Part shown: positions 1 through 53,233 of the stretch, in pieces
How the letters are laid out: each line of letters starts with the position of its first letter
How positions within the stretch are numbered: position 1 is the stretch's first letter
Source: Sulfuricellaceae bacterium
GTDB taxonomy: Bacteria; Pseudomonadota; Gammaproteobacteria; Burkholderiales; UBA9220
Reading direction: 5' to 3'
Assembly: GCA_050177075.1 (NCBI GenBank)
Contig: JBFXHL010000004.1
Span: forward strand, 1 to 53,233
Length of the DNA stretch: 53,233 nucleotides
Notes under the pieces: model-generated
Seen by the model: the letters and a program-made list of their open reading frames with translations, nothing else
What the model was told of the DNA's origin: nothing
Database searches by the model: none
Made by a program: the position numbers and the translations under genes

Positions 1-1690
1 AACGTATATTGTCTACGCCGGTTCGTTCTATTTCCCGCTTCCATTCGGGAGCATCGTGGTTGCTTACCGCTAGGCAATCCCGCAGAAATTCTTGAATCAG
101 CTTCGGCGCGATTCGTCCAGACGCGAATCCGGCGGTGAACAGCCTTGCAAACTGTTCCAGAGTAACAGGAACGATTTGGAGGGCCATCTTCGAGTCATCG
201 GGCCTATACCAGAAGCCGATTCGCAGCGTTTCGGCGGTATTGGTATCAACCTTGTTGGCAATGAAAAGCCCGAATACTCGCTTTCCCGGATAACTTTCGA
301 CGATTCTCGCCACATGCCGACGCACGGACTCCCCTTCGGCAGCTTCTTGCCGGGAGTTATCCGTCAGCGTTACTTCAACAACCAGAACGAAGTCCTCAAA
401 CTCAAAAATCAGGTCCGGGCCATTCCCTGGAGCAGTGCCTACCGGCAGGAAGTCTTGATCGATTTTGAAGCGTCTGGCCTCGTAGGGCTTATTCTTGAGG
501 CTGTTAATAGCAAGAAAAGCCCGCCAGAGCACCCATTCGAAATAGGCTGGCGCTTCCGCTCGGGGGATTGCGATTTTTTCTTCGTTGGAGGGAGTTTTTT
601 TCGATTTGCCATGGTGAACCAAGAGGTTCATGTAAGCCGCAATTTCTTTCCATTCGTTGCTTTGTCGTGAAGCATATTCCTCTTCTTTTCGAGCGGACAA
701 AATCGCTTCCACTTCATGGCAAATGCTGCTTATGTCAGCGGGGGTAGCCAGTGAACGGCCGGTGATATCGAAGGCGATGCCATATTGCTTGAGTCTACCG
801 AGAAGATCATCCAAGACGGCCAACGCCGAATCTTTCTCATCTGTCGGAAGGGGGGCTCCTTCGCATAAAGTGGTGTAGTAGTCTTCATCCGACTCCGGGA
901 TGCGCCTGTCCTCGGCCAGCTTCTCGATGATGACACGCTTCTCTGGCACCAGGGCTATTCCTCGGCCCTTGCCTTGCACCAGACCCGTTGCTTTCAGGTA
1001 ACGGAAATTCGTGTCGGCATAATCGTTAAAGGTTTGAGGCGTGTAGTCATGAAGCTTGGATGCCGCGTCCAATTTCTGTCCATCGAATGTTCTCTTGTTG
1101 TCCGATTTGTCGCGGTGGCTACGCAGGTCCAGTATTTTGGCGATGATGTCGGAAAGCTTGTCTGCGCTGGTGGAAAGTTGGACCACAAGCGCCATTTCGA
1201 TGAAGTTCAGCCGATTTTCGCCCGTCTGCTTTTCCAGTTCCAGCATGACGGATAGGGTATGGCGCAAGGGCGAGAAGACGGGAAAGTCATAGTCCTTCTC
1301 AAAATCAGAGGGAATGTAGTAGGCGGCTAGGGAGCGCAAGAAACACTCCTGCATTGCCGGGACGGAATCGGCCTTGATAAGTCGCCAACCATTGGGAGTA
1401 ATCGTATCGAGAGCGCCCAGCGCCCCTTGCGAAAGGGTGGATGACTTCGAGACTGGTGGATATAGAAATCCGCGTCTATTCAGAGCGATGCGCCATTTCC
1501 GGCTAACGCTAAATGTCCTATCGCCGCCCAGTGTAACGATGCCTAATTCGCCCAGAAGGTTCCGAAACGCAACTTCCTGTTCTTGTCCCCGCAATCGCCC
1601 AGGCAAGGATGATTCAGAAAGAGCGACCAGTCCATCTCGAAGGCGGAATGGACTGCGGACGGTTGGGTTTTCCAAGTACCATGGTCTCAT
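1..1690 (-). CDS. Type IIS restriction endonuclease, AlwI/Nt.BstNBI-like (3' end runs off the window)
   Basis: Hand translation from the ATG at 1690 (MRPWYLENPTVRSPFRLRDGL...) stays open to position 1, so the ORF track missed it. It contains GNGPDLIFEFEDFVLVVEVTLTDNSRQEAAEGESVRRH, a PD..EVT..Q..E catalytic pattern of the AlwI/BstNBI type, and directly abuts the methyltransferase stop. Confidence 0.85.
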   Translation of the reverse strand, partial: MRPWYLENPTVRSPFRLRDGLVALSESSLPGRLRGQEQEVAFRNLLGELGIVTLGGDRTFSVSRKWRIALNRRGFLYPPVSKSSTLSQGALGALDTITPNGWRLIKADSVPAMQECFLRSLAAYYIPSDFEKDYDFPVFSPLRHTLSVMLELEKQTGENRLNFIEMALVVQLSTSADKLSDIIAKILDLRSHRDKSDNKRTFDGQKLDAASKLHDYTPQTFNDYADTNFRYLKATGLVQGKGRGIALVPEKRVIIEKLAEDRRIPESDEDYYTTLCEGAPLPTDEKDSALAVLDDLLGRLKQYGIAFDITGRSLATPADISSICHEVEAILSARKEEEYASRQSNEWKEIAAYMNLLVHHGKSKKTPSNEEKIAIPRAEAPAYFEWVLWRAFLAINSLKNKPYEARRFKIDQDFLPVGTAPGNGPDLIFEFEDFVLVVEVTLTDNSRQEAAEGESVRRHVARIVESYPGKRVFGLFIANKVDTNTAETLRIGFWYRPDDSKMALQIVPVTLEQFARLFTAGFASGRIAPKLIQEFLRDCLAVSNHDAPEWKREIERTGVDNIR

Positions 1691-3589
1691 TTAGAACCCC
1701 ACGAATAGGTACTCTTGAACATCGTTGTTGTTATCGCCTACCTTGTGCCTCTGAGTGCCAAACGAATATTTATAATCCACTGGCACGACTTCCACATGGC
1801 GTTTGTGCTTTGCCATTATGGACACCATTTCTTCAAGCGTCGGCTGGCTATTGGATGAATACGAAACAACCAAGACGCTTTCCCGGAATCGTTTGAAGAG
1901 AAGATCAAAGGCTTCCGCGGCCCCTTTCCGAGAAGAGAAGGGCGTAGGGTAGTTCTTGAATTTTTTGGTTGCCGTATGCTGCTGAATCTCTACGCCTTGC
2001 CAGTCTCGCGCAAGCCCTTCAACAAAGTGGTATCGGCGTACATATTCGTTGTCGGAAAACGGTGAATAGTATGGAGGATCGATGTAAACCAGGCCGCAGT
2101 CCTGTTCATGTACCGTCATTGCGTCATCGTTGCGCGCCCTGTTCTGCCGGCCATTATTGAAGACGGCGCCGTTTACCACTTCCACCGCTTCGAGGAATTG
2201 GTCACGGAAAGGCATCAACAGGTCTTTTCGGCCGTCATCGTAACGATGTCCAACATAAGTGAAAATGCCACGGGGGCGCTTTTTCAGGCATGCTCGAATG
2301 AGGGCGGTCATGGCAATTCCCTGCTTATAGGGATTTCTGATCGCCTTGATGTTGGCGCGCAATATGTCAATTAAACGGTTGTCGTCATCGCCAAAGTAGA
2401 GTCCCCGGAAAGTCGTTTCGACAAAGTGGTCCACCGGCTTGCTCGGTTCCAGCAGGGCTTCCGCTTCTTCGCGTGGGAGGATCACGTCGTTGTTCTCGAT
2501 CATCGCCTTGGCAAATGTCGCGGACATTGCCATGTAGTCGTTGCTTATTACCGCTTTCCCGTGGGCTTTCAACATGTAACTGACCACGCCCGATCCCGAA
2601 AAGAGATCAACGGCCGTATCGAATTCGAACTGCGAGATAACGGTCCATATCTCCGCGAGCAGCTTGTTTTTTGATCCCATGTAACGCGTGGGCGGGTATC
2701 GGAGCAATTGCGGTGGCAGAGAAGGGACCAGTTTCAAATTGATGCTTGGTTTTGGTGGAATCGTCACAATAACGTCCTCCCCGGCCCTGCCTTTCCCGTT
2801 GCAGGAAATATAACGCCTCGTTTTTACCGCTTCCCGCTCGAACCGGCTATACAACTCATGAACCAAGGGATGTTTGGAATTCGTAAGATGGACATGGCAT
2901 CCCAAGTCATGGAGCCGCTGTACTTCATTGGCCAACTCTACATGGTCTTCCTCGTAAAATTGCTCCTTGGTGTACCGTTTAAAATCGGCATATGCCGATA
3001 TTGGCAAATAGGGCGGGTCCAAGAACACAAAATCGCCAGGTAGCGCGTGCATTCTTAATACGTCTTTATAGTCCCCATGAATGATGGTTGTTTCTCGTAG
3101 AAGCGCGGAGGCTGCTCGCAGAGCTTCTTCATCCAAAATTTTTGGATTTTTGTATCTGCCGAAAGGCACATTGAATTGCCCCTTCCGGTTGACGCGATAG
3201 AGGCCGTTGAAACACGTCCGATTCAAAAAAATTGTCCTGGCGGCAGCTTCCGTCGGTGAAAGGCAAGTCCAGTCCAAGCCGCGGGCGGCGTAAAAAGCCT
3301 CTTCTGTGTTCTGATAGCTGGCAAGGGATTCGACGACGCCTTCAACGTCATCGGCTACAGCTCGATAAAGGTTGACCAACTCGGGGTTGCTGTCGGCGAC
3401 GACAGCTCCTCGGGGTTTCAGGGCAAAAAAAAGTGCCCCACCCCCAAAAAACGGTTCTATGTAACGGCCAAATTTCTTTGGGGTTTTGGCAAGCAATTCG
3501 TTAAGAAGCTGGGTTTTCCCTCCAGCCCATTTGAGCAAGGGTTTCGTTTCCTTGAGGAACGTTGCTTGGACTTGTTCCGTCGTTTTCAT
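1691..3589 (-). CDS. Fused double Dam-family (D12 class) N6-adenine DNA methyltransferase
   Basis: Two complete methyltransferase units: KWAGGK..EPFFGGGA..DPPY and RYMGSK..DLFSGSG..DPPY. This architecture is typical of type IIS systems with asymmetric sites. Confidence 0.93.
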   Translation of the reverse strand: MKTTEQVQATFLKETKPLLKWAGGKTQLLNELLAKTPKKFGRYIEPFFGGGALFFALKPRGAVVADSNPELVNLYRAVADDVEGVVESLASYQNTEEAFYAARGLDWTCLSPTEAAARTIFLNRTCFNGLYRVNRKGQFNVPFGRYKNPKILDEEALRAASALLRETTIIHGDYKDVLRMHALPGDFVFLDPPYLPISAYADFKRYTKEQFYEEDHVELANEVQRLHDLGCHVHLTNSKHPLVHELYSRFEREAVKTRRYISCNGKGRAGEDVIVTIPPKPSINLKLVPSLPPQLLRYPPTRYMGSKNKLLAEIWTVISQFEFDTAVDLFSGSGVVSYMLKAHGKAVISNDYMAMSATFAKAMIENNDVILPREEAEALLEPSKPVDHFVETTFRGLYFGDDDNRLIDILRANIKAIRNPYKQGIAMTALIRACLKKRPRGIFTYVGHRYDDGRKDLLMPFRDQFLEAVEVVNGAVFNNGRQNRARNDDAMTVHEQDCGLVYIDPPYYSPFSDNEYVRRYHFVEGLARDWQGVEIQQHTATKKFKNYPTPFSSRKGAAEAFDLLFKRFRESVLVVSYSSNSQPTLEEMVSIMAKHKRHVEVVPVDYKYSFGTQRHKVGDNNNDVQEYLFVGF

Positions 3590-3595
3590 TGGGTA

Positions 3596-4549
3596 CTAGT
3601 TCCCCGCCAGTATGCTCATTACCGCCATGCGCACCGCGATGCCGAAGGTGACCTGGGGCAGGATCACCGACTGCTTGCCGTCGGCCACCCCGGAGTCGAT
3701 TTCGATGCCCCGGTTCATGGGGCCGGGGTGCATGACGATGGCGTCGGGTTTGGCCCGGGAAAGTTTCTCGGCGGTGAGGCCGTAGTACTTGAAGAACTCC
3801 CCGGCGGAAGGCAGGAGGGCGCCGCGCATGCGCTCGTTCTGCAGGCGCAGCATCATCACCACGTCCACGTCCTTCAGGCCCTCGGCCATGTCGTGGTAGA
3901 CGTGGACCCCCAGTTGTTCCACGCTGGTGGGGAGCAGGGTCTTGGGGGCGATGACGCGGATTTCCGGCACCCCCAGCACGTTGAGGGCGTGAATCTCGGA
4001 CCGCGCCACCCGGGAGTGGAGGATGTCGCCGACGATGGCTACCCGCAGGCGGGTGAAGTCCTCCTTGTAGCGGCGGATGGTGAACACGTCCAGCAGGCCC
4101 TGGGTGGGGTGGGCGTGGCGGCCGTCGCCGGCGTTGACCACGTGGATGTGGGGCGCCACGTGGCGGGCGATGAGGTGGGCGGCGCCGCTCTGGGCGTGGC
4201 GCACCACGAACATGTCGGCCTGCATGGCGGAAAGGTTGTCCACCGTATCCAGCAGGGTCTCCCCCTTGGAGGTCGAGGACGAGCCGATGTTGAGGTTTAT
4301 GACGTCGGCGGACAGGCGCTTGGCGGCGATTTCGAAGGTGGTGCGGGTGCGGGTGCTGTTCTCGAAGAACAGGTTGAAAATCGCCTTGCCTCGCAGCAGC
4401 GGCACCTTCTTCACCTCTCGCTCCGCCACGGTGACGAAGGATTCGGCGGTGTTGAGGATATGGGTCAGGATGTCCCGGGGCAGTCCCTCGATGGAGAGCA
4501 GGTGGTGCAGTTCGCCGTTGGCGTTGAGCTGGGGGTTGTACTTCTTCAT
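3596..4549 (-). CDS. pyrB: Aspartate carbamoyltransferase catalytic subunit
   Basis: Motifs [16 protein letters not shown] and MHPGPMNRG. Confidence 0.98.
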
Positions 4550-4553
4550 GGCG

Positions 4554-5057
4554 TCATTCCGTGGCGATGCCGTGGAGGCTCAGGTACAGCCTGCCGGAGC
4601 CGGTTTGGTTGAGCTGGATGTTCTGGTTGTGAGGCAAGGGGATGGTGGCGCCCACCACCTGGGCGGCGATGGGCAGCTCCCGCCCGCTCCGGTCCACCAG
4701 GGCCGCCAGCAGGATGCTCGCCGGGCGGCCGTAGTCGAACAGTTCGTTCATGGCGGCCCGCACCGTGCGGCCGGTGTAGAGCACGTCGTCCACCAGGATG
4801 ATGGCGCGGCCATCCACCTCGAAGGGGATGTGGGATGGCTCCACCTCCGGGTGCAGGCCGATCTGGCTGAAGTCGTCGCGGTAGAAGGAGATGTCCAGGG
4901 TGCCCAGGGGAATGGAGATGCCCAGCGTCTGGTGCAGGCGCTCGGCGAGCCAGGCGCCGCCGGTGCGGATGCCCACCAGGGCGGTTTCCGGCCCCACGTG
5001 GGGCTTGAGCTGTTCGGCCAGGGAGGCCAGCAGGTGTTCGGCGTCAGGCAGTTCCAT
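4554..5057 (-). CDS. pyrR: Pyrimidine regulatory protein / uracil phosphoribosyltransferase PyrR
   Basis: Motifs LDISFYRDD and [12 protein letters not shown]; upstream of pyrB. Confidence 0.96.
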
Positions 5058-5484
5058 GGGGCAGTCCGTCCAAATAGGTTTGCAGTATGCGTTGCGCCGC
5101 CACCTGGTCCAGCACCGGCTTCTGCTTCCTTCCCCGCAGGCCCGCCTGGTTCAGGTGTTCGCTGGCGTCGGCGGAAGACAGGCGCTCGTCCACCAGGGCC
5201 GTCTTGAGGCCGAAGCGGCCTTCCAGGCGGCGGGCGAAGCGGCGGCAGCGCTCACTCATTTCGTGTTCCGTGCCGTCCAGGTGGGCAGGCAGGCCCACCA
5301 CCAGCAGCACCGGCTGCCACTCGCCGATCAGGCGGGCGACGGCGCCGAATTTTACCTCGTTGCTTTCCCCCTGGATGGTTTCCAGGGGATGGGCGATGCG
5401 GATTTCCGTGTCGCCCACCGCGACGCCGATGCGTTTTTCCCCGTAATCGAAGGCGAGGATCGAGCCGCGAACCGGCTCAGGCAT
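5044..5484 (-). CDS. ruvX: RuvX/YqgF pre-16S rRNA nuclease
   Basis: Motifs [18 protein letters not shown] and VDERLSS. Confidence 0.96.
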
Positions 5485-6037
5485 GGCCCGCCACGTCGGA
5501 AAGGGTGGCGAAATCGACGCCCAGCTTGGCCATGGCCGCCGCCAGGCGCTCCTCGTCCGGCAGGTCGAAAATCAGCTCCGGCGAGGCCGGCACCGTCAGC
5601 CACGCGTTCTGGGCCAGTTCCTGCTCCAGCTGCCCCGCCGACCAGCCGGCGTAGCCGAGGGAGACGAGGAATTTCTCCGGCCCGGTGCCTTCGCCAACGG
5701 CCAGGAGGATGTCCTTGGAGGTGGTGAGGCCGATGTCGTCACGGATGGTGAGGGTGGATTGCCACTTCCCCACCGGCTGGTGCAGCACGAAGCCCCGGTC
5801 CATCTGCACCGGGCCGCCGAAATGGACCTGCTCCCGGGCGTGCTTCTGCACGTGGAGGGGGATTTCGATCTGCTCGAAAAGACCCTCCAGGGTCATGTCG
5901 ATGGAGCGGTTGAGGACGATGCCCAGGGCGCCGTTCTCGTTGTGTTCGCAGATGTAGGTGAGGGACTTGGCGAAATAGGGGTCCGCCATGGCGGGCATGG
6001 CGATCAGGAAATGATGGGTGAGATCGACGCTTTCCAT
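5477..6037 (-). CDS. yqgE: YqgE/AlgH family protein
   Basis: Motifs FLIAMP, GGPVQ..RGFVLH and [13 protein letters not shown]. Confidence 0.96.
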
Positions 6038-6089
6038 AAGTTCGCTAATTATGGCATAGGGCGAGGGGGGAAAAAACCGCGCCGGCGTT

Positions 6090-6980
6090 TTACCGGGACT
6101 GCAGTTGGTCCGACTTGGTGAACATCCAGGTGCGGGTGATGCTGATCACGTCGTACTTGCTGCGGATGTCGGCGGAAAACGGGGCGTAGGGGGCGGCTAG
6201 GCGGACGATGCGCAGGGCGGCCTCGTCCAGCTCCTTGTGGCCGGAGGAGCGGTTGAGCTCGATGTCGCGCACGCTGCCGTCGGCGTTGATTTCCACCGTC
6301 AGCCGCAGGCTGCCGTAGAGCTTCTGGCGTTTGGCCTCCTCCGGGTAGTTGAGGTTGCCCACCTTTTCCACCTTCATGCGCCAGTCCTCCAGGTAGCGGG
6401 CGAGGACGTATTCCTGGGCACTGGCGCCGACGAAGGCCTTGCGCGGGCGCTTGTTGTAGGCGTCCATGTCCTTGTCGATCTGGGCCTGCAGGCGGGCGGC
6501 GTCGAAGCTGCTCTGGAGCAGGTCGGCGGCGTTCACCCGCGGGGAGGGGGAGCTCTTGCGGCTGGAGCGGGCCGTTTCCACCTTGTTGGCGGAGCGGATG
6601 TCGCTCGCCAGGCGGCGGGCCTGTTCTTCCAGTTCCTGCACCCGCTGCTGTTTGCGGGTCACGGCGGCGTCGCTCTTGCTGTCGTCCAGCACCGGCAGTG
6701 GGCTCTTGGCGTGGCGCTCCGTGTCCACCGTGCCGCCGCCCTCCAGGTTGGCCTGGGCGTAGGTGTCGGAATGGCTGGGACGGGTGGCGGACTTCTTGTT
6801 CACCAGCACCACGTCGATGGAGTGGGCGTCGGAGGGGGCGAATTTCGGCGTCGGCAGGCTGAAGCCGACACCGAACACCAGGAGCAGATGGAGGAAGAAC
6901 GACGCGACCAGCATCGTTTCGAAACGCTTGGCCGGGTCGAGGCGGGAGAAGAAGTCGCCGCGCGGCGGGGTCACAGTCAT
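6090..6980 (-). CDS. Energy transducer TonB family protein
   Basis: N-terminal transmembrane helix with SxxxH, and a TonB C-terminal domain ([17 protein letters not shown]). Confidence 0.85.
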
Positions 6981-6997
6981 GCCCGGGATTTTACGGC

Positions 6998-8881
6998 TTA
7001 TTCTTCTTCGCTGTCATCCGCCTCTTCGGGAGCGGCTTCGCCGAGGGTTTCGCGGAATTTGCCCGCCAGCTCCAGGTCCAGCAGGTCGACGCCGGCCACG
7101 TCCAGCTTTACCTTGGTGCCGGGCGGCGTGTCGGGCAGGTCGTGGAGGCGGGTGACCAGGGGCAGGTTGGACAGACGGACGAGGTTTTCCTTCAGCACCG
7201 TGCCCTCGGCCTGGGCCACGGCTTCCTGCTGCAGCCACTTCAGGCTCCAGTAGCGCTCCATGGTGCGCTGGAAGTCGTTGTAGGCGGCGTAGGTGACCTC
7301 GAAGTCGCGCATGGCGGCGAACAGCTCGGCGCTGCGGGGGCCGTGGGGCGGCTCCTCGCCCCGCAGGAAGGCGATGAGCTGGCGCTGGTTCACCAGGTCC
7401 ACGTAGCGCCGCAGGGGGGAGCTGGACCACATATAGAGTTCCATCCCCATGCCCCGGTGGGGGGCGGGTGCGGTAGTGGTGCGCACCTTGCCCACGTCCT
7501 GGGCGCGGAACAGGGCCGTGACGCCGTTATCCGCCAGGAGCTTGGCCCAGGTGGAATTGACGCAAATCATCAGCTCCGACACCAGCTTGTCGATGGGGGT
7601 GCCCCGCTTGCGCTGGGTGATGGACACCCGTTCCCCCGTGACGACGAAGGTGAAGTCGTTGTGGAACACCTTGCCCGCGTCGGGGCGGCCCCGCCGCTCC
7701 TCCAGCTTGTCGGCGAAGTTCCACAGCAGCAGCAGATCGTCCCGGAAGGGGAAGTCGGGGACGCCGTTCCTCAGCGTGTCCTCGTTGAACAGGGGTTCCA
7801 GGGTGTCGTGGCGCAGGTTGGCGGCGATGGGCACCAATTCCGCGCGGCTGAAAGAGGATACGACGTCGAAGCTGTCCGGCGTCACTTCCAGGTACAGGGA
7901 CAGGGCGGGGCAGCGGCGGCCTTCCGCCAGGGTGAAGCGCTCGACGAAGCTGTCCGGCAGCATGGTGATCTTGTCCCCGGGCATGTACACCGTGGACAGT
8001 CGCGCCCGGGCCACCGCCTCGAGGGGCGACTGGGGCAGGATGCCGAGGCCGGGGGCGGCGATGTGGATGCCGATGCGCAGGTTGCCGTTGTCCAGGCGCT
8101 TCACCGAGAAGGCGTCGTCGATCTCGGTGGTGGCCGCGTCGTCGATGCTGAAGGCGGGGGTATCGCCCTCGGGCAGCTCGCCGGGCTCGGCATGGGGAAA
8201 CTCCCCTTCGAAGCGGTGGCCCCGGGGGAAGTGCTCCATCAGGAAGCGGGTGAAATGATAGTCCTTGGGCGAATCCAGGGCGCCGCAGCGCTGCAGCAGG
8301 CGCTGGGGGCTGAGTCCTGTTTCCTGGCAAGCCTGTTCCAGGGCCTTGTATTCGATGCTGTTCTTGTCCGGGCGGAAGAGCAGGCCGTGGACCAGGGGGG
8401 AGAATTCGGCGGGCAGTTCGAAACGCCCCAGCTTCTCGGCGTATTCGGCTTTCTTCAGCTCCTGCTGGCGTTTCTTTTCCTGCCCCGCCAGGGCGGCCTT
8501 GAGGTTCTCCTCCGGCGCCGCCTTGTAGCGGCCCTTGGCCTTCTTGTAGAAATACATCGGGTTGCCGTGGCACTTCAGGGCCACGGCGGCGCTTTCCACG
8601 GGCGAGGGGGCGTGGCCGTAGTAGTCCGCCGCCAGCTCCTGGAAGCCAAACTCCGCCTCGCCGCAGCACTCCCAGAGGAAATCGGTGTCGATGTCGGCGG
8701 CGAGCTTTTCCGCCTCCTCGACGAAGCCCGCCGCCGGCGGCGCGGCGAATTTCAGCAGCACGTTGCTGCTTTTGATCTTGGCGCGCTTGCCGTGGGGCGT
8801 TTCCACCTGGAGGGAGGTGTCGTTGTCGGCGAGGACGGTGGCGGCCTTGAGGGCGCCGTCCTCTTCGTAGAAAACGTTCAT
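6998..8881 (-). CDS. RNB-domain ribonuclease (RNase II family)
   Basis: Catalytic motif FSIDDAATTEIDDAFS and SSPLRRYVDLVNQ. Confidence 0.93.
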   Translation of the reverse strand: MNVFYEEDGALKAATVLADNDTSLQVETPHGKRAKIKSSNVLLKFAAPPAAGFVEEAEKLAADIDTDFLWECCGEAEFGFQELAADYYGHAPSPVESAAVALKCHGNPMYFYKKAKGRYKAAPEENLKAALAGQEKKRQQELKKAEYAEKLGRFELPAEFSPLVHGLLFRPDKNSIEYKALEQACQETGLSPQRLLQRCGALDSPKDYHFTRFLMEHFPRGHRFEGEFPHAEPGELPEGDTPAFSIDDAATTEIDDAFSVKRLDNGNLRIGIHIAAPGLGILPQSPLEAVARARLSTVYMPGDKITMLPDSFVERFTLAEGRRCPALSLYLEVTPDSFDVVSSFSRAELVPIAANLRHDTLEPLFNEDTLRNGVPDFPFRDDLLLLWNFADKLEERRGRPDAGKVFHNDFTFVVTGERVSITQRKRGTPIDKLVSELMICVNSTWAKLLADNGVTALFRAQDVGKVRTTTAPAPHRGMGMELYMWSSSPLRRYVDLVNQRQLIAFLRGEEPPHGPRSAELFAAMRDFEVTYAAYNDFQRTMERYWSLKWLQQEAVAQAEGTVLKENLVRLSNLPLVTRLHDLPDTPPGTKVKLDVAGVDLLDLELAGKFRETLGEAAPEEADDSEEE

Positions 8882-8922
8882 GGGGGGAGACTGCGGGATG
8901 CTGAAGAGGTGCGGATTTTACC

Positions 8923-9489
8923 TTAATCCGCCAGCCCGGCGAAGCGCAGAATGGTGCCGATGTGCTCGGGAAAGCTGGCAAAGCCGTGGTCGCCGCCCTC
9001 CACCACGATTTGCCGCGCCCCGGCGAACTTCTCCACCGCCCGGCGCCAGGGCAGGATTTCGTCGCCGGTCTCCACCAGCAGCAGGTAGCGCTCGGGGCGG
9101 GTGACGGCCACGTCCAAGGCGGCGAGCTGGGCGGCGTGCGCCTCGGTGAGCACCCACTCCTCGCCGGTGTAGAGATTCTTCTGGGGGCCGAGCCATTGGC
9201 GGGCCAGCTTGGGGGCGTCCACCGCCGGATTCACCAGCACCGCCTTCAGGCCCAGTTGCTCGGCGAGGAACAAGGCGTAGAAGCCACCCAGGGAGCTGCC
9301 CACCAGGGTGAGGTCGTCGCCGAGGGAAGAGGCCAGGCGCTCCGCCAGGGCGATGGCGCGGCGGGGCTCGTGGGGCAATTGGGGCACGAGCAGGCGGTCG
9401 GCAATGCCCCGCTCTCCCATGGCGGTGGCCAGTAGTTGGGCCTTGTGGGAGGCGGGGGCGCTGTTGAGGCCGTGGAGGTAGAGGATCAT
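8923..9489 (-). CDS. YqiA/YcfP family alpha/beta esterase
   Basis: YLHGLNS, nucleophile elbow GSSLGG, and GGDHGF. Confidence 0.92.
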   Translation of the reverse strand: MILYLHGLNSAPASHKAQLLATAMGERGIADRLLVPQLPHEPRRAIALAERLASSLGDDLTLVGSSLGGFYALFLAEQLGLKAVLVNPAVDAPKLARQWLGPQKNLYTGEEWVLTEAHAAQLAALDVAVTRPERYLLLVETGDEILPWRRAVEKFAGARQIVVEGGDHGFASFPEHIGTILRFAGLAD

Positions 9490-10880
9490 TTCCCCAGGGC
9501 GGCCAGCAGCTTGTCGTGGATGCCGCCGAAGCCGCCGTTGCTCATCACCAGCACGTGGTCGCCGGGTTTGGCCTCGGCCACGATGGCGCTCACCAGGGCG
9601 TCCAGGTCGTCCAGGGTGACGGCCTGGTCGCCCAGGGGGGCCAGGGCCGCGGCGGCGTCCCAGCCGAGATTGGCGCCGTAGCAGAACACCTTGTCGGCAC
9701 CCTTCAAGCTGGCGGGGAGCTGTTCCTTCATCACCCCCAACTTCATGGTGTTGGAACGGGGCTCCAGCACCGCGAGGATGCGCTCGCCCCCGACCTTCTT
9801 GCGCAGGCCGGCCACGGTGGTGTCGATGGCGGTGGGGTGGTGGGCGAAGTCGTCGTAGACCGTGATGCCGTTCACCGTGCCCCGCACTTCCATGCGCCGC
9901 TTCACGCTCTTGAACCGGCTCAGGGCTTCGATGCCCACGCTGGCGGGGACGCCGGCATGGCGGGCGGCGGCGATGGCGGCCAGGGCGTTGAGGGTGTTGT
10001 GCTCGCCCAGGATGTCCCAGTGCAGCATTCCCTGGCTCTCGCCGCGGAAGGCGATCTCCAGCCCGGCGTCGGTCTCCCTCGCGCTCCAGCCGGCTTCAGC
10101 GCCGAACAGTTCCACCGTGGTCCAGCAGCCCCGGGACAGCACCCGGTCCAGGGCCGGTTCCCGGCCGTTGGCGACGATCAGGCCGTTGCCCGGCACGGTG
10201 CGCACTAGGTGGTGGAACTGGGTCTCGATGGCGGCCAGGTCGGGGAAGATGTCGGCGTGGTCGAACTCCAGGTTGTTCAGCACCGCGGTGCGGGGGCGGT
10301 AGTGGACGAACTTGGAACGCTTGTCGAAGAAGGCGGTGTCGTACTCGTCGGCTTCGATGACGAAGAAGGGCGTCTTGCCCAGGCGGGCGGAGATGCCGAA
10401 GTTCTGGGGCACGCCGCCGATCAGGAAGCCGGGCTCCATCTTGGCGTATTCCAGTATCCACGCCAGCATGGAGCTGGTGGTTGTCTTGCCGTGGGTGCCG
10501 GCCACCGCGAGCACCCACTTACCGCCTGGCTCCCCTCCCCCGCAGGCGGGGGAGGGGTTGGGGGAGAGGGAAGGGTGGAGGATGTGTTCCGCCAGCCACT
10601 GGGGACCGGAGACGTAGGGCAGGTTGCGGTTGAGGATTTCCTCCATCAGGGGTTGCTTGCCCCGGGCCACCACGTTGCCGATCACGTACAGGTCGGGCTC
10701 CAGCTTGATCTGGTCGGCGTCGAAGCCCTCGATCAGGCCGATACCCATGGCCTCCAGCTGGGTGCTCATGGGGGGATAGACGTTGGCGTCGCAGCCGGTG
10801 ACTTTGTGGCCCGCCTCTTTGGCGATGGCGGCGATGCCACCCATGAAGGTGCCGCAGATGCCGAGGATGTGGATGTGCAT
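9486..10880 (-). CDS. mpl: Murein peptide ligase Mpl (with in-frame repeat insertion)
   Basis: MHIHILGICGTFMGG, AGTHGKTTT, EADEYDTAFFDKRSKF and DDFAHHPTAI. Confidence 0.97.
   Translation of the reverse strand: MHIHILGICGTFMGGIAAIAKEAGHKVTGCDANVYPPMSTQLEAMGIGLIEGFDADQIKLEPDLYVIGNVVARGKQPLMEEILNRNLPYVSGPQWLAEHILHPSLSPNPSPACGGGEPGGKWVLAVAGTHGKTTTSSMLAWILEYAKMEPGFLIGGVPQNFGISARLGKTPFFVIEADEYDTAFFDKRSKFVHYRPRTAVLNNLEFDHADIFPDLAAIETQFHHLVRTVPGNGLIVANGREPALDRVLSRGCWTTVELFGAEAGWSARETDAGLEIAFRGESQGMLHWDILGEHNTLNALAAIAAARHAGVPASVGIEALSRFKSVKRRMEVRGTVNGITVYDDFAHHPTAIDTTVAGLRKKVGGERILAVLEPRSNTMKLGVMKEQLPASLKGADKVFCYGANLGWDAAAALAPLGDQAVTLDDLDALVSAIVAEAKPGDHVLVMSNGGFGGIHDKLLAALGK
10529..10570. repeat. REP-like palindromic element inserted in frame in mpl
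   Basis: CCCCTCCCCCGC-AG-GCGGGGGAGGGG is a perfect 12-bp inverted repeat (10532-10557), followed by a TTGGGGGAGAGGG tail. It encodes the low-complexity stretch PSLSPNPSPACGGGE. Confidence 0.8.
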
Positions 10881-10882
10881 GG

Positions 10883-11227
10883 TTATTCCGGAAATTCCTG
10901 CGCAAGCAGGGCGCGAAGGGCTGTGGTGAGTTCGGGGAGATCGGCGGTGGCGGTGGTCCAGACGATATTCCAGTCCACCGCGAAGTAGGCGTGCACGGCG
11001 ATGTTGCGGAAACCTACGATATCCGCCCAGGGGATGTCGGGGTGGCGTTCCTGGAGTTCCTTGGGCAGGCGAGTCGCCGCTTCGCCGATGAGAGTGAGTT
11101 TTTGCAGGACGGCGCTGCGCAGCAGATCGTCGTCGGCGAAACGTTTCCTGTCGCTGCCGGCGATGAAGCGCTGGACGGCCTCCGCAGCTTCCAGCATGTC
11201 GGCCAGGTAAAGATGCTCACGCCTCAT
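10883..11227 (-). CDS. HepT/DUF86 HEPN-domain RNase toxin
   Basis: Start reassigned to the ATG at 11227 (MRREHLYLADMLEA). Contains IGEA and the RX4HXY motif RNIAVHAY. Confidence 0.9.
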   Translation of the reverse strand: MRREHLYLADMLEAAEAVQRFIAGSDRKRFADDDLLRSAVLQKLTLIGEAATRLPKELQERHPDIPWADIVGFRNIAVHAYFAVDWNIVWTTATADLPELTTALRALLAQEFPE

Positions 11228-11519
11228 ACAGGGTTTCGGCGCTGGACAGGACTTGGTCGCGAATGACGGATTTGAGGCCGGCGCGGGGCACCAGGTCGAC
11301 GGGGCGGTGCAACAGGCCGGACAGTTCCCGCGCCATCCGGTTGAAGGCGAGGAAGCCGATGGCGGCATCGTCCTCGAATTCCACCAGCAGGTCCACGTCG
11401 CTGTCCGGGGTGAAGCCCTCCGTCACGGCGGAGCCGAATACCGCCAGCCGGCGCACATGGTAGTGGCGGCAAAGCTGCCGAAGGGAATCGGTGGGAATGG
11501 ATAAAGCCGGATGGATCAT
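11217..11519 (-). CDS. MntA-type minimal nucleotidyltransferase antitoxin
   Basis: GSX10DXD motif (FGSAVTEGFTPDSDVD); overlaps the HEPN gene start. Confidence 0.9.
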   Translation of the reverse strand: MIHPALSIPTDSLRQLCRHYHVRRLAVFGSAVTEGFTPDSDVDLLVEFEDDAAIGFLAFNRMARELSGLLHRPVDLVPRAGLKSVIRDQVLSSAETLYEA

Positions 11520-11534
11520 GGGGGGGATTTTAAC

Positions 11535-12365
11535 CTAAACACCAAAATACTTGGCGTCCGGGTGGTGGACTATGATGGCGCTGGTGGATTCCTCCGGCCA
11601 CAGCTGGTCCTCGTCCCCCAGGCGGACGCCGATCTTGTGGGCTTCCAGCAGGTCGAGAATCTTGTCCTGGTCGTGGAGGTTGGGGCAGGCCGGGTAGCCG
11701 AAGGAGTAGCGGCTGCCCCGGTAGTGCTGCTTGATCATGTCCTGGATGTCCCGGGCATCCTCGGCGCCGAAGCCCAGTTCCACCCGGATGCGGCGGTGGA
11801 TGAATTCCGCCAGGCCCTCCGCGCCTTCCGCGTCCAGGCCGTGCCAGTAGAGGTATTCCTGGTACTCGTTGGCCTGGAACAGCTCCCGCGCGTGGTCCGA
11901 GGCGCCCTGGCCGATGGTCACCAGCTGGAAGGCCACCACGTCCATCTCGTTGCTTTCCACCGGGCGGAAGAAATCGGCGATGCACAGCTTCCGCTCCGTA
12001 GTCTGGCGGGGGAAGGGAAAGCGGCAGCGCTCGGTGCGCCCTGCCGGGTCGGCATAGACGATCAGCTCGTCTCCCTGGGACTGGCAGGGGAAGTAGCCGT
12101 ACACCGCTTGGGGCCTGAGAATGCCTTCCGCCTCGCTCCGGGCCACCAAGCGGTTGAAGATGGGGTCCACCTCCTTCTTCGCCCACTCCCGGTATTCCTC
12201 CGGCGATTTGCCCTGGGGCTTGAAGCCCCACTGGAACTTGTACAGGGCGGTCTTGTTGATGTACGGCACCACCGCCTTGAGGGACAGGTGCTCGATGCAT
12301 TTCGCCCCCCAGAAGGGCGGGACGGGGATCGGGTTGTCGTGGGGAATGGCGGAGCGCTCGGACAT
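11535..12365 (-). CDS. Stand-alone B12-dependent methionine synthase activation (SAM-binding) domain protein
   Basis: Matches only the C-terminal MetH reactivation domain (PIPVPPFWG, FPFPRQ..LCIADFF, GSRYSFGYPACP, PEESTSA..HHPDAKYF). Confidence 0.85.
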   Translation of the reverse strand: MSERSAIPHDNPIPVPPFWGAKCIEHLSLKAVVPYINKTALYKFQWGFKPQGKSPEEYREWAKKEVDPIFNRLVARSEAEGILRPQAVYGYFPCQSQGDELIVYADPAGRTERCRFPFPRQTTERKLCIADFFRPVESNEMDVVAFQLVTIGQGASDHARELFQANEYQEYLYWHGLDAEGAEGLAEFIHRRIRVELGFGAEDARDIQDMIKQHYRGSRYSFGYPACPNLHDQDKILDLLEAHKIGVRLGDEDQLWPEESTSAIIVHHPDAKYFGV

Positions 12366-12440
12366 GGGTTCGGTGCTGGCTGAAAAAGGGCATTATAATG
12401 CCATCTGCGACGGATAACCCACCAATTTGCTAGGACTTCA

Positions 12441-13190
12441 ATGGGCTGGCTGCTCACCAACCTCATCGCCTCCTTTCTCCTGCCCCCGCTCTCCCTGCTG
12501 CTGATCGGCGCTCTGGGGCTGGCCTTGCTGAAAAGGCGGCCGGGGCTGGGCAAGGGGCTGCTCGCCCTCTCCCTGGGGCTGCTGACGGTGCTGTCCCTGC
12601 CCGCCGTGTCGGACCGGCTGCTGGGAAGCCTGGAGGAGGGCACCCTGTTGCCTCCGGAACATCGGCCTCCCGCCCAGGCCATCGTAGTGCTGGGGGGTGG
12701 GCGCGATATCAACGCGCTGGAGTACGCGGGCGATACCGTGGGTAGCGTAACCTTGAGGCGGGTGCGCTACGGCGCATGGCTCCAGCGGGAAACCGGCCTG
12801 CCGCTGCTGGTCACAGGCGGTAAACCCGACGGCGGCACGCTGTCTGAAGGGGAAACCATGCGTCGAGTGCTGGAGCGGGAGTTCGGCGTGCCGGTGCGCT
12901 GGGTGGAGGACCGCTCCGACAACACCCGGGAGAACGCCTACAACAGCCGGGAACTGCTCAAGGGCAGCGGGGTGCGGACCATCTACCTGGTGACCCACGC
13001 CTGGCATATGCCCCGGGCGAAGCGGGTATTCGAGACGGCGGGGTTCAAGGTGGTGCCGGCGGGCATTGGTTTCCACCAAACCAAGCCGCTCACGGTTCTC
13101 GACTTCCTGCCCGATGCCAAGGCCCTGGAGGGCAGCTCCCACTATATCCACGAAATCATCGGCCTGGTCTGGTACCGGCTGAAAAGCTGA
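12441..13190 (+). CDS. YdcF/ElyC (DUF218) family membrane protein
   Basis: Two N-terminal transmembrane helices; AIVVLGGG, EDRSDNTRENA and LVTHAWHMPRA. Confidence 0.9.
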   Translation: MGWLLTNLIASFLLPPLSLLLIGALGLALLKRRPGLGKGLLALSLGLLTVLSLPAVSDRLLGSLEEGTLLPPEHRPPAQAIVVLGGGRDINALEYAGDTVGSVTLRRVRYGAWLQRETGLPLLVTGGKPDGGTLSEGETMRRVLEREFGVPVRWVEDRSDNTRENAYNSRELLKGSGVRTIYLVTHAWHMPRAKRVFETAGFKVVPAGIGFHQTKPLTVLDFLPDAKALEGSSHYIHEIIGLVWYRLKS

Positions 13191-13205
13191 GAGAAAGGAA
13201 AAAAC

Positions 13206-13622
13206 ATGAAAGCACGCGTCAAATGGGTCGAAGGCTTGGCCTTCATGGGCGAGACCGAGAGCGGCCACGCCGTGGTGATGGACGGCCCCCCCGACATCGG
13301 CGGCCGCAACCTGGGTCCTCGCCCCATGGAAATGCTGCTCCTTGGCACGGGCGCCTGCTCCTCGGTGGACGTGGTGTCCATCCTGAAGAAAAGCCGCCAG
13401 GACGTCACCGACTGCTGGGTGGAGCTGGACGCCGACCGCGCCGCCACCGAGCCCAAGGTGTTCACCAGGATTCACATGCACTTCGTGGTGGTGGGCAAGG
13501 GCCTGAAGCCGGAAGTGGTGGAACGGGCGGTGAAGCTGTCGGCGGAGAAGTACTGCTCGGCGTCCATCATGCTCGGCAAGAGCGCCGAGGTGACGCATGA
13601 TTTTGAGGTGCGGGAGGGCTGA
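13206..13622 (+). CDS. OsmC/YhfA family protein
   Basis: GPRPMEMLLLGTGACSS..KYCSAS cysteine pair. Confidence 0.92.
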   Translation: MKARVKWVEGLAFMGETESGHAVVMDGPPDIGGRNLGPRPMEMLLLGTGACSSVDVVSILKKSRQDVTDCWVELDADRAATEPKVFTRIHMHFVVVGKGLKPEVVERAVKLSAEKYCSASIMLGKSAEVTHDFEVREG

Positions 13623-13646
13623 GGTTATTGCGGAGAGCGTGGTAGA

Positions 13647-14075
13647 TCAACCGTGACTAATGCGCTCCCACGCTTCACGGAAGCTCTCCAGTTCATAATC
13701 ACCGGGTTGTAGCCAGTACGATATCCGACCTTCCTTTTCACCCTTGTGTGCTCGTTGCCGCACTTCCTCCGGCGTGAGAATAAAGGCGGACGGTGTCGTA
13801 GCCACTTTATTCACGATAATCCAGAAATCCCCCATGATTTTTTCGAGCGACGTGCCGAGCGGAACCGGGGTGCGCTTGCTCAACGCCTTGACCTGAATAC
13901 CGTGGAACGTAGAGGCGTCACGGCTGTAGGCGATAATGTCCACGCCTCGGGCATTTCGCGCGGTAGGCATGACATTCCATCCGAGTAGCGATAGCTTGTA
14001 GCAGCAGTAATAAAGGCCGACGTTGCCGGTTAATTGTGGGTCAAGCGTCACAGACCTTGTCGATGGACCGGGCAT
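13647..14075 (-). CDS. Small PD-(D/E)XK-fold putative nuclease
   Basis: The G..G helix followed by GVDIIA..GIQVK fits a restriction/resolvase-like fold; visibly lower GC than the flanks. Confidence 0.6.
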   Translation of the reverse strand: MPGPSTRSVTLDPQLTGNVGLYYCCYKLSLLGWNVMPTARNARGVDIIAYSRDASTFHGIQVKALSKRTPVPLGTSLEKIMGDFWIIVNKVATTPSAFILTPEEVRQRAHKGEKEGRISYWLQPGDYELESFREAWERISHG

Positions 14076-14078
14076 GGT

Positions 14079-14348
14079 TCAAGTATTGGCCCGGCTGACC
14101 AGCGGATATCGTTCAGGATGGAAAACCGAATCGACCGCCAGGTCGATGTCCAGTTCCGGCCAGTAAAGGTGACGCTCGGAGGGCATTTCGACGTGGAACA
14201 GCTTGCCCACCGGCGCGTCCTTGAACCAGGGGAATTCGGCGAAGGGCAGGAACACCTCTTTCCCGTTCAGCGACAGCCACAGGCCGTGGGGCGAGATGTT
14301 GGCGACTTCAACTTCCGAAGTGGGCGAACCAAGCGCGGCGGATTTCAT
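14079..14348 (-). CDS. DUF2442 family protein (putative antitoxin)
   Basis: LPFAEFPWF..A..LYWPELDIDLAVDS pattern. Confidence 0.85.
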   Translation of the reverse strand: MKSAALGSPTSEVEVANISPHGLWLSLNGKEVFLPFAEFPWFKDAPVGKLFHVEMPSERHLYWPELDIDLAVDSVFHPERYPLVSRANT

Positions 14349-14547
14349 CTTCGTGCTCCTTGACCAGTTTCTCGGCGGCGGCCAATTCCTTATCGGTAAG
14401 TCCGTAATTCTGGGCGGGTTCGATGGCCGGTTCCAGCCAGAATTTGGCTTCGCCGCGAGGACCGGTGACGTGGACGTGCATGCGCGGCTCCTCCCGGGAA
14501 AAGAAGTAGAAGCGGAAGCCGCCCTCGCGGAAAATCGTCGGACTCAT
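14308..14547 (-). CDS. DUF4160 family protein (putative toxin)
   Basis: MSPTIFREGGFRFYFFSREEPRMHVHV..AKFWL; paired with DUF2442. Confidence 0.87.
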   Translation of the reverse strand: MSPTIFREGGFRFYFFSREEPRMHVHVTGPRGEAKFWLEPAIEPAQNYGLTDKELAAAEKLVKEHEDEIRRAWFAHFGS

Positions 14548-14589
14548 ATAGTCATAATACGCCGGAAGATTTCCCGCAGGTAGAAGGGG

Positions 14590-15216
14590 TTAAACCCAAT
14601 ACACCGTCCCCGTCATCACCTTCGCCGTCAGCTTCATCCCCCACTTCACCGGCAGGGGCAGTTCGGCGCCGCCATGCTCGACGGCGGTGGTGGCGTGGCG
14701 GGCTTCGTCGTCGCGCATCAGTTCGACGATGGCGCGGCTCTTCATGTCCTGGGCCGGGAGACGGCTCAAGTGGCCGTCCAGGTGGGCGCACACCTGGCGC
14801 TCGGTCTCGGCGAGAAAACCCAGGTTCCATTTATCCCCCAGGGCGCCGGCCAGGGCGCCGATGGCCAGGGAGTTGATGTACCACAGGGGGTCGAGGAAGC
14901 TCAGGCGGCCCCCTAGTTCCTTCACCCGGTTTTCCGTCCAGTGCAGGTGCTCCACTTCCTCCCAGGCGGCCTGTTCCAGGGCCGCTTTCGCCGCCGGGTC
15001 GCGGGCGGTGAGGGCCTGGCCCTGGTAGAGGGCCTGGGCGCAGATTTCGCCGCTGTGGTTGATGCGCATCAGGCGGGCGGCATGCTTCTTCTCCGCCTCG
15101 CTCATTTCCGCTTCCGGCAGGTCCTCGCCGGGCAATGGGCGGAGGGTCTGGGCGGGGGCGAAGAGGGTGCGCAGGCCCTTGTCGAATTGGACGATCAGTT
15201 TGTCGAGGTCGAACAT
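14590..15216 (-). CDS. coq7: Demethoxyubiquinone hydroxylase Coq7
   Basis: Di-iron ligand motifs [28 protein letters not shown] and DEARH. Confidence 0.96.
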
Positions 15217-15229
15217 GATGTTTCCTTTA

Positions 15230-15302
15230 AGTCGAGAGTCGAGAGCGATGAGTCGAGAGCGAGGCCGGCGGCTCTCGACTCTCGGCTTGCAGCTCTCGGC
15301 TA
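15230..15302. repeat. Inverted array of degenerate heptamer repeats (AGTCGAG-like)
   Basis: Five heptamers agtcgag agtcgag agcgatg agtcgag agcgagg are followed by four inverted copies ctctcga ctctcgg cttgcag ctctcgg. Confidence 0.8.
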
Positions 15303-16520
15303 TCCTCCAAATCCCAGTTGTCTTGCCACCAGGGTCGCCGGGTGGGCGATTTCGCTGTCGAGGCCGGCGTCCTTCACGCCGCAGCCCAGGTGCAGGGCGC
15401 AGCCGATGTTGGCGGTGGCGACGAAGTCCGGCTTCACCGCGCGGATGGCGTCGATTTTATCATCCAGCAGCTTTCCCGCCATCTCCGGCTGGAGGAGAAA
15501 GTAGGCCCCCGCGCCGCCGCAGCACTGGTCGTTGCCCGGCAGGGGGACCACTTCGGCGCCGGGGAGGAACTTCAGCAGGGCGTAGGGGGAGGCGGCGTCC
15601 TTCAGCACGTTGGCCTGGGAGCAGGGTTCGTGGACGGCGATGCGGCCGGACAGGGGCGCCGGGTGCAGGTTTTCCCAGCCGGTGGCGGCGGCGAGGTACT
15701 CGGTGGCTTCCCGCACCGCGATGCCCGCCGGGGCGAGGGCTTCCTTGAGGGCCGGGGCGCAGCCGGTAGCGGCGACGACCACGGTCTTCAGCCCGGCGAA
15801 GGCCTCCCGGTTGCGCCGGGCCAGGGCCTCGGCTTCCTCCGGTTCGCCGGCGTGGCGGTGGAGGGCGCCGCAGCAGGCCTGATCTTGCGGCACCCGCACC
15901 CCGTGGCCGAGTTTTTCCAGGAGGAAGGCGGTGGCCCGCAGGGTTTCGCTGTCGGCGAGGCGGGCGACGCAGCCGAGGAACAGGCCCACTTCCTCAGGGC
16001 CGGGGCGGTCATGGATAGCCCGGTGGAACGTCAGGTCGGGGAGGGCGGCATCCGCCCGGGCCAGTTTTCCCAGGAGGCCGAGGGCCCGGGCCAGGGTACG
16101 CAGGCCGGAGCGCTGCCAGAAGCGCAGCAGACTCTCCGCCAGGCGCAACTGCCCGGGGCTGGCGGCCACGGCCAGGAGGCGGCGTCGGAGGCGCCGCCGG
16201 AAGGGGGGCTGCTCGGCGGCGAGGCGGGCGCGCATGCCTTCCACCAGCCGGCCGTATTCCACCCGGGACGGGCACACCGCTTCGCAGCGGCGGCAGGCGA
16301 GGCACAGGTCGATGTGGCGGACGAAGGCGCCGCTCGGGGGCAGTTGCCCTTCCAGCACGCCGCGCATCATGAAAATCCGTCCCCGGGGCGAATCCGCCTC
16401 CGACCGGGTCTTGCGGTAGGTGGGGCAGTGGGGCAGGCACAGGCCGCAGGCCACGCACTGGTTGGCGAGGTCGGCCAGTTGTGCCGGGTCGGGCAGGGAG
16501 GTGGGGGCGGGCGTGCTCAT
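15300..16520 (-). CDS. GlcF-like (Fe-S)/CCG-domain oxidoreductase subunit
   Basis: [12 protein letters not shown] and [12 protein letters not shown] ferredoxin motifs; two CCG motifs. Confidence 0.88.
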
Positions 16521-16566
16521 GGGAAGGAGCGAATTATCCGCTTAAGGCGTGGGGCGTGCCACTTTT

Positions 16567-17982
16567 TCAGGCGAGGCGGGGGAAGCGCACGGTCACGGTG
16601 AGGCCGTGTCCGCCTTCGCCGTCGGCCAGGGACAGTTCCGCCCGGTGGAGGTCGGCGATGCGTTTGACGATGGACAGGCCGAGGCCGCTGCCGGGGGCCT
16701 CGTTGCCCAAGACCCGGTAGAAGCGGTCGAAAACCCGCTGCCGTTCCTCGGCGGGAATGCCGGGGCCGCTGTCGCGGACGGTCAGGGTCACGCCGTCGGG
16801 GTTTTTCGCGATGCTTACCCGCACCGCGCCGCCGGGGGGAGTGTAGCGGACGGCGTTGTCCACCAGATTGCGCAGCAGGATGGCGAGCATGGGGCCGTGG
16901 CCGGCGACGGTGCCGTCGCCGCTCAGCTCCAGATCGAGGTTCTTTGCCAGGGCGGCGGGGCCCAGGTCGGCGATGACCTGGCGGGCCAGGGGCGCCAGGG
17001 GGCAGGGGGCGAGGGCGGCGGCGCCGCTGTCCGGGTCCAGGCGGGCCAGGGTCAGGAGCTGCTCCACCAAATGGGCGGCCCGGTCGGCGCCGGCGAGCAC
17101 GCTTTCCAGGGCGGACTTGCGCCCGACCTCGTCCGCCGCCCGCAGCGCAACTTGGGCATGGGTCTTGAGGGCGGCGAGGGGGGTGCGCAGCTCATGGGCG
17201 GCGTCGGCGGTGAAGCGGCGCTCGTTGTCCAGGGCGTCGGCCAGGCGGCGGAGCAGGGTGTTGAGGGACGCCACCAGGGGGGCGATTTCCGTCGGCACGG
17301 CGCCGGACTCCAGGGGGACGAGGTTGTCCGGGGCCCGGGAGGCGACTTCCGCGCCGATGCGCCGCAGGGGGGCGAGGCCTTCGCCGACGGCGAGCCAGAT
17401 CAGAATCCCCAGCAGGGGCAGGGTGAAGGCGAGGGGGCCGAGGAGGCGCAGGGCGATGTGGGCCGCCAGTTCTTGCCGCATGTCGGCGCGTTCCCCGACC
17501 TGGACCAGGATTTCGCCTTCCTGGTTCCAGTGGCTGAAAACCCGCCAGCGGTGGTCGCCGCTTTCCACATCGTCGAAGCGGCCCCGGGGGGTGCCGCCAG
17601 GGTGGGGGTGCTCGTCCGGGGCATGGGGGCCGGCGCCGGCATAGACCGGGGAGAGGGGCTGCTCCGGCGCGCCTTCGGAGCGCACCAGCAGGATGCCGTG
17701 GTCGTCCCACACCTGGAAGGCGAGCTTGCGCTCGTACTTGTGGTCGTCGCTGCGCACCTCGCTCGCCACGCCGTCCCGCCGCCCCTGTAGGTCCTCGATG
17801 TCGTGGTCGGCCTGGGCCAGGAGAAGCTTGGCCGTCTGGGCGAGTTGGGCGTCGAAGATCTCGTCCATCTCGTGGCGGGCGTCGAGAAAGCTGAACACCG
17901 CGGTGGCGGACCAGGCCGCCGCGACGAGGGTGAGCAGTAGCAACAACAGTTTCAGGCGCAGGGAGCGGGGGGCGCGCATCAT
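16567..17982 (-). CDS. QseC/BqsS-like sensor histidine kinase
   Basis: Two transmembrane helices, periplasmic HEMDEIFDAQL, H-box DAAHELRTPL, NLVDNA and GSGLGL. Confidence 0.92.
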   Translation of the reverse strand: MMRAPRSLRLKLLLLLLTLVAAAWSATAVFSFLDARHEMDEIFDAQLAQTAKLLLAQADHDIEDLQGRRDGVASEVRSDDHKYERKLAFQVWDDHGILLVRSEGAPEQPLSPVYAGAGPHAPDEHPHPGGTPRGRFDDVESGDHRWRVFSHWNQEGEILVQVGERADMRQELAAHIALRLLGPLAFTLPLLGILIWLAVGEGLAPLRRIGAEVASRAPDNLVPLESGAVPTEIAPLVASLNTLLRRLADALDNERRFTADAAHELRTPLAALKTHAQVALRAADEVGRKSALESVLAGADRAAHLVEQLLTLARLDPDSGAAALAPCPLAPLARQVIADLGPAALAKNLDLELSGDGTVAGHGPMLAILLRNLVDNAVRYTPPGGAVRVSIAKNPDGVTLTVRDSGPGIPAEERQRVFDRFYRVLGNEAPGSGLGLSIVKRIADLHRAELSLADGEGGHGLTVTVRFPRLA

Positions 17983-18638
17983 GGCTTGTCGATCAGGTAG
18001 CCGACGCCGCGGAGGGTGCGGATCAGCTCCGCGCCAAGCTTTTTGCGCAGGTGGTGGATGTGGACCTCCACCGCGTTGCTCTCCACTTCCTCCCCCCAGC
18101 CGTAGAGGCTTTGCTCCAGCTGTTCACGGGACTGGACGCGGCCGGCGTTTTCCAGCAGGTGGAGGAGGATGGCGAATTCCTTGGGGGAAAGGTCCACGGC
18201 CTGGCCGTCGAGGGAGGCGGCATGGGCGGCGGGGTCGACGCGCAGCTTGCCGTGGACGATGGCCGGCGCGGCGCGGCCGCCGGAACGGCGCAGCAGGGCG
18301 CGGAGGCGGGCGGTGAGTTCGTCCAGGTCGAAGGGCTTGACCAGGTAGTCGTCGGCGCCGGCGTCCAGGCCTTTCACCCGGTCGGCGACGGTGTCCCGGG
18401 CGGTGAGGATCAGCACCGGCAGGGGGTCGTTTTTGGCCCGCAGGCGGCGCAGTACTTCTTCCCCGGACAGGCGGGGCAGCCCCAGGTCCAGCACCATCAG
18501 GGCGTAGGTTTCGCTCTCCAGGGCGTGCCGGGCCTGCTCGCCGTCCTTCACCCAATCCACGGCGAAGCCGGCCTGGGCGAGGCCGGTGCGGATGCCCTCG
18601 CCGAGGAGAGGGTCGTCCTCAACCAGCAGCAGGCGCAT
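17979..18638 (-). CDS. QseB/PmrA-like OmpR-family response regulator
   Basis: MRLLLVEDD, GADDYLVKPF and SNAVEVHIHHLRKKLG. Confidence 0.95.
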   Translation of the reverse strand: MRLLLVEDDPLLGEGIRTGLAQAGFAVDWVKDGEQARHALESETYALMVLDLGLPRLSGEEVLRRLRAKNDPLPVLILTARDTVADRVKGLDAGADDYLVKPFDLDELTARLRALLRRSGGRAAPAIVHGKLRVDPAAHAASLDGQAVDLSPKEFAILLHLLENAGRVQSREQLEQSLYGWGEEVESNAVEVHIHHLRKKLGAELIRTLRGVGYLIDKP

Positions 18639-19935
18639 GGTTTCTCAAGGTGCGGGAGAGACGGTCCACCAGGAACACGTCGTCGAAAAAGTAGAGGCCG
18701 ACGATGTCGTGCAGCAGGGCGTCGATGGCGTCGTCGGAAATGGCGCACACTTGCTGGTAGAGCTCCTGGGCGATGCCGGCGAAGGCGTCGACGACGGACG
18801 GGTCGAAATGGCGCCCCCGCTCCGCCGCGATGATGGCCATCGCCTTGTCGAAGGGCATGGGGTCCTTGTAGGGGCGCTTGGAGGTGAGGGCGTCGAAGAC
18901 GTCGACGATGGCGAAAATACGGGCGTTGAGGGGGATGTCCTCTCCCTTCAGGCCGTGGAGGTAGCCGTTGCCGTCGTATTTCTCGTGGTGGAACTCCACC
19001 ACCTCCCGGGCGCTTTGCAGCCACTCCGACTTGGCGAGGATGTCCACCCCGAGCCGGACGTGGGTTTTCATGATCTCGAACTCTTCCTCGGTCAGCTTGC
19101 CCGGCTTGAGGAGAATGGTGTCGCTGATGCCGATCTTGCCCACGTCGTGGAGAAAGGCCCCGGCAATCAGGCGCCGGATGTCGGCCTTGTCCAGGCCGAG
19201 AGCCTCGGCGAGACGCACGGCGTAGATGGTGACGCGGTAGTTGTGGGCATTGGTGTCGGAGTCCCGTTTCGCCACCGCGCTGCCCAGGACTTCGATCAGT
19301 TCGATGTTGGTTCGCAGCAGGTCGCCGGAGAAGCGGATCAGCTCCCGGTTGAGGAAGAGGATGACCGGATAGAGGATGACGGTGGTGACCAGGGTGGCGA
19401 TCACCACCAGGATCAGGGTGCGCAGGACGCTGTTGCGGATATCCGCCAGGGTGGCTGGGTCGACCCGGTAAACGCCCTCGAAGTAGCCGGCGAGGTTGCC
19501 GTTCGGCTCCGTCATGGGCAGCAGCACTTGGAGGAAAAGCTGGTCGTCCAGGTAGATTTTCTCGTAATGGATCGAGCCCTCGAAGGGAAAGCTATGGGTG
19601 TAGCGCTTCAGCTTCTCTTCCGTGGCGGCCTCGCCGGGATCCATCCCCTCGGCCACCTTGTTCTTGTTGCTGTCGTAGAGCTCGATGATGATGAAGTGGC
19701 TGTTGAGGGAGGCCTCGACGATCTGTTGCAGCTTGGCGGGGTCGGCCTTGCCCTGGGCTAGGTGGGCCAGGGTGTCGTTTTTCAGGGTCTTGGATTCCTC
19801 CATCGCCAGGCTGAGAACCTGGTCGTCGATTTTTTCCGTCTCCAGGTAATAGACCACGCCGCCGATGACGACGGAGAGCCCAAGCCAGGCGGCGAAAAGA
19901 CGTTTGAGGATGCGTTTGTGGATGTCGGTGCGCAT
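18619..19935 (-). CDS. Membrane-bound HD-GYP phosphodiesterase
   Basis: Two transmembrane helices; HDVGK, HHEKYDGNGYL and VDVFDALTSKRPYK. Confidence 0.9.
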   Translation of the reverse strand: MRTDIHKRILKRLFAAWLGLSVVIGGVVYYLETEKIDDQVLSLAMEESKTLKNDTLAHLAQGKADPAKLQQIVEASLNSHFIIIELYDSNKNKVAEGMDPGEAATEEKLKRYTHSFPFEGSIHYEKIYLDDQLFLQVLLPMTEPNGNLAGYFEGVYRVDPATLADIRNSVLRTLILVVIATLVTTVILYPVILFLNRELIRFSGDLLRTNIELIEVLGSAVAKRDSDTNAHNYRVTIYAVRLAEALGLDKADIRRLIAGAFLHDVGKIGISDTILLKPGKLTEEEFEIMKTHVRLGVDILAKSEWLQSAREVVEFHHEKYDGNGYLHGLKGEDIPLNARIFAIVDVFDALTSKRPYKDPMPFDKAMAIIAAERGRHFDPSVVDAFAGIAQELYQQVCAISDDAIDALLHDIVGLYFFDDVFLVDRLSRTLRNHAPAAG

Positions 19936-19974
19936 AGGATCGGCGGTTGCTTCAGTGCTGACAGTTTAGCAGGT

Positions 19975-21093
19975 TCATTTGCCGCGCCCCCTCGGCAAGC
20001 GCATGGCGCCGTCCTCGAAAGTGCCCTGTTCGGCGTCCAGGTGGCAGGCGGCGCAGTTGGCTTTCGACGTCACCTTGGGGTTGCGCCAGGTTTCCGGCGG
20101 GATGCCCCGGTGTTTCTTTTGCCAGTAGGGCGTGTCGGTGATGCGCAGCGGCGCCTCTCCGGCGGGGACGGAACGGTCGATTTTGTAGGCCGCCTCGGTG
20201 AGCTGCCGGTCGGCGGCGTTGTTTTCCAGGAAGGCGAGGATTTCCCGGGTGGCGGCGGCATCGAGGCCGAGGGTTTCGCCGAAGTGATTGTCCTGCTCGG
20301 CCATCATCCGCCGCCAGGAGCGGGCGGGGAGCAGGGAAGGATGAAAGGCCAGGTGGCAGCTGCCGCATTCCGAGCGCCAGACCTTGTTGTCCGGCAGGCT
20401 CGGACCGACGAAGGGACGGTAGGGCTGCTGCGGAGTCTCCTGAAGATAGCCCTTGAAGTACCAGACCCCGCCGGCCAGGACCAGGGCCAGCAGCAGCATC
20501 GCGCTGAAACGGCGGGGGGAAGCGGCGGCCTGGGTCGCTTCCCCCTCCTTGCACCCCGTGACCATGGCCTTGGCCAGGTTTTCCTTGTGCAGCAGGCTTT
20601 CCACGGCCACGCTGGCGAGGTGGAGCCCCACCAGGGCCAGCATGGCGGAGGCCAGGCCCTCGTGCAGTTCCTTGAAGGCATGGCCGAGGCCGTAGGACAG
20701 CAGGCCGGCGAAGGGGCCGTGGTTTTCCTCTCCGCCCAGGGTCAGCAGGCCGGCGAGGCCGACGGCGACGGCCAGGCCGAGGAGGCCGTAGATGGCCCAG
20801 CTGCCCGCCGGGTTGTGGCCGATATGGCGTGCAGCCTTGCCGTGCAGGGTTTTCCCCAGATAGGCGATAGCTTCCTTCGGACTGAAGCGGAAGGAGGCGA
20901 AGCGGGCATAGCGGCTGCCGATCACCCCCCATAGGAGGCGGAAGGCCACCAGGCCGAGCATCAGGTAGCCGGCGAAGACGTGTACCGCCAGCCAGGCGTC
21001 CGATTCGGCGGTGAGCCAGGCGACGGCGAAGGCGGAGGCCAGCAGCCAGTGGAACAGGCGGGTAGGGAGGTCCCAGACGAGGATTTTCTGCAT
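19975..21093 (-). CDS. Cytochrome b/b6-type protein fused to a diheme cytochrome c (DHC) domain
   Basis: Start reassigned to the ATG at 21093 (MQKILVWDLPTRLFHW). Contains GHNPAG, then C-terminal CGSCH and CAACH heme motifs. Confidence 0.9.
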   Translation of the reverse strand: MQKILVWDLPTRLFHWLLASAFAVAWLTAESDAWLAVHVFAGYLMLGLVAFRLLWGVIGSRYARFASFRFSPKEAIAYLGKTLHGKAARHIGHNPAGSWAIYGLLGLAVAVGLAGLLTLGGEENHGPFAGLLSYGLGHAFKELHEGLASAMLALVGLHLASVAVESLLHKENLAKAMVTGCKEGEATQAAASPRRFSAMLLLALVLAGGVWYFKGYLQETPQQPYRPFVGPSLPDNKVWRSECGSCHLAFHPSLLPARSWRRMMAEQDNHFGETLGLDAAATREILAFLENNAADRQLTEAAYKIDRSVPAGEAPLRITDTPYWQKKHRGIPPETWRNPKVTSKANCAACHLDAEQGTFEDGAMRLPRGRGK

Positions 21094-21104
21094 CGCGGCT
21101 GGCC

Positions 21105-21590
21105 TTAGCGGGGAATGCGCACCTGGCGTTCGGCGTAGTCGCCCTGGTCGGCGCCGCTGTGGCAGGCGGCGCAGTTGGCGGGGCTCCCCACCTTGGGCCG
21201 CTTCCACACGTCGGCGCGGATTTCGTCATGCTGACGCTGGAACCAGGCCGTTTCGGTGATGCGCAGCGGCGTCTTGGCGGGGTCCATGCCACGCAGCACC
21301 TTGGCGGCGGTGCGGCTGGTCGCCCGGTCGGCGCTCTGGCTGGCGAGGAAGGCGGTGATTTCCTTGGCGGTGGCGGCGTCCAGGCTGGCGTCGCTGCCGA
21401 AGTGGCGCTCCAGGCCGCCCATCAGCTTGCGCCAGGAGCGTTCCGGCAGCAGGGCGGGCGGATAGGCCACGTGGCAGGCGCTGCACTCGGCCTGCCATTT
21501 CGGGTTGGCGGCCGTGGGGGCGAGCTTGCCGCCGCCGTCGGCCAGGGCCGGGGCGGAGATGAAAAGGAGGGGGAGAAGCAGCTTTTTCAT
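21105..21590 (-). CDS. Diheme cytochrome c (DHC)
   Basis: Signal peptide; ECSACHVAYPP..LRITET..NCAACH. Confidence 0.92.
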   Translation of the reverse strand: MKKLLLPLLFISAPALADGGGKLAPTAANPKWQAECSACHVAYPPALLPERSWRKLMGGLERHFGSDASLDAATAKEITAFLASQSADRATSRTAAKVLRGMDPAKTPLRITETAWFQRQHDEIRADVWKRPKVGSPANCAACHSGADQGDYAERQVRIPR

Positions 21591-21600
21591 AATGGACTCC

Positions 21601-21999
21601 TTATTTCACCGAACGCAGGTAGGCGATGAAGTCGCCCTTCTCCTGGGCGCTGCAGGCCCGTCCCTGGACGTCCTGGCAGTTGCGCTTGAACCATTTTTCC
21701 ACCTTGGCCGGGTCGGTGAAGCGCTCGCCGTTGGCGACGGGAGCCAGGGGGGCGATGGCTTTGCCGGTTTTCTCGTGGCGGCCTTCGGCTTTCGGATTGT
21801 CGGTGTGGCAGGAGGCGCAGCTGGAACCCTTGGCGCTCTTGGCGCGGTAGAACTGCTCGCCGCGGGTGGCGGAGAATTCCTTGAAGGCGGTGTTCTGCTG
21901 TTTCGCCTCGGCGGCGTAACTCTGCTGGATTTCCGCCGGTGTGGCGGCGTAAGCGGGAAGAGCGGCAAGCAAGAGGGCGGGAAGCAGTAGTTTTTTCAT
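21601..21999 (-). CDS. SHP-like (DUF1924) monoheme cytochrome c
   Basis: Signal peptide; CASCH and KWFKRNCQDVQGRAC. Confidence 0.9.
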   Translation of the reverse strand: MKKLLLPALLLAALPAYAATPAEIQQSYAAEAKQQNTAFKEFSATRGEQFYRAKSAKGSSCASCHTDNPKAEGRHEKTGKAIAPLAPVANGERFTDPAKVEKWFKRNCQDVQGRACSAQEKGDFIAYLRSVK

Positions 22000-22049
22000 G
22001 GCGATGATCTCCGGCGGGTTGGACGATGGTTGCAGGCTACGCCGCCATC

Positions 22050-22065
22050 CTTAACGCTTCCTTAA
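22050..22065 (-). promoter_or_regulatory. Probable QseB/PmrA/BqsR-type box (CTTAA-N6-CTTAA)
   Basis: Direct repeat cttaa-cgcttc-cttaa about 50 bp upstream of the SHP gene, at the head of the operon that encodes the QseB-like regulator. Confidence 0.7.
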
Positions 22066-22100
22066 GGCATAATCGCGGTATGCCAAAAAGGGAGGAATGC

Positions 22101-23423
22101 ATGCAAGCCGTCGAACAACTGATCGCCACCCTGTCCGGTTGGGTGTGGGGGCCGCCGATGCTGGTGCTGCTGGTGGGCACCGGCCTCTACCTGACCGTGT
22201 TGCTGCGGGGGATGCAGTTCCGCGCTCTGCCCCATGCCCTGCGGCTGATCTGGCACAAGGAGCACGCGGGTTCCGGCGACATCAGCCACTTTGCCGCCCT
22301 GATGACGGCCCTGGCCGCCACCGTGGGCATCGGCAACATCGTCGGCGTGGCGACCGCCATCACCCTCGGCGGACCGGGGGCCGTGTTCTGGATGTGGATG
22401 ACGGGACTGGTGGGCATGGCCACCAAGTATTCCGAAGCGGTGCTGGCGGTGAAGTATCGGGAGAAGGGGGAGCACGGCATGCGCGGCGGCCCCATGTATT
22501 ACCTGGCCAAGGGCGTCGGCCTGCCCTGGCTGGGATGGCTGTTCGCCCTCTTCACCGCCCTGGCCACCTTCGGCATCGGCAACATGACCCAGGCCAACGC
22601 GGTGGCGAAGATTTTCCACGCCACCTTCGGCATCGAACCCTGGGTCACCGGGGTGGTGCTGATGGTGCTGACGGCCCTGGTGATTCTCGGCGGCATCAAG
22701 TCCATCGGCCGTTTTACCTCCCTGCTGGTGCCCTTCATGATCCTGGGCTACGTCGGCGCGGCGCTGCTGGTGCTGGCCCTGAACGCGGCGGAAATCCCCG
22801 CCGCCCTGTCCCTGATCTTCGCCCATGCTTTCAGCCCCATCGCCGCCGGCGGCGGTTTTGCCGGAGCGACGGTGGCGGCGGCGATGCGCTTCGGCGTGGC
22901 GCGGGGGGTGTTTTCCAACGAATCCGGCCTGGGTTCCGCCCCCATCGCCGCGGCGGCGGCCCGTACCCAGGACCCGGTGAAACAGGCCCTGGTGTCCATG
23001 ACCCAGACCTTCATCGATACCCTGGTGGTGTGCTCCATGACGGCCCTGGTGATTCTCACCGCCACGCCCTGGACCCAGGGCGCGGGGGCCGAGCAGTTGA
23101 CCGCCCTCAGCTTCGCCGAAAGCCTGGGGGCGGCCGGGACGGTGCTGGTGGCGGTGGCCACCGCTCTCTTCGCCTACTCCACCCTCATCGGCTGGAACTA
23201 CTACGGCGAGAAGGCGGTGGAATACTTGGCTGGGCCGAGGGCCATCCGCCCCTACCGGGTGCTGTTCATCGGCGTGGTGGTGGTGGGGGCGATGATGCAG
23301 CTGGAGTTCGTGTGGAATTTCTCCGATCTGATGAACGGCATGATGGCGATTCCCAACCTGATCGCCCTGCTGTTGCTGTCGAAGGTGGTGCGGGAGGAAA
23401 CCCGGCGCTATTTCGCGAAGTAG
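22101..23423 (+). CDS. Alanine/glycine:cation symporter (AGCS family)
   Basis: ATVGIGNIVGVA, GGPGAVFWMW and RGVFSNESGLGSA; probable start at the ATG at 22101. Confidence 0.95.
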   Translation: MQAVEQLIATLSGWVWGPPMLVLLVGTGLYLTVLLRGMQFRALPHALRLIWHKEHAGSGDISHFAALMTALAATVGIGNIVGVATAITLGGPGAVFWMWMTGLVGMATKYSEAVLAVKYREKGEHGMRGGPMYYLAKGVGLPWLGWLFALFTALATFGIGNMTQANAVAKIFHATFGIEPWVTGVVLMVLTALVILGGIKSIGRFTSLLVPFMILGYVGAALLVLALNAAEIPAALSLIFAHAFSPIAAGGGFAGATVAAAMRFGVARGVFSNESGLGSAPIAAAAARTQDPVKQALVSMTQTFIDTLVVCSMTALVILTATPWTQGAGAEQLTALSFAESLGAAGTVLVAVATALFAYSTLIGWNYYGEKAVEYLAGPRAIRPYRVLFIGVVVVGAMMQLEFVWNFSDLMNGMMAIPNLIALLLLSKVVREETRRYFAK

Positions 23424-23435
23424 CGCCGAGCCGTC

Positions 23436-24728
23436 TTACTCGGTTTCCACCCGGTTGCGCCCGCCGCGCTTGGCGCGATAGAGGGCGTCGTCCACCCGTT
23501 TGGTGAAGCTGCGCGGGGTGTCGTCGTCGCGGAAGGGGGTGACCCCCAGGCTGATGGTGAGGCGGCCGACGACGGGAAAGACGGTCTCCTCCACCAGGGC
23601 CCGGAGCTTGGAAGCCATTTGCTGGGCGCTGTCGAGAGAAATGCCGGGGGCCAGGATCATGAATTCCTCGCCTCCCCAGCGGGCGAAAATATCGTGTTCG
23701 CGGATGTGCTTGGCGACCAGCTGGGCCAGGTTGACCAGCACCAGGTCGCCCACCTGGTGGCCGTAGGTATCGTTGACCTGCTTGAAGTAGTCGATGTCGA
23801 ACATGATCAAGGACAGGGAGGAACCGTAGCGTTTGGCGCGGTCGATCTCCAGGTTCAGGCTGTCGTCGAATTTCTCCCGGTTGTAGATGCCCGTCAGGGA
23901 ATCGGTGGTGGCCTGGTGTTCCAGGGCCGCCTTCTCCCATTCCATGTGGGTGACGTCGGCGAAGGAGAATATGTATTTGTCCAGTTCCGAAAACTGGATG
24001 CAGTTCACCACGAAGGCCCGGGTGCCGCCGGTCTGGGGGTTCTTCAGGTAGATGGCGTGCTCCACCTCGGGGTGGTCCAGGATGGGCACGCTCCAGGCGG
24101 CCTTCGCCTCGCTGACGAAGGGGGTGCCGTCCACCTGGGTGATGAAGCTGTCCACGCTGGAGCCGGATTCCTTCATCGCTTCCAGGGAGGCGAAGCCGAG
24201 GTAGGCGAGGAAGGTCTGGTTGATGTACTCCAGTTCCCGGTTGTGATCGAGGATGGCGACGAAATTCGGGTTCACGTCCAGGATGTAGTTGATGAAGGCG
24301 TTGCGGGACTGGAGCTCCCGGCGCTGCTGCAGGGACTGGGCGCTTTTCAGGACGGCCTTCTGCAGCTGATGGGTGTCCACCGGTTTCAGGACGTATTTGT
24401 CCACGCCGATGTCGATGGCCCGGATGAAGTAATCCTGCTCGTTGAAGGCGGTGGTGACGATGATGGGCGTGTCCTCGCTGACGGCCTTGATGGCCTCGGC
24501 CATTTTCAGGCCGTCCATGACCGGCATCAGGATGTCGGTGATGACGATGTCGGGCTGGTGTCGGTGGAAGGCGTCCAGTCCTTCCTGGCCGTTCTCCGCG
24601 ACGAGGAGGGTGCCAACCCGCCGCTGCAGGAATTGGGTCAGTTGACCGCGAATATCCGGGTTGTCCTCGACGTAAAGCACGGAGAGGGATTTCAACAGGG
24701 CATGATCTTTCGACAAATGCGCGTCCAT
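23436..24728 (-). CDS. Response regulator-diguanylate cyclase (REC-PAS-like-GGDEF)
   Basis: VLYVEDN..TDILMP; DIDYFKQVND and RWGGEEF. Confidence 0.92.
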   Translation of the reverse strand: MDAHLSKDHALLKSLSVLYVEDNPDIRGQLTQFLQRRVGTLLVAENGQEGLDAFHRHQPDIVITDILMPVMDGLKMAEAIKAVSEDTPIIVTTAFNEQDYFIRAIDIGVDKYVLKPVDTHQLQKAVLKSAQSLQQRRELQSRNAFINYILDVNPNFVAILDHNRELEYINQTFLAYLGFASLEAMKESGSSVDSFITQVDGTPFVSEAKAAWSVPILDHPEVEHAIYLKNPQTGGTRAFVVNCIQFSELDKYIFSFADVTHMEWEKAALEHQATTDSLTGIYNREKFDDSLNLEIDRAKRYGSSLSLIMFDIDYFKQVNDTYGHQVGDLVLVNLAQLVAKHIREHDIFARWGGEEFMILAPGISLDSAQQMASKLRALVEETVFPVVGRLTISLGVTPFRDDDTPRSFTKRVDDALYRAKRGGRNRVETE

Positions 24729-24744
24729 GGCGGGGAGCGATCTT

Positions 24745-25911
24745 CTAAGAGGAACGGGGCGGGCTGGCGATAATATCCCGGCAATCGATGGCGATGAGGG
24801 AAATGTCGTCGTGAGCTGGTTTGTCTCCCAAATGGGTCTTAATGGATTCTAGCACGCCCTCGAACAGGGTAGGGGCTTTCCGGGCGGCCAGCGCTTGGGC
24901 CAGGCGCTGCTGGCCGAACATCTCGCCGGCGGCGTTTTCCGCTTCGAGGAGGCCGTCGGAATAGAGCAGCAGTTGACCCGGCTCCTGCCAGTGGAAAACA
25001 GCCGTCCGAGCGTCGAAGGCGTCGTCGTCGAGGATGCCGAGGGGGGGATGGGCGGAGGAAAAGGCATGGCGGATTTCCCCGTCGTCGTCCACGAACAGGA
25101 CCGCCGGATTGCCGCCGTTCCAGGTTTCCACGGTGCGGTTGAGGGTGTCGACGTGGACCAGGGTGGTGGCGACGAAGCGGTCGGGGGGTATCTGGTCCTT
25201 CAGCACGCTGTTCATTTCGGCCACGATGCTCGAAAGGGCGAAGCCCTTTTCCACCATCTTGTAGAACACCCGCACCAGGGGCAGCAGGTTGATGGCGGCG
25301 GGAAGGCCGTGGCCGGTGGCGTCGGCCAGCAGGGTGAAGAGGGAGCCGTCGGGGGCCCTGGTCGCGCCGACCAGGTCGCCGGAAAAGCGGGTGGCCGGCT
25401 GGACCTGGTAGCGCAGGCTGGGATCCTTCAGGCCCTTGGCCAGCATCATGCGCCGCATCAGGTGTAGGGTGATCTTGAGCTCTTCCTCGGCTTTCTCGTG
25501 GAATTGCTGCAGTTCCCGCCGCTCCAGCATGATCTGGCCGGAGCGGGCGATGGCCTCCATCAGGTGCTCGGCGTTGATGGGCTTGGCGAGATAGCGGTCG
25601 ATGCCGATTTCGATGGCCTGGAGAAAATAGGTCTGGTCGTTGAAGGCGGTAGTGACGATCACCGGGGTGTCCCGGTCCATTTCCTTGATGGCGCGGGACA
25701 TTTGCAGGCCGTTCATGACGGGCATCTGGATATCGGTCACCACCACGTCGGGCCGGTAGCGGGTGAAAAGATACAGCCCTTCCTGCCCGTCCGCCGCCAG
25801 GTGCAGCTTCCCGACCCAGCGGGTGAGGATCTGGGCCACCATGGTCCGGGTTGGCTCGTCGTCCTCCACGTAGAGGACGGCGAGGGATTTGAGGCATTCT
25901 TGGCGGTTCAT
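24745..25911 (-). CDS. Response regulator-PP2C/SpoIIE phosphatase fusion
   Basis: REC domain; SGD, ADATGHG, YSDGL and HDDIS. Confidence 0.92.
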   Translation of the reverse strand: MNRQECLKSLAVLYVEDDEPTRTMVAQILTRWVGKLHLAADGQEGLYLFTRYRPDVVVTDIQMPVMNGLQMSRAIKEMDRDTPVIVTTAFNDQTYFLQAIEIGIDRYLAKPINAEHLMEAIARSGQIMLERRELQQFHEKAEEELKITLHLMRRMMLAKGLKDPSLRYQVQPATRFSGDLVGATRAPDGSLFTLLADATGHGLPAAINLLPLVRVFYKMVEKGFALSSIVAEMNSVLKDQIPPDRFVATTLVHVDTLNRTVETWNGGNPAVLFVDDDGEIRHAFSSAHPPLGILDDDAFDARTAVFHWQEPGQLLLYSDGLLEAENAAGEMFGQQRLAQALAARKAPTLFEGVLESIKTHLGDKPAHDDISLIAIDCRDIIASPPRSS

Positions 25912-26727
25912 GACCTTTGCGTATCTTCGTCGGGCGCCCGGGGGGTGATGAGGGTGAATTTTGCGCCCTGGTCGGTGTTTTGCACCAGTATTTTTCCATC
26001 CAGGTTTTTCTCGACGATCATTTTCGTCATATACAGCCCGATCCCGGTCCCCTTTTCACGGGTGGTGAAATAGGGGTCGAAAATCTTGTCCATCACTTCC
26101 GGCGCGATGCCACCGGCGTTGTCCTCGACCGCCAGCCGCACTTCCTCGGTTGTCGCGGTCAGATGGACGGTCACCCGGCCATTGGCGACTTGCCGCTCCT
26201 TCAAGAGGTCTTTCGCGTTGGACAGGATGTTCAGCAGGGCCTGGGAATACTGATTGGAGAAACCAAAGATTTTTCCGTCCTGCTCGACGTGCGTGACTAC
26301 CTCGATCCGGTTGTTGCTGAAGGCGGATTCGACCAGGGCCAGGATTTCCTGGAGAACGGCGGCGCTGAAGCGGGTTTTCCGACGGTCGGGCGAAAGAAAT
26401 CGCGGAAGTCGTCGATGGTGGTGGACATGGGGTTGATGATGCGCCGTCCCTCCCACACTTCCCGGTCGAGATAGGCGTCGTTCAGTTCGACTGCCAGGCG
26501 TCGCGGAGGTCGGCGAGCAGCAGGGCGAGCGCGGCGACGATGTCCCGGGCTTCGGCGTCGAAGCGCTCCCGATGGGTGTGTTCGACGATGACGCGGCTGT
26601 AGTGCCAGCCGGCCAGTGACACGAGAGACACGGCGCCGGCCACCAGCTTGCCGAGGTGGGCGTGCCAGCGCGGGGTGCCGATTCCCTCCGTCGAAACGGT
26701 TTCCTCAGGCTCGACTTGCTTCACCAA
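25908..26727 (-). pseudogene. Degraded sensor histidine kinase (internal deletion and two frameshifts)
   Basis: A transmembrane/sensor N-terminus joins ALALLLADLRDAWQ directly, with no H-box. After a frame change near 26490 it reads ELNDAYLDRE..MSTTIDDFRDFFRP. A second frame change near 26388 leads into an intact HATPase domain (NILSNAKD, DNAGG, FDPYFTT, GTGIGL). Confidence 0.85.
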
Positions 26728-26778
26728 GGCCCCTCTTGTCCGAGGCGCTTCGCGGAGGTTCGGCGCGGCTTTCCGTTC

Positions 26779-27354
26779 CTATTCCCCGGCTTCGTTGGCC
26801 GCCGGGAAAAGCTCGGTGATGGCTTTTTTCAGGGTCTTGACCATTTCAGGCACTTCGATGTCCATGATCTGGTCGACGATCCAGCTCTTGTCCTGCTGCG
26901 GCAGTCGATCCATGATGCGCAGGCCGAGATAGCGGACGAAAGCGAAATCCGGCCCGTCCTCGGCATACCCGAAAGTGGCGTAGTCATCGGCCCGCTCGTT
27001 GAGGCGGGCGATGAACTGGCCCTTGTAGTCGGCCGTGGTGTCCACCCCGGGGACGTCGAGCACGTTGTCATGGAGGATTTCCCCCAGGCGGTTGGCCAGG
27101 GCGGTGACGAAGGCGGTGCGCTGTTCGAGGGAGAATTTCTCGTAGGCCATGCGGTCGGCGAGCTGGATCAGGAAGTAGAGTATCTCGGCGATGATGGCGT
27201 AGCCCTGGGCCGGGTCGGTGATGCGGTAGCCTTCCTTGCGCAGGTTGCCGATGGTTCCCGAGGCCAGGCGCCAGCAGATCAGCGCCACCACGCTGGCGGA
27301 CTGGGCGCTGTCGCCGGTGTGGGCGGTGTTGTGCCACTGGGTCTTTATTCGCAT
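26779..27354 (-). CDS. Conserved hypothetical protein
   Basis: Start reassigned to the ATG at 27354 (MRIKTQWHN...), overlapping the sulfurtransferase stop; typical codon usage and globular composition. Confidence 0.75.
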   Translation of the reverse strand: MRIKTQWHNTAHTGDSAQSASVVALICWRLASGTIGNLRKEGYRITDPAQGYAIIAEILYFLIQLADRMAYEKFSLEQRTAFVTALANRLGEILHDNVLDVPGVDTTADYKGQFIARLNERADDYATFGYAEDGPDFAFVRYLGLRIMDRLPQQDKSWIVDQIMDIEVPEMVKTLKKAITELFPAANEAGE

Positions 27355-28214
27355 AGCAGCCCCGTTTCGCCGGTTTCGACGGGCCGGGAGGGATCGGTGA
27401 TCCACTCGCTCCAGGAACCCGGGTAGAGCAGGGAGCCGGACAGGCCGGCATGCTCCATGGCCAGGATGTTGTGGCAGGCGGTGACGCCGGAGCCGCAGCT
27501 GTGGATGACGCGGCTGGGGGGAACGTCGCCGAGGATGTTGAGATAGATCTCGCGCAGTTCCTCGGTGGGCAGGTAGGTGCCGTCCAGGTCGAGGTTTTCC
27601 TCGAAGGGCCAGTTGAACGTGCCGGGAATGTGGCCGGCTACCGGGTCGAGGGGTTCCACGTCGCCGGTGAAGCGCATCTCGGGACGAGCGTCGAGAACCT
27701 TCCACCGTCTGTCTCGGCGGGCGGCGTCCACTTGGGAAACGTCAACCCACAGGGCGCGATGGGGCGTGGCGTGGAAGACGGCGGGGCGGATTTCCGGCGG
27801 GGCGGCGGTCACCGGCCGCTGTTCCTTGTTGTGCCATTTCGGGTAACCCCCGTCCAGCAGCGCGACCTTCTCGTGGCCGAGCCAGCGCAGCAGCCACCAC
27901 AGGCGCACCGCCATGGCGCCGAAGCTGTCGTCGTACACCACCACCTGGCTGTCGGCGCTGACGCCCCAGCGGCCCAGTTTCTCCGCCAGGACGTTCGGGT
28001 CGGGCAGGGGGTGGCGGCCGGTGGTTTCGGTGGCCGGCGCGGACAGGTCTTCGTCCAGGTGGGCGTAGCGGGCCCCGGGGATATGGCCGTGGGCGTATGC
28101 GCGGCGACCGGCCTCAGGGTCGGTGAGAGTGGTGCGACAATCGAACACGATCCATTCCGGGTCGTCCAGATGGGCCGCGAGTTCGGAAGTGCTGACGAGA
28201 GTAGTGAATTTCAT
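27345..28214 (-). CDS. Two-domain rhodanese / SseA-type sulfurtransferase
   Basis: GHIPGA, GRHPLP, active site CGSGVTAC and YPGSWSEW. Confidence 0.95.
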   Translation of the reverse strand: MKFTTLVSTSELAAHLDDPEWIVFDCRTTLTDPEAGRRAYAHGHIPGARYAHLDEDLSAPATETTGRHPLPDPNVLAEKLGRWGVSADSQVVVYDDSFGAMAVRLWWLLRWLGHEKVALLDGGYPKWHNKEQRPVTAAPPEIRPAVFHATPHRALWVDVSQVDAARRDRRWKVLDARPEMRFTGDVEPLDPVAGHIPGTFNWPFEENLDLDGTYLPTEELREIYLNILGDVPPSRVIHSCGSGVTACHNILAMEHAGLSGSLLYPGSWSEWITDPSRPVETGETGLLCE

Positions 28215-28230
28215 GGCCGTCCAGAAAAGG

Positions 28231-28259
28231 AAAAAGCCGGAAACCTGGCGGTTTCCGGC
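28231..28259 (-). terminator. Intrinsic terminator of the cas6/DsrC-like operon
   Basis: 10-bp stem GCCGGAAACC-TGGC-GGTTTCCGGC followed by U5 on the minus strand. Confidence 0.8.
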
Positions 28260-28280
28260 CGTGGTAGGCCGGGAGTCCGG

Positions 28281-28613
28281 TTAATAGCCGCCTTTGCCGA
28301 AGGGCTTGGGCAGGCCGGCGATCTTGGCGGACTGACGGTTGGGCTGCATCGGGAACAGGCTGTAGAGGTGCTTTTTCCAGTCGGTGCCGGGGTGCTCTTC
28401 GTCGAAGTCCTTGCACATATTGCGGAAGTTTGGGGTGTGGCCGTCTTCCTTGTACTTCTCGCGCATGTAGTTGATTACCAGCCAGTGTTCATCGGTGAGC
28501 TTGATGCCTTCGGCTTCGGCGATCACCGGCGGCACGTCGTCGCTGTAGTTGGCTTCGACCAGGAAACCCTCGTCGTCCACTTCCAGCTCTTCACCGTTAA
28601 CAACATAACCCAT
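28281..28613 (-). CDS. TusE/DsrC-family protein lacking both conserved C-terminal cysteines (RspA-like)
   Basis: DDEGFL..LTDEHWLVINYMR..LFP..QSAKIAGLPKPFGKGGY, compared with QACKIAGLPKPTGCI in the true DsrC at 33609. Confidence 0.88.
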   Translation of the reverse strand: MGYVVNGEELEVDDEGFLVEANYSDDVPPVIAEAEGIKLTDEHWLVINYMREKYKEDGHTPNFRNMCKDFDEEHPGTDWKKHLYSLFPMQPNRQSAKIAGLPKPFGKGGY

Positions 28614-28685
28614 GGTATTTCCTCCTTGCTAATTGCCAGTTGATTACTCGGCCAATGGCGGAAGCCGCCGGCCACTCTTTGAAAA

Positions 28686-29327
28686 CTACCCCCCGACGGG
28701 GGCGAAGGACTTGTGGGGCACGAAAAGTCCGCACCCCAGTTCCCGATGCATCCCCAGCCCCGTTTCCTGCAGGGCGATGGATTGCTCATCGGTCAAATTG
28801 TACAACGCTAGGCTGTAGGTTGTGATCTTGCCGCCGGCGCTGTTGAGTACGTGGGCCTTGCCGCACACCATGCGGCAAGGGATATTGCGCGTCTTCAGCG
28901 CCTCCTGGATGTCGGCGGCGAAGTCGGCTTCCGCCTCGTGGCCGGTGGTCACGTAGTAGGCGTGGATGGCGCCGTAGGGCATGAGCTCCTTTTCCTTCGG
29001 CTTGCCGACGGTGACGGCGTGACCGCCCAGGTCCAGGGTGGCGCCGACCAGGCCGTGCAGGCTCCCGGCTTCCTCGCGTCTGACGCGAAGGGTCAGGTTG
29101 GCGCGCCGGGACAGGATGATGGTGTCGTTTTCCGTTACCGAGCCGCGAATGGGGTGGACGCCGATATCCGTCCTGCCGGCGAGCCGGGGCAGGACGCGAA
29201 CGATCTCCGCCCACAGCAGGTGGCCGTGGTCGAAGGGGATCTCGCGCCCGTCGAGGTGGAAAACCACGTCCACCGACGCGGCGACGACGGGGGTGTCGTC
29301 CGTGGCTGGCCAGTACTCTTGCGTCAT
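28686..29327 (-). CDS. cas6: Orphan Cas6 (type I-MYXAN Cas6/Cmx6-like RAMP endoribonuclease)
   Basis: Start at the ATG at 29327 (MTQEYW), overlapping the upstream stop (ATGA). Contains VDVVFHLDGREIPFDHG (His motif), GVHPIRG, L.LRV, G..LDLGG and the C-terminal G-loop LQETGLGMHRELGCGLFVP. Confidence 0.85.
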   Translation of the reverse strand: MTQEYWPATDDTPVVAASVDVVFHLDGREIPFDHGHLLWAEIVRVLPRLAGRTDIGVHPIRGSVTENDTIILSRRANLTLRVRREEAGSLHGLVGATLDLGGHAVTVGKPKEKELMPYGAIHAYYVTTGHEAEADFAADIQEALKTRNIPCRMVCGKAHVLNSAGGKITTYSLALYNLTDEQSIALQETGLGMHRELGCGLFVPHKSFAPVGG

Positions 29328-29548
29328 TCTGCGGGTCCGAGGTCTTTCTGCTGCTTCGCCCAGTCCAGCATGGCGCTGGCCCAGCGTTCGGCGGTCTGCT
29401 TGTCGATGTCGAAAATGGTGAAGCGCTTGCCCTCCCGGATGCGCAGGCGCAGGGAAGTGAAGCCGGCTTCGTGGTCGACGCTCTGCAGTTCGATGTCCTG
29501 GCCGCCGAAGGGGCCGGTGAATTTGTCCAACGTGTTTGCCTGGTCCAT
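29324..29548 (-). CDS. Small conserved hypothetical protein (possibly DUF6967-like), first gene of the cas6 operon
   Basis: MDQANTLDKFTGPFGGQDIELQ..LRLRIREGKRFTIFDID..A..W; translationally coupled to cas6. The family name is from recall only. Confidence 0.7.
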   Translation of the reverse strand: MDQANTLDKFTGPFGGQDIELQSVDHEAGFTSLRLRIREGKRFTIFDIDKQTAERWASAMLDWAKQQKDLGPAE

Positions 29549-29585
29549 ATATATCAATGCCTTCCGGTGTCGCCTCCGAAGTGCA

Positions 29586-29600
29586 TACCCCAGTGGGGTT
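29586..29600. promoter_or_regulatory. Palindromic operator candidate, copy 1
   Basis: TACCCC-AGT-GGGGTT. Confidence 0.5.
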
Positions 29601-29641
29601 ATTGGCGCGAAGGGAGGGTGCCTCTAACATTCGGTCCGGGA

Positions 29642-29669
29642 ATTATAACCACGGCGGGCCGGTCTTCAA
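29642..29669 (-). promoter_or_regulatory. Sigma70 promoter candidate for the cas6 operon
   Basis: TTGAAG-N16-TATAAT on the minus strand. Confidence 0.6.
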
Positions 29670-29707
29670 TGGCCGAAAGGCCTGATAGCCTTTTTTGATA
29701 AGTTGGC

Positions 29708-29726
29708 ACTACCCCATATGGGTAGT
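29708..29726. promoter_or_regulatory. Palindromic operator candidate, copy 2
   Basis: ACTACCC-CATAT-GGGTAGT (core TACCCC-ATA-TGGGTA). Confidence 0.55.
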
Positions 29727-29790
29727 ATGCAGAGAAGGCGCTATTTGACTAGGATACGTGAAAGTGTCCGGTCTGGTGCGCGAGACGCGG

Positions 29791-29831
29791 AATTCCTCGG
29801 TTGGGCGTATAGACAGCCGAGGGATTTTTTT
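29791..29831 (+). terminator. Intrinsic terminator-like hairpin in the dsrA leader
   Basis: 13-bp stem AATTCCTCGGTTG / CAGCCGAGGGATT (two G-U pairs) running into T7. Confidence 0.65.
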
Positions 29832-29984
29832 CTCTGGCGCCCGTGGCCGAAAAACGACGAACCGCCGTTACGGCTGGCTCGATGAGGGGTGATAGGTCGG
29901 CTGCGGAGTTTTGGCGCGGCGGGCCCGGCAGGACTGGCATACCAGGATCACGCAACCGCATAAATTTTGTTAGGAGAAACCACT

Positions 29985-31286
29985 ATGGCTAAGAAAATGC
30001 ACGATACGCCAAATCTTGACGAGCTGGAAAAGGGCCCTTGGCCCAGTTTTGTGACCGGCCTCAAGCGTCTGGCCGCGGAAAACGACATGATGGTTGACCT
30101 GCTGGGTCAGCTGGAAACGTCCTACAAGACCAGGAAGGGTTACTGGAAGGGTGGTACCGTTGGCGTGTTGGGTTACGGCGGTGGCGTTATCCCCCGTTTC
30201 ACCGAGCTGAAGGACGAGAACGAGCAGCCCCTGTTCCCCGACGCCGCTTCCTTCCATACCCTGCGTATCATGCCCCCCGCCGGCATGCACTACGACACCA
30301 AGACCCTGCGCAAGATGTGCGACATTTGGCAGAAGCACGGCTCCGGTCTGATCGCTCTGCACGGCCAGTCCGGCGACATCATGTTCCAGGGCATCACTAC
30401 CGAGAACGTCCAGCCCGCCTTCGACGAGTTCAACGAAATGGGCTTTGACCTGGGTGGCGCCGGTCCCGCCGTGCGTACCTCCACCGCTTGCATCGGCGCC
30501 GCTCGCTGCGAGCAGTCCTGCTACGACGAGGGTAAGGCCATGCGCATGACCGTGAACGCCTACCTGGACGAGATGCACCGCCCCGCCCTGCCCTACAAGT
30601 TCAAGTTCAAGTTCTCCGGCTGCCCCAACGACTGCGCCAACGCCGTCCAGCGCGCCGACATGGCTGTGATCGGTACCTGGCGCGACAACATGCAGACCGA
30701 CGATGCCCTGGGCAAGAAGTGGTTCGCCAAGCACGGCATGGACGAGCTGGTGAACGACGTGATCTCCCGTTGCCCCAGCAAGGCCATCAGCCTGAAGGAC
30801 ACCGCCAAGGTTTCCAAGGGCGAGAAGATCTCCGCCGTGGCCATCAACGACAGCCAGTCCCTGGAAATCGACAACGGCAGCTGCGTCCGCTGCATGCACT
30901 GCATCAACGTCATGACCGGCGCCCTGGCCCCCGGCAACGACAAGGGCGTGACCGTTCTGGTTGGCGGTAAGCGTACCCTGAAGATCGGTGATCTGATGGG
31001 TACCGTGGTGGTTCCGTTCATGAAGATGGAAAGCGACGAGGACTACGAAGCCCTGGTGGAGCTGGCCGGCAACTTCATCGACTTCTTCGCCGAAAACGCC
31101 CTGGAGCACGAGCGTACCGGCGAGATGATCGAGCGTATCGGCCTGGTCAACTTCCTGGAAGGCGTCGGTCTGGAAATCGATCCGAGCATGATCATTCATC
31201 CCCGTACCAACCCCTATGTCCGCATGGACGGCTGGGACGAGGAAGTGGCCAAATGGAACGAGCGCCAAGCTTCCAAGACGGCTTGA
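29985..31286 (+). CDS. dsrA: Reverse dissimilatory sulfite reductase alpha subunit
   Basis: TPNLDELEKGPWPSFV, CIGAARC, YKFKFKFSGCPNDC and CVRCMHC; ATG at 29985 after AGGAGA. Confidence 0.98.
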   Translation: MAKKMHDTPNLDELEKGPWPSFVTGLKRLAAENDMMVDLLGQLETSYKTRKGYWKGGTVGVLGYGGGVIPRFTELKDENEQPLFPDAASFHTLRIMPPAGMHYDTKTLRKMCDIWQKHGSGLIALHGQSGDIMFQGITTENVQPAFDEFNEMGFDLGGAGPAVRTSTACIGAARCEQSCYDEGKAMRMTVNAYLDEMHRPALPYKFKFKFSGCPNDCANAVQRADMAVIGTWRDNMQTDDALGKKWFAKHGMDELVNDVISRCPSKAISLKDTAKVSKGEKISAVAINDSQSLEIDNGSCVRCMHCINVMTGALAPGNDKGVTVLVGGKRTLKIGDLMGTVVVPFMKMESDEDYEALVELAGNFIDFFAENALEHERTGEMIERIGLVNFLEGVGLEIDPSMIIHPRTNPYVRMDGWDEEVAKWNERQASKTA

Positions 31287-31321
31287 GTTGAACGAACTTA
31301 ATCAAGAATTGGAGAGAGAAT

Positions 31322-32392
31322 ATGGCTGAATTGCGTCAACCCATCGAGAGCGGTGTGCCAGATCACATGCCCTATCTGCACCCGGCTTTCAGGAAGAACT
31401 ACGGTCAGTGGAAGTACCATGACCGTCCCCGTGCCGGCGTCCTGCATCACGTGGCCAAGAGCGGCGACGAGATCTGGACCGTCCGCGCGGGCACCCAGCG
31501 CCAGATGGACCACTACACCGTGCGCAAGCTGTGCGACATCGCCGACCAGTTCTGCGACGGCCACCTGCGCTTCACCGTGCGTTCCAACGTGGAATTCACC
31601 GTCACCGAAGAGTCCAAGGTCGAGCCCCTGATCGCAGAGCTGAACAAGAACGGCTTCCCCGTGGGTGGCACCGGTCCTTCCGTGTCCATGATTTCCCACA
31701 CCCAGGGCTGGCTGCACTGCGACATCCCCGGCACCGACGCCTCCGGCGTGGTGAAGGCGCTGATGGACGAGTTGTACGAAGAGTTCGTCAACGAGCAGAT
31801 GCCCAACCGCGTCAAGCTCACCACCTCCTGCTGCGAAATCAACTGCGGCGGCCAGGGTGACATCGCCATCATCGTTCAGCACACCAAGCCGCCCAAGATC
31901 AACCACGACCTGGTGGCCAACGTTTGCGAGCGTCCTTCCGTGGTGGCCCGCTGCCCCGTGGCGGCTATCCGTCCCGCCCTGGTGAATGGCAAGCCCTCCC
32001 TGGAGGTGGACGAGAAGAAGTGCGTCTGCTGCGGCGCCTGCTTCCCTCCCTGTCCCCCGATGCAGATCAACGATCCCGAGCACTCCAAGATCGCGATCTG
32101 GGTTGGCGGCAAGCACTCCAACGCCCGTATCCGTCCCCAGTTCCACAAGCTGGTGGCCGCTGGCCTGCCCAACAACGCTCCCCGCTGGCCCGAAGTGGCT
32201 GCCGTGGTGAAGAAGATTCTCCATGTCTACAAGGAAGATGCCCGTCCTTGGGAGCGGATTTCCGACTGGGTGGAGCGCATTGGTTGGCCTCAGTTCTTCG
32301 AGAAGACCGGTCTGCCGTTCACCAAGTACCTGATCGACGACTGGCGCGGTTCCCGTAACAGCCTCAATGCGTCGGCTCATATCCGTTTCTAA
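31322..32392 (+). CDS. dsrB: Reverse dissimilatory sulfite reductase beta subunit
   Basis: HTQGWLHCDIP, SCCEINCG and CVCCGAC. Confidence 0.98.
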   Translation: MAELRQPIESGVPDHMPYLHPAFRKNYGQWKYHDRPRAGVLHHVAKSGDEIWTVRAGTQRQMDHYTVRKLCDIADQFCDGHLRFTVRSNVEFTVTEESKVEPLIAELNKNGFPVGGTGPSVSMISHTQGWLHCDIPGTDASGVVKALMDELYEEFVNEQMPNRVKLTTSCCEINCGGQGDIAIIVQHTKPPKINHDLVANVCERPSVVARCPVAAIRPALVNGKPSLEVDEKKCVCCGACFPPCPPMQINDPEHSKIAIWVGGKHSNARIRPQFHKLVAAGLPNNAPRWPEVAAVVKKILHVYKEDARPWERISDWVERIGWPQFFEKTGLPFTKYLIDDWRGSRNSLNASAHIRF

Positions 32393-32413
32393 GCAGTAAC
32401 GCGCATGTGAAAC

Positions 32414-32446
32414 GACCCTCCTGTCCCTATCCGGGGCGGGAGGGTC
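32414..32446 (+). other. Strong intergenic hairpin after dsrB (no U-tract)
   Basis: GACCCTCCTGTCCC-TATCC-GGGGCGGGAGGGTC. Confidence 0.7.
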
Positions 32447-32470
32447 AATAATGACTAAGAGGTTGATGGG

Positions 32471-32863
32471 ATGAAATTTGGAATCATGGTTAGTGAGGGG
32501 CCCTACACTCACCAAGCATCGGACAGCGCCTACAACTTTGCCAAGGCTGCGCTGGAAAAAGGCCACGAAATTTATCGCGTGTTCTTCTACCACGATGGCG
32601 TGAACAACAGCACGGCCTTCACCACTCCGCCCCAGGACGATCGCAACATCGTCAACCGCTGGTCCGAACTGGCCCAGCAGCATAATCTGGATCTGGTGGT
32701 GTGCGTGGCTGCTGCCCAGCGTCGCGGCATCGTTGATGCCGACGAGCAGAAGCGTCACGGCAAGAGCGGCAACAACCTGGCTCCCGGCTTCCGGATCTCC
32801 GGTCTGGGGCAGCTGGTGGAAGCCGGCATCCAGTGCGACCGCCTGGTAACGTTTGGTGATTGA
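32471..32863 (+). CDS. dsrE: Sulfurtransferase DsrE
   Basis: VFFYHDGV and the active cysteine in VCVAAAQRRG. Confidence 0.97.
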   Translation: MKFGIMVSEGPYTHQASDSAYNFAKAALEKGHEIYRVFFYHDGVNNSTAFTTPPQDDRNIVNRWSELAQQHNLDLVVCVAAAQRRGIVDADEQKRHGKSGNNLAPGFRISGLGQLVEAGIQCDRLVTFGD

Positions 32864-32876
32864 GGGAGAAAGAGTG

Positions 32877-33266
32877 ATGGACGAAATGGGCATGGAAGAA
32901 GGCGGCGCCGTCAAAAAATTCATGTTCGTCAACCGCAAGGCACCCCACGGCACGATTTACGCCCTGGAAGGTCTGGAAGTGGTGCTGATTTCCGCTGCGT
33001 TCGACCAGGACGTGAGCCTTGCGTTCTGCGACGACGGCGTGTACGAGCTGAAGAAAGGTCAGGACACCAAGGGCATCGGCGTGAAGAACTTCTCGCCCAC
33101 TTACCGCGCCCTGGAAGGTTATGACATCGAGAAGCTGTATGTGGAAAAAGAGTCCCTGGAGGCCCGGGGATTGACCGAAGACGACCTCCTGGTGGATGTC
33201 CAGGTGCTGAGCTCCGCCGAGCTGGGCGCCCTGATGGACGAACAGGACGTGGTCATCAGCTTCTGA
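32877..33266 (+). CDS. dsrF: DsrF
   Basis: KAPHGTIYALEGLE..DDGVY.L.KGQ; start probably the ATG at 32877. Confidence 0.96.
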   Translation: MDEMGMEEGGAVKKFMFVNRKAPHGTIYALEGLEVVLISAAFDQDVSLAFCDDGVYELKKGQDTKGIGVKNFSPTYRALEGYDIEKLYVEKESLEARGLTEDDLLVDVQVLSSAELGALMDEQDVVISF

Positions 33267-33276
33267 CGGAGGACAT

Positions 33277-33576
33277 ATGCTGCACATTATCAACAAATCG
33301 CCCTTCGAAAACAGCACTCTCGACAGCTGCTTGCGCATTGCCAAAAGCGGTGGCGCGGTGCTGCTGATCGAAGATGCCGTGTTTGCCGCCACCAAAGGCA
33401 GCGCGGCGGAATCCAAGATCAAGCAAGCAATGGCTGGGATGAAGGTGTATGCCCTCCAGCCCGACCTGGCTGCCCGCGGTGTCGCCGACCGTGTCATTGA
33501 CGGCGTGACCTTGGTAGACTATGCAGGCTTTGTGGACTTGGTTGCGGAAAATCCCAAGCTACAGTCCTGGCTGTAA
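33277..33576 (+). CDS. dsrH: DsrH
   Basis: MLHIINKSPF..LLIEDAV..DYAGFVDL..QSWL. Confidence 0.96.
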   Translation: MLHIINKSPFENSTLDSCLRIAKSGGAVLLIEDAVFAATKGSAAESKIKQAMAGMKVYALQPDLAARGVADRVIDGVTLVDYAGFVDLVAENPKLQSWL

Positions 33577-33608
33577 TCTTTGACTCACCCCTTTGTTAGG
33601 AGAAAGTA

Positions 33609-33941
33609 ATGAGCTTCGAAATCAACGGTAAAACCTACGAAACCGACGAAGAAGGCTACCTGGTCAACCTTTCCGACTGGAACGAAGAGGCCGCCAAGCA
33701 CCTGGCTGCCGAAGAGAAGGTGGAGCTGACCGAGCAGCACTGGGAAGTGATCAACTTCCTGCGCGAGTACTACAACGACTATCAGATCGCCCCCGCCGTG
33801 CGCGTGTTGACCAAGGCCATCGGCAAGAAGCTCGGACCCGAGAAGGGCAACAGCAAGTACCTGTACGAACTGTTCCCCTACGGCCCCGCCAAGCAGGCCT
33901 GTAAGATCGCTGGTCTGCCCAAGCCCACCGGCTGTATCTAA
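33609..33941 (+). CDS. dsrC: Sulfur carrier DsrC
   Basis: C-terminal CKIAGLPKPTGCI with both conserved cysteines. Confidence 0.98.
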   Translation: MSFEINGKTYETDEEGYLVNLSDWNEEAAKHLAAEEKVELTEQHWEVINFLREYYNDYQIAPAVRVLTKAIGKKLGPEKGNSKYLYELFPYGPAKQACKIAGLPKPTGCI

Positions 33942-34079
33942 GCCTTAAGCTGTACCGGGGGGCGCGGCGGGCCAAATCCGCTGCGCTCCCTGGCACGCCC
34001 GCGTGCCGAAAACATCGAGAGAGAATTTCAAGGCGTAGAGCCGAAATAGGGCGCATGCCTGTTTGAGGGTGACGATACA

Positions 34080-34808
34080 ATGTCATTGCTAACGATTATT
34101 TATGCTGGTCTGTTTTATGCCGCCACGGTGATCCTGGTGGGCGGGCTGGCCTATCGCATTTACGAGTACCGGAAGACTCCGGCCCCGCTGAACATTCCCA
34201 CCACTCCCGCTCCCATCACTCCGGTGGGCGCCAAGCTGCGCGTGTGGCGCGAGGTGTTGGTGTTCGAGAGCCTGTTCAAATCCAATAAATGGATTTGGCT
34301 CTTCGGTTTCATGTTCCATTTCGCCCTGGCGCTGGTTCTGATGCGTCACCTGCGCTACTTCACCAATCCCGTTTGGGAGTGGGTGGTGCTTGTCCAGCCC
34401 TTCGGCATGTATGCCGGTTTTGCCATGGTGGCCGGTCTGCTGGGGCTGTGGGGGCGCCGCCTGTTCGTCGAACGCATCCGCTATATCTCCACGCCTTCCG
34501 ATCATCTGATTCTGCTGCTGCTGATCGGCATCGGTGCCTCCGGTCTGGGGATGAAATTCGTCGCCCATACCGACATCGTCGATGTGAAGTCCTTTTTCCT
34601 CGGCCTGATGTCGTTCAACATCCATCCGTTGCCCGCCGACCCGGCGTTGCTGGTGCACCTGACCCTGGTGGCGGTGCTGATGATCATCTTTCCCATCAGC
34701 AAGTTGCTGCACGCCCCCGGCGTATTCTTCAGCCCGACTCGCAATATGGCGGACAATCCCCGGGAGAAACGCCATCTGGCGCCCTGGGCGGCTGAACTGG
34801 AAAAGTGA
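34080..34808 (+). CDS. dsrM: DsrM (NarI-like cytochrome b)
   Basis: Five transmembrane helices with His ligands; FPISKLLH. Confidence 0.95.
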   Translation: MSLLTIIYAGLFYAATVILVGGLAYRIYEYRKTPAPLNIPTTPAPITPVGAKLRVWREVLVFESLFKSNKWIWLFGFMFHFALALVLMRHLRYFTNPVWEWVVLVQPFGMYAGFAMVAGLLGLWGRRLFVERIRYISTPSDHLILLLLIGIGASGLGMKFVAHTDIVDVKSFFLGLMSFNIHPLPADPALLVHLTLVAVLMIIFPISKLLHAPGVFFSPTRNMADNPREKRHLAPWAAELEK

Positions 34809-34843
34809 TTTAGGACACCACGACAAGAAATCAAGGAGCCATC

Positions 34844-36376
34844 GTGGCAAAAGCAGATTTCGAAGTACCGAGCTACAGAAAGTTACCCACCATCCCGGCC
34901 ATCCAGGAAGGTTCCATGGCCCACGTCAAGCCCTATGTGGCTGACGCCCAGGTTCAGGCTTCCGTCAACTATCCCGGCGAACTGGTGGAGGATTGGCATG
35001 ACAAGGCTATTTCCCGCATGGGGGAGCTGCTGGGCAAATACCGTTCCCTGCGCGTGTTCATGGACGCCTGCGTGCACTGCGGCGCCTGCACCGACAAGTG
35101 CCACTATTTCATCGGCACCGCCGACCCCAAGAATATGCCGGTGGCCCGCCAGGAGCTGATGCGCTCGGTCTATCGCCGCTATTTTACCCTGCCCGGCAAG
35201 CTGGTTCCGGGCTTGGTTGGCGCCAAGGACCTGACCAAGGAGGTGCTGGACGACTGGTTCTCCTACTACCATCAGTGCTCCGAATGCCGCCGTTGCTCCG
35301 TGTTCTGCCCCTATGGCATCGATACCGCCGAAGTGACCATGGCCGCCCGGGAAATCCTCAACACCGTCGGCTACGGCATGAAGTACACCAACCAGATCCT
35401 GGCCAAGGTGCAGAAGATCGGCAACAACCTGGGCCTGCCCGGCCCGGCGCTGGAAGATACCCTCTCCGGTTTGGAAGAAGACATCGAGATGGATACCGGC
35501 GTCAGCGTCAAGCTGCCCATCGACGTCGAGGGCGCCGAAGTGCTGCTGGTGACGCCCTCCGCCGACTTCTTCTCCGAGCCCCATGTGGAATCCCTCATTG
35601 GCTACGCCAAGGTGTTCCACCAGGCCGGCATCAGCTGGACCCTGTCCTCCCATGCTTCCGAGGCGGGCAACTTCGGCCTGTTCAACGGCAACTACGAGCA
35701 GATGCGCAACATCGCCATGCGTATTCGGCAGGCTGCCCTGGATCTGGGGGTGAAGCGCATTATCGTCGGCGAGTGCGGCCATGCCTGGCGCGTCGCTTAT
35801 GCCTTCTGGAATACCTTGACCGGCATCGGCGCCGGGGCCGACGATCCCTTCGCCATCCAGCTGCAGAAGCAGCTCGATCCGCGCTATCGCCAGCCGATGC
35901 ATATTTGCGAATTCACCCATGACCTGATCAAGCGCGGCGCGTTGAATCTGGACAAGGAAGCCAACGATCACCGTATCGTCACTTTCCACGATTCCTGCAA
36001 CGTGGCCCGTGCCTCCCGCATGGGCGATATGCCCGGCGGCCAGTTCATCATTCCGCGGGAAATCATCAAGGCCGTGGCAAACAACTTCGTCGACATGCCC
36101 ATGGACACCATCGGCGAGCGCACCTTCTGCTGCGGCGGCGGTGGCGGCGTGCTGACCGACGACCTGCTGGAAGTCCGCGTCAAGGGGGCCCTGCCCCGCA
36201 TGGAGGCCCTGAACCAGGTCAAGGAAAACAACAAGGTGAACTTCATGGCCACCATTTGCGCCATCTGCAAGGCACAGTTCACCAAAGTGCTGCCCTTCTA
36301 CGGTTTCGACATGAGCATGGTGGGCGGCGTCCACCAGCTGGTGAGCGACGCCATTCAGCTGGGCACCAAAGAGTAA
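34844..36376 (+). CDS. dsrK: DsrK
   Basis: CVHCGACTDKC, CSECRRCSVFCP and CCGGGGG. Confidence 0.97.
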   Translation: MAKADFEVPSYRKLPTIPAIQEGSMAHVKPYVADAQVQASVNYPGELVEDWHDKAISRMGELLGKYRSLRVFMDACVHCGACTDKCHYFIGTADPKNMPVARQELMRSVYRRYFTLPGKLVPGLVGAKDLTKEVLDDWFSYYHQCSECRRCSVFCPYGIDTAEVTMAAREILNTVGYGMKYTNQILAKVQKIGNNLGLPGPALEDTLSGLEEDIEMDTGVSVKLPIDVEGAEVLLVTPSADFFSEPHVESLIGYAKVFHQAGISWTLSSHASEAGNFGLFNGNYEQMRNIAMRIRQAALDLGVKRIIVGECGHAWRVAYAFWNTLTGIGAGADDPFAIQLQKQLDPRYRQPMHICEFTHDLIKRGALNLDKEANDHRIVTFHDSCNVARASRMGDMPGGQFIIPREIIKAVANNFVDMPMDTIGERTFCCGGGGGVLTDDLLEVRVKGALPRMEALNQVKENNKVNFMATICAICKAQFTKVLPFYGFDMSMVGGVHQLVSDAIQLGTKE

Positions 36377-36440
36377 GGGGCGGAAAGCCGTCTCGGCCAA
36401 TGAATACAGGAAACCGGTAATTACTACAGGAGAGATTCAG

Positions 36441-38438
36441 ATGTCAGTCACTTCGGAAGATATGAACAAGAGCATGAATTTTCGCCGCTACAAGGAAGGC
36501 GACAACCGCGTCCGCAGCTGGCAGGACAAGATTTTCCAGGCCGGTTGGTCCCACAAGTGCCCGACCTACGTCCAGGCGACTCCTCCCTGCCAGGGCAGCT
36601 GCCCCGCTGGCGAAGACATCCGCGGCTACCTGAATATCGTTCGCGGCCTGGAAAAGGCTCCCGCCGGCATGGAGATGCAGGAATATGCCTTCCGTCGCCT
36701 GACCGAAGCCAACCCCTTCCCCGCCGTGATGGGCCGCGTTTGCCCCGCTCCCTGCGAATCCGGTTGCAACCGTAACGAAGTGGACGACCACGTCGGCATC
36801 AACTCCGTCGAGCACTACATCGGCGAATACGCCATCGCCAAGGGCCTCAAGTTCGCCAAGCCCGAAAAGGAATCCGGCAAGAAGGTCGCCATCATCGGCG
36901 GTGGCCCCGCCGGCCTGTCCGCTGCCTATCAGTTGCGCCTGAAGGGCCACGGCGTGACCATTTTCGACGAGCATGACCAGCTCGGCGGCATGATGCGCTA
37001 CGGCATCCCCGGTTTCCGTACTCCCCGCGACGTTCTCGACGCCGAAGTTCAGCGCATCCTGGACCTGGGCGTGGAAACCAAGCTGGGCGTTCACGTCGGC
37101 AAGGACGTGACCCTGGAACAGCTGGAAAAAGAATTCGACGCCATTTTCGTCGCCCTGGGTGCCCAGGCCGGTCGTCCCCTGCCCGTTCCCGGTGCCGAGG
37201 CTCCCAACTGCGTGACCGGCATGGCTTTCCTGCGCGCCTTCAACGAAGGTCGCCTGCGTTACGTCGGCAAGCGCGTTGTCGTGATTGGCGGCGGTGACAC
37301 CTCCATCGACGTGGCTACCGTTGCCCGCCGCCTCGGCCACATCAAGACCGAGCACGAGAAGGACCGCCCCGACTACGTCATCCAGGGCCAGGTGGCCCAC
37401 GACGTGGGCAAAGTGGCTGCCGCCGAAGGCGCCGAAGTGGTGCTGGTGTCCCGCGCCACCATCGACAAGATGGCTGCTGCCAAGCACGAAGTGGAAGAAG
37501 CCCTGGCTGAGGGCATCAATATCACCGGCGGCGTGACCCCCGTCGAAGTGGTGGTGGGCGCCGATGGCCGCGCTACCGGCCTGAAAGTGCGCAAGCTGGA
37601 AGTTCAGGGCGGCAAGCAGGTGGAAGTGGAAGGCTCCGACTACGTGATCGAAGCCGACCTCATCGTGGCCGCCATCGGCCAGGCCGTGGACTTCACCGGC
37701 ATGGAGTGGATGGACAACGGCAAGGGGCTGATCAGCGCTACCAAGAACTACCAGATACCCGGCAAGCCCAACTACTTCGTCGGCGGCGACGTGCTCAAGC
37801 CCCACCTGCTGACCACCGCCATCGGCCACGGCGCCATCGCCGCCGACGGCATCGACCGCTTCCTCAACGGCGAAGAGCTGGAAAAGCGTCCCAAGATCGA
37901 CGTTCATTACTTCGACCTGATGCGCAAGCTGCATGAGGCCGGCCAGGATCCCGAGGAGTTCCATACCCTGAGCAAGGATGAGGTCCGCAAGGCCGAAGGC
38001 TTCGCCAAGGATATCGACCTGGGCTTGCGCGGTACCTCCAGCGCCAAGTTCGCGGTGCACAACTTCGAGAACCGCGCCGACAAGTTCGTGATCCCCGCCG
38101 ACGAGCTGTTCCTCGGCCACTTCACCGCGGTGCCCCGCAACAAGCGCGGCTACATCACCCTCGACTCTTCCACCGTGCTGGGCCACTTCGAGGAGCGCCT
38201 GTCCGTTCTCGACGACAAGCAGGTCGTCGCCGAGGCCAAGCGCTGCATGAGCTGCGGCCTGTGCTTCGAGTGCGACAACTGCGTGGTGTACTGCCCGCAG
38301 GGTGCCGTGAAGAAGACTCCGAAGAAGGAGGCCACCACCGGCCGCTACGTGTACACCGACTACGACCGCTGCATCGGCTGCCACATCTGCGCCGACGTAT
38401 GTCCGACCGGTTACATCCAAATGGGCCTGGGCGACTAA
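36441..38438 (+). CDS. dsrL: DsrL NAD(P)H:acceptor Fe-S flavoprotein
   Basis: GltD-like N-terminal Fe-S region, GGGPAG, GGGDT and a C-terminal ferredoxin (CMSCGLCFECDNC, CIGCHICADVCP). Confidence 0.96.
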   Translation: MSVTSEDMNKSMNFRRYKEGDNRVRSWQDKIFQAGWSHKCPTYVQATPPCQGSCPAGEDIRGYLNIVRGLEKAPAGMEMQEYAFRRLTEANPFPAVMGRVCPAPCESGCNRNEVDDHVGINSVEHYIGEYAIAKGLKFAKPEKESGKKVAIIGGGPAGLSAAYQLRLKGHGVTIFDEHDQLGGMMRYGIPGFRTPRDVLDAEVQRILDLGVETKLGVHVGKDVTLEQLEKEFDAIFVALGAQAGRPLPVPGAEAPNCVTGMAFLRAFNEGRLRYVGKRVVVIGGGDTSIDVATVARRLGHIKTEHEKDRPDYVIQGQVAHDVGKVAAAEGAEVVLVSRATIDKMAAAKHEVEEALAEGINITGGVTPVEVVVGADGRATGLKVRKLEVQGGKQVEVEGSDYVIEADLIVAAIGQAVDFTGMEWMDNGKGLISATKNYQIPGKPNYFVGGDVLKPHLLTTAIGHGAIAADGIDRFLNGEELEKRPKIDVHYFDLMRKLHEAGQDPEEFHTLSKDEVRKAEGFAKDIDLGLRGTSSAKFAVHNFENRADKFVIPADELFLGHFTAVPRNKRGYITLDSSTVLGHFEERLSVLDDKQVVAEAKRCMSCGLCFECDNCVVYCPQGAVKKTPKKEATTGRYVYTDYDRCIGCHICADVCPTGYIQMGLGD

Positions 38439-38442
38439 GACG

Positions 38443-38943
38443 ATGCGTATCCCGACTATCAAAATCATGGGCACCTGGCTGGCTTCGCTGGCCGTGGTGC
38501 TGGCGGTCGGGGTGTCGTCGCTCGCCATCGCCGACGGCGGCGCCAAAAGCGCCAAGGAAAAGGCGATGCTCGAGGGTGTGAAGGGTGACAAGTGCGTTAT
38601 GCCGACGGAAGACATGCGGCGCAACCACATGAAATACCTCAAGCACCATCGTGACGAAACCATGCACCAGGGTATTCGCACCACCCAGTTCAGCCTCAAG
38701 GGCTGCGTCGAGTGTCACGCCAGTCCCAAGAACAACAGCGTGATCGGCACCAACGACAACTTCTGCCAGGGCTGCCACGCGTATGCCGGGGTGAAGCTGG
38801 ACTGCTTCGAATGCCATTCGACCAAACCCAAGGCTAACGCCGCCTTCCACCCCATCGCGGGTCAGGCTCCCGGCCTGGCTGCCGACATGCGCAAGGATAT
38901 GGCTGCCGCGCCTCAAACCAATGCTGCTGGAGCTGCTCAATGA
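38443..38943 (+). CDS. dsrJ: Triheme cytochrome DsrJ
   Basis: Signal peptide, MRRNHM and three CxxCH motifs. Confidence 0.95.
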   Translation: MRIPTIKIMGTWLASLAVVLAVGVSSLAIADGGAKSAKEKAMLEGVKGDKCVMPTEDMRRNHMKYLKHHRDETMHQGIRTTQFSLKGCVECHASPKNNSVIGTNDNFCQGCHAYAGVKLDCFECHSTKPKANAAFHPIAGQAPGLAADMRKDMAAAPQTNAAGAAQ

Positions 38944-39689
38944 GCGAACAGGAAAAACAGACCACGATCGAGAATGAAGGCCGCCGAGGCTTCGTTGCCG
39001 CGGGTGTGGCTGCCGCCGCCGGTTTGGCCATCGCTCCCGGCGTGACCCTGCTGGACATGGCCCACGCCCGCCCGGCCGACCAGCCGGCCTCGAGCAAGAA
39101 TCGCTGGGGTTTGCTGATCGACAGCACCAAGTGCAAGACCGGCTGCAACGACTGCGTCAATGCCTGCTTTACCGAAAACGGCGTCAAGCAGGGCGACAAG
39201 GAAACCGATTCCCAGTGGATTCGCAAAGTAGAGCTGAAGGACCTGCGCACCGGACACACCGCCTCCCTGCCGATGATGTGTCAGCACTGCGCCCATCCCC
39301 CTTGCGTCGACGTGTGCCCCACCGGCGCTTCCTTCAAGCGCGCCGACGGCATCGTGCTGGTGGATCGCCACATCTGCATCGGCTGCCGCTACTGCATGAT
39401 GGCTTGTCCCTACAAGGCCCGCTCCTTCGTGCACGAAGAACTGCACGACCAGAATCCCGACGTTCCTCGCGGCATGGGCTGCGTCGAGGCCTGTACCCTG
39501 TGCGTGCACAAGATCGACCGCGGTGACGGCACCACCGCCTGCGCCCAGGCATGCAAGGAAGGCGCCATTCTGTTCGGCGACCTCAACGACCCCGAAAGCG
39601 AAATCTCCAAGCGCCTGGCGACCTATGCCAGCACCGAAGTGCGGGCCGACCTGCGCCTCGATACCGGCGTGCGCTATCAGGGTATTTGA
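38940..39689 (+). CDS. dsrO: DsrO periplasmic Fe-S protein
   Basis: Tat motif GRRGFV; CQHC..PCVDVCP and CIGCRYCMMACP. Confidence 0.96.
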   Translation: MSEQEKQTTIENEGRRGFVAAGVAAAAGLAIAPGVTLLDMAHARPADQPASSKNRWGLLIDSTKCKTGCNDCVNACFTENGVKQGDKETDSQWIRKVELKDLRTGHTASLPMMCQHCAHPPCVDVCPTGASFKRADGIVLVDRHICIGCRYCMMACPYKARSFVHEELHDQNPDVPRGMGCVEACTLCVHKIDRGDGTTACAQACKEGAILFGDLNDPESEISKRLATYASTEVRADLRLDTGVRYQGI

Positions 39690-39731
39690 CAACGCTCGAC
39701 AGTAACCAGACGAGACTGAGACGACTAAGCT

Positions 39732-40937
39732 ATGAAACCGATTGTTTACCGTGAAATCGAAGGCCGCAGCGCCGGGTACCTGGCGCTGCTGGGCGTGCTC
39801 GGCGTGCTGATCGCCCTGGGGCTGGGCTCTGCCTACTACATGGAGCACCACGGCCACATCGTGACCGGCATGACCAACCAGATCGTCTGGGGCATGCCCC
39901 ACGTCTTCGCCGTGTTCCTCATCGTGGCCGCTTCCGGTGCCCTCAACGTGGCGTCCATCGGCTCGGTGTTCGGCAAGACGATGTACAAGCCCATGGGACC
40001 CCTGTCCGCTCTGCTGGCCCTGGCCCTGCTGGCCGGCGGCCTGACCATCCTGCTGCTGGACCTGGGGCGTCCCGACCGCCTGATCGTCGCCGCGACGACC
40101 TACAACTTCAAGTCCATCTTCGCCTGGAACGTGATCCTGTACTCCGGCTTCTTCGGCATCGTCGGCGTCTACCTGTGGATGCAGATGGACAAGCTGATGT
40201 ACAAGTTCGCCAAGCCCGCGGGTTTCGCGGCCTTCATCTGGCGTCTGATCCTCACCACCGGTACCGGGTCCATCTTCGGCTTCCTGGTCGCCCGTGCGTT
40301 CTACGATTCCGCCATGCTGGCCCCCATGTTCGTGGTGATGTCCTTTTCCTACGGTCTCGCCATCTTCATCCTGGTGCTGATGGCTTCCTACAGCTGGAGC
40401 GGTCGTCCTCTGGGCGATGCCGTGGTGAATCGCCTGAAGAACCTGCAGGGGGTATTCATCGCCGGTGCCCTGTATTTCGTGGTCGTGTTCCACCTGACCA
40501 ACCTGTACTTCACCAAGCATCACGGCGTGGAGCACTTCATCCTGGTCGGCGGCGGCGGCATCACCACCATGTTCTGGCTCGGCCAGATCATCCTCGGTTC
40601 CCTGGTGCCCCTGGCCATGGTTTATCATCCCAAGCTTGGCAAGAACCGCACCGCCATTGCCGTGGCTTGCGTGCTCGTGGTTCTCGGCGGCCTGGCCCAA
40701 ATGTACGTCACCATCATCGGCGGCCAGTCCTATCCCCTGGTGCTGTTCCCCGGTTATCAGGAATCCAGCAGCTTCTTTGATGGCGTAGTTCACCCCTACA
40801 GCCCCAGCCTGCCTGAAATCCTTCTCGGTATCGGCGGCTTCGCCGTGGCCATGATCATGGTGGCCATCGGCGTCAAGGTGCTGCGTTTCCTGCCGGAAAG
40901 CCTGGACAACCACGCCGTGGACCCCCACGCCAAATAA
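39732..40937 (+). CDS. dsrP: DsrP (NrfD family)
   Basis: Polytopic membrane protein; DLGRPDR. Confidence 0.96.
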   Translation: MKPIVYREIEGRSAGYLALLGVLGVLIALGLGSAYYMEHHGHIVTGMTNQIVWGMPHVFAVFLIVAASGALNVASIGSVFGKTMYKPMGPLSALLALALLAGGLTILLLDLGRPDRLIVAATTYNFKSIFAWNVILYSGFFGIVGVYLWMQMDKLMYKFAKPAGFAAFIWRLILTTGTGSIFGFLVARAFYDSAMLAPMFVVMSFSYGLAIFILVLMASYSWSGRPLGDAVVNRLKNLQGVFIAGALYFVVVFHLTNLYFTKHHGVEHFILVGGGGITTMFWLGQIILGSLVPLAMVYHPKLGKNRTAIAVACVLVVLGGLAQMYVTIIGGQSYPLVLFPGYQESSSFFDGVVHPYSPSLPEILLGIGGFAVAMIMVAIGVKVLRFLPESLDNHAVDPHAK

Positions 40938-40949
40938 GTCGAGGTAGCC

Positions 40950-41957
40950 ATGACCGCCGCCGCAGAACATCCGTTCGCCCCCTTCATCCGCACCCTCGGC
41001 AAGGGCAAGCACGGCTCCCGCGCCCTGTCCACCGACGAGGCCTACAGCGCGATGAAGATGATTCTCACCGACCAGGTGGAACCGATGCAGTTGGGGGCGT
41101 TCCTGATGCTGATGCGGGTCAAGGAAGAAACCCCGGCGGAGCTGGCCGGCTTCGTCCAGGCCGCCCGGGAGACCTTCACCTATCCGGCCGACATGCCCGA
41201 GGTGGATATCGACTGGTCTTCCTACGCCGGCAAGCGCCGCCACCTCCCCTGGTTCCTTCTCTCCACCCTGATGATGGCCAACGCCGGCATCAAGGTGTTC
41301 ATGCACGGCATCGGCGGCCGCAAGGACGACCGGGCCTATACGCCGGAAACCCTGGCCGCCCTGGGCATCAAGCCCTGCGCCGACCTGGCCGAAGCGGCCA
41401 AGCGCATCGAAGAGGAAAACTTCGCCTTCGTGCCGCTGAAGAACTTCAGTCCCAAGCTGGCGGAGTTCATCGAACTGCGTCCCTTGCTCGGCTTGCGCTC
41501 GCCGGTGCATACCCTGTCCCGCCTGCTCAACCCCTTCAACGCCAAGGTGATGATGCAGGGCATCTTCCATCCCGGCTATCAGGAAACCCACCAGGGCGCA
41601 GGCGTGCTCCTCAAGCAGCCTTACCTGGCCGTGCTGAAGGGCGATGGTGGCGAAATCGAGCGCGATCCGGACATCCCCTGCCTGGTCAAAGTGGCCAAGA
41701 ACGGTGAAACCTTCGAGGAGGAATGGCCCGCCATGTTCCCCGAGGGTCAGCGCCACCTGAAGGAGGAGCTGGATATCTCCAAGCTGGCCAAGGTATGGCG
41801 CGGCGAAATGCGCGACGAATACGGCGAGGCCGCCGTCATCGGCACCGCCGCCATCGCTCTCAAGGGGCTCGGCCGCGCCGAGACCTTCGACGGCGCCTTG
41901 GCCCTGGCCAGGGAAATGTGGGAAAAACGCGACACCGGCTGGCTCAAGGCCGCCTGA
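40950..41957 (+). CDS. YbiB-like glycosyltransferase family 3 (TrpD-like) protein
   Basis: GKGKHGSRAL, QLGAFLMLMRVKEET, DWSSYAGKR and GLRSPVHT. Confidence 0.85.
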   Translation: MTAAAEHPFAPFIRTLGKGKHGSRALSTDEAYSAMKMILTDQVEPMQLGAFLMLMRVKEETPAELAGFVQAARETFTYPADMPEVDIDWSSYAGKRRHLPWFLLSTLMMANAGIKVFMHGIGGRKDDRAYTPETLAALGIKPCADLAEAAKRIEEENFAFVPLKNFSPKLAEFIELRPLLGLRSPVHTLSRLLNPFNAKVMMQGIFHPGYQETHQGAGVLLKQPYLAVLKGDGGEIERDPDIPCLVKVAKNGETFEEEWPAMFPEGQRHLKEELDISKLAKVWRGEMRDEYGEAAVIGTAAIALKGLGRAETFDGALALAREMWEKRDTGWLKAA

Positions 41958-42006
41958 TAGCTAGCGTCCCGTACCGTCGGGGCGCTCAATCCCCCCGGCC
42001 GTTCCC

Positions 42007-43389
42007 ATGTCCCACCTCCTTATCTCCGCCGCCCACAAATCCTCCGGCAAGACCACGGTGAGCATCGGGCTGTGCGCGGCGCTGCGGGCGCGGGGGTTGG
42101 GCGTCCAGCCCTTCAAGAAGGGCCCCGACTACATTGACCCCATCTGGTTGGGGCTGGCCAGCGGCCGCGAGTGCCGCAACCTGGATTTCCACCTCATGGC
42201 GCCGGACGAAATCCGCGCCCTGTTCGACCGTTTCAACAGCGTTGCTGACGTCAGCCTGATCGAAGGCAACAAGGGTCTTTACGACGGCCTTGACCTCGAC
42301 GGCAGCAACAGCAACGCCGCCCTGGCGAAACTGCTGGAAGCACCGGTGGTGCTGGTGATCGATGCCCGGGGCATGACCCGGGGCATCGCCCCCCTCATAC
42401 TCGGTTACCAGGCCTTCGACCGCGATATTCGCATTGCCGGCGTGATCCTCAACAACATCGGCGGCAGCCGCCATGAGGGCAAGCTGCGGGCGGTGATCGA
42501 GCACTATACCGACGTGCCGGTGATCGGCGCGGTGCACCATAACCGGGATTTGCAAATCCTCGAACGCCATCTGGGCCTGATGCCCGCCAACGAGGCCGCC
42601 GAGGCCACCCGCCAGGTGGACGAAATCGGCCGCCTGGTGGCGGCCCAGGTGGACATGGACCGACTGCTGGACATCGCCCGCAGCAGCCCGCCGTCCGCTA
42701 CTCCCGCGGCAGTGTCAGCGCCGAAAACCGGCGAGAGGCTGAAAATAGGGGTAGCCCGGGACCGGGCCTTCGGCTTCTATTACGGCGACGACCTGGAATC
42801 CCTGCGCATGGCGGGCGCGGAACTGGTCTTCATCGACATGCTGCAGGACCAGGCTTTGCCCGCCGTGGACGGCCTTTTCATCGGCGGCGGCTTCCCCGAA
42901 GCCTTCATGGCGGAGCTGGCGGCCAACCAGCCCATGCGCGCCCAGGTCAAGGCCGCCATCGAGGCCGGTCTGCCCACCTATGCCGAGTGCGGCGGTTTGA
43001 TGTACCTGGCCCGTTCCCTGGAGTGGAAGGGCGAGCGGCGGGAGATGGTCGGCATAATCCCCGGCGATATCGTCATGCACGATAAACCCGTCGGCCGGGG
43101 CTACGTCAAATTGAAAGAGACGCAAGACTCCCCCTGGCCGGCAGCGGGCGCCCCCCAGGGAGTCATCAACGCTCACGAATTCCATTATTCCAGCCTGGAA
43201 AACCTGGAGGGGGAGCCGCGCTATGCCTACGAAGTGGTCCGTGGCCACGGCATCGACGGCAAGCGCGACGGATTGATCTACAAGAACCTGCTGGCATCCT
43301 ACACCCACCTGCGCAGCGTGCGCGCCTACGACTGGGCGACGCGCTTCGTGGCCTTCGTGCGGGAATGCAAGGCGGCCAAACCCCATTGA
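42007..43389 (+). CDS. dsrN: Siroheme amidase DsrN (CbiA family)
   Basis: SSGKTT, FKKGPDYID, EGNKGLYDG, AECGG and HEFHYS. Confidence 0.93.
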   Translation: MSHLLISAAHKSSGKTTVSIGLCAALRARGLGVQPFKKGPDYIDPIWLGLASGRECRNLDFHLMAPDEIRALFDRFNSVADVSLIEGNKGLYDGLDLDGSNSNAALAKLLEAPVVLVIDARGMTRGIAPLILGYQAFDRDIRIAGVILNNIGGSRHEGKLRAVIEHYTDVPVIGAVHHNRDLQILERHLGLMPANEAAEATRQVDEIGRLVAAQVDMDRLLDIARSSPPSATPAAVSAPKTGERLKIGVARDRAFGFYYGDDLESLRMAGAELVFIDMLQDQALPAVDGLFIGGGFPEAFMAELAANQPMRAQVKAAIEAGLPTYAECGGLMYLARSLEWKGERREMVGIIPGDIVMHDKPVGRGYVKLKETQDSPWPAAGAPQGVINAHEFHYSSLENLEGEPRYAYEVVRGHGIDGKRDGLIYKNLLASYTHLRSVRAYDWATRFVAFVRECKAAKPH

Positions 43390-43410
43390 AACCTTAACGG
43401 AGAAAGCCCC

Positions 43411-43767
43411 ATGATTACCATTACCCCCGAAGCCGCCCAGCAGATCGCTGCCGCCGCCGAGCAGAGCGGCGCCGCCGGCATGGCCCTACGCATCGCCGCC
43501 CGTCTCGAATCCGATGGCTCCATCGGTTACGGCATGGGTTTCGACGAAGAGCGCGAGAACGACCTGGACTTCACCTCCGAGGGCATCAGCGTCCTCGTTT
43601 CCGCCGACTGCGGCCCCCTCCTGGCGGGGACCGTGCTCGATTTCGTCGAGTACCAGCCCGGCGACTACCGCTTCATTTTCATGAACCCCAACGACCGTGG
43701 CGGCGGTTGCGGCAGCGGCGGTGGTGGTGGCTGCGGCGGCTGCGGCAGCGGCGGAGGCTGCGCCTAA
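43411..43767 (+). CDS. dsrR: DsrR-like IscA/HesB family protein with a Gly/Cys-rich tail
   Basis: MITITPEAA..LRIAAR..YGMGFD..FIFMNPND; located after dsrN. Confidence 0.8.
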   Translation: MITITPEAAQQIAAAAEQSGAAGMALRIAARLESDGSIGYGMGFDEERENDLDFTSEGISVLVSADCGPLLAGTVLDFVEYQPGDYRFIFMNPNDRGGGCGSGGGGGCGGCGSGGGCA

Positions 43768-43782
43768 GAGCGAGTTTCGGCG

Positions 43783-45231
43783 ATGAACCTGGACCTGGTC
43801 ATCATCGGCAGCGGCCCCGGTGGCTACAAAGCGGCCATCACGGCCGCCCACCTCGGCGCCAAGGTGGCCCTCGTCGACAAGGGCCTGGCCGGTGGTTGCT
43901 GCCTCAACGAAGGGTGCATCCCGAAAAAAACCCTCCTCCACCTCGCTTCCCTGATCGAGGACGTGGAGCGGCTCCAGGGGCGCGGCCTGGAAGGCCGCGT
44001 CAAGGGCGATTTCCGCGCCGCCATGCAGCACAAGGACGAAGTGGTGGCGGGTATCCGCGACAACTTCGGCGTCTGGCTGCGCCGCCTCGGCGTCCGCACC
44101 TACGGCGGCGCCGCCCGTCTCCTCGATGCCCACCGGGTGGAAGTGACGCTCAACGAGCCGGACCCCAAAACCGGGGAAGAGCGCCTGGTGCTGCATGCGC
44201 CCAAGGTCATCGTCGCCACCGGCTCCCAGCCCGGCGAGCTGGCGGCTTGCCCCAGCGACGGCAGGCTGGTGCTCAATTCCCACCATTTCATGTACAACCT
44301 GGACTTCCTGCCGCCGTCGGTGCTGTGCATCGGCGGCGGCGCCATCGGCTGCGAGCTGGGGTTCCTGCTCCACCAGTTCGGCGCCAAGGTCAGTATCGTC
44401 GAGCAGGGGGACGGCCTCCTCAACACCGTGCGCCTGCCGGACCGGGCCAAGGCCATGCTGGAGCGCAAGTTCAAGCGTATCGGCATTGAGGTGCGTAAGA
44501 ACACCACCGTCGTCGCCTGCGATAAGGGCGAGAACAGCGTCACCGTCACCTTCAGCGACGGCAGCACGGGCACCTACGACCGGGTGCTGGTGGCCGTGGG
44601 CCGCCGCCCCTACACCGAGGGCCTGGGCCTGGAGGAAGCGGGGGTAGCGCTGACGCCGGAAGGTTTCGTCGATACCAACGAATTCCTCGAATCCAGCGTC
44701 CCCGGCATCTACGCCATCGGCGACGTCAAGCCGGGCCCCATGACCGCCAACGCCGCCCTCCACGACGCCAAGGTGGCGGCGGCCAACGCCATCAGCGACG
44801 CCAAGCTGCGCCCCAATTACCTCAAGGTGCCGGTGGTGTTCCACACCGCCTTCGAGATCGCCGCCGTGGGCTTGGCCGAGAACCAGGCCGAGGACGCCGG
44901 CTTCGAACCCGAGGCCGCCCGCTCCAACATGGGCAGCTCCGGCAAGGCCCGCGCCCACCACGATATCGAGGGAATGATCGAGGTGGTCCATGACAGCGAA
45001 ACCGGCCAGCTCCTCGGCGGCTGCATCGTCGGCCCCGAGGCCGGCGAGCAAATCCACATGATGGCCGCGGCCTGCCAGTCCACCCGGGGCCTGTGGTTCT
45101 TCAAAGACATGAGCTACAGCCACCCGTCCTGGTGCGAGGAGTTGGAGACGGCCATCGACCCGTACACCTCGGCGTTTTCCAATGACGGGAAGGATTTGTT
45201 CCGACCGGGGATATTTGCGGGGAAGGTTTGA
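43783..45231 (+). CDS. Dihydrolipoamide dehydrogenase-like flavoprotein disulfide reductase
   Basis: GSGPGG, GGCCLNEGCIP, GGGAIGCE and HPSWCEE. Confidence 0.88.
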   Translation: MNLDLVIIGSGPGGYKAAITAAHLGAKVALVDKGLAGGCCLNEGCIPKKTLLHLASLIEDVERLQGRGLEGRVKGDFRAAMQHKDEVVAGIRDNFGVWLRRLGVRTYGGAARLLDAHRVEVTLNEPDPKTGEERLVLHAPKVIVATGSQPGELAACPSDGRLVLNSHHFMYNLDFLPPSVLCIGGGAIGCELGFLLHQFGAKVSIVEQGDGLLNTVRLPDRAKAMLERKFKRIGIEVRKNTTVVACDKGENSVTVTFSDGSTGTYDRVLVAVGRRPYTEGLGLEEAGVALTPEGFVDTNEFLESSVPGIYAIGDVKPGPMTANAALHDAKVAAANAISDAKLRPNYLKVPVVFHTAFEIAAVGLAENQAEDAGFEPEAARSNMGSSGKARAHHDIEGMIEVVHDSETGQLLGGCIVGPEAGEQIHMMAAACQSTRGLWFFKDMSYSHPSWCEELETAIDPYTSAFSNDGKDLFRPGIFAGKV

Positions 45232-45256
45232 GTTTGTTGTGGTGAGTGGAGATGAT

Positions 45257-45280
45257 GAAGGGGCCGAATCCGGCCCCTTC
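45257..45280. terminator. Hairpin between convergent lpd-like and cysG genes (probable terminator)
   Basis: GAAGGGGCCG-AATC-CGGCCCCTTC. Confidence 0.7.
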
Positions 45281-45300
45281 GTTATTTCTGCCGCAACAGC

Positions 45301-46728
45301 TCAGTGCTCGATAAACGCCGCCGTGCTCGGAATATCCTGCTCGGCGCCGGGCTTGAACCACTTCAGCTTGTCGTGCAGCTTCACCACCTCGCCCACGATG
45401 ATCAGGGTGGGGGGCTTCATCTGGGCGTCCACGGCCAACTGGGGCAGGGTTTCCAGGGTGCCGGTGACCACCTTCTGGTTGTGGGTGGTGCCCTGCTGGA
45501 CGATGGCGGCGGGCATGGTGGGGGGCAGGCCGTGCTTCATCAGCTCCTGGGTCAGGGCGGGGAGGCCCTGAAGACCCATGTAGATGACGATGGTCTGGTT
45601 GGGGCGCGCGATGCCGTCCCAGTCCAGGTTGACGTTGCCGTCCTTGAGGTGGCCGGTGACGAAGACGCAGGACTGGGCGTAGTCCCGGTGGGTGAGGGGG
45701 ATGCCGGCGTAGGCGGAGACGCCCAGGGCGGCGGAGATGCCGGGCACCACCTGGAACTGGACGCCGTTGGCGGTGAGGGTTTCGATCTCCTCGCCGCCGC
45801 GGCCGAAGATGAAGGGGTCGCCGCCCTTGAGTCGCAGCACCCGCTTGCCTTCCTTGGCCAGCTTCACCAGCAGTTCGTTGATCGCTTCCTGGCGCATGGT
45901 GTGGGCGTTGCGCTCCTTGCCGACGTAGATGCGGTCGGCGTCGCGGCGGGTGAGTTCGAGCACGGACGGGGAGACCAGATGGTCGTAGACCACCACGTCG
46001 GCCTGCTGCATCAGGCGCAGGGCGCGGAAGGTGAGGAGGTCCGGGTTGCCGGGACCGCCGCCCACCAGATAGACCTCGCCCTGGGGCTTGGCGGTGTCGG
46101 CGCCCTTGAGTTCGTCTTCGAGGGCGGCCTCGGCGGCTTTTTCCTGGCCGGAAAAGACCATTTCGGCAATCTTGCCCTGCAACACGACTTCCCAGAAGCG
46201 ACGGCGGCTTTCCGGGACGGGGAAATGGGCCTTCACCTTGTCGCGGAATTTGGCCGCCAGAGCGCCCAGTTTGCCGTAGGCGGAGGGGATGAGGGTCTCC
46301 AGGCGGGTGCGGATGAGGCGCGCCAGCACCGGCGACACGCCGCTGGAGGAGACGGCGATGACGATGGGAGAGCGGTCGATGATGGAGGGGACGATGAAGC
46401 TGCACAGCTCCGGGTTGTCCACCACGTTCACCGGGATGTTGCGCTCCCGGGCCAGGTCGGAGACCTGGCGATTGACGTCCATGTCGTCGGTGGCGGCGAT
46501 GATCAGGGCGGGCTTATCCACCATGTCGGGGCTGAAGCGCCCGGCTACGTGGGCGATGCGGCCCTTGGCGGCGTGATGGGCCAGGGTGTCGCACAGCTCG
46601 GGGGACACCACGGTGACCTTGGCGTGGGCTTCCAGCAGCATGGATACCTTGCGGGCGGCCACGTCGCCGCCGCCGATCACCAGGCAGTCACGGTCGCGGA
46701 GGTTGAGAAATACGGGAAAGAAATCCAT
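45301..46728 (-). CDS. cysG: Siroheme synthase CysG
   Basis: GGGDVAARK, NVVDNPELC, VGGGPGNPDLLT and RLKGGDPFIFGRGGEE. Confidence 0.97.
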   Translation of the reverse strand: MDFFPVFLNLRDRDCLVIGGGDVAARKVSMLLEAHAKVTVVSPELCDTLAHHAAKGRIAHVAGRFSPDMVDKPALIIAATDDMDVNRQVSDLARERNIPVNVVDNPELCSFIVPSIIDRSPIVIAVSSSGVSPVLARLIRTRLETLIPSAYGKLGALAAKFRDKVKAHFPVPESRRRFWEVVLQGKIAEMVFSGQEKAAEAALEDELKGADTAKPQGEVYLVGGGPGNPDLLTFRALRLMQQADVVVYDHLVSPSVLELTRRDADRIYVGKERNAHTMRQEAINELLVKLAKEGKRVLRLKGGDPFIFGRGGEEIETLTANGVQFQVVPGISAALGVSAYAGIPLTHRDYAQSCVFVTGHLKDGNVNLDWDGIARPNQTIVIYMGLQGLPALTQELMKHGLPPTMPAAIVQQGTTHNQKVVTGTLETLPQLAVDAQMKPPTLIIVGEVVKLHDKLKWFKPGAEQDIPSTAAFIEH

Positions 46729-46749
46729 GTCGCGTTCCGAAAAGAAAAA

Positions 46750-47427
46750 TCAGTGGTTGGAGGAGGTGGAGCGAGGCATGCTGACGCGGTGTTCCACCGC
46801 GAAGACCGCCGCCTCCACCCGGGAGTTGAGGTTGAGCTTGGAAAGGATGTGGCGCACGTGCAGCTTGACTGTGTCGTGGCTGATATCCAGGGCCTTGGCG
46901 ATGACCTTGTTGCTTTCCCCCTGGGCCAGGTGGACCAGGATTTCCCGCTCCCGCTGGGTGAGGGAGTTGAGCAGGGTTTCCGGCCGGGTGGGCTGGTCGT
47001 GCTTGAGCATGTCCACCAGCTTGCGGGTCATGGAGGGGGCCACCACCGTCTCGCCGCGCAGGGCGCGCTGGATGCCTTCCAGCACGTCCTCGGGCTCCAT
47101 GTCCTTGAGCAGGTAGCCCCGCGCTCCGGCCCGCAGGGCGGCGGCCAGGTCTTCCTCGGCGTCGCTCACGGTGAGCATCAGGGTGGGAACCTCGAACCCT
47201 TCCTCTCGCAGTTGGCGCAGGAGGTCGATGCCGTTAACCGGTGGCAGGTGCAGGTCCATGATCACGATGTCGGGACGGGACTGGGACAGGACCATGCGGG
47301 CCTCCTCGCCGTTGCCGGCGATGCCCACCACTTCGACGCCGCCCTGCTGTTCCAGGAGTTCGGCCAGGCCCATGCGGAACAGGGTATGGTCGTCCACCAG
47401 GGCGACGCGGATCGGTTGCTGGGTCAT
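46750..47427 (-). CDS. NarL/FixJ-family response regulator
   Basis: Start reassigned to the ATG at 47427 (MTQQPIRVALVDDH); LTQREREIL..SNKVIA..TVKLHVRHILSKL. Confidence 0.93.
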   Translation of the reverse strand: MTQQPIRVALVDDHTLFRMGLAELLEQQGGVEVVGIAGNGEEARMVLSQSRPDIVIMDLHLPPVNGIDLLRQLREEGFEVPTLMLTVSDAEEDLAAALRAGARGYLLKDMEPEDVLEGIQRALRGETVVAPSMTRKLVDMLKHDQPTRPETLLNSLTQREREILVHLAQGESNKVIAKALDISHDTVKLHVRHILSKLNLNSRVEAAVFAVEHRVSMPRSTSSNH

Positions 47428-48626
47428 GGGCGCAGCTCCCTTTTGCCGGCGGGGAAGGACAGGGCCACCCGGGTGCCCCGGTCCTGGCGGCCGTGGACGG
47501 CGATGTCGCCGCCCAGGCGGTGGGCACGCTCGCGCATGATGTTGAGGCCGAAGTGCATCTGGCCGCTGGATTCGTCCAGGTGCTGGGGCAGGCCGATGCC
47601 GTCGTCCTCGATGGAAATCACGTATTCGCCGTCCTCCAGCACCATGGTCACCCTGGCGTGCTTGGCCTGGGAGTGTTTCCAGATGTTGGCCAGGGCTTCC
47701 TGGACGATGTGGAAGACCTGCACCTCCTGGTCCGGGGTGAGGTTGAGGTCCGGCGTGTGGTTGTTGAAATCCAGGGTGATGCCGGTGCGCTCCTGGAAGC
47801 TGTCCACCAGTTCCTGCAGGGCCTGGAGCAGACCGCGGGGGTCCATGCGGTTGCGGAAGTTGCTGATCAGCCCGCGCAGGCCGGAATAGGAGGAGTCCAG
47901 GGCGTGGGACAGGTCGTCCAGGTACTTGGTGGCCTTGGCCTGGTCGCCTTTTTCCACCGCGCCCCGCAGCAGGGGCAGGCGCATTTTCATGTAGGCCAGG
48001 GTCTGGGCCAGGGAGTCGTGGACCTCGCTGGCCAGCATCTGGCGCTCGTTCATCAGGGTGATGCGCAGGTTCTCCCGGGTCAGGCGGGCATTCTCCAGGG
48101 CCATGCCCAGGTGCTCGCTGATGGAGTGGAAGAGGAGGGTCACTTCCTCGGGCACGCCTTGGTTGTGTGCCATGAACAGGTTGTAAACGCCGAGGAGCTT
48201 GCCCTTGTAGCGCAGGGGCACCGCCACCACGTGCTGGCAGCGGTGGCCGAAGTAATCGAGGGAGGCGCGCTCGGAGCAGATCTGCACGTCGGCGCTGTAA
48301 TGGAAGGATTGGCGGCTGCGGGCGGCTTCGCCGCAGACGCCGCATTCCAGCTTGATGTAGCGTTCCCGTTCCACCACTTCCGGCGGCAGGCCCAGGGCGC
48401 CCACTAGGCGCAGCTTGGTGCCGTCGGCGGTGAGCACCCGCACTGCTCCCGCGTCGGCGCCGGCGAGCTTGATCAGCGTGCCGAGAAAGCGCTCCAGCAG
48501 CTCTTCCAGGTTGTTTTCGGTGGAAAGGCTGGAGGTGATCTCCGACAGCAGACGCAGAGCGGGAATCTTGTAGGTTCCCTGGCTCCTGTTCGGTGTGGGG
48601 GTGCCGGTCGGGCTAGTAGGTGTCAT
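47424..48626 (-). CDS. Cytoplasmic GAF-HisKA_3 (NarX-type) histidine kinase
   Basis: Probable start at the ATG at 48626; GAF domain, ERQMLASEVHDSLAQ, QEALANIWKHS and HFGLNIMRERA; no transmembrane segment. Confidence 0.9.
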   Translation of the reverse strand: MTPTSPTGTPTPNRSQGTYKIPALRLLSEITSSLSTENNLEELLERFLGTLIKLAGADAGAVRVLTADGTKLRLVGALGLPPEVVERERYIKLECGVCGEAARSRQSFHYSADVQICSERASLDYFGHRCQHVVAVPLRYKGKLLGVYNLFMAHNQGVPEEVTLLFHSISEHLGMALENARLTRENLRITLMNERQMLASEVHDSLAQTLAYMKMRLPLLRGAVEKGDQAKATKYLDDLSHALDSSYSGLRGLISNFRNRMDPRGLLQALQELVDSFQERTGITLDFNNHTPDLNLTPDQEVQVFHIVQEALANIWKHSQAKHARVTMVLEDGEYVISIEDDGIGLPQHLDESSGQMHFGLNIMRERAHRLGGDIAVHGRQDRGTRVALSFPAGKRELRP

Positions 48627-48742
48627 GGGTATGTGCTGTCCGTCTTGCTTCGCGGCGGGAAATCGATACGACCGGAAGGCGGGCGAAAAATTCAAGCCCG
48701 GCCTGAATTTTAGCGGGGGTGATACCCGATTGCAACGCTAGG

Positions 48743-48777
48743 AAAAAGAAAAGAAAAAGGCGGCGCCAGGCGCCGCC
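48743..48777 (-). terminator. Intrinsic terminator after the PCuAC gene
   Basis: GGCGGCGCC-A-GGCGCCGCC followed by a long U-rich tract on the minus strand. Confidence 0.75.
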
Positions 48778-48802
48778 CCGGGAGAGGGTTCGTTTCCCCC
48801 GT

Positions 48803-49282
48803 TTACTTGCCGTGCATCTTCATGCCCTGGCCTTCGCCGCCGGGCAGTTTCACCGTGGCGTCCACCTGCTTGGTGCTGCCGTCCTCGAAGGTGAGGGTGA
48901 CGGGTACGATTTCCCCTTCCTTGAGGGGCTTCTTGAGGTCGATCAGCATCACGTGCAGGCCGCCCGGTTCCAGCTTGGTCTCGCCCTTGGCGGGAATGTC
49001 GATCTGCTTGATGGGGCGCATTTTCATCATGCCGCCTTCCATGGTGTGGGTGTGCAGCTCGGTTACCTTGGAGGCGGGGTTGGCGGCCTTGACCACGGAA
49101 TGGGTCTTGCTGTCGGCGTTCTTCAGCACCATGAAGGCGGCGGTGGTGCTCTGGCCGGGAGGAACGGCGCGGACGTAGGGCTGGTCGGCGCTGATGGAAT
49201 CCGCGGCGCTCGCGGCCCAGGCGGAACCGGTAAAGGCGGTGGAGAGGACGGCGGCCAGGGTGAGAAGTTTCATGCCATGCAT
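48803..49282 (-). CDS. Copper chaperone PCu(A)C
   Basis: Signal peptide; ELHTH..GMMKM..PGGLHVML. Confidence 0.93.
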   Translation of the reverse strand: MHGMKLLTLAAVLSTAFTGSAWAASAADSISADQPYVRAVPPGQSTTAAFMVLKNADSKTHSVVKAANPASKVTELHTHTMEGGMMKMRPIKQIDIPAKGETKLEPGGLHVMLIDLKKPLKEGEIVPVTLTFEDGSTKQVDATVKLPGGEGQGMKMHGK

Positions 49283-49307
49283 CGTAGGAGCTCCTTTCGT
49301 GACGAGA

Positions 49308-49901
49308 TTAGGGTTTCAGTGCACTGCGTACGGCCTGGATCATCTCGGCGGGGGCGGCGGCGTGGAGCACCTTGCCCCGCAGGCCGCCGTCACGGCCGAT
49401 GATGTAGGTGTAGGAAGAATGGTCGATGACATAGCCCGCTGCTGAGGTGACGGGCTGTTTGCGGTACATCACGCCGTACTGCTTCGCCACCTTCGCCACT
49501 TCCTCCGGCGTGCCGGTGACGCCGAGGGTGCCGGGGTAGAAGAAGTTGCCGTATTCCTGGAGCTTCTGGGGCGTATCCCGCTCCGGGTCAACGGAGACGA
49601 AAATCACCTGCACCTGCTTCGCTTCCTCAGGGGAGAGCTGTTTCAGGGACTGAGCGATGAGGGCCAGGGAGGTGGGACAGACGTCGGGGCAGTAGGTGTA
49701 GCCGAAGTAGAGCAGCACCACCTTGCCGCGGAAATCGTGCAGGGATACCGGCCCCTTCACCGACTGAAGGGTGAAGTCGCCCCCCTGGGGTGCGGCGGGG
49801 TGTTTGCCGGCGAAGGGGGAGAAGCCGCTCTCCCGCCAGGTCCACAGGGTGGCGGCGAGGAGGGCGAGGAATACAACCAGGATCAGGATGCGTTTGGTCA
49901 T
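49308..49901 (-). CDS. SCO1/SenC family protein
   Basis: FGYTYCPDVCP, VDPERD and IDHS. Confidence 0.95.
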   Translation of the reverse strand: MTKRILILVVFLALLAATLWTWRESGFSPFAGKHPAAPQGGDFTLQSVKGPVSLHDFRGKVVLLYFGYTYCPDVCPTSLALIAQSLKQLSPEEAKQVQVIFVSVDPERDTPQKLQEYGNFFYPGTLGVTGTPEEVAKVAKQYGVMYRKQPVTSAAGYVIDHSSYTYIIGRDGGLRGKVLHAAAPAEMIQAVRSALKP

Positions 49902-50028
49902 GGGGCTGCCAGCGAGTTTAACAATCCAGAGCTTAGTGCAAGGCGCGGGCCAGGGGGGGATGCTGTAAAATCAATGTGTTGCATTGATGCCCGGTGTGCG
50001 TTGCGGCACGGTCGTGCCATTTGCCACA

Positions 50029-51591
50029 TCATTTTGCCTCACGGAACGGAATGAACTGTACCACCTTCTGCAGCAGTTCCGCATCCAGACGCGCCTCCGC
50101 CTGGAAGGTGCCGGCGTAGGCTGCGTGTTCCTGCTTCAGCTCGTAGCAGTTGGCACCCTGGATGTCCATCAGCAGAGCGGGAATGCCGGCGCCGAGGAAG
50201 GCGCGGTGGCGCTTGCGGAAAAACTGGCTGCAGCACATGCCCACGTAGCCTGCCACCTTTTCTTTCTTCATCTTGGCCAGGGTGGATTCCAGCTGCTCGT
50301 AGTGGGTGATGGTGGTGACCTGCATCCCCCGCTCCCGCCCCAGGCGGTAGGCGTCGCCCACTTCGCACTTGCCGCATTCGGCGCAGCCGTCCTGATGGCG
50401 GAAAGCGCACCATGCAGGCTTGGCGCAGTAGGGCACCAGCATGACCGAGGCGCGGGCAAGGGTGTCCAGGGGCGCGGTCTCGCTGCCGAACAGCATCAAG
50501 GCGCCGGCCTGGTCCGGGCTGAGCCCCAGTTCGGCGGCGGCGCGGTGCTGGTTGAGGGCGAGGCGCAGGGCGTGGCGGGCGTCGTCCGCGGAAAACCCCG
50601 CTCCTTCCACGGGATGGCGGGCGCAGAAGGCGGCGGCCGCGGTTTCCAGGCGTTCCAGGGGCTGGCCGGCGAGATGGGCGGCGAGGTTCTCCAGCCAGTC
50701 GCCGGGGCGCAAATGGACGTCGCCGCTGAAGGCGGCCCGTCGGCAGCGCCCGTCGGCGACTTCCAGGCGGCAATAAAGGTGGCCGCCGGCGGCTTTCCAC
50801 AGGGCCTCGCAGCCGGTCGGCGGGGGCGGCAGGGTGAAATCTTCCGCCACCGCGGGGGGGAGGTCGGCGGGGGCGGCGAGGTTCAGTCCGAAAGCCGTCG
50901 CCAGGGAATCCGTCAATGCCGTCTGCAGCGCCGGCAGGGGCGGAAGGGGGGTGAGAAAATCCGCCAGGGGGGCCACTCGGTCGCGGGCGGCGGCGAGGCC
51001 GTCGGGGGAGAGCTTTTCCGTCGGCACCCGCAGGGCCTCCAGCATGGTTCGCACGTCTGCCCGCAGCAGCAGGGTGCCGTGGAGCAGCAGGCTGCCGTCC
51101 TCTTCCGCGGCGAAGACGGCCGCGAGCTTGCGCCCGTCCCGCTCCAAGTCGTTGGGGAAGGCGAAGTCGGCGTCGGCGCCCAGGGCGGCGACCCCCTGGC
51201 CGATGGCGCGGGCGAAGCGTTCCAGCAGCGTTGCCAGGGGGGCGTCAATGGCAGGAAGAATGAGGCTGAACCCGAGCTGGTTCTCGTCCAGGTAGAGGGT
51301 GCCGCCGCCGCTGGAGCGGCGGAGGATGGGGATGCCCTTGTCCCGGCAGTAGTCGAGGCGAACCTCCCGCCACGGATCCTGGTGGCGGCCGAGGCTGACG
51401 CCGGGCCGGCTGCGGTGGAAGCGCAGCAAGGCCGGGGCTTCCCCCCTGGCGTGGCGGCGCAGCCACTGCCGGTCGAAAGCCTGGTTCCAGGCGGCGTCTT
51501 GCAAGGGGCTGTCCGCGAGCCAGGCTGAGGTAGGGCCGGGGTATGACAAAACGATAAAACCTTTTGGCGAAAAGGGGAAAAATGCTATCAT
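50029..51591 (-). CDS. Lipoate-protein ligase-like protein fused to a Cys-rich (DUF116-like) C-terminal domain
   Basis: SLGRHQ, RRSSGGGTLYLD and PNDLE.DGRKL; C-terminal PYCAKP.WC..CAECGKC..GMCC..NC. The true start may be near 51549. Confidence 0.8.
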   Translation of the reverse strand: MIAFFPFSPKGFIVLSYPGPTSAWLADSPLQDAAWNQAFDRQWLRRHARGEAPALLRFHRSRPGVSLGRHQDPWREVRLDYCRDKGIPILRRSSGGGTLYLDENQLGFSLILPAIDAPLATLLERFARAIGQGVAALGADADFAFPNDLERDGRKLAAVFAAEEDGSLLLHGTLLLRADVRTMLEALRVPTEKLSPDGLAAARDRVAPLADFLTPLPPLPALQTALTDSLATAFGLNLAAPADLPPAVAEDFTLPPPPTGCEALWKAAGGHLYCRLEVADGRCRRAAFSGDVHLRPGDWLENLAAHLAGQPLERLETAAAAFCARHPVEGAGFSADDARHALRLALNQHRAAAELGLSPDQAGALMLFGSETAPLDTLARASVMLVPYCAKPAWCAFRHQDGCAECGKCEVGDAYRLGRERGMQVTTITHYEQLESTLAKMKKEKVAGYVGMCCSQFFRKRHRAFLGAGIPALLMDIQGANCYELKQEHAAYAGTFQAEARLDAELLQKVVQFIPFREAK

Positions 51592-51627
51592 CCGCCCCGT
51601 CTATATTGGGTTTGGATAGTGCGCAAG

Positions 51628-52374
51628 ATGCGTAACATAACGCTGTTCGAGTCGGAAAACCACCGCTTCGTGCTGCTCAATGAAAGCGAGCCGGGCGAGG
51701 AACAGGGGGTTCCCTCCAACCAGTATCTCGTCATGCACGGCGACGCCGGCGTGCTGCTGGACCCCGGCGGCTTCGGGGTGATGCCCCAGGTGCTGACCGA
51801 ACTGATGGGCTACCTGCCCCCCGACCGGCTGAAGGCGATTTTCCTGTCCCACCAGGACCCGGACATCGTCGGCGGCCTCGGCACCTGGCTGGAACTGACC
51901 CGGGCCCGCATCTACGTTTCCCGCATCTGGTTGCGCTTCCTTCCCCATTACGGCATCCGCGACATGAGCAGCTTCGTCGGCGTGGCCGACGAAGGCATGG
52001 ATTGCAGCATCGCGGACGGCTTCCAGCTCAGGATCGTCCCCGCCCATTTCCTCCATTCGCCGGGGCACCTCAACGTGTACGATCCGGTGTCGAAAATCCT
52101 CTTCTCCGGCGACATCGGCGCCGCCGTCATGGAAGGGAGCGAGCATCCGCCCTTCGTCGACGAGTTGGCGCCCCATCTGCCCCACATCGAGCCCTTCCAC
52201 CGCCGCTACATGGCCAGCAACAAGGCCCTGCGCCACTGGGTGAAGACGGTTTCCGCCCTCCCCATCGACATGATCGCCCCCCAGCACGGCCCGGTGTACC
52301 GGGGCCGGGCAGTGGGGGAGTTCCTCGCCTGGGCAGCCGAACTGCAATGCGGAGCCGACCTGTTTGCGGAGTGA
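51628..52374 (+). CDS. ODP-like metallo-beta-lactamase-fold di-iron protein
   Basis: SNQYL, DPGG, SHQDPD, AHFLHSPG, FSGDIG and PQHG. Confidence 0.87.
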   Translation: MRNITLFESENHRFVLLNESEPGEEQGVPSNQYLVMHGDAGVLLDPGGFGVMPQVLTELMGYLPPDRLKAIFLSHQDPDIVGGLGTWLELTRARIYVSRIWLRFLPHYGIRDMSSFVGVADEGMDCSIADGFQLRIVPAHFLHSPGHLNVYDPVSKILFSGDIGAAVMEGSEHPPFVDELAPHLPHIEPFHRRYMASNKALRHWVKTVSALPIDMIAPQHGPVYRGRAVGEFLAWAAELQCGADLFAE

Positions 52375-52384
52375 TGGGGCCAGC

Positions 52385-53233
52385 ATGAATTTCCCAGAGC
52401 AGGACGACCTGCCGAGTCTCGACGTCTTCCGCGAAAAGGTCCTGCGCCACCTGGCTTCCCTGTTGGAAAGCCACGTCCATTCCTGGGTTTTCGGCGAAGA
52501 AGTGGGCGCCTTCATCAACCGGGAAAACCGCGAGCTCGATGCCCTGCTGGACCGCTGCGAGAGCGCGAGCGACAGCGATGCGGCGCTTGCCGCCGCCGCC
52601 CGCCGTTGCCGCGACGTGCGCTCCGCCTTGTCCATGCTGGTGCGGGAGCGCCAGCGCCAGTGGAAGGAGAACGGCGACGAACTGCGCGGCCTGATGCTGG
52701 ACTTCAACCGCCTGGTGTCGGAGCTGCAGCAGACCCTGATCGACAAGGACCTGCTGGAACGCCAAAGCCAGGTCCTGCGCAACATCATCCTGTCCCACGA
52801 GCGCATCACCCAGTGGAAGGAGTTCGTCCAGGAAATCCTGAGCGACTTTTACAAATTCTTCCCCTTCCAGCTTTTCTTCATCGTCTTCACCGAGGAGCAC
52901 GGCCTGTCCCTCAACCTCTATTACATGGGCGAGGTGGGGGAGGAGACGCGGCACAACGCACGCCAGCGCCTGTCGCGGGAAATGCTCGCCCGCCTCGGCT
53001 TGCCCAAGGACGCCATGCTGGACATCGAGGAGTTCCAGGTGTTGGAAGGCCATGCCCTGGATGCCCTGGACGGTGTGGACCTGCTCACGGTGGCGGTGCC
53101 GGAGACCCTGCCCAACCGGGTGGGGGTCCTCGGCGTCGGCTACGCCTCGTCGGAACAGAGGGGGGCGCGGGAGCGGGAGTTCGTCCGTGCCTTCCTGGCG
53201 GTGATGGGGTTGGTGGTGGGGGCGAGCAGGGCC
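52385..53233 (+). CDS. Signal-transduction protein, N-terminal part (output domain beyond the window)
   Basis: The frame from the ATG at 52385 (MNFPEQDDLPSLDVFREK...) appears open to the window end, with a coiled-coil followed by a GAF-like region; absent from the ORF track. Confidence 0.7.
   Translation, partial: MNFPEQDDLPSLDVFREKVLRHLASLLESHVHSWVFGEEVGAFINRENRELDALLDRCESASDSDAALAAAARRCRDVRSALSMLVRERQRQWKENGDELRGLMLDFNRLVSELQQTLIDKDLLERQSQVLRNIILSHERITQWKEFVQEILSDFYKFFPFQLFFIVFTEEHGLSLNLYYMGEVGEETRHNARQRLSREMLARLGLPKDAMLDIEEFQVLEGHALDALDGVDLLTVAVPETLPNRVGVLGVGYASSEQRGAREREFVRAFLAVMGLVVGASRA

Follow-up and report, generated by a model that had tools for sequence, protein, structure and literature searches.

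A Cas6-Family Protein Encoded Beside dsrA with a KGGY-Ending DsrC Paralogue, Outside CRISPR Loci

Introduction

Cas6 is known as the nuclease that matures crRNA, and a glycine-rich loop and R81 hold the RNA in Cas6 proteins. Catalytically inactive Cas6-type RAMPs that just bind RNA are a general idea for Cascade-like complexes. The Cas6-like protein described here resembles such RAMPs in its RAMP fold, its glycine-rich loop (G-loop), and the absence of a conserved His; however, those proteins work inside CRISPR effector complexes, whereas this one stands with sulfur-metabolism genes. Its closest described relative is the Cas6 of type I-B and I-MYXAN systems (Cmx6), solved as chain B of PDB entries 8fcj and 8fcu, with which it shares the HMM family, the fold, the glycine-rich loop, and Arg81. 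It differs from that protein in having dsrA as its neighbor with no cas genes or array, in occupying a separate branch of the tree, in not keeping Tyr36 and His50, and in carrying the new invariants W48, R75, E133, H205, and K206.

A second protein of the locus is related to the DsrC/TusE/RspA family, whose GLPKP arm it keeps. Unlike DsrC proper, it lacks both C-terminal cysteines, its arm is two residues longer, and the KGGY end is found in 120 of 121 homologues; a true DsrC relative, in locus L030, ends in PTGCV. In PMC8477390, RspA is the name of cysteine-less DsrC/TusE family members. No description of Cas6 or Cmx6 linked to dsr was found in the literature searched (subscription journals and supplementary files lay outside the search), and, among the passages checked, those mentioning Cas6 and DsrC together concern ordinary CRISPR loci only.

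Here, we propose, with a probability of roughly 0.6, that a CRISPR-independent Cas6 (Cmx6, PF09559) subfamily regularly accompanies the oxidative dsr locus as an accessory, where it would bind nucleic acid rather than cut it, together with the KGGY-ending partner. A conserved CRISPR-free Cas6 subfamily tied to reverse dsr would, if true, clearly exemplify a Cas protein at work in central metabolism, with carriers that span Thiobacillus denitrificans and two 1.1-Mb genomes. At least two near-universal, uncharacterized companions would also join this pathway, namely the Cas6-like protein and the KGGY-ending paralogue of DsrC, at a time when its regulation and the way it hands over sulfur are still being worked out.

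Results and Discussion

Layout of the Locus

The window, by which we mean the whole 53,233-nt stretch of DNA that was analyzed, encodes the Cas6-like protein, DUF6967, and the DsrC-like protein on its minus strand, divergent from dsrA (Table 1). The gene positions are as an earlier note on this DNA had placed them, as is the translational coupling, with an ATGA overlap of the DUF6967 stop and the Cas6-like start. The dsr operon itself has a separate gene for true DsrC (tblastn match in the window at ~33609-33932). The sigma70-like candidate promoter and the terminator-like hairpin that had been claimed for the unit were both located; two such sigma70-like sites occur in 2 kb, as compared to 0.5 expected from shuffled sequence. 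The earlier note had described the composition as host-like; the G+C content is 0.62, 0.66, and 0.57 for the three genes and 0.637 for the window. What had been described as a three-gene unit is a local version of a larger gene set divergent from dsrA: a TauD-like gene, a 63-aa ORF, DUF6967, the Cas6-like gene, the KGGY DsrC-like gene, and a rhodanese gene.

Table 1. Features of the Cas6-like locus and its surroundings in the 53,233-nt window
Feature	Position	Strand	Remarks
Two-domain rhodanese-type sulfurtransferase	27345..28214	-	PF00581, E 4.4e-27, 2 matched stretches
Terminator-like hairpin and T run, past the DsrC-like gene	28235..28260	-	11-pair stem, 7 G-C, then TTTTCCTTTT
DsrC/TusE-family paralogue, KGGY end	28281..28613	-	110 aa; PF04358 and TIGR03342 matches
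Cas6-like gene, dsr-linked subfamily of PF09559/Cmx6	28686..29327	-	213 aa
DUF6967 gene	29324..29548	-	74 aa; PF22295 match
Sigma70-like promoter candidate of the unit	29642..29669	-	TTGAAG-16-TATAAT, 10/12 matches; consensus match alone
Imperfect palindrome CACTACCCCATATGGGTAGTA, between dsrA and DUF6967	29707..29727	.	Candidate binding site, DNA operator or RNA hairpin
dsrA, opening the divergent dsr operon	29985..31286	+	From ORF list

A Cas6 Fold with Altered Residues

Profile searches and structure prediction identify the 213-aa protein as a true Cas6-family member with a predicted Cas6 fold. As had been anticipated, it scores well over the cut-offs of both PF09559 (E 2.9e-57, 194.2 bits, cut-off 26.7) and TIGR02807, cas6_cmx6 (151.3 bits, cut-off 98.85). 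A profile built from 16 homologues has the type I-B CAST Cas6 as its sole match (E 3.5e-35). The AF2 model has a pLDDT of 90.3, and its best Foldseek matches are 8fcj_B and 8fcu_B, both type I-B CAST Cas6 (TM 0.80-0.83, E 7.9e-19, identity 26-27%), followed by Cas6 of P. furiosus, T. thermophilus, and E. coli; the protein thus models as the RAMP that the earlier note had taken it to be.

The two motifs on which that assignment had been based, IPFDHG (residues 30-35) and GLGMHRELGCGLF (residues 190-202), are both present. The first is a weaker His signature than was supposed: its His is 81% conserved in the dsr-linked clade, with Asn at this position of the solved type I-B Cas6. Seven residues are invariant over 102 Cas6-like sequences, with G190, G192, G198, C199, and G200 invariant in the loop and 83-99% conserved at the same positions in CRISPR-type representatives. 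The dsr-linked clade and its CRISPR-type relatives have R81, G190, G192, R195, G198, C199, and G200 in common, and the loop GxGxxRxxGCG and R81 are retained at 93-100% in the clade. In contrast, Y36 drops from 90% in CRISPR-type relatives to 35% in the clade, and H50, at 97% in the relatives, gives way to A, G, and E as the three commonest residues, the comparison set being 150 representatives retrieved with a CRISPR-type query, with genomic context read for L162 alone. The window protein carries H36 and A50 where 8fcj_B has Tyr and His in the alignment. We take Tyr36 and His50 to be catalytic, given their conservation and the triad of Pyrococcus furiosus Cas6. Because the clade does not conserve these two residues, canonical cleavage is doubtful, and the earlier suggestion that the protein processes RNA is not supported. 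Near-invariant residues new in the clade are W48, R75, E133, G156, S172, H205, and K206. In an unrooted tree, 41 dsr-linked sequences form one split (SH-aLRT 99), so the dsr-linked clade for which the earlier note had suggested looking exists as a branch separate from the CRISPR-type relatives.

Independence from CRISPR

The Cas6-like gene is independent of cas genes. In the three sets of loci that were read (15, 80, and 20), the module contains no cas5, cas7, cas8, or cas3 gene and no array. Searches for Cas8b (Cas8b_N), Cas5, and Cas7 (DevR) gave no match in this genome, and Cas1 (E <= 1e-10) is absent from 67 of 123 carrier genomes, six single-contig genomes included. Regularly spaced repeats were sought by a k-mer scan, which gave no array on contig C4, where the window lies, in agreement with the claim that none occurs in the 53 kb. 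With the protein found outside CRISPR in these respects, its exaptation is well supported.

These data bear directly on whether the protein might simply be a Cas6 of the usual kind, maturing crRNA from an array at another place in the genome, which we consider very improbable. NCBIfam scores it as a Cmx6 equivalog, and contig C135 does hold a 3-repeat array whose repeat ends in ATTGAAAC. However, that array has its own adjacent Cas6-like ORF, which scores under the PF10040 cut-off, and the other cas genes found in the genome are a Cas9 fragment and Cas1 (contig C146). The missing Cas8b, Cas5, and DevR, the carriers without Cas1, and the separation of the clade from CRISPR-type relatives, whose His50 it lacks, all argue against this explanation. 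The class also holds a true type I-B locus (L162), arranged WYL-Cas6-Cas3-Cas8b-(unassigned ORF)-Cas5-Uma2-Cas4/Cas1, which is quite unlike the module.

Conserved Linkage to dsrA

A synteny survey extends the dsr linkage beyond this genome and across the class, here the window's GTDB class, which takes in organisms titled Betaproteobacteria in their records. Within the order, DUF6967 lies next to the Cas6-like gene in all 15 other PF09559-carrying genomes, and dsrA is adjacent in 14, the contig of the fifteenth stopping first. The DsrA proteins next to the module in related loci are 60-98% identical. Among named betaproteobacterial loci, dsrA is divergent in 79/80, including those of Thiobacillus denitrificans DSM 12475 and strain RG. 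In the class sample, PF09559 occurs in 125 of 401 genomes, DsrA in 124 of 400, and both in 118. The Cas6-like gene and dsrA are no more than 4.5 kb apart in 87 of the 118, and divergent in every one of these 87. Seven genomes have PF09559 without DsrA, five being contig-end truncations and two CRISPR-type, and six have DsrA without PF09559, with dsrA at a contig end in five. Co-occurrence with dsrA is thus near-complete, and the adjacency is divergent. One class genome (G300, 92% complete) has no module in the 6.5 kb upstream of dsrA. Outside the class, PF09559 is present in 0 of 54 genomes with DsrA that belong to other classes of the phylum, and a dsr system can thus operate in the absence of the Cas6-like protein.

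The conservation of the gene also addresses whether it is a degenerating remnant of a former CRISPR locus left beside dsr by chance. The Cas6-like protein does evolve faster than its neighbors (30-64% identity across the order, versus 52-94% for the DsrC-like protein), as such a remnant might. However, the reading frame is intact in every match, dN/dS is 0.12 versus the nearest relative, seven residues do not vary in 102 sequences, and two 1.1-Mb genomes retain the module. The dN/dS value indicates purifying selection on the Cas6-like gene. The conservation data already contradict the remnant explanation, which is scarcely credible.

Partners of the Cas6-like Protein

DUF6967 matches PF22295 over its full length (E 7.4e-30, 103.1 bits, cut-off 27). 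Its gene immediately precedes the Cas6-like gene in 75 of 80 betaproteobacterial loci, with ATGA or GTGA overlaps in many, and the two are naturally fused in frame in one locus (L026). In other classes, DUF6967 stands beside dsrA without any Cas6. A common family for DUF6967 and the gamma-type 63-aa ORF was considered and rejected (hhalign probability 3.6%, E 0.012); the two are found next to each other in loci of other classes. A rhodanese gene is the frequent fourth member, found downstream in 10 of 15 order relatives and 61 of 80 betaproteobacterial loci.

The DsrC-like protein scores above the cut-offs of PF04358 (E 9.8e-32, 110 bits, cut-off 24.9) and TIGR03342 (88.8 bits, cut-off 53.5) and under that of the TusE equivalog (75.5 bits versus 191). 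Its C-terminal arm, AKIAGLPKPFGKGGY, ends in GLPKPFGKGGY. The earlier label of a Cys-less DsrC paralogue is correct in that both conserved C-terminal DsrC cysteines are missing, but the protein has one Cys, at residue 67, where the consensus of 103 sequences has V. The Cas6-like and KGGY ORFs are both complete and co-oriented in 121 of 143 loci with a Cas6-like match. All 121 of these paired DsrC-like proteins have related ends (GKGGY in 77, RKGGY in 43, GKAGY in 1), and 106 have no Cys within the last 25 residues. The pairing of the Cas6-like protein with a KGGY DsrC/TusE paralogue free of the redox cysteines is thus near-obligate.

Such a pairing could also reflect a role at the protein level that involves no nucleic acid: the Cas6 fold would serve the KGGY protein as a chaperone, enzyme, or other partner during sulfur trafficking or the modification of Dsr proteins, with R75, E133, H205, and K206 forming a new site. 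The pairing itself is consistent with this explanation, as are the neighboring sulfur-relay and oxygenase genes (rhodanese, TauD-like, and 2OG-Fe(II) oxygenase), the loss of His50 and Tyr36, and the new invariant residues beside the G-loop. We nevertheless regard it as rather unlikely, given that the G-loop and R81, which hold RNA in Cas6 proteins, are so well kept.

A Palindrome Upstream of dsrA

Of 88 betaproteobacterial intergenic regions, 79 contain a TACCC-anchored palindrome, in the beta-type form TACCC-N4-GGGTA with an arm spacing of 4 or 5 nt. Gamma-type loci have a related TATCCC-N4-GGGATA ~110-290 nt upstream of dsrA. The palindrome in the window is the only perfect CTACCC-N4/5-GGGTAG in the 2.65-Mb genome. 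Its use as a regulon-wide site was rejected: besides the perfect match, there is one single-mismatch match (contig C90), by unrelated genes.

Several comparisons bear on whether the palindrome acts as RNA or DNA. RNAfold favors the dsrA-sense strand in 49 versus 22 of 74 instances. Counts of wobble-compatible mismatches on the two strands give 36 versus 4 with a motif anchor, which biases the count, and 32 versus 21 with a symmetric anchor, which picks many unrelated palindromes. The left arm is far better conserved than the right, without compensating changes, and extra TACCC boxes follow the palindrome; a DNA operator for another regulator is no worse a fit than an RNA hairpin. In several loci, a TTGACA-N16/17-TATTxx site directed toward dsrA lies ~25-55 nt before the palindrome. 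The operon's own intergenic spacers hold no conserved hairpin. Between the Cas6-like gene and the DsrC-like gene, the spacer varies from a 25-nt overlap up to 98 nt, with a median of 48, and lacks conservation, so a hairpin there was rejected as a target. Rfam has no match at E <= 1 in window positions 27000-31000.

The operator-like features raise the possibility of a transcription factor module, in which the KGGY protein, alone or with the Cas6-like protein or DUF6967, recognizes the palindrome as dsDNA and controls the two divergent promoters. The position of a genomically unique palindrome between divergent units, its conservation from beta-type to gamma-type loci, and the flanking TACCC boxes and promoter-like site favor this explanation, and Grimm et al. 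reportedly observed in 2010 that DsrC binds DNA upstream of dsrA. However, an arm spacing of 4 or 5 nt is better tolerated by a hairpin than by a dimeric operator, and the Cas6 fold is left without a role. We consider such a module unlikely.

Proposed Role of the Cas6-like Protein

The proposal of a nucleic-acid-binding dsr accessory can be given more detail. Because the G-loop GxGxxRxxGCG and Arg81 are kept as in CRISPR-type relatives, the Cas6-like protein would still grip a nucleic-acid hairpin. Because the Tyr36 and His50 of those relatives are lost, it would probably bind rather than cut, and we infer a non-cleaving role from these residue patterns. For this binding, the best candidate is the palindrome that lies upstream of dsrA. 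Together with the KGGY protein, and in betaproteobacteria also with DUF6967, the Cas6-like protein may make dsr expression or function respond to the state of the sulfur relay. A more specific mechanism, which we offer as tentative, is a Cas6-derived riboregulator paired with a cysteine-less KGGY DsrC decoy that senses the sulfur relay; the complex would bind a 5' hairpin in the dsr leader and set the stability or translation of dsr mRNA.

The direction of recruitment may also have been the reverse, and the CRISPR Cmx6 nuclease may descend from a housekeeping RNA-binding protein of this kind; with an unrooted tree, this is equally possible. One Sulfuricellaceae homologue (P0014) is already named Cmx6. 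With this name in use and the Cas6-like protein passing the NCBIfam Cmx6 equivalog, surveys of cas genes could over-call CRISPR in these sulfur oxidizers.

A Cas6-family protein in a unit divergent from dsrA

Four minus-strand genes of the window, all in one orientation, encode a DUF6967 protein, a Cas6-like protein, a DsrC/TusE-family protein and a rhodanese, and dsrA lies on the opposite strand (see table of features). The DUF6967 stop codon and the Cas6-like ATG overlap as ATGA. Profile scores argue strongly for the family assignments of the Cas6-like, DUF6967 and DsrC-like proteins. The gene positions and family scores fit, as do the promoter-like and terminator-like sites, both located in the window, and the G+C content of the unit genes, which agrees with that of the window; the observation of the earlier note thus holds, subject to three corrections. 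The DsrC-like protein, described as Cys-less, lacks both C-terminal DsrC cysteines but has one cysteine elsewhere, where the family consensus is V. The His of the IPFDHG motif, taken as a signature, is not among the well-kept residues by column-wise conservation. Finally, CRISPR was said to be absent from the window, but other contigs of the same genome carry CRISPR parts.

A profile of 16 homologues matched solved chains from one set only, the Cas6 of a type I-B CRISPR-associated transposon Cascade (E 3.5e-35; 8fcj_B and five further entries). The AlphaFold2 model built from the 16-homologue alignment has a mean pLDDT of 90.3, and its top Foldseek ranks are 8fcj_B and 8fcu_B (TM 0.80-0.83, 26-27% identity), followed by the Cas6 proteins of Pyrococcus, Thermus and E. 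coli. The protein thus models as a RAMP/Cas6 and exceeds the cut-offs of both Cas6/Cmx6 profiles, and its family membership and fold are settled.

Features of the window and of related loci and contigs
Feature	Location	Strand	Remarks
184-aa ORF (MRIKTQWH...)	window 26779-27333	-	directly downstream of rhodanese; no Pfam match
Rhodanese gene	window 27345-28214	-	two-domain
DsrC/TusE-family gene	window 28281-28613	-	110 aa; PF04358 DsrC 110 bits
Cas6-like/DsrC-like spacer	window 28614-28685
Cas6-like gene	window 28686-29327	-	213 aa; PF09559 194 bits (cut-off 26.7); TIGR02807 cas6_cmx6 151 bits (98.85)
DUF6967 gene	window 29324-29548	-	74 aa; PF22295 103 bits
Imperfect palindrome	window 29707-29727		between dsrA and divergent unit; candidate target
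dsrA	window, start 29985	opposite to unit	dsrB, dsrE next
DUF6967/Cas6-like single frame	L026:7974-8861	-	295 codons
Example of non-beta-type gene set	L146: 2687-3625, 3631-3828, 3834-4580
2OG-Fe(II) oxygenase gene	L141:5924-6517		PF13640
Small array	C135 (L170), about 3830-4040		three 37-nt repeats
302-aa ORF	C135 (L170) 4210-5118		beside array; PF10040 Cas6 match under cut-off
Tandem 83-nt unit	C20, about 20700-21030		four copies; intergenic

Linkage to the reverse-dsr locus

Linkage to dsr, first noted in this single genome, recurs among its relatives. Within the order, PF09559 occurs in 16 of 61 genomes (the window's own and 60 relatives). The Cas6-like gene immediately follows DUF6967 in all 15 other carriers, and dsrA adjoins the module in 14; the contig of the remaining carrier is 1.7 kb long and stops before dsrA. 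The DsrC-like gene is next in 14 of these carriers, and the rhodanese follows in 10. With one genome taken per species, a pattern scan gave at least 595 relatives. Among the best 80, which were read, dsrA is divergent in 79, and DUF6967, the DsrC-like gene and the rhodanese are present in 75, 72 and 61, respectively; because these loci were picked by query likeness, they convey breadth, not frequency. Their titles are of betaproteobacterial type, for example Gallionellaceae, Sulfuricella, and Thiobacillus denitrificans DSM 12475 and strain RG; one contig in the scan bears the title Moraniibacteriota. The dsr link is not a local accident.

The class sample has PF09559 in 125 of 401 genomes and DsrA (E <= 1e-80) in 124 of 400 scored genomes, with both in 118, PF09559 alone in 7 and DsrA alone in 6; since the genomes are related to one another, these counts represent a pattern rather than an independent statistical test. 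The Cas6-like gene and dsrA are divergent and 653-4484 bp apart in 87 of the 118; in 5 they share a contig but lie far apart, and in 26 they are on separate contigs. Five PF09559-only genomes (G227, G354, G192, G318, G198) contain the usual module on a contig broken at or before dsrA, with a dsrA fragment at the break in two. Another, G081, carries a genuine type I-B locus (WYL-Cas6-Cas3-Cas8b-(unassigned ORF)-Cas5-Uma2-Cas4/Cas1), and the type in G368, flagged unpublished, is similar and non-dsr. In the DsrA-only genomes, dsrA is at a contig end in five of six, and in G300 (92% complete) the module is missing from the 6.5 kb upstream of dsrA. Two 1.1-Mb genomes retain the whole module. Of 301 genomes in the phylum sample, 2 have PF09559 and 56 have DsrA (E <= 1e-60); PF09559 was found in none of the 54 DsrA-positive genomes from other classes. 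The case for a dsr-tied Cas6 is much broader than a single genome.

Partner genes and locus make-up

Three dsrA loci from other classes (DsrA 66-71% identical) were read. TauD-like and DUF6967 genes adjoin dsrA, two of the loci also have a 63-aa ORF there, and neither a Cas6-like gene nor a KGGY gene (the neighboring DsrC/TusE paralogue, named for its C-terminus) lies beside dsrA. DUF6967 thus counts as a dsr-locus gene independently of the Cas6-like/KGGY pair, an addition specific to the class. Outside beta-type loci, the divergent unit comprises a TauD-like dioxygenase gene (PF02668), the 63-aa ORF (MLWLSE...FFRMDVKPPF.DTP..WEDRLEAAF) and often an ORF of ~235 aa, a conserved set noted for L141-L160 and L183-L185, along with the Cas6-like and KGGY genes; neither of the two ORFs has a Pfam match. 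Besides the TauD-like genes, 2OG-Fe(II) oxygenase genes lie near gamma-type modules (L141; similar in L147, L150, L159). ORFs resembling the 184-aa ORF of the window (MAIRIKSNW..., VRIKSKWHK...) occur a few kb or less from the module in gamma-type L141, L142, L143 and L145.

Both ORFs of the pair are complete in 121 of 143 loci with a Cas6-like match, and in these the DsrC-like protein ends in GKGGY (77), RKGGY (43) or GKAGY (1); K107, G109 and Y110 are invariant across 103 sequences. According to the Allochromatium vinosum genome paper, no roles have been established for the additional DsrC paralogues of that organism (PMC3368242). The spacer between the two genes, in the window and in related loci, often contains a G+C-rich hairpin and a T run, then a strong AAGGAGG ribosome site, an arrangement that could uncouple DsrC-like expression; the spacer sequence is unconserved among related loci.

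Overlap of DUF6967 and the Cas6-like gene as ATGA or GTGA is frequent in beta-type loci. In G029 (three contigs, 100% complete) the two form one stop-free frame (L026), the sole case among 94 checked loci with a DUF6967 match. At the DUF6967 stop (TAG), the sequence CAAAATAGGCTGGC is conserved in L018, L019, L020, L024, L036, L038, L040, L046, L063, L071, L081, L085 and others. Read in the -1 frame (KIGWP...), the Cas6-like ORF extends 5' of this sequence, and a nearby start codon is missing from some loci. A slippery A-AAA-TAG site yielding a putative DUF6967-Cas6-like fusion product is conceivable.

Independence from CRISPR

Cas1 (E <= 1e-10) is absent from 67 of the 123 class-sample genomes with a dsr-type Cas6-like gene (a tally that includes unpublished G099, G201 and G368), among them six single-contig genomes and both 1.1-Mb genomes. 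Of the 16 carriers in the order (unpublished G030 included), 6 show no Cas1. Searches of the window's own genome (95.7% complete) for Cas8b_N, Cas5 and DevR gave no match. For Cas8b_N the control genomes gave no match either, but the same Pfam model scores 244 bits on L162, a true type I-B locus of the same class.

The CRISPR parts of the genome are a Cas9 fragment and Cas1 on contig C146. Contig C135 (5.2 kb) bears a small array, whose repeats end in ATTGAAAC and of which the third is degenerate, as well as a group II intron reverse transcriptase and an integrase. The tandem unit on C20 (TTTTGGCTACGACATAACGTTAGCC...) lacks spacers and so is not a CRISPR array.

A separate subfamily with an altered center

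The CRISPR-type Cas6 of L162 was searched against 1.84 billion representatives, giving 1324 relatives at E <= 0.001, of which 729 reach E <= 1e-10. The tree combined 41 dsr-linked sequences with 71 CRISPR-type sequences (70 listed representatives and the L162 protein), sampling one in three beta-type loci and one in two of both the gamma-type loci and the representatives of 170-240 aa. The dsr-linked clade envisaged in the earlier note appears as a single split with an SH-aLRT of 99, in an unrooted tree whose CRISPR-type context was checked for L162 only. Given this separate clade, the class-wide divergent linkage to dsrA and the frequent absence of Cas1, there is good support for the proposal that a Cas6 with ties to reverse dsr has been exapted. 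A search of the open literature, excluding subscription papers and supplementary files, found no description of such a link.

The proposed activity, RNA processing, fares differently. Both groups share R81, G190, G192, R195, G198, C199, G200 and F202. CRISPR-type representatives additionally keep H50 (97%), Y36 (90%), H34 (94%), R158 (91%) and G193 (95%), and the solved Cas6 chain has Y at 36, H at 50 and N at 34. The Tyr-14-His spacing of these relatives may resemble that of the Tyr31/His46 pair of Pyrococcus furiosus Cas6. In the dsr-linked clade, position 50 is A, G or E and Y36 is kept in just 35%, a pattern that does not support RNA processing. Near-invariant in this clade only are W48, R75, R86, E133, G156, S172, H205 and K206. 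A P-[HY]-K motif was found in 0 of 150 representatives. The dN/dS of the Cas6-like gene against its nearest relative is 0.12. In our reading of these residues, the protein retains the RNA-gripping part and has lost the canonical cutting part; it is more likely either to bind without cutting or to act at the protein level with the KGGY partner.

A palindrome upstream of dsrA

The imperfect palindrome between dsrA and the divergent unit is a candidate target, as RNA or DNA. Its beta-type form is ACCTACCC-N4/5-GGGTAGGT; a TACCC-anchored palindrome is present in 79 of 88 beta-type regions, with a perfect 8-bp arm pair in 12. The gamma-type form, TATCCC-N4-GGGATA, lies about 110-290 nt before dsrA. 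The window copy is the sole perfect match in its own genome. Several loci have a TTGACA-N16/17-TATTxx site facing dsrA about 25-55 nt before the palindrome, so that a long dsrA leader could begin with this element. Arm spacing differs by one base among loci, one arm is far better conserved than the other, and more TACCC boxes follow.
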